A stretch of DNA of 64,000 nucleotides from Gammaproteobacteria bacterium. Lineage in GTDB: Bacteria > Pseudomonadota > Gammaproteobacteria > Eutrophobiales > Eutrophobiaceae. The notes under the pieces were generated by a model, which saw only the letters and a list, made by a program, of their open reading frames with translations, had not been told where the DNA came from and ran no database searches. The stretch spans positions 2,852,616 through 2,916,615 of the forward strand of contig OZ241853.1 in assembly GCA_965202685.1 (NCBI GenBank), given 5' to 3'. Numbering within the stretch: the stretch's first letter is position 1; each line of letters begins with the position of its first letter. The position numbers were made by a program, and so were the translations under genes. Below, piece by piece: positions 1 through 64,000 of this stretch.

Positions 1-663
1 CGGTTTTTGGACGACGGCTTCCAGGTGGTCAACATCTCGCGGAAGGCGCCGGACTTTTCCCACGAACGCCTGAGCAATTACGAGGCGGACCTCGCGGACC
101 GGTCCGCGGCGGCAAGGGTTGGCGCCGCCATCGCGGCGGAGCGCAAGGCGACGTATTTTGTGCATAACGCGGGGGTGATCCGGCCCGACCTGCTGGAGGA
201 TGTGAAGCTGGAGGACCTGGACTATTTGACGGAGTTGCACATAGGCAGCGCCATTGTTCTGGCGCAGTGTTTCACGCCGGCCATGCGGGACGCGGGGTTC
301 GGACGCATCGTCCTGATTTCGTCCCGGGGCGTCCTGGGCCTGGTCACCCGCACCAATTACGCGGCCACCAAGGCGGGCCAGATAGGACTGACCCGCACCT
401 GGGCCTTGGAACTGGCGGCGGCCGGGATCACGGTGAACTGCGTCGCCCCCGGCCCCATCGTGACGGACATGTTCCACGACCTGGTGCCGGAGGACAGCGA
501 ACAGAAGACCCGGATCGCCCAAAGCGTGCCAGTCAAGCGCCTGGGGACTCCTGAGGATGTGGGCCGGGTCGTCAAGTTCCTGTGCGAGGAGGAAAGCGGC
601 TTCATCACGGGGCAGACCTGGTATGTCTGCGGCGGTGCCAGCCTGGGCTCATTGGCTCTGTAA
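1..663 (+). CDS. SDR family (FabG-like) oxidoreductase, 5'-truncated by window edge
   Basis: HNAG, YAATK (YxxxK), VNCVAPG and ITGQ motifs; the N-terminal GxxxGxG motif lies outside the window. Confidence 0.9.
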   Translation, partial: RFLDDGFQVVNISRKAPDFSHERLSNYEADLADRSAAARVGAAIAAERKATYFVHNAGVIRPDLLEDVKLEDLDYLTELHIGSAIVLAQCFTPAMRDAGFGRIVLISSRGVLGLVTRTNYAATKAGQIGLTRTWALELAAAGITVNCVAPGPIVTDMFHDLVPEDSEQKTRIAQSVPVKRLGTPEDVGRVVKFLCEEESGFITGQTWYVCGGASLGSLAL

Positions 664-719
664 GACCCGGCGCCGGCGCGCCGCCGGGCTTGCAGGCAGC
701 CCCGCGGCGTTTGCCTGTT

Positions 720-2285
720 TCAGACCTGCCGGCCTTGCCCCCGCCAGTAGGGGGCCCGCAGGCGAGGCTTGTCCACTTTGCCCATGGCCAAGCGGGGCAG
801 TTTTTCCATGAACACGATTTTTTTCGGTTTTTTATAGCTCGCTATCAGCTGGCGGCAGTGTTCCACCAACTCATCCGCCTGGACCCCGTGGCCTTCGTTT
901 AACACCACGCAAGCGCAAACCGCCTCGCCCCAGCGTTCATCCGGGATGCCGATGACGGCGCATTGCTTGACAGCCTCATGCCGTTCCAGGGCTCTCTCGA
1001 CTTCGCGGGGGTGGATGTTTTCCCCGCCGGAGATGATCAGGTCTTTTTTCCGGTCTATGATGAACAGGAAGCCCTGCCCATCCAAATAGCCTATGTCGCC
1101 CATGGCCAGCCAGCCATCCCTCAGCGTCTCGGCGGTTCCTTGGGGGTCGTTCCAGTAGCCCTGCATGAGGTTCGGATGGCGGACAAGGATCTCGCCAGCC
1201 TCGCCGACGCCGGCGGGATCGCCAGCGGAGGTAAGGATCTTCAGTTCCACGCCGGCATCGACCTGACCGGCGGACAGCAGGCGGCGTTGCTGTTCCGCGC
1301 TCCCGCCGGGTTGGTGCTGGCGTTTGGCAAGGTTTGAAATGGCGCCGCCCTCGGTGGAGCCGTACTGCTGGATGAACACCGGGCCGAACACCTGCAACGC
1401 CTTTCTCAGCAGGGCCTCGCGAATGGGGGCGGTGGAGTAAAAAATGGTCTTCACTTGCGAAGGGGCGCGGCGCTTGGCGCCTTCATCGGCGAGCAGCATT
1501 TCAATCATGGCAGGCACCAATTGCAGGGTGGTGATGCCTTCTGTTCGCAAAGCCTCCCAGACCCCAGCGGGGTCGAACTCCTGCCGCAGATGAATGGCGG
1601 CGCCCTGCAGGTGGTGGGCCAGTTGCAGAAACTTGGCGCCGACATGAAACAGGGGCTGCGATAACAGGAAACGGTCCGTGGCGGCGATGCCCGCCGCGTT
1701 GCTGATGGCCTGGGCCGTGCCGTATTGCGAGCCTTGGTCAAGCACGGCGCCCCGAGGTTTGCCGGTTGTGCCGCTGGTGTGCACGATATAGACAGGGGCC
1801 TCGGCCGGCGGCGGCTCGGCAGGGGGAGCGACGGCGCCGTTGGCGATGAAATCCTCGTAGGGCGCGGTCCCGGCAGGGGCGCTGTCTCCGCCTATTTGAA
1901 CCCGATGGGGCGCGCTGGTCAGGGCCGCCCGCGCCGTTGCCACGGTGTCTGCGAACTCGTTGGCGTGGAACAGGAAGGCGGGCCCGGCGTTGTTGCTGAT
2001 CTCGATGATCTCAGGCGCGGTCAGCCGGTGGTTAATCGGCGCCGCGATGAACCCCGCCACCTCGCAAGCGCCGTAGATTTCCAGGTGTTCCGCGCAATTT
2101 CGGGACAGGATGGCGACCCGGTCGCCGCGCCGGCAACCGCGCCTCCTTAGGGCGTCCGCCAGCTGAAAAACGCGCCGGGCGTGTTGGCCGAAGGTCCAGG
2201 TTTTGCCCCCCGGCTCCACCAGGGCCGCGCGCTCCGGAATGCGCCGGGCGTTGTCGAGGATGATGTTCGCGACGGTGTTGCTCAT
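720..2285 (-). CDS. AMP-binding acyl-CoA synthetase / long-chain fatty-acid-CoA ligase-like
   Basis: HTSGTTGKPRG P-loop, YGSTE, GDIG...DRKKDLIISGG and C-terminal GKVDK. Confidence 0.92.
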   Translation of the reverse strand: MSNTVANIILDNARRIPERAALVEPGGKTWTFGQHARRVFQLADALRRRGCRRGDRVAILSRNCAEHLEIYGACEVAGFIAAPINHRLTAPEIIEISNNAGPAFLFHANEFADTVATARAALTSAPHRVQIGGDSAPAGTAPYEDFIANGAVAPPAEPPPAEAPVYIVHTSGTTGKPRGAVLDQGSQYGTAQAISNAAGIAATDRFLLSQPLFHVGAKFLQLAHHLQGAAIHLRQEFDPAGVWEALRTEGITTLQLVPAMIEMLLADEGAKRRAPSQVKTIFYSTAPIREALLRKALQVFGPVFIQQYGSTEGGAISNLAKRQHQPGGSAEQQRRLLSAGQVDAGVELKILTSAGDPAGVGEAGEILVRHPNLMQGYWNDPQGTAETLRDGWLAMGDIGYLDGQGFLFIIDRKKDLIISGGENIHPREVERALERHEAVKQCAVIGIPDERWGEAVCACVVLNEGHGVQADELVEHCRQLIASYKKPKKIVFMEKLPRLAMGKVDKPRLRAPYWRGQGRQV

Positions 2286-2301
2286 CCCGGACCGGCGGGC
2301 T

Positions 2302-3555
2302 TTAGGGATGGAAAAACAGGCGCAGACCCAGATAGAAAACGGCGAACAGCGACAAGGCCCAGAGGCAGGCGAGGCTGTACCGCGTCAGGGCCGCGCTGGG
2401 TCTGGCGGTTGCCGGCACGGCTGGCGCGTGCATGGCCCGGTGGATCAGCCAGGCGAACACCGGCGCGGCCACGAATGCCAAAGTGGTGGCGAAATCGATC
2501 AGGGTTTTGAAGGAGCCGATGAAAAACAACAGGATGGCTATGGCCCCCAGGCCCATGGCGACCACAAAGCCGGCGTAAATCCTGAATTGGGCGGTGTCCG
2601 AGCCGAGCTGAGGACGATAGCAGGCCAACAGGGCGGCGAAGCCGCGGGGGAAGCCGTCATGCACGACGATGACGGTTGACAGCATGGCGGCGAAGGCCGC
2701 CAACGCGACAACGGGTCTGGCCCAGTCTCCCAAAGTGGTTGCGTAGATGTCGATCAGCTGGGAGGAAAACGCCGCGGCGCCGGCGGCGAATTCCTTGCCT
2801 GAGCCGTGCATCACGGCGGCTCCTAAGGCCATGAAACACAGGGCCAAGGCCAGGGTTGAGAAGTAGCCGACATGGTAGTCCTGCCGGATTTCACGGATGG
2901 TCAGGGACTGGCTTTTTTTCTTTTCCAGCACCCATAATGACTGCCAGAGACAAGTCTCAAAAGGCGCTGGCATCCACCCCACCAGGGCCGCTAAAAACAA
3001 CAGCGCCGGCCTGTTCAGCACCTCCGGGGTGAACACATCGGCGGCCCGCCAGTCGATCAGGGGCAGAGACGCCGCCGTCGCGATGAGCGTGGAAACGAAG
3101 AGGACGATCACCAAGACTTTCACCATCCGATCCAGCCATCGGTAGCGCCCCAGGATGAGACAGGCGCCCGTGAAGGCCACCAGGGCGGCGGCGATGACGC
3201 CAATGGACAAGTCCAGTCCAAAACTGATCTTCGCCAGCCCGGAGGTGATCAGCGCAATGGCGGCGAAGCCGGTGAACATGACGCCGAGCATGATGAAGCC
3301 GCACAACGCCAGGGCCCAGTTTCCCTCTTTCTTGAAACCCTCCAGCAGATGTTGGCCTGTGGCGTGGGCGTACTCATGTCCGAAGCGGAAGGTCGGATAT
3401 TTCATGACGAACGCCAAGACAACGAACAACAGCAAGTCCATGCCGAACAAGGCGCCGGCCCGGGTTGACTGCACCAGGTGGGAGACCCCGATGCAAACGG
3501 CGGCCAAGAGCAGGCCGGGGCCTAGGATGGCGAAAAATCGGCGGTTGAATTTCAT
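2302..3555 (-). CDS. NRAMP/MntH-like family membrane transporter
   Basis: About 11 hydrophobic segments; N-terminal LGPGLLLAAVCIGVSHLVQSTRAGA typical of NRAMP-like proteins. Confidence 0.8.
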   Translation of the reverse strand: MKFNRRFFAILGPGLLLAAVCIGVSHLVQSTRAGALFGMDLLLFVVLAFVMKYPTFRFGHEYAHATGQHLLEGFKKEGNWALALCGFIMLGVMFTGFAAIALITSGLAKISFGLDLSIGVIAAALVAFTGACLILGRYRWLDRMVKVLVIVLFVSTLIATAASLPLIDWRAADVFTPEVLNRPALLFLAALVGWMPAPFETCLWQSLWVLEKKKSQSLTIREIRQDYHVGYFSTLALALCFMALGAAVMHGSGKEFAAGAAAFSSQLIDIYATTLGDWARPVVALAAFAAMLSTVIVVHDGFPRGFAALLACYRPQLGSDTAQFRIYAGFVVAMGLGAIAILLFFIGSFKTLIDFATTLAFVAAPVFAWLIHRAMHAPAVPATARPSAALTRYSLACLWALSLFAVFYLGLRLFFHP

Positions 3556-3599
3556 GGTCCGAACTGAACCGGCGCAAGGGGTTGAAGGATTTTATAATA

Positions 3600-4619
3600 T
3601 CAGAAGCGCGGACGACATTCGGTGAAAGTCCGCCCGAACCACGACTTGAAGGCGGATGAAAAACTGGGCAGGTTGGAGAAGCCAAGCATGTAGGTGATTT
3701 GCGTTGCGCTGAGTTCGGGATTTTGAAGGTACTCCAGAACCAGTTCCTTTCTCGCCTCTTCGCGCAAACGATGGAAACTTGTTTGCTCTTCTTGCAGTTT
3801 TCTTTGCAAGGTTCGGGCGCTCATGTTCAGGCTCGAGGCGATGTGGTCAATGGAGAAATCGCCGCTGCCCAGGGTTTGCAACACCCTCAGTTTCACCCGC
3901 AACGACAGGTGCTGATTTTCACTAAGGGAATGCAGGTAGTCGTTGCACAATTTGTCCTGGTAGTTCGCCAGTTGGGCGTTGGCGCTGGGCAACGGGATTT
4001 CAACGGCGGCGCGGGAAAAACGCAAGGCGTAGTTTTCAGCCTCGCAGAGCAGGGGCGCCTGCGTCAACTTTTTGAACGACGCCGTGTATTGGCCCTCGCT
4101 CCAGGGGACTTCCACGGCCGTCGGGGAGAATTCCGGCCCGCATAGTTCCCGGCAGATTTTCAATATGAACAGCGTCAGGACGTCGCTGGTGATGTGACTC
4201 TTGACCGGGCGCAAATCTTCTATGGCGAAGATGAATTCATTTTTCGTTTTCAGGGTTGACATCATTACCGATGAGCTGATGACCTCGCGGTAGGCGCAAA
4301 GGCGGTTGAGCAAGTCTTCAATGGAATGACTGGCGTACAGCCCAAAGCCCAAGGCGTGGAATGAACTCGCGTTGAGATATTGGGTGATTTTTTCCGCCAG
4401 GATGGCGCTGTCGGCGACGCTGCTTTCGGCGATTTGCCAAACATGCTGCATTTTCGCCACGGGATTGCGAATGTGTGATTTCCCCTGGTCGTCAGGATTC
4501 AACCCGCAGTCAAGAAACACCTGCCTGCCGTCAATCCCTAAGGCCTGCAACGCCAGCAGGACGGCGCGGCCCCAGCCGCTAATGGAAGTCCCAAGATGCA
4601 AATCGGCGACTTTGTTCAT
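3600..4619 (-). CDS. AraC family transcriptional regulator (N-terminal ligand-binding domain)
   Basis: C-terminal IASSLNMSARTLQRKL...LGFSNLPSFSSAFKSWFG double HTH; divergent from the TonB receptor. Confidence 0.93.
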   Translation of the reverse strand: MNKVADLHLGTSISGWGRAVLLALQALGIDGRQVFLDCGLNPDDQGKSHIRNPVAKMQHVWQIAESSVADSAILAEKITQYLNASSFHALGFGLYASHSIEDLLNRLCAYREVISSSVMMSTLKTKNEFIFAIEDLRPVKSHITSDVLTLFILKICRELCGPEFSPTAVEVPWSEGQYTASFKKLTQAPLLCEAENYALRFSRAAVEIPLPSANAQLANYQDKLCNDYLHSLSENQHLSLRVKLRVLQTLGSGDFSIDHIASSLNMSARTLQRKLQEEQTSFHRLREEARKELVLEYLQNPELSATQITYMLGFSNLPSFSSAFKSWFGRTFTECRPRF

Positions 4620-4722
4620 CAGGTTGGCGCATTAAATAAATAGAGTAGCGCGATATATTAAATTAGATTCGGGGGGTTGTGAAAACATAAATAGGTCTGA
4701 TTGGCTTTATGGAGGCACGCAA

Positions 4723-6975
4723 ATGAAAACTCGTTTTTTGCTCGTTCCCGCCTCGCTTCTGCTCCTGGCCGGCCAGGGCGTCGCCCAAGCCGTTCTGGAG
4801 GAAGTGACCGTAACCGCCCGGAAAAGGGCTGAATCCCTTGCCGATGTGCCGATTTCGATTTCGGTGACCGCCGGCGAGAAGCTCGAACAGATGTCCCTGC
4901 GGGGCCTAGAGGAGCTTTCCGGCTTCACGCCGAACTTGCAGGTCAATGAAAACGCGACCCAGCAGACGGTGACGATCCGGGGGATAGGCTCCGGCGCGAA
5001 TCAGGCCTTTGAACAGTCAGTCGGCACCTACATAGACGGGGTGTATTTCGGCCGTGGCCGCTCGGCCCGGAACCCGTTTTTCGATGTGGAGCGGGTGGAA
5101 ATTCTAAAAGGGCCTCAAGGCATACTCTTTGGCAAAAACACCATTGCGGGGGCCATCAATGTCACGACCCGCAAGCCGACGGAAGAGACTGAGGGCTACC
5201 TGGAAGGCGAGTACTTTTCCGAAACGGATCAATGGGGGGTGACAGGCGTGGTTTCCGGCCCTCTCGCGGACAATTTCTTCGGGCGGTTGGCGGCCAATTA
5301 CAAGTCTGAAGGAGGCTATGTCAGCAACTCGTTCACTGGCGGCGATGAGGCCGACCGGGATGAGTATGTGATCAGGGGGACTCTGGTGTGGGAGACCGAC
5401 AAACTGCAAGCGGTCTTGAAGGGCGAGTTTTCTTCTTATGATGTCAAGGGCAGGACGGCGCAGAATGTGGCGGCAGGCCCGCTGGCGGGCTTGTACGCCG
5501 GCTTTGACCCTGAGTTTGAATCGAACCTGGATTTCAACAGCTCCACGCCCGGCGACGACTTTGACAACACGGACACGGGCAACGGCACCCTGTCCATAGA
5601 TTATGACTTGACCGATGATTTGACGCTGACTTCGGTCACCTCGTATGTTGAATACGATTTCAACAACAACATACCCGCCGAGTTCGCTCCTGTGGTGGAT
5701 TACGCCGAACAGGCGAACCTGCAGGAGCATGAGCAATTTTCAGAAGAATTGCGCCTGCATTTCGTCTCTCCGGACGCCCGGTTCGAATTCCTGGGGGGAC
5801 TTTATTACCAGTCCGAGAAATTGGGCATAGAGGAATCCTTCCATTTCAATCTGTCCAAACTGATTGATGAGGGCGTGAATCTGTTCCCCCTGAACTCCAC
5901 CATCATCACCTTCTATGACCAGGACACGGAAAGCTTCGCAGCCTTTGGCGAGGGTAGCTACGACATTCTCGACCGGCTGACCTTGTCCGTGGGCTTGCGC
6001 TACACCCATGATGAAAAAGAGGTGGACAAGGAGCTCCTTGTGGCCGCCCTGGGAACGCAGACCCGGGCCCCCGGACAAGAGCCGCTGGCCCGCATTATCG
6101 GCCGCGTTCCCCATGCCTACAGCCTGGAGCGGACCGACACTGATCTGTCCCCGTCTGTGGGGATTCAATTCGAAGTGAGCGATGGCTCCATGCTCTACGC
6201 CACCTATTCCGAGGGCTTCAAGGCGGGCGGGTTCGATGCCCAAAATGTGGGCGGCGCCCTGGATCTGGCGGCGTTTGAGCCGGAAGAAGCGAAGGCGTAC
6301 GAGATCGGCGGCAAGTTGACTTTCGGCGGCGGCGCGGCCAAGCTGAACATCGCGTACTTTCACAACGAGTATGTCGATTTGCAGGTCGCCGCCTGGAACG
6401 GGCTGGTTTTCACGGTGCAGAACGCGGCCTCCGCGACTTCCCAGGGGGTGGAGCTTGATGGCCAATGGCAGGTGACGGACAACTTTGTTTTAGGGGGAGC
6501 CTTGGCCTGGTTGGACGCGGAATACGACCGCTTCCTCAACGCGACTTGCACCGCGCCGCAACAAACGGCCTTCGCCGCCGCCACCGGGATGCCTCCCGGC
6601 CGTTGCGTTCAGGACTTGTCCGGCGCCGACTTGCAATTCTCGCCGGAGCTCGCCGGCAATGTGAACGCGGCGTATTCGATGCCGGTCATGGGTGATTATC
6701 AGCTGACCCTGCAGGGGGATGTCAACTTCACCAGCAGCTACCACACGGCGCTGGATCTAGACCCCCTGGCCCGGCAGGACGGGTTCGCGAAACTCAACCT
6801 CAGGGCGGAGCTGGCGGGAGGCGATGGCCGCTGGAGCGTGGCGGTGGTGGGCAAGAATCTCACCGATGAGAAGACCACGACCTGGGTGAACGATGTGCCT
6901 GTCTTCCGGGGCGCTTATTTCGGTTTTATCGACCCGCCGCGATCGGTGGGGGTGCAGGCCCGGGTTTCAATGTAA
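4723..6975 (+). CDS. TonB-dependent receptor
   Basis: Signal peptide, LEEVTVTARKR TonB box, RVEILKGPQGILFGKN plug motif, GGAGG SD. Confidence 0.95.
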   Translation: MKTRFLLVPASLLLLAGQGVAQAVLEEVTVTARKRAESLADVPISISVTAGEKLEQMSLRGLEELSGFTPNLQVNENATQQTVTIRGIGSGANQAFEQSVGTYIDGVYFGRGRSARNPFFDVERVEILKGPQGILFGKNTIAGAINVTTRKPTEETEGYLEGEYFSETDQWGVTGVVSGPLADNFFGRLAANYKSEGGYVSNSFTGGDEADRDEYVIRGTLVWETDKLQAVLKGEFSSYDVKGRTAQNVAAGPLAGLYAGFDPEFESNLDFNSSTPGDDFDNTDTGNGTLSIDYDLTDDLTLTSVTSYVEYDFNNNIPAEFAPVVDYAEQANLQEHEQFSEELRLHFVSPDARFEFLGGLYYQSEKLGIEESFHFNLSKLIDEGVNLFPLNSTIITFYDQDTESFAAFGEGSYDILDRLTLSVGLRYTHDEKEVDKELLVAALGTQTRAPGQEPLARIIGRVPHAYSLERTDTDLSPSVGIQFEVSDGSMLYATYSEGFKAGGFDAQNVGGALDLAAFEPEEAKAYEIGGKLTFGGGAAKLNIAYFHNEYVDLQVAAWNGLVFTVQNAASATSQGVELDGQWQVTDNFVLGGALAWLDAEYDRFLNATCTAPQQTAFAAATGMPPGRCVQDLSGADLQFSPELAGNVNAAYSMPVMGDYQLTLQGDVNFTSSYHTALDLDPLARQDGFAKLNLRAELAGGDGRWSVAVVGKNLTDEKTTTWVNDVPVFRGAYFGFIDPPRSVGVQARVSM

Positions 6976-6984
6976 AATCGCTCC

Positions 6985-8553
6985 ATGGGCCGCTTGTGGT
7001 TGCTTTGTTTGTGCCTCGCCGGGGGGGCTTGCGCCAACCTTTGCCTGGCTGCGCCTGACAAGCCGCCGAATGTCCTGTTCATCCTCACCGACAATCAGGC
7101 GGCCAGCCTGTTAGGCGCCTACGGCAATCCCGAAGTCAGGACGCCCCATGTGGACCGGCTGGCCCGGGAGGGAATCAAGTTCAATCGCGCCTACGCGGTC
7201 AACGGCATGTGTTCTCCCACCCGCGCCACCTTGATGACGGGCCTGATGCCGTCTCAACACGGTGTGCATAACTGGTTAGACGACGAGATGTTGGATCAGT
7301 GGCCCCGGAACTGGTCGGCGGTGGCGGAGTTTCGCACCTTGCCGCTGACGCTGAAAAACCGGGGGTATGACACGGCCCTGGTGGGGAAATGGCACCTGGG
7401 ACAGCCTTGGCGGCCGTCCATAGGCTACGATCACTGGGTCACCTTCACGGACGGGCACACGGTGGATTTCTGGGACAACACGGTGATCGACAACGGCAAG
7501 CAATACCAGGTCGCCGGCCGGCACATCGTGGATTTTTTCACCGACAAGGCTGTGGAATACATCAAGCAGCATGACGGCGAGAAGCCGTTTTATCTGCAAC
7601 TTAACTATGACGGCCCTTATGTCAACCCTCCCACCAATATGGGGCCGGCGCGCAACCGCTTTTACCAGGACTACGCGGGGCGGGAATTCAAGTCATTCCC
7701 GCGGGTCGCCTTCAATCAGAACATGGTTGACCAGCTGATCGACGAGGACAAGAAGAATCCCTTTATGACGGAAAAAATACGGCAGGGCATCGCCATGCAC
7801 AACGATCCGGCGACTATGGCCAATGTGGCCTCGCAGAACACCCTGGTGGATGACGGCGTCGGCAAGGTGTTGGCGGCCCTCAAGGAAGCCGGGCTGGAGG
7901 ACAGCACCATAGTCGTCTATTCATCGGACCAGGGCAACTTTTACGGGCAACATGGCCTGTGGATGCACACGGTGGTCACCACTCCGTCCAATCTGCACGA
8001 GACCGCCATGAACATTCCGTTGATCGCGCGGCATCCGGACAAGATCCAGCCGGGGCAGGTCAGCGATGAGTTGATAGGGCAATACGACGTGCCGGTGACC
8101 CTGCTGGATTATCTTGGGATCAGGGATGCGGCTTTCGCCAACACTCCCGGCAAGAGCTTCAGCGCTATCCTGCGGGGCGAGCCAGCAGAGGGAAATAAAG
8201 CGGTGTTCTTCGAGCAGGAGGAGACCCGGGGAGTGAGAACGGCGCGGTTTTCCTACTGGAAGCGACTGGAAACCACCGGCGAGCCGGAACTCTACGACAT
8301 GGCTAAGGACCCGGGGCAACACGCCAATGTTCACGGCCACCCCGAGTACGCCGCTATCGCCGCCGAGCTGGACCGGAAGCTGACCCGTTTTTTCAACCGC
8401 TATTCCGACAAGCAATATGACTTGTGGCGGGGGGGTACGGCGAAAGGCTCCGTCGTCAGGCCGGAGATGTTTCGCCGGATTTACGGGGAAGGCTGGACCA
8501 CGAAAGCGGAGCTGAAACCCCCATTCACTGAAGCGAACACGGGGCAGAGATAG
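6985..8553 (+). CDS. Formylglycine-dependent (Cys-type) sulfatase, exported
   Basis: PNVLFILTD, CSPTRATLMTG (CxPxR), GKWHLG, SDQG; signal peptide. Confidence 0.93.
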   Translation: MGRLWLLCLCLAGGACANLCLAAPDKPPNVLFILTDNQAASLLGAYGNPEVRTPHVDRLAREGIKFNRAYAVNGMCSPTRATLMTGLMPSQHGVHNWLDDEMLDQWPRNWSAVAEFRTLPLTLKNRGYDTALVGKWHLGQPWRPSIGYDHWVTFTDGHTVDFWDNTVIDNGKQYQVAGRHIVDFFTDKAVEYIKQHDGEKPFYLQLNYDGPYVNPPTNMGPARNRFYQDYAGREFKSFPRVAFNQNMVDQLIDEDKKNPFMTEKIRQGIAMHNDPATMANVASQNTLVDDGVGKVLAALKEAGLEDSTIVVYSSDQGNFYGQHGLWMHTVVTTPSNLHETAMNIPLIARHPDKIQPGQVSDELIGQYDVPVTLLDYLGIRDAAFANTPGKSFSAILRGEPAEGNKAVFFEQEETRGVRTARFSYWKRLETTGEPELYDMAKDPGQHANVHGHPEYAAIAAELDRKLTRFFNRYSDKQYDLWRGGTAKGSVVRPEMFRRIYGEGWTTKAELKPPFTEANTGQR

Positions 8554-8557
8554 ACTT

Positions 8558-10366
8558 GTGCTGACCTGGCGCAACTCTTTTTTCTGGCCCCTGGCGGTGG
8601 CGACCCTGATCTCAACGCCCGCTGTTGGCGAGAACATCGCCTATGACAAGCCATCTCCCAAGATTCATCCCCGCTTAACCGCGCACTCGCAGATCATGGC
8701 GAAGAAGATTTACCGCGTCCGGGACAATGTATATATCGCCTACGGCTACGGCCTGGCGAACAGCGCGATGATCGTAGGCGACGACGGCGTCATCATCATC
8801 GATGTCATGGAAGATCTGGAGCGCGGCCAAGAGGTGTTGGGCGAGTTTCGTAAGATCACCGACAAGCCGGTGAAGGCCATCGTCTATTCGCACAACCATA
8901 TCGACCATGTCGGCGGCGCGCGGGCCTTTGCCAGCCCGGAAGAGGTCGCTTCCGGCAAGGTGAAAGTCATCGCGCACTCCTCGCTGATGGACGCCGTTGT
9001 GAACTGGGCCGGCACGGTGGCCCCCATCCTGGGGCGGCGTTCATCTTATTTCGCCGGCTCTTTTCTGGAGCGGGGGCCGGAAGGCTGGGTGAACATGGGC
9101 ATAGGCCCGCGCATATTCACCGGACAGCCGACCTTGTTGCCGCCGAATCTGACTTTTGACGACAGCCTGGAGTTGACCATCGCGGGCGTTGAGATGCGCA
9201 TTGTCCATGTGCCAAGCGAAACCGACGATGAGATCGTGGTCTGGTTTCCGGGTTTGAAGGTCTTGCAAACGGCGGAGGTCTTGCAGGGCGAGGCGTTTCC
9301 CAATCTGCACACCATGCGCGGCACGAAGTATCGGGATCCCGTGAAATGGTACAAGGCGGTCGATGTGTTGCGGACCTTCCCCGCGCAACACATGGCGCCC
9401 TCCCACGGCAGACCTGTCCATGGCTACGACAATATCCAAGCAGTGCTGACGAATTACCGCGACGCCATTCAGTATGTCCATGATCAGTCCATTCGCCTGA
9501 TGAACAAGGGCGCGCTCCCGGAAGATCTGGCGGCGTTGGTCAAGTTGCCTCCCCACTTGGCCAATCACCCGTGGTTGGGCGAGTTCTATGGTTCGGTGAA
9601 AAATTCAGTGCGGCAGTTTTATTCGGGCTACATAGGCTGGTACCAGGGCGACCCTTGGGAAGTGGACAGATTGCCCCCTTTGCGCCGCGCGGCGCGCTAT
9701 GTCAGGGCCATGGGGGGGCGAGACGCGGTGCTTGACGAGGCCAAACAGGCCATTGATAAAGGCGAACCCACCTGGGCCGCTGAAATCCTCACTTATTTGC
9801 TGCGCATGGACGCCGAAGACCAGGAGGCGCGCCTCCTCAAGGCCCGGGCCTTGCGAGAATGGGGCTATGAGCAAATCACTTCCACCTGGAGAAACTGGGC
9901 CCTCACCGCGGCGAAAGAGCTGGAAGGCGACTTGCCCGCTGGGGCGGGCATTATGAAGAGCTCCCCCGACATCGCCAACGCCATTCCAAGCGGCAGAATG
10001 GCGGAGCTGTTGTCCACCCGGTTGAAGGCGGAGCAATGCGGGGAAGTCCGGCAACTCGTGGGGATGGTCATTGCCGACACTGGGGAGGCTTTTGCCCTCG
10101 AACTGAGGCGGGGGATTGCCGAGTTTCACCCTGAGTTGCCGGACGATGCCGTTGAGACAATCCGGCTTGTTCGTCAACAGCTGGTGGATCTCTTCATAGG
10201 CAAGCGCAGCCTGGCAGACATAGTGGAGCAGGCGGATCCGGTTGCGATAGCGGGAAGCCGTGACAAGATCGCGGCGTTTGCTTCCTGTTTCGAAACCCCG
10301 GACCGAGGGGCCATCACCTTGAGCGTCCCGGTGGATTTCGGCTATAGTGAGGTGGATGACCTTTAA
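8558..10366 (+). CDS. SdsA1/BDS1-like alkyl/aryl sulfatase (metallo-beta-lactamase fold), exported
   Basis: HNHIDH, PSETDD, FPNLHTMRGTKYRD, PSHG; dimerisation and SCP2-like C-terminus; signal peptide. Confidence 0.9.
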   Translation: MLTWRNSFFWPLAVATLISTPAVGENIAYDKPSPKIHPRLTAHSQIMAKKIYRVRDNVYIAYGYGLANSAMIVGDDGVIIIDVMEDLERGQEVLGEFRKITDKPVKAIVYSHNHIDHVGGARAFASPEEVASGKVKVIAHSSLMDAVVNWAGTVAPILGRRSSYFAGSFLERGPEGWVNMGIGPRIFTGQPTLLPPNLTFDDSLELTIAGVEMRIVHVPSETDDEIVVWFPGLKVLQTAEVLQGEAFPNLHTMRGTKYRDPVKWYKAVDVLRTFPAQHMAPSHGRPVHGYDNIQAVLTNYRDAIQYVHDQSIRLMNKGALPEDLAALVKLPPHLANHPWLGEFYGSVKNSVRQFYSGYIGWYQGDPWEVDRLPPLRRAARYVRAMGGRDAVLDEAKQAIDKGEPTWAAEILTYLLRMDAEDQEARLLKARALREWGYEQITSTWRNWALTAAKELEGDLPAGAGIMKSSPDIANAIPSGRMAELLSTRLKAEQCGEVRQLVGMVIADTGEAFALELRRGIAEFHPELPDDAVETIRLVRQQLVDLFIGKRSLADIVEQADPVAIAGSRDKIAAFASCFETPDRGAITLSVPVDFGYSEVDDL

Positions 10367-11606
10367 GCGCGCCGGTTCGTTGCTTGTTTTGCTGTTCCTG
10401 TGGGGTTGCGAGGCCGAGGGGCCGCCGGCGACGGGGGCATTGCCTGCCGGGTCCGGCGAGACGGCTGAGGCGACTGGCTTTCGAGATGTGAGCAAAGAGG
10501 CCTTGACCAAGGATGTCTATGGCAAGGTTGAGGCCCTGCCGGAGCGCTTGCATCCCCACTGGGTGTGGGTGACCGATTTCGCTGGTAGCGCCATGCCGGA
10601 CGGGCGCGCCTATTTGTATGACGGGGACACTGGCCGCATGTTGGGCATGTTGAACACGGGTTACTCCTTTAACGCCTTGAACATGCCCAAGCATTACCGG
10701 GAAGTGTATTCCGCTGAAACCTACTATTCGCGGACGACCCGGGGGCAACGCACAGATGTTGTCAGCGTGTATGACCCCTTTAAGTTGTCACCGGTCGCGG
10801 AAGTGGAAATTCCCCCCAAGCGCGCCTCCACCATCCCGCGGCTGGCGGACTCGGCGTTGACTGATGATGACCGGTTCCTGTCGGTGTTCAATTTGACCCC
10901 GGCGGCCTCCCTGAGCATCGTGGATGTGGTGGAAAGGAAATTCACCGCGGAGATCATGACGCCGGGGTGCGCCATGGCTTACGCGGCGGGAGACCGGCGC
11001 TTCTTCGCGCTGTGCGGCGATGGCTCATTGATGATGGTGACCCTCACCGATGCCGGTGAACAGGCCGCCATTGAAAAGAGCGCTCCTTTCTTTGACGCGC
11101 ACAAGGATCCGATTCTGGAGACCGGGGCGCGCCTGGGCGACGCCTGGCTCTTTGTCTCGGTGTTGGGGAAAATCCATATTGTGGACCTCGCCGGCGAACA
11201 GCCGGCGTTTCCCGAACCCTGGTCCTATTTGACCGCGGCGGAGCAAAAAGCCAACTGGCGCGCCGGCGGCTTGCAGCCCATTGCCTTGCACGAGGCCAAC
11301 CAGCGCTTGTATTTGCTGATGCGCCAAGGAGATTTTTTCAGTTATGAAAGCCCGGGGCCTGAGATCTGGGTGTATGACCTGAAGACGCGGAAACAGCTCA
11401 GAAAAATAAAGACCCGCCAGCCCAGCTTGTCCATCGCCGTGAGCCAGGATGAAGCCCCCTTGCTTTACGCCATTACTGAGAGCCTGAATCAGCTGGATAT
11501 TTACGACAGCGCCGGGCGACATCTCCGCTCAGTCCCCGAGCTTGGGATCATGACGGCCTTGATTCAGGTGCCGCCGTTGCAGGCGGCAGGGGGAGCGAAC
11601 AGATGA
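10356..11606 (+). CDS. TTQ amine dehydrogenase large (beta-propeller) subunit, MauB/AauB-like, putative lipoprotein
   Basis: AETYYSRTTRGQRTDVV, FNLTPAASLSIVD, PGC...LCGDG, EIWVYDL motifs; lipobox LWGC; ATG 10356 follows GAGGTGG. Confidence 0.9.
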   Translation: MTFKRAGSLLVLLFLWGCEAEGPPATGALPAGSGETAEATGFRDVSKEALTKDVYGKVEALPERLHPHWVWVTDFAGSAMPDGRAYLYDGDTGRMLGMLNTGYSFNALNMPKHYREVYSAETYYSRTTRGQRTDVVSVYDPFKLSPVAEVEIPPKRASTIPRLADSALTDDDRFLSVFNLTPAASLSIVDVVERKFTAEIMTPGCAMAYAAGDRRFFALCGDGSLMMVTLTDAGEQAAIEKSAPFFDAHKDPILETGARLGDAWLFVSVLGKIHIVDLAGEQPAFPEPWSYLTAAEQKANWRAGGLQPIALHEANQRLYLLMRQGDFFSYESPGPEIWVYDLKTRKQLRKIKTRQPSLSIAVSQDEAPLLYAITESLNQLDIYDSAGRHLRSVPELGIMTALIQVPPLQAAGGANR

Positions 11607-12142
11607 TGAGTGTGAATTTCGACCGGTGGTTTCAGGGGAAGGCCCGTTCCTTGGCCCGTCTTGCCTCCCGCAGGGGCTTTTTGCGGAAAACCGGCCTCTT
11701 GTTAGTCGGCGCCTCAGGGGCCATGCCCCTGTTGCCGGTGGCGCGGGCGAACGCGGCGCCGGAAGAAGCGCCGGATGACAGCGCCATTGCCGGCGCCGCG
11801 GGGGACCCCGGCAAATGCGATTACTGGCGCAACTGCGGCATGGATGGTTTTCTATGCGGTTGTTGCGGGGGCACCCATGTTAGTTGCCCCCCAGGCACCG
11901 AAATGGCTCCCATGACCTGGATAGGCGTTTGCAAAAATCCGGCGGATGGGCGCGATTACATCATCGCCTATAACGACTGTTGCGGCAAAAGCACCTGCAA
12001 CCGTTGCATGTGCAACCGCAACGAGGGGGACCTGCCCAATTATTTTCCGCCTAAGAGCAACGACATCAACTGGTGCATGGGGTCGTCCAACAATGTGTAC
12101 CACTGCACCACCACCTTGCTCCTGGGGCTGTCGGTCAAGTAG
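11603..12142 (+). CDS. TTQ amine dehydrogenase small subunit, AauA/MauA-like
   Basis: Tat motif SRRGFL; CDYWRNC..DG..C..CGG..CPPG..W..C.NP...DCCG...NDINWC with both TTQ Trp residues; ATGA overlap with the large subunit gene. Confidence 0.95.
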   Translation: MMSVNFDRWFQGKARSLARLASRRGFLRKTGLLLVGASGAMPLLPVARANAAPEEAPDDSAIAGAAGDPGKCDYWRNCGMDGFLCGCCGGTHVSCPPGTEMAPMTWIGVCKNPADGRDYIIAYNDCCGKSTCNRCMCNRNEGDLPNYFPPKSNDINWCMGSSNNVYHCTTTLLLGLSVK

Positions 12143-12157
12143 GCGAGCCTTGTCGCC

Positions 12158-12982
12158 TCAGGCGCGCTGGCGTTCCTTGATCTCGTCTATGGTCTTGCAA
12201 TCTATGCAGAGCGTCGCCGTGGGCCTGGCCTCAAGGCGTTTAACGCCGATCTCCACGCCGCAGACTTCGCAATAACCGTAATCTCCCGTTTCCAAAGTGA
12301 TCAACGATTCGTTGATCTTCTTAATGAGTTTACGCTCGCGGTCCCGCGTCCTCAACTCCAAGGCGAACTCCTCTTCCTGGGTGGCTCGGTCGTTGGGGTC
12401 GGGGAAGTTGGAAGCCTCATCCTGCATGTGATGGACGGTTCTTTCCACTTCTTCCATGAGGGTTTGTTTCCAGTTTATCAACAGCTTGCGGAAGTGCTGG
12501 CTCTGTTTTGCATTCATGTATTCCTCCCCCTGTTTCTCTTGGTAGGGAGAGATCGCCTTCTTGGGCGCATCGGTTGTTTCCACCACCGGCGTCTTCGGCG
12601 CGGCGGGCTTTTTCTTGGCGCTGGCGGGTTTCTTCGGCGCGGCGGGCTTTTTCTTGGCGATGACGGGTTTCTCCGGCGTCGCGGACTTTTCCTTCTTGGC
12701 GACGGCGGGTTTCTTCGGCGCGGCGGACTTTTCCTTCTTGGCGACGGCGGGTTTCTTCGGCGCGGCGGGCTTTTTCTTGGCGACAGCGGGCTTCTTCGGC
12801 GCAATGGGCTTTTTCTCGGCGCCGGCAGGCTCCTTTGGCGCCGCCGTTTGCTTCTTTTCAGCAGGGGCAGGGGGCTTTAGCGCCGCCGTTTTTTTCTTTT
12901 CAACGGCGGTGGTCTTTGCCACTCGTTTTTTGGACGCGACAGGCTTCTTTCGCGTCGTTGCATTTTTCGTCTTGGCAACCAT
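12158..12982 (-). CDS. dksA: RNA polymerase-binding protein DksA with long Lys/Ala/Pro-rich N-terminal extension
   Basis: EEYMN...[31 protein letters not shown] and C4 zinc finger CEVC...CIDC; start chosen from the GGAG SD. Confidence 0.93.
12590..12850 (-). repeat. Coding tandem repeats (about 36-42 bp; [13 protein letters not shown]-like) within dksA
   Basis: Repeated ttcttcggcgcggcgggctttttcttggcg units. Confidence 0.9.
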
Positions 12983-13153
12983 TTTCATCACTCCACGCCG
13001 GCAGTCCGCATGATGCGAAAAGCCCTGAACGGGGCCCCTTGCGCCCCCTTGGCCGGCGCCTATGAGCGTTTCAGGGCCGGACAGCACTCCGTCAATCAAG
13101 TCGCTCTTATTTTACAACATTTGTCAGCATTGCAACCCTGCGTCCGCCCGCTG

Positions 13154-13537
13154 TCAAGGCATGGCCTGGGGGGGACGCCACCCTTCCTGCTGATGCTCCA
13201 CGGTGACCGAAGTGTGGATCCCGCCGCGCACATTGAACTCCGCCGTCAGTTTGATGTAGCGGGGAGAGAGGGCCGCCATCAGATCCGTCAGGATTTTGTT
13301 GGTCACCGCTTCATGGAACGCGCCTTGGTCGCGGTAGGACCAAATATAGAGTTTAAGCGATTTCAATTCAACGCAGAGCCGGTCCGGGACATACTGAAGG
13401 CGCAGGGTGGCGAAATCCGGTTGCCCGGTCATGGGGCACAAGCAGGTGAACTCCGGCAGGGTCATGTCTATGGTGTAGTCCCGCCCCGGCTCCGGGTTGT
13501 CAAAGGTCTGCAAATGGTCTGAGGGCTTTGCCGCCAT
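13154..13537 (-). CDS. queF: preQ1 synthase QueF (type I, short)
   Basis: [34 protein letters not shown]. Confidence 0.96.
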
Positions 13538-13646
13538 GTTTTCATCCGCCTTGTGGGGGGAGTCCATGATACCCTGAAGGAATCCGGATAAGAAGCCGGT
13601 TTCGGGTTGTTTGGGGAATTGCGCAACACCATGAACGAGGCGAAAA

Positions 13647-14432
13647 ATGAGAAAATGGCTGCTGATTTTGGCTCTGTCCTGTCCCGCCCAGGCGGACAAG
13701 CTCTTCGACGGCGAATGGATTGATTTGACGCACGAGTTTTCCGAAGAGACCATTTACTGGCCGACTGCGGAGCCATTCAAGATGGAGACGGTTTTTCAAG
13801 GGCGCGCTGAGGCGGGTTTTTACTACGAGGCGCATAGTTTCAGCGCCGCTGAGCATGGCGGCACGCACCTGGACGCGCCGATTCACTTCGCTGAAAACCG
13901 CCACACCTTGGAGCAAGTGCCGGTGGAGCAGCTGATCGGCCCGGGCGCGCTCATCAGAATTGCGGAAAAAGTGAAGGAAAACCGCAACTATCAGCTTTCC
14001 GTTGAGGATGTTTTGCGCTGGGAAAAGGACAATGGGGAGATAGCGGAAGACAGCATCCTGCTTGTTGACACGGGTTCAAGCAAATTATGGCCGGATCTGG
14101 AGAAATACCTGGGAACAAGTGAACGAGGCCCAGGGGCCCTCGCCCAATTGAAGTTCCCTGGCATTCACCCCGAGGCGGCCGAATTTTTAGCGACCAAGAG
14201 GAAGGTGAAAGCGGTGGGACTGGATTCCCCCAGCATTGATTTTGGCGGTTCCAAGTTGTTCGAATCCCACCAGATCTTATTCGAGAGGAACATCCCCGGC
14301 ATGGAAAATGTGGCCAACCTTGACCGGTTGCCCCTCAAGGGCTTCACGGTTATCGCCCTGCCCATGAAAATAAAAGGCGGCAGCGGCGGCCCCTTGCGCG
14401 TTGTCGCGTTCCTCCCAAGCGGGCGAAAATAA
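13647..14432 (+). CDS. Cyclase family (kynurenine formamidase-like) protein with signal peptide
   Basis: [28 protein letters not shown]...[15 protein letters not shown]. Confidence 0.92.
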
Positions 14433-14558
14433 GGCCTGTCCCGGAGAAATTTTTTTTCCGCGCAACCTAATAATTCACTTTATTTTAGATAGAATAATCT
14501 ATTTATAAACAATAGTATATAATATATTTCTAATAAATAACATTATATTTTTAATTGC

Positions 14559-14594
14559 TTGTGTCACCGCCGTGAAGTTTATATATTAGCGGTC
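14559..14594 (+). promoter_or_regulatory. Putative sigma70 promoter of smc, downstream of a very AT-rich tract
   Basis: TTGTGT-17-TATATT, then 7 nt to ATG 14595. Confidence 0.5.
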
Positions 14595-17500
14595 ATGCGG
14601 TTGCGCAAAATCAAACTCGCCGGCTTCAAATCCTTCGCCGACCCCGCCGCTATTCTTGTCTCTGACAGCCTGGTGGGAATCGTCGGCCCCAACGGTTGCG
14701 GCAAGTCCAACATCATAGACGCGGTGACCTGGGTGATGGGCGAGAGCTCCGCCAAACGCCTGCGCGGGGACGCCTTGACCGATGTCATTTTCAATGGCTC
14801 CGCCGCTCGGCAACCCGTGGGGCAGGCCAGCGTGGAGCTGATCTTCGACAACGCCGACGGCAAACTCGGCGGGCAATACGCCAGCTACAGCGAGATCGCC
14901 ATCAAGAGGCAGATAGACCGGGAGGCGGATTCCGTCTATTACCTGAACGGCGCCCGTTGTCGCCGCAAAGACATCCAGGACATTTTTTTAGGCACGGGCC
15001 TGGGGCCCCGCAGCTACTCCATCATCGAGCAGGGGGTGATCTCGCGGCTGATAGAGGCCAAACCCGAAGAACTGCGGGCCTTCCTGGAAGAAGCCGCCGG
15101 CATATCCAAATTCAGGGAGCGCCGCCGGGAAACCGAAAGGCGCATTAAGCACGCACGAGACAACATGGCCCGGGTGACGGACCTGCGGGACGAGCTGGGA
15201 AGGCAACTGGAGCATTTGCAACGGCAGGCCCGGGCGGCGGAGCGGTATCAGAAGCTCAAGGGGGAAGAGCGCCGGCTAAAGGCGGAACTCTTGGCCCTGA
15301 ACTGGCAGGGCCTCTCGGCCCAGGCGCAAGTGGAAGCCGGCCAGGTGAGGGACCAGGAAAACCGGGTGGAAGAGGCCGTGGCGGTCTTGCGCCGCATTGA
15401 GACGGAGATGGAAACACTGCGGGATGAGCACGCTTCCGCCACCGAGTCCTTGAACCAGGCGCAATCGAAGTTCTATCAAATCGGCGGCGAGATTTCCCAG
15501 CTGGAGCAACGCATCTCGCACAACGAGGAGCGCGCGAAGGATCTGAGGGCGGAAATCGACCAGGGGCGGGAAACAGAGCGGGAGAGTCAGCGGCAACTGG
15601 AGGGCGACAAGAAGGAATTGGCGGGCCTCTTTGACGAAGCGCGATTGTTGGAACCCAAGCTAAAAGACTCTGAGGCGCGGAGCAACGCGGCGCACGAGGC
15701 CCTGGGCCAGGCCGAGGAGGCCATGCAGGGGTGGCAACATGAATGGGACGCCTTGAACCAGGCCCTGGCCGATGTGGACAAGCGCATCGAGGTGGACGGC
15801 GCGCGCCTGGAGGCCATCGAGACCGGACTGAATGACCTTGAACAGCGCCGCCGCAAACTGCGCCAGGAGGCGAACGCGCTGGACCTGAAGGGATTGAAAA
15901 GCCAGTTAGACCAACTGACCGCTTCCGAGTCCGAGATCGCAAACATTCTGCGGGAAGGACGGGATGAGCAACGCCGCACTCAAGAGAGCCTGCAACAATT
16001 TCGGGGCGAATTGGCGCTCATCAATTCCCAAGTGGGGGAACTGCGGGCGGATTACCAGAAGAACGAGAACAAAATCGCCTCCCTGGAGGCCTTGCAATAC
16101 GGGGATGCGGCTCACTGCCAGGAGGCCTTGCGCCAGTGGCTGGCCGCCTTGGGTTTGGAGCAGGCGCCGCGCTTGATTGAAAGCGTGGAGGTGGAGGAAG
16201 GCTGGGAGGCCGCCTTCGAGATGGTGGCGGGGCGGCACTTGCAAAACATAAGCGTCAGCGATCTCGCCAAAGTGGGGGACGCCGCCGCCAGCCTGGAGGC
16301 GGGCCGGGCGGGGGCGTTGCTGGACAACGCCGGCGCCCTGAAGGACGCCCCTAAACCTTATCCTCGGCTTGTTGACAAGGTGAGGGCCTCGTTTTCCTTG
16401 GAAGCGGCCTTGGGCCGGGTCTATGTGGCGGAGAACCTGGCGCAGGCTAGGGAGATTTGCAAGGAACTGGACGAGAATGAGTCCGTGGCGACCCGGGACG
16501 GCATCTGGATGAACAACTACTGGATAAGCATTGACCGTCCCGGCGAGGAGAGCGCCGGCATGTTGTCCCGTGAGCAGGAACTGTCCCGCCTGAAGCGGCA
16601 GCAGGTGAAGCTGGGGGAGGACATCAAGGCCCTGGAAGACTCCGCGGCGGAAAAGAACGGGCTGATTGGCGGCGCCGAGCAGAAATTGCGAGGCTTGCAG
16701 GGCCAACTGAATGAGCGGCAGGAGCTTTCCACCTCCACTCAGGCGCGGCACACGGAATTCAAAACCCGTTTCGAGCAAGCTGAGGGCAGGAGCGGCCAAG
16801 TCGCGAAAGAATTGCAAGAGCTGGAGTCGCAAGAGCAGGCGCACCGAGAGGAAACGAAAACCCTGAAGGGCCGGCTGGAGCGGGACCGGGATGAGCGCGA
16901 GCAATTGCACCGGCAACGCCAGGCGCTGGAGGGATTGAGGGCGGAGCGTCAGCAGGTTTTGGACGAGGCCCGCGAGCAGTGGCAGAGGGCCCATAAGCGC
17001 AGCCATGAGATCGCCTTGCGCCTGGAGGCCTCCCGTTCGCAAAGAGCGGCTCTGGAGCAGGCGATAGAACGCAGTGAAACGCAGGTTTCCGGTTTCCGGG
17101 AGCGGGGCCGTGAACTGGAAGCCAGGGTGGCCTCCCAAGCGGCGCCCTTGCGGGAATTGCAACAGGCCCTGGAGGCTAAATTGGAGGACAAATTGAGCGC
17201 GGAGAGCGAACTCTCAGCGGCGCGGGACCATCTTCAAGGGCAAGCAACGCGGCTCAGAGAGAAGGAGCAGGAGCGCAACGAGGGCGATCAGGCGGCGCAG
17301 GAGCGGCGCGCCCAGCTGGAAGAGGTCAAGGTTGACAGCCGGGACACCCAGGTGAAATTGCAACTGGTCAAGGAGCAACTGGAAGATGGGGGGCAGTCCC
17401 CGCAGGCCCTGCTGGAAGACCTGGACGAGGCCGCCACAGAGACCCTGTGGCAGGAGAGCATCGACAGCCTCGAACGCAAGATTCAACGCCTGGGCGCCAT

Positions 17501-18107
17501 CAATCTGGCGGCTATCAGCGAATATGAGCAACTCTCCGAGAGAAAGGCTTACCTGGACAGCCAGCACGAGGATTTAACCACGGCCCTGGAGACCCTGGAA
17601 GGGGCCATGCGCAAGATCGACAAGGAAACCCGGGCCCGGTTCAAGGAGACCTTTGACAAGCTGAACGACAACCTGAAGGAAAACTTTCCCCTGTTGTTCG
17701 GCGGCGGCCATGCTTGCCTGGAGATGACTGAGCAGGATCTGCTGGAGACCGGCGTCACTGTCATGGCCCGGCCGCCGGGCAAGAAAAACAGCAACATCCA
17801 TCTGCTGTCCGGCGGCGAAAAGGCCCTGACGGCCGTGGCGTTGGTGTTTTCCATATTCCAGTTGAACCCCGCGCCATTCTGCATTCTTGACGAGGTGGAC
17901 GCGCCCCTGGACGACAACAATGTGGGTCGGTTTATTGAACTGGTCAAGAGGATGTCCCAGGAAGTGCAGTTCATCATCGTCACGCACAATAAAATCACCA
18001 TGGAGCTCACTAAACAGTTGCTTGGGGTGACCATGCACGAGGCCGGCGTGTCTCGGTTGGTCTCCGTTGACATCGATGAAGCGGTTGAAATGGCGGAGTC
18101 GGCCTGA
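14595..18107 (+). CDS. smc: Chromosome segregation protein SMC
   Basis: MRLRKIKLAGFKSF, GPNGCGKSN Walker A, coiled coils and hinge, LSGGEK, ILDEVDAPLD. Confidence 0.98.
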   Translation: MRLRKIKLAGFKSFADPAAILVSDSLVGIVGPNGCGKSNIIDAVTWVMGESSAKRLRGDALTDVIFNGSAARQPVGQASVELIFDNADGKLGGQYASYSEIAIKRQIDREADSVYYLNGARCRRKDIQDIFLGTGLGPRSYSIIEQGVISRLIEAKPEELRAFLEEAAGISKFRERRRETERRIKHARDNMARVTDLRDELGRQLEHLQRQARAAERYQKLKGEERRLKAELLALNWQGLSAQAQVEAGQVRDQENRVEEAVAVLRRIETEMETLRDEHASATESLNQAQSKFYQIGGEISQLEQRISHNEERAKDLRAEIDQGRETERESQRQLEGDKKELAGLFDEARLLEPKLKDSEARSNAAHEALGQAEEAMQGWQHEWDALNQALADVDKRIEVDGARLEAIETGLNDLEQRRRKLRQEANALDLKGLKSQLDQLTASESEIANILREGRDEQRRTQESLQQFRGELALINSQVGELRADYQKNENKIASLEALQYGDAAHCQEALRQWLAALGLEQAPRLIESVEVEEGWEAAFEMVAGRHLQNISVSDLAKVGDAAASLEAGRAGALLDNAGALKDAPKPYPRLVDKVRASFSLEAALGRVYVAENLAQAREICKELDENESVATRDGIWMNNYWISIDRPGEESAGMLSREQELSRLKRQQVKLGEDIKALEDSAAEKNGLIGGAEQKLRGLQGQLNERQELSTSTQARHTEFKTRFEQAEGRSGQVAKELQELESQEQAHREETKTLKGRLERDRDEREQLHRQRQALEGLRAERQQVLDEAREQWQRAHKRSHEIALRLEASRSQRAALEQAIERSETQVSGFRERGRELEARVASQAAPLRELQQALEAKLEDKLSAESELSAARDHLQGQATRLREKEQERNEGDQAAQERRAQLEEVKVDSRDTQVKLQLVKEQLEDGGQSPQALLEDLDEAATETLWQESIDSLERKIQRLGAINLAAISEYEQLSERKAYLDSQHEDLTTALETLEGAMRKIDKETRARFKETFDKLNDNLKENFPLLFGGGHACLEMTEQDLLETGVTVMARPPGKKNSNIHLLSGGEKALTAVALVFSIFQLNPAPFCILDEVDAPLDDNNVGRFIELVKRMSQEVQFIIVTHNKITMELTKQLLGVTMHEAGVSRLVSVDIDEAVEMAESA

Positions 18108-18148
18108 TTTTCCTTCTCCTTCATGGCGCCGTTGCCATGGGGGATTAA

Positions 18149-20188
<2,040 letters not shown>

Positions 20189-20331
20189 CCCCAGGTTTTT
20201 CTTTGCTTTGCCTCTCGCGCTTAGGCGTCAAAATTGGGGAATTACACACAAGAGCCGGGCAAAATTGACAACCGCCCCCGCAGTGTTGCAAGATACGGGC
20301 GCGGAACCCCCAAATATCAAGCGCGTCGTCC

Positions 20332-23300
20332 ATGTCATCCAAACTCATCGCCATCTATCTCCGCGAGGTCGCCAAGACCCACGACGAAGGCAATGCCACT
20401 GAGCATAGCTACCGAGAACACTTGTCGGCATTGCTTAAGGCTCTGTTGCCCAATGTCACGGTAACCCACGAACCTAAGCGCGTAGCTTGCGGGGCGCCCG
20501 ATTATGTCCTGATGCTCCGCAATGGATTGACCCTGGGCTATGTCGAGGCCAAGGACCTCGTCGCGCGATTGGATGACGACAAGCACAAGGAGCAGTTTGA
20601 CCGCTATCGCGGGGCCCTGGGGAACATAATTTTCACGAACTATTTGGCGTTTCAGCTATGGCGAGGGGACAAGGAGCTGAAAAGAGTGGAGCTCGCCGCG
20701 CTTCAGGGAAATAAAATCCGGCACTTGCCCAACAATTTCGACCAGTTCGCCGAGCTGATCACGAGCTTCGAGTCCCCTGACGCCCAGCCCATTTCTTCTT
20801 CCCAGGACCTGGCCCGGCGCATGGCGGACAAGGCCCGGTTGTTGGCCCATGTAGCAGAACGGGCATTGACGGGTGAAGACAATCAAATTAGCGAAAGCCA
20901 AGATTTAGAGGGATTGATGGCAGCTGTTAAAAAAATTCTGCTCAGAGACATTACTCATGAAGAGTTTGCCGATGTCTATGCGCAGACCATCGCTTATGGG
21001 ATGTTCGCCGCGCGCCTGCATGATCAAACCGCGGCGAGCGGGGGGGATTTTTCCCGCCGCAAGGCCGCCGAGTTGGTTCCCCAGTCCAATCCTCTGCTCA
21101 GGAAGTTTTTTCACCATATCGCGGGTTACGATATCGACAGTCGCATTCAATGGATCGTGGATGACCTGGTGGCTATTTTTCGGGCGACCAATGTGGCGGA
21201 GTTGATGACGGACTTTGTCAAGCCGAACTGGCGCGCCGACCCGTTCATCCACTTTTATGAGACCTTTCTGAGGGAATACGACCCGGATTTGCGCGAGAGG
21301 CGCGGGGTGTATTACACGCCGAAGCCGGTGGTGGATTTCATCGTTAGCGCCGTGGATGACATTTTGAAAGAGGAATTTCAGCTGGCCAGGGGCTTGGCGG
21401 ACACGACTAAAACCACGGTGAAAGTCAACACTGAAGAGGTGGGCAAACAAATAAGCAAAGAAGTGCATAAGGTGCAGATTTTGGACCCCGCCGCCGGCAC
21501 TGGCACCTTCTTGGCCTCGGTGGTGGAGCAGATACATGATTATGAGAAGGACGCCGAGCAAGAAGGGATGTGGCCTGACTATGTGAAACAAGAGCTATTG
21601 CCGCGCCTGAACGGGTTTGAGGTCTTGATGGCGCCGTACACCATGGCGCACCTGAAACTGGAAATGATCTTGCAACAGACCGGATGCGAGCTGAACGGTG
21701 AACGCCTGCGGATTTTTCTGACCAATTCCCTGGAAGAACACGAGTTCGAACACGGGGCCCTATCTACGGACTGGTGGCTTGCCGATGAATCAAAAGAGGC
21801 GAATCGGATTAAAAAAGATACGCCCGTCATGGTGGTGTTGGGGAATCCCCCTTACCAAGGCGAATCCAAAAACAAGGGGGCCTGGATAGTGAAGTTGATG
21901 CGGGACTACAAACAGGAACCCGGGGGCGGCAAGTTGCGGGAGGAAACCAAGTGGCTTAACGATGATTATGTGAAGTTCATCCGCTATGGACAACATTTTA
22001 TCGACCGCAACGGCGAAGGCCTCCTTGCCTACATCAACAACAATGGTTTTTTAGACAACCCGACTTTTAGAGGAATGCGCTGGCATTTGTTGCGCAGTTT
22101 CGACAAGATTTACATCCTGGACTTGCACGGCAACAGCCAAATAGGGGAAAAAGCCCCCGATGGGTCGCCGGACAGAAATGTGTTCGACATCCAGCTAGGC
22201 GTTTCCATCAACCTGTTTGTGAAAACCGGAGAGAAACCTAAGGACGCCTTAGGCAAGGTTTTTCACTTTGACCTGTTCGGCGCGCGCAAAAGCAAATACG
22301 ATTTTCTAGAGCACCACAGCCTGAACCAGGTGGAATTCAAAAGCTTGAAACCAGCCGCCCCGCACTATTTCTTCGTGCCCAGAGATTACAGCCTGGATAG
22401 CGAATACCAAAAAGGCTTTAGCGTTGCGGACTTAATGCCTATCGCCACCAGCGGCGTGGTTACGGCAAGGGATCGCTTCACCATTCACCATTCAGCCGCT
22501 GAGGTCCGGGACGCCATTGAGACTTTCCTTAGGCTGAGCGACCAAGACGCCCGCGAGCGTTTTAATTTAGGGACCGATGTTCGGGATTGGAAAGTCAGCC
22601 TGGCGAGAAAAGACCTGGAGGCCGACGGCCCGGATTATCAACGCATCGTCCCCATCATGTATCGGCCTTTCGACCGACGACACACTTACTACACGGGGCG
22701 GTCCAAAGGTTTTCACTGCAACCCTCGTGGAAAAGTCATGCGGCATTTTCTCTCTGGTGAGAATGTTGGATTAGTAGCGGCTAAAAGACAATCTTCTCCG
22801 GGAAGTTACAATAATGTCTTCATTACCAATAAGATGAATGAGGGGCATTTTCGTGTTGACATTAACTATGTTTTCCCTTTGTACCTCTATCCCGACACCG
22901 ACAGCGGGCAACAGAATCTTGGGGATCGCTCCAGTCGCAAACCCAACTTGAACATGGCCCTCGTGAAGGAAATTGCCGCCAATCTCAAAATGAAGTTTGC
23001 TTATGAGAATGAACAGAGACGCAACGACGCCTTCTCCCCTGAAGACCTGTTAGATTACATTTATGCTGTGCTTCACAGTCCCGGCTACCGTAAAACTTAC
23101 CGGGAATTTCTCAAAACCGGCTTCCCCCGCGCGCCTTTTCCCCAAGACAAAAAACAATTCCTGGCTCTCGTCAAGCTTGGGGCTGAGTTGCGGGCCCTGC
23201 ATTTAATGAAGAGTGAAAAACTAAACAAGCTGACCACCGCCTACCCTCAAACAGGCGACAACATTGTCAGACAGATCAAGAGAGAAAAAGACAAGGTGCA

Positions 23301-40642: not shown

Positions 40643-41395
40643 GTGGCTCCCCTGAAACTTGGCGTCAATGTTGACCATGTGGCGACCCTGCGGCAGGCGC
40701 GGCTGACCCCGTATCCCGAGCCGGCGCGGGCCGCCTCGATAGCCCTGGAGTCCGGGGCCGATTCCATCACGGTGCACCTGCGGGAAGACCGCCGGCACAT
40801 TCAGGAGCATGATGTGGAGGCCATGAAGGCGGTTCTGGACGCGCCTTTGAACCTGGAGATGGCGATGACAGAGGGGATGTTGGCGTTCGCCTCCCGTCTG
40901 CGTCCGGATTATTGCTGTTTAGTCCCGGAACGCCGGGAAGAGCTGACCACCGAAGGCGGATTGGAAGTGGCGGGGCAGATTGAGAGGGTGGGGGAGGCCT
41001 GCGCCCGGCTTAAGGCCAGCGGCGCGCGGGTGTCGCTGTTCATCGCCGCGGATCCAGAACAGATCGACGCGGCGGCGAGGGCCGGCGCGGACATGGTGGA
41101 GATCCACACGGGGCATTACGCGGATTGCGCCGACCCCGCGGCGAGGCTGGCGGAACTGAACAAGATAAAACATGCCGTCGCCCATGCGACAGGGACGGCG
41201 TTGCAGATCAACGCCGGGCATGGCCTGTGCTACGAAAATGTCAAGCCCGTCGCCGCCTTGCCGCCGGTCGCCGAGTTGAACATAGGCCACGCCATCATCG
41301 CCAGGGCCCTGTTCACTGGCATGGCCCAGGCTGTCAGGGAGATGAGAACCCTCATGGACGCGGCCCGGGGGCTTCCGCCGCGGCAACAGGGGTAG
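40643..41395 (+). CDS. pdxJ: Pyridoxine 5'-phosphate synthase
   Basis: LGVNVDHVATLRQAR, HLREDRRHI, NAGHGL, ELNIGH. Confidence 0.97.
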   Translation: MAPLKLGVNVDHVATLRQARLTPYPEPARAASIALESGADSITVHLREDRRHIQEHDVEAMKAVLDAPLNLEMAMTEGMLAFASRLRPDYCCLVPERREELTTEGGLEVAGQIERVGEACARLKASGARVSLFIAADPEQIDAAARAGADMVEIHTGHYADCADPAARLAELNKIKHAVAHATGTALQINAGHGLCYENVKPVAALPPVAELNIGHAIIARALFTGMAQAVREMRTLMDAARGLPPRQQG

Positions 41396-41426
41396 CCGCC
41401 TCCCTCAGGGCCGCCCCGCGGCAGGG

Positions 41427-43484
41427 TTACGGGGTCTCAGCCGGCGCGGGGTTCGGGGGCTTGCGCTCCTCGGCGGCGTAGTCAGCCCGGGGTTCCGCCA
41501 CGGCTTGGGAGGGCGTTGCAGGCTTCCTTTCCTCCGCCTCCGTTGAGCCTTTCTCGCGTTCATCCCGCCCGCTGCCGCGCCATCCCCGCGCCGAGGATGA
41601 CCTGTTGCCGCCGCGCTGTTCCCGCCCCTGGCGGCGCCTGTTGTTGTCGCCTGAGCCGTTCCGGCGCGTCCGGCGCTGTTGCTGTTGCCGTTCGGAAGCA
41701 ACGCCGCCTGGACGCCGCCCGCGACCGCGGCCGCCCCGGGGAGAGCGGGGGCGGTAGGGTTCTTCGGCGGCGGCGGTCTTCTGCTTTTCCTCAGCGTCCG
41801 CCACCCCGAACAGGTTGCCGAACAAGCGGGCGATTAGGCCCTTGCCCGGCTTGGCTGTCGCCCTGGGCACGGGTTTGTCCGGCATCACCTGGGTCAAGAC
41901 TGGCACTTCTGGGCTTTTCGGCTCGCCGCGGGTCACATCGGGATGGACTTCCGGCGGGGGGTCGGCGAATTTGTAGCTCTCCTTCTGCGCCGGGGCGCTT
42001 CCGGATTCAGACACATTGATCCTCTGCACCTGGTAGTGCGGCGTCTCCATGGCCGGGTTGGGGCTGATGATGACTTCCACATCCAGCCGGTCTTCTATCT
42101 CGTGCAAGGACTGCCGCTTTTCATTCAGCAGAAAAGTGGCGGCCTCCACCGGCAACTGGGCGACCACCTTGGCGGTCAGCTCTTTCATGGCCTCTTCCTG
42201 GATGATCCGCAACACCGCCAAGGACAGGGACTTGACCCCCCGGATGGTTCCCTGGCCGTCGCAACGGGGGCAGGGTATGTGGCTCGATTCCCCCAGGGAG
42301 GGCCGTAGCCGTTGCCGGGACATCTCCAGCAGACCGAAGCGCGAGAGCCGCCCGGTCTGCACCCGGGCGCGGTCAACCCGCAGGCCCTCCCGCAACCGGT
42401 TTTCCACCTCCCGCTGGTTTCTGCCGCTGGCCATGTCGATGAAATCGATGACGAACAGCCCCCCCAGGTCCCGCAGGCGCAACTGCCGGGCGATTTCATC
42501 GGCGGCCTCCAGGTTGGTGTTGAAGGCCGTCTCCTCGATGTCTTCGCCCTTGGTGGCCTTGGCCGAGTTAATGTCTATGGAGGTCAGGGCCTCCGCGTGG
42601 TCGATGATCAGCACCCCCCCGGAAGGAAGTTGCACCTCCCGGGCAAAGGCCGTCTCTATCTGGCCTTCGATCTGGTAGCGGTTGAAGAGCGGGTCGTTCT
42701 CCGAGTAGAGATTCAGCTTGGGCAGGTTGTGGGGCATGACCTGCTCCATGATGTCCCGCGCCCGATGAAACAACTCGTTGTCGTCTATCCAGATCTCCGC
42801 GATGTCGTTGCGCAGGTAGTCCCGGATCGCCCGAATGATGACTTCGCTTTCCTGGTAGATCAGGAGCGGAGCGGTTTTTTCCTTGGCCGCCGACTGGATG
42901 GCGCTCCACAACATCTGCAGGTAATCCAGGTCCCATTGCAGTTCCTCGGGGCTCTTGCCGACGCCGGCGGTGCGGATGATCAAGCCCATGCCCTGGGGGA
43001 TTTCCAGGGCGCTCATGGCCTCCCGCGCCTCGGCGCGGTTGCTGCCTTCGATTTGCCGGGACACGCCGCCGGCCCTGGGGTTGTTGGGCATCAGCACCAG
43101 GTAGCGTCCCGCAAGGCTGATGAAGGTGGTCAGGGCCGCGCCTTTGTTGCCCCGTTCCTCTTTTTCCACCTGGACGATGTATTCCTGCCCCACCTCCAGT
43201 TCCTCCTTGATGTTGACGCGGCCGCGGCCGTCGCCGCTCTTGGGGGTTTTGAACAGGGAGCGGGCTATTTCCTTGAAGGGAAGAAACCCGTGCCGCTCGG
43301 CGCCGAAATCGACAAAGGCCGCCTCCAGGCTGGGTTCAATCCTGACCACGCGGCACTTGTAGATGTTCGCTTTCTTCTGCTCCCGTCCTTTTGCTTCAAT
43401 ATCCAGGTCGTACAAACGCTGGCCATCAACCAGCGCCACCCTCAACTCTTCAGGTTGAGTGGCGTTTATCAACATTCTCTTCAT
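41427..43484 (-). CDS. rne: Ribonuclease E (short C-terminal scaffold)
   Basis: [36 protein letters not shown], membrane-targeting helix [12 protein letters not shown], Arg-rich region. Confidence 0.96.
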
Positions 43485-43949
43485 TGTTAAGATCCTGTGT
43501 CTATGGCTCAACCATCAGAAACCCGGCGCGCGGCGTTCGCCGACGCGCCGAGGCTCTGTGGGAGCCGCGTTAGTTTCGCGCCTTGTCGCAATTCCGCAAC
43601 AAGGTCTTCCCGCGTCGGTTCCGCTTTTGCGGAGCAGTCGCGGGGCGTCAATAATCTCATCCTGAGCCAATGCGTTTTTCCCGCCAGTTCGGGGCGAGCG
43701 AGGCCGCCAAGGGGCGGGAATCCGGCCAACCTGCCCCTCCTTGGGCGGTCTAAGCTTGTAAAACAGGGCGACTGCGCCATTTTCCGCCTTCGCAGGCCCT
43801 TGCGAACGCGCCGCCAAATCGTCGTGCGGCGCCACTATAACAACTTTGCCGGCTTGTGGCAAGGGAATTCTCCAACCGAGCCGCAACTCTGAGGATTAGA
43901 CCCCTTGCCGGGGCGGAAGTTCCTGTTTTTAAAGGGGCGGGGCCGAAAT

Positions 43950-43985
43950 TTGACGCCTCCGTGAGAGGGCGTTAAAATAGCGAAC
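43950..43985 (+). promoter_or_regulatory. sigma70 promoter of the S49 peptidase gene
   Basis: TTGACG-17-TAAAAT, 7 nt before ATG 43986. Confidence 0.7.
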
Positions 43986-44963
43986 ATGAGCGATTCAGAG
44001 GGCAATCAGGCCAACGCGCAGTTTGACCAGGCCTTGGTGAACCGGCTGGCCCGGGAGTTTTTGGCGGAACAACGCCGCGCCCGGCGTTGGAACCTGGTTT
44101 TCAGGCTGTTCATCATGGCGTTTTTAACCACCTTGTTGTTCATTTATTTATCCAAGGACGACCTGCCGTCGGTCACCGTGGGCGACGGCCGGCACACCGC
44201 CCTCATCGATGTGCAGGGAATCATCCTCAGCGGCGGCCAGAGTGGGGGCCTCGACTATGTCTCGGCGGACTATGTGGCGGAGGGCCTGCGGGCCGCCTAC
44301 GCGGACGAGGGAACCGCCGGCATCGTCATCCGCATCGACAGCCCTGGGGGCAGCGCGGTGCAAGCCGGTCGCATCAATGACGAGATCAACCGCTTAAAGG
44401 GCGAACGCCCGGACCTCCCCGTCTATGCGGTGATTGGCGATCTGTGCGCCTCCGGCGGCTATTACATCGCGGTGGCGGCGGACAAGATCTACGCCGACAA
44501 GGCCAGCATAGTAGGTTCCATAGGGGTCATTTCCTCCGGTTTCGGCTTTGTGGACGCCCTCGACAAGCTGGGGGTGGAGCGGCGGGTGCGCCATGCCGGC
44601 GAAAGCAAGGCTTTCCTGGATCCCTTCGCGCCGGAGCGGGAAGACGAGCTCAAGCACCTGGATGGCCTGTTGGACAGCATCTACCAGCAATTCGTGGAGA
44701 CCGTGAAGACGGGACGGGGAGACCGCCTGGCTGACGATGAGCGGATCTTCTCCGGGCTGGTGTGGACCGGGGAGCAATCCGTTGAACTGGGCTTGGTGGA
44801 CGAGCTGGGCGGCGTCGGCTATGTGGCCCGGGAGGTGATCGGCGCCGCGGCGGTGGTTGACTTCACGCAACGGGATTCCTGGCTAGACGAGTTCTTCGGG
44901 AACTGGGGGGCCTTAGCCTCAGGGAACATGAAGAATAAGCTTAGATATTTGCAGTATTTATAA
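43986..44963 (+). CDS. sppA: S49 family peptidase SppA
   Basis: IDSPGGS, CASGGYYIA, SIVGSIGV, LGLVDELG. Confidence 0.9.
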   Translation: MSDSEGNQANAQFDQALVNRLAREFLAEQRRARRWNLVFRLFIMAFLTTLLFIYLSKDDLPSVTVGDGRHTALIDVQGIILSGGQSGGLDYVSADYVAEGLRAAYADEGTAGIVIRIDSPGGSAVQAGRINDEINRLKGERPDLPVYAVIGDLCASGGYYIAVAADKIYADKASIVGSIGVISSGFGFVDALDKLGVERRVRHAGESKAFLDPFAPEREDELKHLDGLLDSIYQQFVETVKTGRGDRLADDERIFSGLVWTGEQSVELGLVDELGGVGYVAREVIGAAAVVDFTQRDSWLDEFFGNWGALASGNMKNKLRYLQYL

Positions 44964-44980
44964 GTAGTTGCAATAATAAT

Positions 44981-45568
44981 TTAAGGTATTGTGTAACCTT
45001 CGTTTCGCAACATTTTTTGCAAGGAGATCAAGGGCAACCCCAACAGGGCCGTGTCGTCGTAGCCGCTGATCCGCTCCACCAGGGTGATGCCGCCAGCCTC
45101 CGCCTTGAAACTGCCGGCGCACTGATAAGGCGCGTCCAGGTCCAGGTAACGCTCAATTTCCGCGTCTGTCAGGGTCCGGAAGGCCACCTCAACGCTCACC
45201 GTGTCCTGTTGCTGCCGCCCCGCGCCGCTGTTGAACAGGCACAGACAGGTCAAAAACCGCGCCACCCGGCCTGACGCCAAGCGGAGTTGTCGGCGCGCGC
45301 GCTCGCGGTTGCCTGGCTTGCTCATGACGCGATCGGCGATGACCGCCACCTCGTCGGCGCCGATGATCAGGGCGTTCGGATGTTCCTGGGCCACGGTGAG
45401 GGCCTTTTCCCGCGCCAACCTCTCCACCAGAGCCTGGGGGGACTCGCCCTCCCGCTGGCTCTCGTCTATGTTTGGCGCGTGGCAACGGAAGGGCAACCGA
45501 AGCCGCTCCAGCAACAGGCGGCGGTAGGGCGACGAGGAGGCTAAAATGAGCGCCGGCGCGTCATTCAT
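44981..45568 (-). CDS. Maf family nucleoside triphosphate pyrophosphatase (YceF-like)
   Basis: LILASSSPYRRLLL, IIGADEV, KPG, CAGSFKAE, LLGLPL. Confidence 0.93.
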   Translation of the reverse strand: MNDAPALILASSSPYRRLLLERLRLPFRCHAPNIDESQREGESPQALVERLAREKALTVAQEHPNALIIGADEVAVIADRVMSKPGNRERARRQLRLASGRVARFLTCLCLFNSGAGRQQQDTVSVEVAFRTLTDAEIERYLDLDAPYQCAGSFKAEAGGITLVERISGYDDTALLGLPLISLQKMLRNEGYTIP

Positions 45569-45714
45569 GCCGGGCAAAGCAAGCCAGCCGACTTTCCGGG
45601 CTTCATGTCCCCAGCCTACTACTTTGAGGCCCGTCGCGCCACCGCTTTGCCGCCTGGTCCGCCGGGGCGCCCTCGGGCCAGCCCCCCGGCCGCCCGCCGG
45701 GACTAGGCGGAATT

Positions 45715-45743
45715 TTGACAGACGCGCCGATGGCGGCTAAACT
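45715..45743 (+). promoter_or_regulatory. sigma70 promoter of yceD-rpmF
   Basis: TTGACA-17-TAAACT. Confidence 0.7.
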
Positions 45744-45753
45744 TGCGCCCCTG

Positions 45754-46287
45754 ATGGCCCCAGCGTTGCCCCGATTGATCGCGCCCGCCCGTCTTGCCGA
45801 GGCGCGGAGCCGGTTGGAAGGGAGACTGCCGTTGCGCGACATGACCCGGTTGCGCGAAGTGTTGGGGGACGCCAGCGGCGAGGTGAGCCTGAGGCTGGCT
45901 TTTGACCGGGACGAGCAAGGCTTTGCCCGCGTGATCGGCGGTTACGAGGCGGAACTGGAGCTGGTTTGCCAGCGTTGCCTGGGGGCCTTTGCCGTGAAAC
46001 AGGCTTGTGAGATCCGCGTTGGCGTGGTTTTCGACAGCGCGGAGATAAATGAACTGCCAGGGGCCCTGGAGCCCCTGTTGCTTGAACAGGAAACCATCGC
46101 GTTGTCAGAATTTATTGAAGACGAGATCCTGTTAGGGTTGCCTATCGCGCCCCTGCATCCGCCGGCGGCTTGCGCTGTCGCCGTGGCGGATGGCGACCCC
46201 GTCCTGGACAGAGAAAACCCGTTTCACGCGCTGCAGGCCTTGCGGGACAAATCGCCAGGCCGGCGGCGGGGCGGAAACCAACGCTAA
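45754..46287 (+). CDS. yceD: YceD/DUF177 family protein
   Basis: CQRCL, EDEILLGLPIAPLH, NPFHAL; upstream of rpmF. Confidence 0.92.
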   Translation: MAPALPRLIAPARLAEARSRLEGRLPLRDMTRLREVLGDASGEVSLRLAFDRDEQGFARVIGGYEAELELVCQRCLGAFAVKQACEIRVGVVFDSAEINELPGALEPLLLEQETIALSEFIEDEILLGLPIAPLHPPAACAVAVADGDPVLDRENPFHALQALRDKSPGRRRGGNQR

Positions 46288-46332
46288 GACCGCGAACAAT
46301 CACGAATCACACGACACTCAAGGGGATTGCCC

Positions 46333-46521
46333 ATGGCTGTGCAACAACGAAAGAAATCCAATTCAAGGCGCGACTCCCGGCGCGCGCACGACGCGCTGAA
46401 GCCGGCTTGTCTGTCGGTGGAGCCAACCACCGGGGAGACGCACCGGCGCCACCATGTCAGCCCCAGCGGCTATTACCGCGGGCAAAAGGTGGTCGACGCC
46501 GATGAAAACGCCGAAGAATAG
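46333..46521 (+). CDS. rpmF: 50S ribosomal protein L32 (Zn-free type)
   Basis: [20 protein letters not shown]...[17 protein letters not shown]. Confidence 0.97.
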
Positions 46522-46781
46522 CCTCGCCCCGCTTTATCTCGACGCGGGAGAAAAACCTGCCCGCCTTGGCCAAGGTGAACGAGATCCACACCCGCGGGGC
46601 GTGGCGGGCGATCACGGAGGTACGCGAGACTGGCGGGGCACTGATTGCCTACGCGGTACCACTGTCAAATCGCCAGTCCGAGGGACTGGACGATATGGTC
46701 AGCCGGAAACATCCCGAGCAGGCTAACTTGCTCGCCCTATAAGAGTTCACTATCAACCTGTAAAGCAAGAGAAGAGTCGCA

Positions 46782-47081
46782 ATGAAAAGAGCAGTAACGA
46801 TTGCACTAGCTGTGGCATTGGCCGGTTGCGCAACGCATAAAGAATACGTCGCTGTGGGCGGCAGTAAGGCTGATGGAAGGGTCACCATGGCCTATGACTA
46901 CACTGTCTTTGAAGTCCCTGAGGTAGACGAGGCCGCCGGCCGCGCTGAGGCGTTGAGGCGTTGCCAAAATTGGGGGTATCAGGCCGTCGAAGGCTTTGCG
47001 CCCCAGACGGTTAAGATGGTTGATCCTTCTGGGTCGGAGTATTGGAGAGTCACCCGGGAGTACCAGTGCTTAGATGGCTAA
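46782..47081 (+). CDS. YecR-like lipoprotein
   Basis: Lipobox LAGC; GGSKADGRV...RCQNWGY..VEGF...YQC pattern. Confidence 0.8.
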   Translation: MKRAVTIALAVALAGCATHKEYVAVGGSKADGRVTMAYDYTVFEVPEVDEAAGRAEALRRCQNWGYQAVEGFAPQTVKMVDPSGSEYWRVTREYQCLDG

Positions 47082-47273
47082 CGCGCCATGAACGCCGACT
47101 TCAAATACTTGCTTGGGGCTCCTGACTATAATGCCAAGTCCGGTATCACCATGCCGGGGCGGTTATCTATATCGAGGACGCACGGCACTTTCAGCTCCCC
47201 GGATTTTCCCCCGCCCCGCCGCGCCGGCCGCGGCGTCCAGGGCCCGGCAGCGCCGTTCAAACCCTAAGCTGAA

Positions 47274-48287
47274 ATGGCTTACACCCTCGCCTTGGACGCC
47301 ATGGGGGGCGATCACGGCCCCCGGGAGATCATTCCCGCGGCGTTTCGCGCCCTGGAGCGCCATGAGGGGCTCCAGTTGCTCCTGGCGGGACGAGAAGACG
47401 CGCTGAAGGCCCTTTGCGCTCGAGAACCCGCCGCGCTTCGCGCCCGGACCCGGGTGCTTCACGCCCCGGAGGTGGTGGAGATGGGAGAAGCGCCTTCTGC
47501 GGCCCTGCGCCGGAAGAAGCAGTCGTCCATGCGCGTCGCCCTCAACCAGGTGAAAGAGGGCCGGGCCCAGGCCTGCGTCAGCGCGGGCAACACCGGCGCG
47601 CTGATGGCCATCTCTCGGTACCTGCTGAAAACGCTGCCGGGCATAGACCGGCCGGCGATCTGCTCCGCCCTGCCGGGGATTGAAGGGCACACCTACATAC
47701 TGGATCTAGGTGCCAATGTGGACTCCGCTCCCGAACAGCTGTTCCAGTTCGCCGTGATAGGCTCGGCGTTGAGCAACGCGGTGGAAGGCATAGCCGCCCC
47801 CAAGGTGGGATTGCTGAATGTGGGAGCCGAGGAAAACAAGGGCAACGACCGGGTGAAAAAAGCCGCTTCGCTACTGTCCGGCAGCCGTCTCAATTACTTA
47901 GGCTTCGTCGAGGGCAACGACATTTATTCGGGGCGGGTGGATGTCATCATCTGCGACGGGTTTGTCGGCAACATCGTGCTGAAGGCCAGCGAGGGGGTGG
48001 CGGAGTTTCTCACCCATCACGCCCGGGCCGAGTTCGGCAAAACCCTGTATGGAAAGCTGGCCGCCGCCATCTCCATGCCGGTGCTGAAAAGCCTGCAAAA
48101 ACAGACCGATCCCCGGCGCCACAACGGCGCCAGCCTGTTGGGTTTGCGCGGCATCGTCATCAAAAGCCACGGCAGCGCGGATCGGCTCTCCTTCGCCCAC
48201 GCCATTGAGGAGGCTGTCCGGGAAGTCAAACAGAATGTCCCGGAGCGCATCACCGCCCAGCTGGCCCAACACCTGGGAAAGCACTGA
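47274..48287 (+). CDS. plsX: Phosphate acyltransferase PlsX
   Basis: LDAMGGDHGP, SAGNTGA, DLGAN, DGFVGN, KSHG. Confidence 0.97.
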   Translation: MAYTLALDAMGGDHGPREIIPAAFRALERHEGLQLLLAGREDALKALCAREPAALRARTRVLHAPEVVEMGEAPSAALRRKKQSSMRVALNQVKEGRAQACVSAGNTGALMAISRYLLKTLPGIDRPAICSALPGIEGHTYILDLGANVDSAPEQLFQFAVIGSALSNAVEGIAAPKVGLLNVGAEENKGNDRVKKAASLLSGSRLNYLGFVEGNDIYSGRVDVIICDGFVGNIVLKASEGVAEFLTHHARAEFGKTLYGKLAAAISMPVLKSLQKQTDPRRHNGASLLGLRGIVIKSHGSADRLSFAHAIEEAVREVKQNVPERITAQLAQHLGKH

Positions 48288-48290
48288 GCC

Positions 48291-49247
48291 TTGCCGCACT
48301 CGCGCATCATTGGCTGTGGCGGCTACCTGCCGGAGCGGATCATGCCCAACGCCGAACTGGAGGGGCTGGTGGACACCTCGGACCAGTGGATTTACAGCCG
48401 CACGGGGATACGGCAACGCCATGTCGCTCGCGCCGATGAGACCACTTCCGAGATGGCGTGGAAGGCGGCGACCAGGGCCCTGGAGGCGGCGCAAGCGCCG
48501 GGGGACAGCCTGGATCTCGTCATTGTCGCCACTTCGACCCCCGATCTGATCTATCCCAGCGTCGCCTGCCTGTTGCAAAAAAAGCTCAATTTGCGCAATG
48601 GCGCGGCGGCCTTTGACATCCAGGCAGTGTGTTCCGGCTTTGTTTACGCCCTGAGCGTCGCCGACCAGTACCTCAGCAACGGCGCGGCGCGGCGGGCCCT
48701 GGTGGTCGGCGCGGACATGAATTCCCGCATCCTGGACTGGAAAGACCGCAGCACCTGTGTGCTGTTCGGGGACGGCGCCGGCGCCGTGGTCCTGGAGCAA
48801 GGAGACGCGCCGGGCGTCTATCACACGCTAATCCACGCCGACGGCGCTTACAGCGACTGCCTGCAAGTGCCTTCGGGGGTGTCCAGGCCCACCGCCGATC
48901 CCTTTATCCGCATGCAGGGCGGCGAGGTGTTCAAGTTCGCGGTCAAGGTCATGGCGCAGATGGTGGATGAGATCCTGGCCGCCACCGGACTGGCGCGGGA
49001 CGACATAGACTGGTTGGTGCCGCACCAGGCGAATCGACGGATCATCGAGGCGACGGCGCGGCAATTGGGGCTGGACATGGAGCGGGTGATAATGACCGTG
49101 GCGGAACACGGCAACACCTCGGCGGCCTCCATTCCTCTGGCCCTGGACGCGGGCCTGCGGGACGGCCGCATCCAGCAGGGCGATCTGGTGTTGTTGGAGG
49201 CCGTCGGCGGCGGGTTCACCTGGGGGGCGGCCCTGGCGCGGCTCTGA
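48291..49247 (+). CDS. fabH: 3-oxoacyl-ACP synthase III
   Basis: AVCSGF, FGDGAGA, HQAN, GNTSAAS. Confidence 0.97.
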   Translation: MPHSRIIGCGGYLPERIMPNAELEGLVDTSDQWIYSRTGIRQRHVARADETTSEMAWKAATRALEAAQAPGDSLDLVIVATSTPDLIYPSVACLLQKKLNLRNGAAAFDIQAVCSGFVYALSVADQYLSNGAARRALVVGADMNSRILDWKDRSTCVLFGDGAGAVVLEQGDAPGVYHTLIHADGAYSDCLQVPSGVSRPTADPFIRMQGGEVFKFAVKVMAQMVDEILAATGLARDDIDWLVPHQANRRIIEATARQLGLDMERVIMTVAEHGNTSAASIPLALDAGLRDGRIQQGDLVLLEAVGGGFTWGAALARL

Positions 49248-49282
49248 CGTCGCGTCCCGCGCCGCGCAAGCAAAACAACGAC

Positions 49283-50221
49283 ATGAGCGACCATCTGGCG
49301 TGCGTGTTTCCGGGGCAGGGCTCCCAGTCTGTGGGGATGTTGGCGGACTTGGCGGAGCGGTTTCCGGCGGTGGAGGAGACCTTTGTGGAGGCCTCCGAGG
49401 GCCTGGGCTTCCAGCTCTGGCCCTTGTGCCTTGAGGGCCCGGAGGCGACTTTGAACCAGACGGAAAACACCCAGCCGGCCCTGTTGACGGCGGGGGTGGC
49501 CGTGTGGCGGGTCTGGGAGCAACAGGGGGGAGCGAAGCCGGCCCTGTTGGCCGGCCACAGCTTGGGCGAGTACACGGCCTTGGTCTGCGCCGGCGCGTTG
49601 GCGTTGCCCGTGGCCGCTCAGCTGGTGGCGGCCCGGGGGCGTTTCATGCAGGACGCGGTGCCGGCGGGGGCCGGCGCCATGGCGGCCATCGCGGGCCTGG
49701 AGGATGAGCAAGCGGCGGCGATCTGCACCCAGGCGGCGCCGGAAGGGGGCGTCTGGCCCTCAAACTTCAACTGCCCCGGCCAGGTGGTCATTGCCGGCAA
49801 GTCGCCGGCCGTGGCCCGGGCCTTGGAGCTGGCCCAGGAAGCCGGCGCGCGGCGGACGGCCCGGTTGCCGGTGAGCGCGCCATCGCACTGCCCCTTGATG
49901 GCGCCGGCGGCGGAGCGCCTGGCGCGGCGCTTGGACACCATCCCCTTCGCGCCGGCGAGCATTCCCGTCGTCAGCAACGCGGACGCCCGGATCCGCGTCG
50001 ACCCGGAGGAGATAAAACAGGCCCTGATCGTCCAGCTAAGCCAGCCGGTGCAATGGGTTCAGTGCGTGCAGGCCTTGCGCCAGCAGGGCGTCGTCAAGAT
50101 CCTCGAGTGCGGCCCCGGCAAGGTGTTGAGCGGTTTGATCCGGCGCATAGACAAGACTGTGATCTGCGCCAGCGGGGCCACGGCGGATTCCTTGGGCGCG
50201 GCCCTGTCAACACTGGCATAA
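49283..50221 (+). CDS. fabD: Malonyl-CoA:ACP transacylase
   Basis: FPGQGSQ, GHSLGEY, SAPSH, GPGKVL. Confidence 0.97.
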   Translation: MSDHLACVFPGQGSQSVGMLADLAERFPAVEETFVEASEGLGFQLWPLCLEGPEATLNQTENTQPALLTAGVAVWRVWEQQGGAKPALLAGHSLGEYTALVCAGALALPVAAQLVAARGRFMQDAVPAGAGAMAAIAGLEDEQAAAICTQAAPEGGVWPSNFNCPGQVVIAGKSPAVARALELAQEAGARRTARLPVSAPSHCPLMAPAAERLARRLDTIPFAPASIPVVSNADARIRVDPEEIKQALIVQLSQPVQWVQCVQALRQQGVVKILECGPGKVLSGLIRRIDKTVICASGATADSLGAALSTLA

Positions 50222-50228
50222 TGCCGCC

Positions 50229-50978
50229 ATGGAGGCCCCTCTGAACGAGCAAATCGCCCTGGTCACCGGCGCCAGCCGGGGCCTGGGGCAGGCCATAGCT
50301 AGGCGCCTGGGGCAGGCTGGCGCCCGGGTTGTCGGCACGGCCACCACCACCGAGGGCGCCCGGCGGATCGGCGAGGATTTCGCCGCGGCGGGAGTGCGCG
50401 GCGAGGGCTTTGAGCTGGATGTGGGCGACGATGAATCCGTGGCGCGCTTGCAGGCGTTTCTGCAAGACAGCGATTGCCCGCCTTCGATCCTGGTGAACAA
50501 CGCCGGCATTGCGCGGGACAACTTGATGCTGAGAATGAAGCAACAGGAATGGGACGCGGTGATCAACACCAATTTAAGCGCGGTCTATCGCCTCAGCAAG
50601 GTGTGCCTGCGGGGCATGATCAAGGCCCGTCATGGGCGCATCGTCAACATCGGCTCCGTCGTGGCCCTGTCCGGCAATCCGGGGCAAGCCAACTACGCCG
50701 CCGCCAAGGCTGGCATGATCGGCTTCACCCGGGCCCTGGCCAAGGAGGTCGGCAGCCGCGGAGTCACAGTCAACTGCGTGGCCCCCGGCTTCATTCAAAC
50801 GGACATGACGGAGGCCCTGGGGGAAGAGCAGTGCCGGAAATTGCTGGAGCAGGTGCCCTTGGGCCGGTTCGGGCTGGCTGAGGAAGTGGCGGGGGTCGTC
50901 GAATTTGTGGTTTCCGCCGCCGCTGGCTACATCACCGGCGAGGTGATCAATGTCAATGGCGGCATGTATATGGCGTGA
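50229..50978 (+). CDS. fabG: 3-oxoacyl-ACP reductase
   Basis: TGASRGLG, NNAGI, YAAAK; position in the fab operon. Confidence 0.97.
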   Translation: MEAPLNEQIALVTGASRGLGQAIARRLGQAGARVVGTATTTEGARRIGEDFAAAGVRGEGFELDVGDDESVARLQAFLQDSDCPPSILVNNAGIARDNLMLRMKQQEWDAVINTNLSAVYRLSKVCLRGMIKARHGRIVNIGSVVALSGNPGQANYAAAKAGMIGFTRALAKEVGSRGVTVNCVAPGFIQTDMTEALGEEQCRKLLEQVPLGRFGLAEEVAGVVEFVVSAAAGYITGEVINVNGGMYMA

Positions 50979-51131
50979 AAGCGCATAGTTGACATTAAGT
51001 GTTTTCTGTAACGCAGTGTTTATTCTACTGTAAAAAAACACACTTAAATTGCTTGAAAAACTGGCGCATTTCACTAAAATTGCTTATCGCACTTTTTGGT
51101 TTTCGCACCATTGAGGGAGGTTATATCCATT

Positions 51132-51371
51132 ATGAGCAGCGTTGAAGAACGAGTTAAGAAAATCGTTGTTGAGGAGTTGGGCGTCAAAGATGAGGAGGTC
51201 ACCAGTGAAGCGTCTTTTGTCGATGATCTGGGGGCTGATTCCCTTGACACAGTCGAATTGGTCATGGCTTTGGAGCAGGAATTCAAGATTGAAATACCTG
51301 ATGAAGAAGCAGAAAAGATCACAACCGTTCAGCAAGCTATCGACTACATCGGACAGAACCTCGCCAAATAG
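51132..51371 (+). CDS. acpP: Acyl carrier protein
   Basis: [17 protein letters not shown]. Confidence 0.98.
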
Positions 51372-51387
51372 CAATAGCCAATCCCAC

Positions 51388-51437
51388 AAGGCCGAATCGC
51401 CGGGGGCAACTCCCTGTTTGAAGATTCGGCCTTTTTT
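51388..51437 (+). terminator. Intrinsic terminator/attenuator between acpP and fabF
   Basis: AAGGCCGAATC...GATTCGGCCTT stem followed by a T-tract. Confidence 0.7.
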
Positions 51438-51530
51438 ATTGAATGATGGGGCTAAACCTGTGAGCAAAAGGCTAAGGGTGAGCGTTGACGCCGGAGCGGG
51501 GCGGCCACAGGCGGCCCGGGGCCGGCTCCC

Positions 51531-52775
51531 ATGACCAGGAGGCGGGTGGTCATCACCGGCCTGGGGCTGGTCACGCCGGTGGGAAACGCCGTGGAGGAAT
51601 CCTGGCGGAACATCCTGGCGGGGAAGAGCGGCATTGCGCCCATCTCGCATTTCGACGCGAGCGACCTGCCGGTGCGGTTTTGCGGGGCCATCAAGGACCT
51701 TGACCTGGACCAGTGGGTGCCTAAAAAAGAGCAAAAGAAGATGGATCCCTTCATCCATTACGGCTTGGCGGCGGGCCTGCAGGCGGTGCGGGATGCCGGC
51801 CTGGATGTTGAGCAAGGGGGGGTCAACCCTCACGATGTGGGAGTCGCCATAGGCTCCGGCATAGGCGGCTTGCCAGGCATAGAGAAGGGGACCATGACCC
51901 TGTTGAACCATGGCCCCCGCCGGATTTCGCCCTTCTATGTGCCGAGCAACATCATCAACATGATTTCCGGCCACCTGTCGATTCGCTGTGGTTTCAAAGG
52001 CCCCAATTTCGCCATCGTGACGGCTTGCGCCACCGGCACCCACAACATCGGCAGCGCGGCCCGCCTGATCGCCCATGGAGAAGCCGAAGTCATGGTGGCC
52101 GGCGGCGCCGAGATGTCATCGACGCCCACGGGCATGGCGGGGTTCGCCAACGCCCGGGCCCTGTCGTTCCGCAACGAGGCGCCGGAAGCCGCCAGCCGCC
52201 CCTGGGATCAAGACCGGGACGGCTTCGTGCTCAGCGACGGCGCCGGGGTCTTGGTGTTGGAAGAGCTGGAACATGCCCGGGGCCGGGGGGCCAGGATCTA
52301 CGCGGAGCTTGCCGGTTACGGCATGAACGGGGACGCCTGGCACATCACGGCGCCCTCGGAAGACGGCGAGGGGGCCGCGCGTTGCATGATGAAGGCCCTC
52401 AACGACGCGGGGGTCGCCCCGGAGCAGGTTGATTATGTGAACGCCCACGGCACCTCCACCCCGGCGGGGGATGTCATCGAAAGCGACGCCTTGAAGCGGG
52501 TTTTCGGCGACCATGCGCGCCGTCTGCCCGTCAGTTCCACCAAGTCCATGGTGGGACACATGTTAGGAGCCGCCGGCAGCGTGGAGGCCATTTACTGCGT
52601 CCTGGCCCTGCGGGACCAGGCGGCGCCGCCCACCATCAACCTGGACAATCCCGATCCCGCCTGCGACCTGGATTACATCCCCCACGAGGCCCGGGACCTG
52701 AAAATCGACTGCGTGCTGTCCAATTCCTTCGGTTTCGGCGGCACCAACGGCTGCGTGGTCTTGAAACGCCTCTGA
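51531..52775 (+). CDS. fabF: 3-oxoacyl-ACP synthase II
   Basis: [29 protein letters not shown]. Confidence 0.97.
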
Positions 52776-52784
52776 GCTGAAACC

Positions 52785-53615
52785 ATGAGGGCCTTGGTGA
52801 ATGGCGAACCCGGCGACCTCATCTCCATCCATGACCGGGGGGCGCAGTTCGGCGACGGGGTGTTTGAGACCATCGCCGCGCGGGACGGAGGGTTGCTGTG
52901 CTGGGACGAGCATTTCGAGCGCCTTGAGGCGGGTTGCAAGTGCTTATCCATTCCTTGTCCCGACCAGGGCCTGTTGCACGCCGAGGCCCTGGAGCTCAGC
53001 GCGTCCGCGGCCTTGGCGACCCTCAAGATCACCGTCACCCGGGGCGGCGAGGGGCGCGGCTACGGGCCGCCGGCTCGGGCCGCCGCCAACCGGGTCCTGG
53101 CCCTGTACGACTGGCCGGACTACCCGGCGGCGCGGGCCCAGGACGGGATCCGCGCCTGCGTCTGCCGCCATCGCCTGGCGCCTAATCCAGCCCTGGCCGG
53201 CATCAAGCACCTGAACCGGCTGGAGCAGGTGCTGTTGCGCCAGGAATTGGCCGCCACGGAGTGCCCGGAGGGGGTGGCCCTGGACTTGTCCGGGCGCGTG
53301 ATCGAGGGGACAATGAGCAATCTGTTGCTGATTAAGGATGGCGCGCTGATCGCCCCGGACCTGTCCCGGTGCGGGGTGGAGGGGGTGATCAGGCGGCTGG
53401 CGCTGGCCCTGGGCCAGGCCGTCGGCCTGGAGACTTCAGTCCGGGATGTGCGGCTGGAGGAATTGTTCGAAGCGGACGAGGTGTTTTTTTGCAACAGCCT
53501 GATCGGCGTCTGGCCGGTGAGAAGCATCGATGACGCGAAGTATGACCACAGCGACATGACCTTGGCCCTGAGCGGGCAATTGCAAGCCGCCGACCGCATC
53601 GTCGCCCCGCCATGA
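52785..53615 (+). CDS. pabC: Aminodeoxychorismate lyase
   Basis: DRGAQFGDGVFETI, GIKHLNRLEQVL, EGTMSN, NSL. Confidence 0.95.
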   Translation: MRALVNGEPGDLISIHDRGAQFGDGVFETIAARDGGLLCWDEHFERLEAGCKCLSIPCPDQGLLHAEALELSASAALATLKITVTRGGEGRGYGPPARAAANRVLALYDWPDYPAARAQDGIRACVCRHRLAPNPALAGIKHLNRLEQVLLRQELAATECPEGVALDLSGRVIEGTMSNLLLIKDGALIAPDLSRCGVEGVIRRLALALGQAVGLETSVRDVRLEELFEADEVFFCNSLIGVWPVRSIDDAKYDHSDMTLALSGQLQAADRIVAPP

Positions 53616-54628
53616 AGCGATTCGCGCTGTTTTCGGGGTTGCTCGTCCTGTTGCTTGCCGTGGCCGGGGGATGGTTTTATGGAGAGGTGCGGGAAGAGTT
53701 GAACCGCCCCCTGGCCCTGAGGGAACCCGCCATCATCGCCATCAATCCCGGCGCCTCCCTGTTCAGCGTGGCGGCGGAGCTGAAGGAGCGGGGCTGGTTC
53801 GAGTACCCGGTTTATCTGACCATAGAGGGACGGCTACGCAATGTCGCCGGCTCCCTCAAGCCCGGCGAGTACCGGGTGGCGCCCGGCGCCACCGCCGCGT
53901 CCCTGCTTGAGACCATCGTGGCGGGCAAGGTGATGCAACACTCCCTGACCCTGTTGGAGGGCTGGACCTTCAGGCAGATCATGGCGGCGTTGCGCGAGCG
54001 CCCACAGGTGGAGAAAACCCTTGATTCAGACGATCCGCGGCGCGTAATGGCGGAGACAGGCTACCCCGGACACGCCGCCGAAGGGCGGTTTTTTCCGGAC
54101 ACCTATTATTTCACCGCGGGCGAGACGGATGTGGAGTTGCTGCGTCGGGCCTACCGACGCATGGAGACCGTGTTGGCGGAAGAATGGGAGCGGCGGGCCG
54201 GGGGCCTGCCGTATCAGTCGCCCTACCAGGCCCTGATCATGGCTTCCCTGGTGGAAAAGGAAACGGCGATGGATGAAGAGCGGGGGAAGATCGCCGGCGT
54301 CTTTGTGCGCCGCCTGGAGAAAAACATGCGCTTGCAGGCGGACCCGACGGTGATCTACGCCTTGGGGGAGCGTTACGATGGCGACATCCGGCGCAAGGAT
54401 TTGTCCCTGGATTCGCCTTTCAACACCTACCGCCGCCGGGGCCTGCCGCCGACGCCTATCGCGGCGCCTGGCCGCGCCTCCATACGCGCGGCCCTGCAGC
54501 CGGAGTGGGGGACAGCCCTGTATTTCGTCGCCACGGGCGATGGCGGCCACTACTTTTCGGACACCTTGGCGGAGCATAACCGCGCGGTGGCGCGCTATCT
54601 GCGGGCCCAGCGAGAGACGCAGCCATGA
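53612..54628 (+). CDS. mltG: Endolytic transglycosylase MltG
   Basis: EGRFFPDTY, ASLVEKET, LQADPTVIY, GLPPTPIA. Confidence 0.96.
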   Translation: MKRFALFSGLLVLLLAVAGGWFYGEVREELNRPLALREPAIIAINPGASLFSVAAELKERGWFEYPVYLTIEGRLRNVAGSLKPGEYRVAPGATAASLLETIVAGKVMQHSLTLLEGWTFRQIMAALRERPQVEKTLDSDDPRRVMAETGYPGHAAEGRFFPDTYYFTAGETDVELLRRAYRRMETVLAEEWERRAGGLPYQSPYQALIMASLVEKETAMDEERGKIAGVFVRRLEKNMRLQADPTVIYALGERYDGDIRRKDLSLDSPFNTYRRRGLPPTPIAAPGRASIRAALQPEWGTALYFVATGDGGHYFSDTLAEHNRAVARYLRAQRETQP

Positions 54629-55254
54629 GCGGGAAATTCATCACCTTCGAGGGCTTGGAGGGGGCGGGAAAAAGCACTCAGGCGCACCAGGCCCGGGACT
54701 GGCTGGAGACGAAAGCGCCCGGCCAGGCGGTGCTCACCAGGGAACCCGGCGGCACCAAGACCGGGGAGGCTGTCCGGGCGCTGTTGCTGCGCGACGCCCG
54801 CCTCAGAATGGATGGCCTCACCGAGGCCCTGTTGTTGTTCGCGGCGCGCCGGCAGCATGTTCAGGAAGTATTGGCGCCGGCCCTCAAGGCCGGCAAGATC
54901 GTCTTGTGCGACCGCTTCACGGACGCCACTTTCGCTTATCAGGGCGGCGGGCGCGGCCTGGACCGGCACTTGCTGGAGCGGTTGCAAGACCTGGCCCTGG
55001 GGGGGCTCAGGCCGGATTTGACCCTGCTGTTGGATCTGCCGGAAGAGCTGGGGTTGGCGCGGCTCCGCTCGCGCGAGAATCCCAAAGACCGCTTCGAGAC
55101 GGAAACCCGGCCCTTTTTCAGGCGCGTCCGGGAGGCCTATTTGGAGCAGGCGGCCCGTTTTCCCGAGCGGATCCAGGTCATCGATGCCGCCAGGCCCGCC
55201 GCCGAAGTGGAGCGGGAAGTGCGCGGCGCCTTGTTGGCCGCGGGGGTGGGCTGA
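54625..55254 (+). CDS. tmk: Thymidylate kinase
   Basis: FEGLEGAGKST, REPGG, CDRFTDATFAYQG. Confidence 0.97.
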   Translation: MSGKFITFEGLEGAGKSTQAHQARDWLETKAPGQAVLTREPGGTKTGEAVRALLLRDARLRMDGLTEALLLFAARRQHVQEVLAPALKAGKIVLCDRFTDATFAYQGGGRGLDRHLLERLQDLALGGLRPDLTLLLDLPEELGLARLRSRENPKDRFETETRPFFRRVREAYLEQAARFPERIQVIDAARPAAEVEREVRGALLAAGVG

Positions 55255-55255
55255 C

Positions 55256-56230
55256 ATGGTTCTCCCTTGGCAAGAGAAGCAATGGCGGCAACTCATGGAC
55301 GCCGTGGCGGGAGACAGGCTGCCCCACGCCCTGCTGTTGGCGGGGCCGGACGGCACGGGCCTGGGAGAGTTCGCCGCCGCGTTGGCCCAGACCTTGTTGT
55401 GCGAGGCCCCGACGCCCTCAGGGCCCTGCGGCGGGGAGTGCCGCGCCTGCGTTCTGTTCAAGGCCGGCAACCACCCCGACATTCGAACCTTGACCCCTGA
55501 CAAGGCCGGCGCGCCCATTAAGGTGGAGGCCGTGAGGGCCTTGATTGGCTATTTTCATCTCAGCGCGCAATACGGCAGACGCCAGATAGCGATCATAGAG
55601 CCGGCGGAAGGGATGAACCGACACGCCGCCGACGGCTTGCTGAAGACCCTGGAAGAGCCGCCGCCGCTGTCGCTGTTGATCCTGGTCTCATGCCAGCCCG
55701 CGCGCCTGCCGGTCACCATCCGCAGTCGCTGCCAACGGATGGCGTTTGACCCGGTGGAGCGGCAGGAGGCCCTGAACTGGCTACAGAAGCGTCTGGCGGC
55801 GCCCGACAAGGGGGGGGCCTTGCTCGAACTCGCCGCCGGGGCCCCTCTCAAGGCCCTGGAACTGAGTGAAACAGACATCCTGCAACAACGCCAAGCCGTG
55901 ATGAAAGACCTGCATGACTTGCGAGCCAGACGCGCCAATCCCGTCGAGATCGCGAAAAAATGGCAGGAATTTGACGAAGTCTTGCCTTGGTTGAGCGCCA
56001 TTTTCGGCGACATGGCGAAAACGCGCTGCGCGCCAGGGGACGGCGCCCAGGCGCGGGCCTTGGACAAGTTGGCGGAAGGTCTGGACTTGCGTCAGTTGCT
56101 GGCATGCCATGACCTGGCCCTGAAAAACCACTATCTGCTTGCCAAGACGGGCAATCTGAACCGGCAAACCCTGCTGGAAGAGCTGGTGGCCCGCTGGCAG
56201 AACCTGAAGGCGGCGCCCCGCCGCCACTGA
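55256..56230 (+). CDS. holB: DNA polymerase III delta-prime subunit
   Basis: LPHALLL, C..C..C zinc site, HPD, LLKTLEEPP, TIRSRCQ. Confidence 0.95.
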   Translation: MVLPWQEKQWRQLMDAVAGDRLPHALLLAGPDGTGLGEFAAALAQTLLCEAPTPSGPCGGECRACVLFKAGNHPDIRTLTPDKAGAPIKVEAVRALIGYFHLSAQYGRRQIAIIEPAEGMNRHAADGLLKTLEEPPPLSLLILVSCQPARLPVTIRSRCQRMAFDPVERQEALNWLQKRLAAPDKGGALLELAAGAPLKALELSETDILQQRQAVMKDLHDLRARRANPVEIAKKWQEFDEVLPWLSAIFGDMAKTRCAPGDGAQARALDKLAEGLDLRQLLACHDLALKNHYLLAKTGNLNRQTLLEELVARWQNLKAAPRRH

Positions 56231-56240
56231 GGCCCCCCTG

Positions 56241-57032
56241 ATGATCCAGCCCAAGCTTATCGATTCCCACTGCCACCTTCCCATGATAGAAGCCGAAGGG
56301 GGCCCTGCCGCCGTGATCGACGCGGCCCGGGCCGCCGGGGTGGAGCGCATGTTGTGCGTTGCGGTGGACAGCGCCACTTTTCCCCAGGTCCTGCAGGTCG
56401 CCCGTGATTTTGAATGCGTTTCCGCCTCGGTGGGCGTGCATCCGAACACCCAGGGGGAACCGGAACTCAGCGTGGAGACCCTCGCGGACTTGGCGAACGA
56501 TCCCCAGGTGGTGGCCATAGGCGAGACCGGGCTGGATTATTACCGCAGCGAAGGCGACCTGGAGTGGCAGAGACAGCGTTTTCGCCGCCATGCGCGCGCC
56601 GCCAAGGCGATTGGCAAGCCCCTGATCATTCACAGCCGCGAGGCCCGAGGCGACACCATCAGGATTTTGGCGGAGGAGAAGGCGGAGACCGTCGGCGGGG
56701 TCATGCACTGCTTTGTGGATGACCTGGACACGGCGCAACGGGCCATGGACCTCAATTTCTACATTTCCTTTTCGGGCATCGTCACCTTCAAAAACGCGCC
56801 GGAATTGCGAGAGGTGGCCCGGCAAGTGCCTTTAGAGCGCCTGTTGGTGGAAACCGACGCGCCGTTCCTGGCGCCCGCGCCCCATCGCGGCAAGCAGAAC
56901 GAACCCGCCTATGTGCGTTTCGTCGCCGAGAAAATCGCTGAACTGCATCAGGTTGAACTGGCGCAGGTGGCGACCGCTGTCTGCCGCAACTACGCAACGC
57001 TGTTCGGCGGCGAGCCGCAGACGCCGGCCTAG
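56241..57032 (+). CDS. TatD family hydrolase (YcfH-like)
   Basis: DSHCH, GVHP, IGETGLDY, HSR, HCF, ETDAP. Confidence 0.95.
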   Translation: MIQPKLIDSHCHLPMIEAEGGPAAVIDAARAAGVERMLCVAVDSATFPQVLQVARDFECVSASVGVHPNTQGEPELSVETLADLANDPQVVAIGETGLDYYRSEGDLEWQRQRFRRHARAAKAIGKPLIIHSREARGDTIRILAEEKAETVGGVMHCFVDDLDTAQRAMDLNFYISFSGIVTFKNAPELREVARQVPLERLLVETDAPFLAPAPHRGKQNEPAYVRFVAEKIAELHQVELAQVATAVCRNYATLFGGEPQTPA

Positions 57033-57121
57033 GGGCGGCAAGTTGCGGAGCGGAATGCTGAGCCGCTGAATCAGGATGCCATTGGTAGGATGTTGAAAAA
57101 GCGCATTATTATCTTTATTTA

Positions 57122-58252
57122 TCAAATAGATAAAGCTAAAATATCAAGCGCTTTGTCAATATCTTGATCCGGGGTGTAAAAGTGCGGGGAGAAGCGCAGG
57201 CCCCCGCCCCGGCAGGCGCACAGCACCTGCTTTTCCAACAACCGCCGATGCAGGGCCTGGTGGTCTGCGCCCTCAATCTGAAAGCTCACTATCCCGGCCC
57301 GGCGCTGGGGCGCCAGCGGGGTGACCAGGCGGACCCGGTCGATGTTCGCCAGCCCCGCCATGAGACGAGAGACCTTGGCCCTCAACGCCGCCTCGATCTC
57401 CTTGCAACCCAGCTCCTCGAACAGGCTCAGGCTGGCGGAAAGCCCGTGAATCCCCAACATATTGGGAGAACCCGGCTCGAAGCGCCGCGCGCTGCGGGCC
57501 GGCCGCCAAGACTTGGCGTCGTAGTCTCCTGGGCCTTCCACCATGCGCCAGCCGTGCTGATGCAGGCGCAATTCGTCCCGGACCGCTTCATGGGCGTAAA
57601 ACAGGGCCAAGCCCTCGGGCCCCAGCAACCACTTGTGGCCGTCGGCCATAACGAAATGGGCCTTTATGGTCTGGGCGTCCAGCTGGCAGGCCCCTAAACT
57701 TTGAATGGCGTCAACGCAGAACAGGATATTGCGCGAGGAGCAAAAATCCCCCAGGGCCGCCAACTCCAGCCGGATGCCGCTGCTGAATTGCACGGAACTG
57801 ACCGCCAGAACCCGAGTGCGCTTGTCGCAGGCCGCCATCAGAGCCTCTTCCGGGGCCGGGCCCCTGATGTTGACCTGCCTCAGGGAGACGCCGGGCTGGG
57901 CGTCCCATGGGATCCAGGTGGAGGGGAATTCCTCAGCCGTGGTCACCACATTGTCCCCCTGTTTCCAGCGCACTCCTGACGCCACGACGGAAATGGCCTC
58001 TGAGGTGTTTTTAAGCAGGGCGATGTCATCCGTAGAGGGGGCGTTGATGAGTTGCTGAAGTTGCCGGCGCAGTCGCTCTTCCTGTTCGATAAACCGCTGA
58101 TGGCGGCTGGAGCCGTGGACGACGTTTTCCGATGCGAAGGCCGCCACCGCCTCCTGGGCGCGTCGGGGCCAAGGGGCCACCGCCGCGTGATTCAGGTAGA
58201 TCAACCCTGGCGCCTGGGGAAATTCAGCGCGAATGAGAGCGTGGTCCAACAA
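57122..58252 (-). CDS. Class V PLP-dependent aminotransferase / C-S lyase-like
   Basis: YLNHAAVAP, VDAIQSLG, DGHKWLLGPEG, RRFEPGS, LRFSPHFY. Confidence 0.9.
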   Translation of the reverse strand: MLDHALIRAEFPQAPGLIYLNHAAVAPWPRRAQEAVAAFASENVVHGSSRHQRFIEQEERLRRQLQQLINAPSTDDIALLKNTSEAISVVASGVRWKQGDNVVTTAEEFPSTWIPWDAQPGVSLRQVNIRGPAPEEALMAACDKRTRVLAVSSVQFSSGIRLELAALGDFCSSRNILFCVDAIQSLGACQLDAQTIKAHFVMADGHKWLLGPEGLALFYAHEAVRDELRLHQHGWRMVEGPGDYDAKSWRPARSARRFEPGSPNMLGIHGLSASLSLFEELGCKEIEAALRAKVSRLMAGLANIDRVRLVTPLAPQRRAGIVSFQIEGADHQALHRRLLEKQVLCACRGGGLRFSPHFYTPDQDIDKALDILALSI

Positions 58253-59483
58253 ATTCCTCCGCTGCAGGGGCCCCGCCGCTTGCCGGGCTTTTATAAATTC
58301 TATTATGGCGGCATACTGGGGGCAGGCAACGCAGAGGAGACCGGCGCCCGTGCCATTGCGCGATCATTTTCCGATCTTTCAGACCAAAACCTATCTTAAC
58401 AGCTGTTCCCACGGCGCCTTGTCAAAAGAGGTGAGGGCGGCTTACCTGAGCTACTTGGAAGACCGCGACCGGCGCGGGGCCGATTGGGAAGATTGGGTGG
58501 GGAAACAGGAGGTCTTGAGAGGGGCCTTGGCGCGGTTGCTCAACGCCGCGCCCGGCGAGCTGGCCCTGGTTTCGTGTCTAAGCAACGGGCTCAACGCCTT
58601 GGCTAGCGCCCTGGACTTCAGCGGCCCCCGCAACAAGGTGCTGGTGACTGACTTTGATTTTCCCACCACGACCCAGATCTGGCGCGCCCAGGAGAGTAGG
58701 GGGGCGGTGATCGAGAGCGTGCCTTGCTTTAAGGGCGAATTGACCATCCCGACGGAGCGGTTTGCCGAGTGCCTGGACGAGTCCACCCTAATCCTGTCCC
58801 TGCCGCAGGTCTGCTACCGCAACGGGGCCAAATTGGATGTGGCGGCCATCGTCAAATTGGCGCGGGAGAAGGGGGCGCGGGTGTTCCTGGACTGCTACCA
58901 GTCCGTCGGCGCCATGCTCATCGATGTCCAGGCCCTGGATGTGGATTTCGCCGCCGGCGGCCTGCTGAAATACCTGATTTCCTCCTCAGGCGCGGCGTTT
59001 CTGTATGTGAAGGCCGAGTTGATTGACGCCCTGCGCCCCACCACCAGCGGCTGGTTCAGCCAGGCGGATGTCAACGCCATGGACAGCCGCCGAAACGCGC
59101 CGGCCGGCGCCGCGCGACGCTTCGAAAGCGGGACCCCCAATGTCCCCAATATCTACGCCGCCCTCGCCGGACTGGAACTCTTAGGCCAGGTGGGCGTGGC
59201 GGAAGTGGAGCGGCATGTGAAGACGCTGACCTCCGCCATCAAGGAGCGGGCGCGGGAGCGGGGCTTCACCCTGGGCATGGCGGGCGAGGACGCCGCCCAT
59301 GGTCCCTTGGTCACCCTGCGGAGCGCCGACATGCATCAGTTGGTGGCGGCGCTGGCGGGGCAGGGGGTCGTCGTCTCTTGCCGCGCCGGCAATCTCAGGG
59401 TGTCGCCGCATTTCTACAACAACTTAGATGATGTGGAGGCCCTGTTTCAGGCCCTGGAGCGGCGCCGGGACTTGTTGGCCTAA
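58233..59483 (+). CDS. Class V PLP-dependent enzyme (kynureninase / cysteine desulfurase-like); true start probably near 58305-58360
   Basis: YLNSCSHG, LDCYQSVG, LKYL, RRFESGTP, LRVSPHFYN. Confidence 0.88.
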   Translation: MRAWSNKFLRCRGPAACRAFINSIMAAYWGQATQRRPAPVPLRDHFPIFQTKTYLNSCSHGALSKEVRAAYLSYLEDRDRRGADWEDWVGKQEVLRGALARLLNAAPGELALVSCLSNGLNALASALDFSGPRNKVLVTDFDFPTTTQIWRAQESRGAVIESVPCFKGELTIPTERFAECLDESTLILSLPQVCYRNGAKLDVAAIVKLAREKGARVFLDCYQSVGAMLIDVQALDVDFAAGGLLKYLISSSGAAFLYVKAELIDALRPTTSGWFSQADVNAMDSRRNAPAGAARRFESGTPNVPNIYAALAGLELLGQVGVAEVERHVKTLTSAIKERARERGFTLGMAGEDAAHGPLVTLRSADMHQLVAALAGQGVVVSCRAGNLRVSPHFYNNLDDVEALFQALERRRDLLA

Positions 59484-59485
59484 AG

Positions 59486-59716
59486 TTTTAGCTTGTTAGT
59501 TTTCCGCCATGCGTCCTGGCGTTTCTTTGCTCGGTCGGTCATGTGCTATTTGCACACTCCCTTCCTCGCTCATCACGCCAGTTGCCTGACGAAAAACTTC
59601 CGTCGCTAAAACAGTGGTCAATGCGCCAGTTGCCTAACGAAAAATTTCCGTCGCCAAAAAGTGGTCAATGTGCCGCTTGCCTGACGAAAAACTAACAAGC
59701 TAAAAACAAGCTAAAA
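59486..59716. mobile_element. MITE-like (ERIC/IRU-like) element with terminal inverted repeats and internal tandem duplications
   Basis: TIRs TTTTAGCTTGTTAGTTTTC / GAAAAACTAACAAGCTAAAA; three copies of cgccagttgcctgacgaaaaa inside. Confidence 0.75.
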
Positions 59717-59720
59717 AAAT

Positions 59721-59749
59721 TTGACAGGGCTAAATGGGCGTCCTACACT
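59721..59749 (+). promoter_or_regulatory. sigma70 promoter of the DUF1640-like gene
   Basis: TTGACA-17-TACACT. Confidence 0.75.
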
Positions 59750-59893
59750 CCCCGTTGCGTCCCGAACAGCTCGGCTTCTGGCCTGCTGATTGGGACCACG
59801 GGTTGTCCCTAATTAGGGGCATTTAAGCGGATGGCAAGGAATTCCGCGCCGAAACCGGCCTGGAAACTTGCCTTTGTTTAGAGGTGCAGAACA

Positions 59894-60352
59894 ATGCAAG
59901 CTAATCAAGCTAATGTGACTTTCAACACTCACAAGGCGGTAAAAGCCTTGAAAAGCTCGGGATTTGACGAAAAGCAAGCTGAGACGGTCGTGGAAACCAT
60001 AGACAAAGCGGTCAATGAGACGGTGGCCACCAAGTCCGATCTTGCGCTCTTGGCCACCAAGGAAGAGCTTGGGTCCCTGGCCGCCAAGATGGCCACCAAG
60101 GATGAGCTTAAGGCCCTGGCCACCAAGGACGATATTAAGGACATGGCCACCAAGTCCGATCTTGAAGTTATGGCCGCCAAGATTGAGACCCTGGAAAAAA
60201 CTGTCGAGGGCATCAAGGAGAACATCGATAAAAACGTGGCCACCAAGACCGAGATTGCGAATCTTGAGACGCGGATGATGAGAATGATGTTGCTCCAAAC
60301 GCTGGTTTTGGTCGGTCTGCTCATCCCCGTGATTGCCAAACTCTTGCTGTAA
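59894..60352 (+). CDS. DUF1640/CCDC90-like (mempromCC) membrane-anchored coiled-coil protein
   Basis: FNTHKAVKALKSSGFDEKQAE head, six ATKx(D/E)(L/I) repeats, C-terminal TM helix; GAGGTG SD. Confidence 0.85.
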   Translation: MQANQANVTFNTHKAVKALKSSGFDEKQAETVVETIDKAVNETVATKSDLALLATKEELGSLAAKMATKDELKALATKDDIKDMATKSDLEVMAAKIETLEKTVEGIKENIDKNVATKTEIANLETRMMRMMLLQTLVLVGLLIPVIAKLLL

Positions 60353-60391
60353 GCAACCCGCGCCAGGCAAGCGGCGCGACAAACGAGGGCA

Positions 60392-60496
60392 TAGCTTGGG
60401 GCAGGGCTTTTAAGACCCTGTGCGGCCCGGATGGCCGCGCCGCGAGCGTCCAAGGATGGATTCACAGCGTGTCGCAAAAAGTCCGACCCCAAGCTA
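60392..60496. mobile_element. Second MITE-like element (about 105 bp)
   Basis: Imperfect TIRs TAGCTTGGGGCAGGGCTTTT / AAAAGTCCGACCCCAAGCTA with TA at both ends; GGATGG direct-repeat core. Confidence 0.7.
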
Positions 60497-60519
60497 GGCC
60501 CGCTCCGCCCCGTCTTCCA

Positions 60520-60912
60520 TTTTAGCTTGTTAGTTTTCCGCCATGGGACGCGGCGTTTCCTCGCTCGGTCAGTTTTAGCTTGTTAATTTTCCATTATCCT
60601 GCCTGGCGCTTCCGCGTTCAGTCAGTCATGTATTTCATGCACACTCCTTCCTTTTTAGCTTGTTAATTTTCCGCCATGCGTCCTGGCGTTTCCTCGCTCG
60701 CTCGGTCATGTGCTATTTGCACACTCCCTTCCTCGCTCCTCACGCCAGTTGCCTGACGAAAAATTTCCGTCGCTAAATGCTTGTCGCGCCAGTTGTCTAA
60801 TGAAAAATTTCCGTCGCTAAATGCTCCTCACGCCGCTTGCCTGACGAGAAACTTCCGTCGCCAAAAGTTTGCAATTTTCCGCCGTCCTGTCTGGCGCTTC
60901 CGTGTTCAGTCA
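60520..60912. repeat. Cluster of partial and rearranged copies of the 59486 MITE-like element
   Basis: TTTTAGCTTGTTA starts at about 60520, 60573 and 60653; 60653-60777 is nearly identical to 59486-59610; three ~45-bp right-end repeats follow. Confidence 0.9.
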
Positions 60913-61017
60913 AGCGCCCACGGCTTTTATTCACAGACAGGTCTCCCCCAGCTTGCGCCGCGGGAAAAATCCGTTATAATGCAACCTTTACCGCCACCCA
61001 GAAGAGGGGGGAACGCC

Positions 61018-63309
61018 ATGCTTAAACGAATCGTCCTGGCCGTCGCCAGTCTTGCCATCGCCGCCTCCGGCATCCCGAGCAACGCGCAAATCCTGGAAGA
61101 AGTGGTCGTCACCGCGCGCAAAAAGGATGAGAGCTCCTTTGACATACCCATCAACATCACGGCCCTGGGCAACGAGCAACTGGAGCGGTTGCGGGCCCGG
61201 GATTTTGTCGATTTCGCCGGCGCCGTGCCGGGGTTGCAGTTCCAGGACTTGGGGCCGGGGGACAAGGAGTACATCATTCGCGGCGTGAACGCGAAGGGCC
61301 CTTCCACAGTGGGGGTCTATTACGACGAGGCGGTGATCACCGCGTCCAATCAGGAAGACGGGGGCGGGCGCAATGTCGATATCAAACTCATAGACATGGA
61401 GCGCATCGAGGTGTTGAACGGCCCTCAGGGCACCCTCTACGGCGCCAACTCCATGGCCGGCACCATCAAGTTCGTGCCGAACAAGCCCGACCTCGAGAAT
61501 TTCAGCAGTTTCATGGAGACCGAGATTTCCACCACAGAGGAGGGCGGCGAGAACTGGGGAGTGAACGGCATGGTCAACATCCCCTTGGGGGGCGGCGTCG
61601 GTTTGCGCCTCGTGGGATGGGGGTTTGACAACAGCGGCTACATAGACCAGCCGCGGGTGTTCGCCGGCCCCCGTTCGAACATCAACGATGAGAACACCGA
61701 GGGCGGGCGCGTCATGTTGCGTATCCAGCCCAACGACAGGTTGACCCTGGATGTCTCCTTCCTGGGGCAACAGACGAAAGTGGGCGGCACGGCAAGATAC
61801 ACCCCGGTGGGGTTCACCCCCTGGAGCACGGACGCCTTTGACATAGCGGCGCTCCGGGGCGTCTTTCCTCAGGCCCGGGCCGTGCCTGGCTATGTGGTGA
61901 GCGACGACCTGACCAACACGGACATCACCGATAATCTCTGGGAGGACGAGTTTTCCATCAAGAGCGCGACTTTGAACTATCGCTTCGATTTCGGCAACTT
62001 GCTGGCCACCACCAACCTGTTTGAGCGGGACCTGTTTTTCTCCTTTGACTCGACGCCCATTTTGGTCAACTTCGGAGTCCCCATTCCGGGGATCACCATG
62101 CAACCGCAGTCGCGGGATGTGTGGTCATCGGAGGTGCGGTTCTCCTCGGACCTGGACGGGCGCTTCAATTTCGTGACGGGCGTCTATGTGCAACGGGAAG
62201 AGTTCCTGTTCGATGTGGAGGTTTTGACCATAGTGGACGACGGAGGCCCCAATGGCGTCTTTCAGCCGGGCAATTTCACCACGCCTGCCACCAACGCGAC
62301 CTTCGGCTCCGGGAACACCTTTTTTGGGGTGGAAGACACCGCCGACCTGGAGCAAGAGGCGATTTTCGGCGAACTCTACTTTGATCTGAGCGACCGCCTG
62401 GAAGTGACGGCGGGACTGCGGTATTTCCAATCGGACCTGCGCGCCACGGCGGCAGAAACGCACTCCTTCAGCCCCGCGCCGGGGCCTGTGGGAGACAGCA
62501 CTGGCGAGGACGATGCGCTGACCTTCAAGGTGAGCCTCTCCTACGACATCAATGATGACAACCTGGTGTATGGCACGGTCTCTTCCGGTTTTCGCATCGG
62601 CGGCCTGAACCGGGCCAACCTGCCTTTTGCCCCGGGCATCCCGGAGTCCTTCGATTCCGATGATCTGATCAACTACGAGCTGGGCTACAAGGCCAATTTT
62701 CTGGGCAACCGCGCCCGTCTGAGCAGCGCCGTGTATTTCATAGACTGGTCAGACATGGCGTTGGACCAGTTTGACGCCTCTGGGTCCATTCCGTTTCTGA
62801 CCAATGTCGGCGATTCCGAGATATTGGGCCTGGAATTCAACCTCAACGCCTCTCTGTCGGAGCAGTGGGAGTTCGGCCTAGGCGGCTCAGTGCTTGACGC
62901 CGAGTTGAGCGAGGATCAAATCCCGGACGCCTTCAACAACAATGGCAAGAAAGGCGATAACATCCCCAACATCCCCACCCTGCAGGGCTACGCCATGCTG
63001 TCTTTTCGCCAGCCTCTAGCCAACGGCGGCGAGTTTTCCGCCCGCGCCGATGTCAATTACCGGGACAGCGTGGACATCAAGTTCAACAAGGACAGCCCCC
63101 TCAACCGCAGGATGAAGTCTTACACGCTGTTGAACCTGGCCGCCTTCTACGAATACAAGAGCTGGTTGCTGTCCGCCTATGTGCGCAACGCCACCGACGA
63201 GAGGGCCCAGTTCGACGCCATCAGCACGGTGCAGGATCCCTTAGGGATCATAGGCAACCGCCCCCGGACCTTCGGCGTGAGCCTGAAGAAGTCTTTCGGC
63301 GGGGGCTAA
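61018..63309 (+). CDS. TonB-dependent receptor
   Basis: Signal peptide from ATG 61018, [35 protein letters not shown]-terminus; TATAAT at 60975. Confidence 0.95.
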
Positions 63310-63336
63310 GCCGCCGGGCGGCAACAGGGCAGGGCA

Positions 63337-64000
63337 GTGGGCAAGGCGGTCTTCGTCAGGAAACACGGCGGGGCCGAGGTCCTGTCCTACGAGGACTCCC
63401 CGGTCGGCGCCCCCGGGCCCAGACAGGTGTTGTTGCGACACACCGCCATAGCCGTCAATTACATAGACACCTATTACCGCTCCGGCCTGTACCCCGCTGA
63501 ATTGCCGCTGGTGCCAGGGGACACGGCGGCGGGCGTGGTGGAAGCCGTGGGCGCGGAGGTCAGAGAGTTCAAACCCGGCGACCGGGCGGCATGCGCTTCC
63601 GTGCCTCTTGGGGCCTACGCGGAAGAGCGGCTGGTGGACTCCGATGCGCTGGTGCCACTGCCTGAGGGGATTTCCGACGAGCTCGCTGGCGGCAGCCTGA
63701 CCCGAGGCCTGACGGCGGAATACCTAATCCATCAGCTTCACCCCCTCAAGGCCGGGGAAACCATCCTGGTTCACGCCGCGGCCGGCGGCACGGGGAAAAT
63801 CCTGTGCCAGTGGGCCGACAAGCTGGGGGCCAAGGTGATTGGCTCCGTCGGCGCGGCCAACAAGCTGGAGATCGCCAAGGAAAACGGTTGCGCGGAGGCG
63901 CTGTTGCACGGAGAGGATTTCGCCCCCTCGGTCAAGGAGTTGACTGGCGGACGAGGGGTGGATGTGGTCTATGACTCCATAGGCAAATCCACTTTCGCCA
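63337..64000 (+). CDS. NADPH:quinone oxidoreductase (zeta-crystallin/MDR), 3'-truncated by window edge
   Basis: Manual translation from GTG 63337: HGGAEVL, AVNYIDTYYRSGLYP, GAYAE, GETILVHAAAGGTG, GVDVVYDSIGK; not in the ORF track because it has no stop. Confidence 0.92.
   Translation, partial: MGKAVFVRKHGGAEVLSYEDSPVGAPGPRQVLLRHTAIAVNYIDTYYRSGLYPAELPLVPGDTAAGVVEAVGAEVREFKPGDRAACASVPLGAYAEERLVDSDALVPLPEGISDELAGGSLTRGLTAEYLIHQLHPLKAGETILVHAAAGGTGKILCQWADKLGAKVIGSVGAANKLEIAKENGCAEALLHGEDFAPSVKELTGGRGVDVVYDSIGKSTFA

Follow-up and report, generated by a model that had tools for sequence, protein, structure and literature searches.

The genes at positions 3600-12142 of the window (the whole 64,000-nucleotide stretch analysed, from genome G000) probably form a recent, species-specific fusion of two independently functioning modules that are co-expressed: an AraC-controlled sulfatase cassette and a TTQ amine dehydrogenase. 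The fusion is unique among the genus genomes examined and is present in several strains.

Outside the operon, an Nramp-family transporter (2302..3555, minus strand; Pfam Nramp, 66 bits) serves as a synteny anchor. It is followed by a divergent AraC-family regulator (3600..4619, minus strand; HTH_18 60.6 bits, Arabinose_bd 59.4 bits); a 103 bp divergent intergenic region (4620..4722) presumed, by position only, to be the cassette promoter/operator; a TonB-dependent outer-membrane receptor, TBDR (4723..6975, plus strand; Plug 61.6 bits, TonB_dep_Rec_b-barrel 157.8 bits); a formylglycine (FGly, S1) sulfatase with an N-terminal leader (6985..8553, plus strand; Sulfatase PF00884 150.6 bits, family threshold 25 bits, SGSH_C 61.8 bits); an SdsA-type metallo-beta-lactamase alkylsulfatase (8558..10366, plus strand; Lactamase_B PF00753 70.2 bits, Alkyl_sulf_dimr PF14863 142.1 bits, Alkyl_sulf_C PF14864 45.6 bits); the heavy (propeller) TTQ dehydrogenase subunit, a predicted lipoprotein (10356..11606, plus strand, starting at ATG 10356 or GTG 10347; Me-amine-dh_H PF06433 172.5 bits); and the light, cofactor-bearing subunit (11603..12142, plus strand; Me-amine-dh_L PF02975 160.9 bits). 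A convergent dksA (12158..12700, end approximate, minus strand), whose DksA domains occupy residues 183-313 of a long ORF at 12158-13099, is the second synteny anchor, at which the operon ends.

The five operon genes are co-directional and leave no room for internal promoters or terminators, the arrangement of a single operon; co-transcription is inferred, as is activity of each encoded enzyme. The structural particulars given in an earlier note on this DNA stand: ORFs, Pfam domains and motifs agree with its gene identities; the coupling is as tight as described, the first two junctions leaving 9 and 4 bp between genes and the last two overlapping by 11 and 4 bp; and the periplasmic location or export it proposed agrees with hydrophobic N-terminal leaders on the TBDR, sulfatase and SdsA-type enzyme (judged by eye), a lipobox on the heavy chain (LFLWGC, kept in orthologues) and a Tat-type SRRGFL leader on the light chain. 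Scans for promoter-like sites (5, versus 3.0 +/- 1.9 in shuffled sequence) and terminator-like sites (18, versus 11.8 +/- 3.4) were judged uninformative. They include, in classes no more frequent than in shuffled controls, a weak terminator-like hairpin at 10257-10275 and a weak promoter-like match, TTGAGC-18-TATAGT, at 10319-10348 just ahead of the heavy-subunit start, both of which would count against co-transcription. In the divergent region 4620..4722 a single promoter-like match, at 4683-4655, lies on the minus strand; the site count there likewise does not exceed that of shuffled sequence.

The translated sulfatase contains C76-S-P-T-R80 (CSPTR), an instance of the C/S-x-P-x-R formylglycine site, and a maturation enzyme is available in the genome, encoded by an FGE gene elsewhere in G000 (two PF03781 matches, the best of 265 bits in a 288-aa ORF). 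Its nearest solved relative is the GlcNAc-6-sulfatase 5g2v (177.6 bits), with the mucin-desulfating sulfatase 7p24 also among the nearest, whereas the arylsulfatase 1hdh scores 81 bits; none of the NCBIfam equivalogs was reached, and for the TBDR too every NCBIfam model stayed under its cut-off. The tyramine-, dopamine- or halotyramine-O-sulfates once suggested as substrates gained no supporting evidence; the closest solved relative is not an arylsulfatase. The SdsA-type protein, with its H112-N-H-I-D-H117 motif (HxHxDH), scores 264-273 bits to 7tl5, 4nur, 4av7, 4pdx and 2cfu, aligns over its full length with 7tl5, 4nur and 2cfu, and is predicted to hydrolyse alkyl sulfate esters. As in the TBDR-linked S1 sulfatase loci of polysaccharide or mucin utilisation, an S1 sulfatase gene comes immediately after that of the TBDR (G000 has a second such pair at ~1.13 Mb); unlike those loci, the operon has neither glycoside hydrolases nor SusD-like genes, and it pairs the sulfatase with an enzyme of SdsA type.

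That pairing is kept across the genus in two arrangements. In relatives, a PQQ alcohol dehydrogenase comes after SdsA (L022), and an SdsA-sulfatase pair lies beside a GMC oxidoreductase; such neighbours suggest that the products are alcohols, not amines. Alkyl-sulfate catabolic clusters, namely the Psychrobacter plasmid SLF module (slfR-slfCHSL) and Pseudomonas SdsA1 with LaoABCR, place an AraC/XylS regulator beside an operon coupling an alkyl sulfatase to product-oxidising dehydrogenases (PMC10779009). Compared with these clusters, the operon described here additionally encodes a TBDR as well as an FGly-type sulfatase beside the alkyl sulfatase, and its dehydrogenase is an amine-specific TTQ enzyme rather than an alcohol or aldehyde dehydrogenase. 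The logic of the clusters is the same as that of SdsA with alcohol-oxidising neighbours in the relatives, and LaoA is presumably itself a GMC-type enzyme.

The two TTQ genes overlap by 4 bp. In the light chain, both cofactor tryptophans (W106 and W157, with a spacing of 51 residues), the catalytic Asp ahead of the CC pair (D125) and the disulfide cysteines, 14 in all, have their counterparts in the alignment with AADH 2agl_D; the identity of the cofactor-forming residues in TTQ enzymes is established. The proposal that the dehydrogenase is closer to aromatic amine dehydrogenase (AADH) than to methylamine dehydrogenase (MADH) holds to a modest degree: Alcaligenes faecalis AADH (2agl and related entries) is the best solved match to both subunits, at 154.1 bits versus ~125 for P. 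denitrificans-type MADH in the light chain and 169.4 versus 153.9 in the heavy chain (bit scores only; the PDB sequences are outside our tree). The bias is, however, uninformative about this locus in particular, because all three TTQ paralogues of G000 share it (the other two score 148.6 and 170 bits). Methylamine dehydrogenase (mau) shares both Pfam families and the cofactor-bearing fold, but the MADH equivalogs TIGR02658 (183.2 bits, cut-off 454.45) and TIGR02659 (163.7 bits, cut-off 196.85) were not reached. The locus differs from the AADH system in that neither mauE nor mauD separates its subunit genes and a cytochrome c gene does not follow, and in the lipoprotein signal on its heavy subunit.

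Orthologues of the heavy-light pair were retrieved at 18 loci, from 18 of 22 congeneric genomes (63-72% identity), and the G000 heavy subunit falls within the clade of these orthologues with 100/100 support. All 18 lie near Nramp/acyl-CoA ligase and/or DksA-SMC; DksA-SMC follows the pair in 17 of them, the contig ending first at L070. Nramp in the relatives is divergent and adjoins the heavy-subunit gene, at a distance of ~0.2-0.35 kb in G010, G019 and G004 and ~1 kb in G003. None of the 18 has a sulfatase or SdsA gene beside it, nor did a TTQ fragment from G017 (L096) have a sulfatase or SdsA match. A search of the genome contigs with SdsA gave 7 loci. Orthologous AraC-TBDR-sulfatase-SdsA cassettes occur in four relatives (G010, G004, G009, G017; SdsA identity 75-77%) in at least three different genomic contexts. 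The cassettes at L016-L018 end with SdsA and have no TTQ genes within 10-kb flanks, and a convergent gene follows SdsA at L016 and L019. TTQ genes were thus near none of the three orthologous cassettes with full flanks, nor near the one on a short contig; the two modules are ~1 Mb apart in G010 and ~0.1 Mb apart in G004 and G009. Within the genus, therefore, the expected recurrence of the combination largely fails.

Judged by gene neighbourhoods, the AraC regulator belongs to the cassette: it moves with TBDR-sulfatase-SdsA in G010, G004 and G009 (70% identity; the TBDR is 77% identical in the same three). G000 shows the empty site corresponding to G010, in that the genes flanking the G010 cassette stand 28 bp apart at ~1,829,400, and the flanks of the G004 cassette map to yet other places. 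No repeats were seen at the cassette ends by eye, and neither there nor among the Pfam hits of the window were mobile-element genes found.

The fusion junction (10338..10366, plus strand) is precise. The last SdsA codons are unlike those of relatives, the protein ending in PVDFGYSEVDDL before the stop in G000 and in PVDLADLAN in G010, and the SdsA TAA (10364-10366) overlaps the heavy-subunit reading frame, which begins at ATG 10356, by 11 bp. In G010 ~326 bp separate Nramp from the heavy-subunit ATG, and none of these ~326 bp is found in G000; an upstream element, TTGAA-N17-TATA(G/C)AT, present in 8 of the 15 orthologues with a placeable start, is also absent. The fusion has evidently cost the dehydrogenase its native upstream region. 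With that region lost and the SdsA stop running into the start of the heavy subunit, the cassette promoter most likely drives expression of amine oxidation alongside that of sulfate-ester uptake, and the overlap and a GAGG motif preceding the heavy-subunit start favour coupled translation.

Among the 24 sequencing runs listed for the stretch, contigs from three studies bridge the SdsA/heavy junction: X3 (5050-11790, 0 differences), X5 (8979-10568, 27 differences) and X7 (3614-10419, 134 differences), those of X5 and X7 being ~98% identical; in X4 the assembly breaks off at 10365 and resumes at 10791 in another contig, leaving the junction unbridged. The runs holding the stretch are labelled sponge and marine metagenome, which fits the host-associated setting that had been envisaged. 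Two short X7 contigs run directly from 3641 into 10370 and from 10460 into 12046 (one contig each, short sides of 28 and 37 letters), faintly suggesting a coexisting variant without the cassette and TTQ genes.

These observations, together with the intact catalytic motifs of the sulfatase, the SdsA-type enzyme and the dehydrogenase, are accommodated by a simple scheme. The first module would be a relocatable, AraC-controlled cassette importing organosulfates through the TonB-dependent receptor and desulfating them, once in the periplasm, by means of two hydrolases of unrelated families, the FGly S1 sulfatase and the SdsA-type zinc alkylsulfatase. The second would be the chromosomal, genus-wide AADH-like TTQ dehydrogenase, with a lipoprotein-anchored heavy and a Tat-exported light subunit, converting a primary amine to an aldehyde and ammonium and handing electrons on to a cytochrome c or cupredoxin of the periplasm whose gene lies elsewhere. 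The cassette probably inserted between the Nramp and dehydrogenase genes, with loss of the dehydrogenase's upstream region, such that the SdsA stop came to overlap the heavy-subunit start.

The earlier note went further and inferred a dedicated pathway, in which a single imported compound bears a sulfate ester as well as a primary amine, is desulfated and is then deaminated by the periplasmic TTQ enzyme. On such a view the fusion would have been selected because it completed that pathway. We regard this as possible but doubtful. Predicted export of all five products, tight coupling, disappearance of the sequence that natively precedes the TTQ genes and persistence of the fusion in strains ~2% apart from three studies all agree with it, as does the AraC regulator, whose best NCBIfam match is the amine-dehydrogenase regulator QhpR, albeit at 152.4 bits, under the cut-off of 250. 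Against it stand the absence of the combination from all 18 orthologous TTQ loci and all 4 orthologous cassettes, the relocation of the cassette among genomes, the alcohol-oxidising neighbours of related SdsA-sulfatase pairs, and an operon with neither an aldehyde dehydrogenase nor an inner-membrane transporter.

Outside the genus, recurrence is found but is rare. In a sample of 23 TTQ loci from 19 genomes, most of them ordered heavy-(mauE)-mauD-light-cytochrome c, a sulfatase lies near TTQ genes at only one (L086). This locus, the G369 operon, reads TBDR-sulfatase-SDR-class III aminotransferase (PRK06148-like)-APH kinase-aldehyde dehydrogenase-TTQ heavy-light-cytochrome c-MFS, and it is kept at 64-95% identity in a congener, G436, found by directed search. 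Belonging to an unrelated genus, with heavy subunits in a different clade of the tree from that of G000, this TBDR-sulfatase-TTQ operon appears independent of the G000 fusion and so speaks for the dedicated pathway. Chance same-strand adjacency would be expected at ~1% per lineage, a rough and post hoc estimate from 9 and 8 sulfatase matches in ~3-Mb genomes. A metagenome scan with the heavy subunit turned up no more than 2 loci, distant at 33-40% identity, aau-like and lacking sulfatases, and a literature search, which did not extend to supplements, found nothing linking a sulfatase with a TTQ or other amine dehydrogenase. Overlap precision, persistence across ~2% strain divergence and the G369/G436 operon fit a pathway for one substrate no worse than they fit a fusion that is neutral or purely regulatory.

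A broader proposition, which we offer tentatively and think unlikely, is that two unrelated gammaproteobacterial lineages, each on its own, linked a TTQ dehydrogenase with TonB-dependent import and an FGly sulfatase, defining an unrecognised class of periplasmic pathways for sulfated amines or amino alcohols, with TTQ enzymes that mature in the absence of MauG. G000, a sponge-associated species, would have arrived there by cassette insertion and promoter capture, and G369/G436 by a 10-gene operon with a kinase/phospholyase-like pair and an aldehyde dehydrogenase; substrates might be, for example, host-derived aminoalkyl or arylethylamine O-sulfates. The literature search found no pathway for sulfated amines as nutrients. 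If the fusion is functional, a catabolic operon would have been caught assembling, a mobile uptake-and-desulfation cassette capturing a resident dehydrogenase, and sulfated amines would be a possible nutrient class for marine, host-associated bacteria. The more modest reading, a recent fusion of two independent modules, carries its own lesson: tight linkage in one genome should be taken with caution as evidence of a pathway, because comparative context altered its reading here.

It is improbable that the dehydrogenase genes are instead a silent or decaying passenger, separated from their promoter by the insertion and now unused. Loss of the native upstream region would be expected of such a passenger, the genome is small (2.97 Mb versus 2.6-5.0 Mb in relatives) and has other deletions, and the short X7 contigs hint weakly at a variant lacking these genes. 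The mau cluster depends on MauG for TTQ synthesis, whereas here mauG is absent from both the locus and the whole genome: in G000 (a single contig, 96.3% complete) TIGR03791 and PF03150 had no match, tblastn with the SCO1-CCP protein of the genus had none, and just one ORF of at least 200 aa has two CxxCH motifs. Maturation of the dehydrogenase is consequently not certain. MauG absence is, however, not special to G000, as PF03150 likewise has no match in 3 of 5 further genomes that carry aau-like TTQ loci; moreover, both TTQ reading frames are intact, with the catalytic residues all in place (both Trp, Asp and 14 Cys in the light chain), and the start/stop overlap with GAGG favours coupled translation. 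Assembly of a chimera from two unrelated regions, considered since the source is apparently a metagenome-assembled single contig, is refuted as far as contigs can show and has a negligible chance of being correct, given that contigs from three other runs span the junction and both outer flanks retain genus synteny.

Candidate accessory functions for the dehydrogenase are dispersed. MauE/MauD are absent from the operon and present once in G000, at TTQ locus A near 759 kb; candidates for electron transfer are a cytochrome c at TTQ locus B and one cupredoxin match. A MauG-like gene lies beside 3 of the 23 sampled non-genus TTQ loci (L080, L092, L104), all in another clade. The sole CCP gene in the genus was rejected as a MauG candidate, being a SCO1/SenC-CCP fusion beside SBP56 (mtoX-linked), an arrangement reported for methanethiol oxidase (PMC5739008). 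As separate observations, TTQ dehydrogenases in MauG-less genomes and lipoprotein-anchored heavy subunits may both be useful to quinoprotein researchers.

The AraC gene (3600-4619, minus strand) is divergent from five co-directional plus-strand genes that encode a TBDR (4723-6975); a sulfatase (6985-8553) with the formylglycine motif CSPTR in its translation; an SdsA-type alkylsulfatase (8558-10366) with the zinc motif HNHIDH; a TTQ amine dehydrogenase heavy subunit (10356-11606; alternative GTG open at 10347) with lipobox LFLWGC; and its light subunit (11603-12142) with a twin-arginine leader, SRRGFL. Every domain assignment lies far over its Pfam threshold. Gaps of 9 and 4 bp are followed by overlaps of 11 bp between SdsA (stop TAA at 10364-10366) and heavy chain (ATG at 10356) and of 4 bp between heavy and light chains, and the tightly coupled arrangement described in the earlier note is confirmed by ORF coordinates, Pfam matches and motifs in the translations. 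Aligned to the AADH structure 2agl_D, the light chain retains all 14 Cys, both cofactor tryptophans (W106 and W157) and the Asp that precedes the CC pair.

A heavy-subunit match occurs in 21 of 22 congeneric genomes, 18 of which hold a near-full-length orthologue (63-72% identity). All 18 orthologous loci, each compared with about 10 kb upstream, conserve the heavy-light neighbourhood, bordered by an acyl-CoA ligase and Nramp, by DksA-SMC at the opposite end, or by both; in congener G010, 326 bp separate the heavy gene from the divergent Nramp. None of the 18 contains a sulfatase or SdsA match, and neither does a fragment from congener G017. In several relatives the light gene is followed by a Rieske/ring-hydroxylating-alpha-like protein and a ~490-aa Oxidored_FMN protein (11727-14627 in locus L053, 11793-14658 in L055), both lacking in the source genome, G000, and in congener G009. 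An orthologous AraC-TBDR-sulfatase-SdsA cassette is found in congeners G010, G004 and G009 (70-77% identity), with SdsA as its last gene, flanks free of TTQ genes for 10 kb, and 0.1 to 1 Mb separating it from the TTQ orthologue; a convergent DegP-like gene follows SdsA in G010, and on a G017 contig the cassette likewise terminates in SdsA, followed by a convergent ORF. The combination of sulfatase and TTQ genes was thus seen at none of the congeneric loci compared, and the two are separate modules in the relatives.

The two genes flanking the G010 cassette lie side by side in G000 near 1,829,400, with 28 bp between them, an empty cassette site; the flanks of the G004 cassette differ from those in G010 and correspond to other regions of G000. 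Because flanks differ between G010, G004 and G000, the cassette occupies at least three contexts in five genomes, and only in G000 does it lie between Nramp and the TTQ genes. At the junction, the SdsA C-terminus reads ...PVDLADLAN before the stop in G010 versus ...PVDFGYSEVDDL in G000, the latter running into the heavy-chain start. Nothing is left in G000 of the region upstream of the G010 heavy gene, and a TTGAA-N17-TATA(G/C)AT element found 30-60 nt before the ATG in 8 of the 15 orthologues that had an assignable start is missing. With this native upstream region and element gone, the dehydrogenase genes of G000 most likely depend on cassette transcription. A consensus promoter scan was uninformative, though it picked up a weak match, TTGAGC-18-TATAGT, at 10319-10348. 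Heavy subunits in this TTQ clade share a conserved lipoprotein signal, L-[A/F/W]-G-C then [E/D]-[A/G]-[E/Q] (window 10356-10420; L053-L070, the 18 congeneric loci, and L096, the G017 fragment), present in G000 and in 15/15 relatives with a placed start (4 loci lay outside the search pattern), and followed by a long Ala/Gly/Pro/Glu-rich linker; to our knowledge, no lipid-anchored TTQ dehydrogenase has been described.

We consider it probable, if well short of certain, that the operon is a mobile organosulfate uptake/desulfation cassette fused to a resident TTQ amine dehydrogenase, AADH-like and anchored as a lipoprotein, with which it is now co-expressed. The cassette would take up an organosulfate and remove its sulfate, and the resident dehydrogenase would be expressed together with the cassette after the fusion. 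The earlier note had instead proposed one operon for uptake, desulfation and deamination of a sulfated (aromatic) amine. Such a single-substrate pathway is possible but doubtful: the precision of the fusion speaks for it, as does an independent operon in an unrelated genus (below), but known alkyl-sulfate systems and the neighbours of SdsA favour alcohol products. The pairing of S1 sulfatase and SdsA is itself conserved: of the 13 genus genomes with a paralogous pair (69-72% identity for the sulfatase, 42-44% for SdsA), 12 have the two genes side by side. In congeners G013 (L105, 8125-12041) and G010 (L106, 8234-13910) this pair is divergent from a 159-162-aa ORF and a 518-aa GMC oxidoreductase, an arrangement resembling LaoAB, with which SDS degraders oxidise long-chain alcohols. 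Another gammaproteobacterial MAG encodes a PQQ/cytochrome c alcohol dehydrogenase downstream of an SdsA of 58% identity. The AraC-regulated slfRCHSL module, according to its published description (PMC10779009), links an alkyl sulfatase to oxidation of the released alcohol, and the alcohol-oxidising partners of such systems match the SdsA neighbours in relatives. By analogy, this match argues that the products of the sulfatase pair would be alcohols, not amines. The nearest solved relatives of the S1 sulfatase are carbohydrate 6-O-sulfatases (5g2v, 7p24), not arylsulfatases. A second sulfatase cluster in G000 (L108, G000:C1:1126000-1145000, minus strand) comprises a sulfatase, an amidohydrolase, a 536-aa ORF, a TBDR and a sulfatase. 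This cluster and the 9 PF00884 matches in a genome of ~3 Mb suggest a lifestyle of organosulfate scavenging.

Recurrence beyond the genus was sampled with the TTQ light chain in 400 genomes of the class, of which 14 gave a match (including G000 and the unpublished G331, whose locus is not in the survey; G283 was unscored), and in 401 genomes of the phylum, of which 9 did (among them G000, and G238, which was already in the class sample). Among the 23 outside-genus loci surveyed, from 19 genomes, the usual layout is heavy-(mauE)-mauD-light-cytochrome c, and a MauG-like gene adjoins 3. A sulfatase lies near the TTQ genes at one of these 23 loci (G369:C84) by a one-query screen that could miss very divergent sulfatases. 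This operon in G369 (L086, G369:C84:1-10935) consists of ten co-directional, tightly packed genes for a TBDR, S1 sulfatase, SDR, class III aminotransferase (best match PRK06148/PRK06149), APH-family kinase, aldehyde dehydrogenase, TTQ heavy and light subunits, cytochrome c and MFS transporter, and the same gene string is present in its congener G436 (L095, G436:C194:14000-31000) at 64-95% identity. On gene content, this string is a better candidate than the window operon for catabolism of a sulfated amino-alcohol or amine. A 46-row tree of heavy subunits (L087-L089, without a usable heavy match, were omitted) places G000 in a 100/100 clade with the 18 genus orthologues and G369 and G436 in another 100/100 clade, and therefore the sulfatase-TTQ link arose at least twice. 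Chance same-strand adjacency is estimated at ~1% per lineage, a figure from post hoc arithmetic on 9 and 8 sulfatase matches in ~3-Mb genomes and not a test.

That the dehydrogenase genes behind the cassette are a silent passenger seems to us improbable. The fusion of cassette and resident dehydrogenase is real and maintained in the population. The stretch is present in 20 rows from 9 studies, with labels including sponge metagenome and marine metagenome, and contigs of four sequencing runs (X3, X4, X5, X7) were compared with the window. A 6,741-bp X3 contig is identical over 5050-11790; contigs of X5 (8979-10568, 27 differences) and X7 (3614-10419, 134 differences), from strains about 2% diverged from the window, span the junction; and X4 had no contig across it. 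On the evidence of contigs, the arrangement is no assembly artefact. Two short X7 contigs join 3641 to 10370 and 10460 to 12046 (depths about 10 vs about 14), a hint, from one contig each with short sides of 28 and 37 letters, of a coexisting strain from which the cassette and the bulk of the TTQ genes are gone, leaving a 90-bp remnant.

In the earlier note the small subunit looked closer to AADH than to MADH. Bit scores are indeed somewhat higher against AADH than against P. denitrificans-type MADH (154 vs about 125 for the light chain, 169 vs 154 for the heavy), with both subunits below the NCBIfam MADH equivalog cut-offs, but the bias is not locus-specific: G000 (2.97 Mb, single contig) has three TTQ loci, all alike in this respect, the other two light chains scoring 148.6 and 170 bits as AADH-like. 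No MauG or CCP homologue was found in G000, which is 96.3% complete with all three TTQ loci intact. Of 22 congeners, 19 have one CCP_MauG gene, a SCO1/SenC-CCP fusion adjoining SBP56 (mtoX-like; e.g. L079, G010:C1:1962000-1979000); this arrangement has been described for methanethiol oxidase (PMC5739008), and the region is deleted in G000. Of five further genomes that carry aau-like TTQ loci, three (G370, G043, G705) have no PF03150 match. Because G000 and these three lack MauG/CCP or PF03150, MauG-independent TTQ formation is suggested; the TTQ enzymes of such genomes either mature independently of MauG or are inactive.

One of the two other loci in G000, near 2.72 Mb (L004, G000:C1:2714000-2733900), encodes a 535-aa heavy chain, a light chain and a 188-aa cytochrome c; with paaK-, paaZ- (Aldedh-MaoC) and paaI-like genes, a thioesterase and TetR as neighbours, it looks like a phenylethylamine-to-phenylacetate route. 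The other, near 759 kb (L005, G000:C1:748000-767900), reads TBDR-heavy-mauE-mauD-light with a divergent TetR. In several other genomes, too, a TBDR adjoins the TTQ genes (L081, L103 and L086), and this adjacency suggests TonB-dependent uptake of amines or amine precursors.
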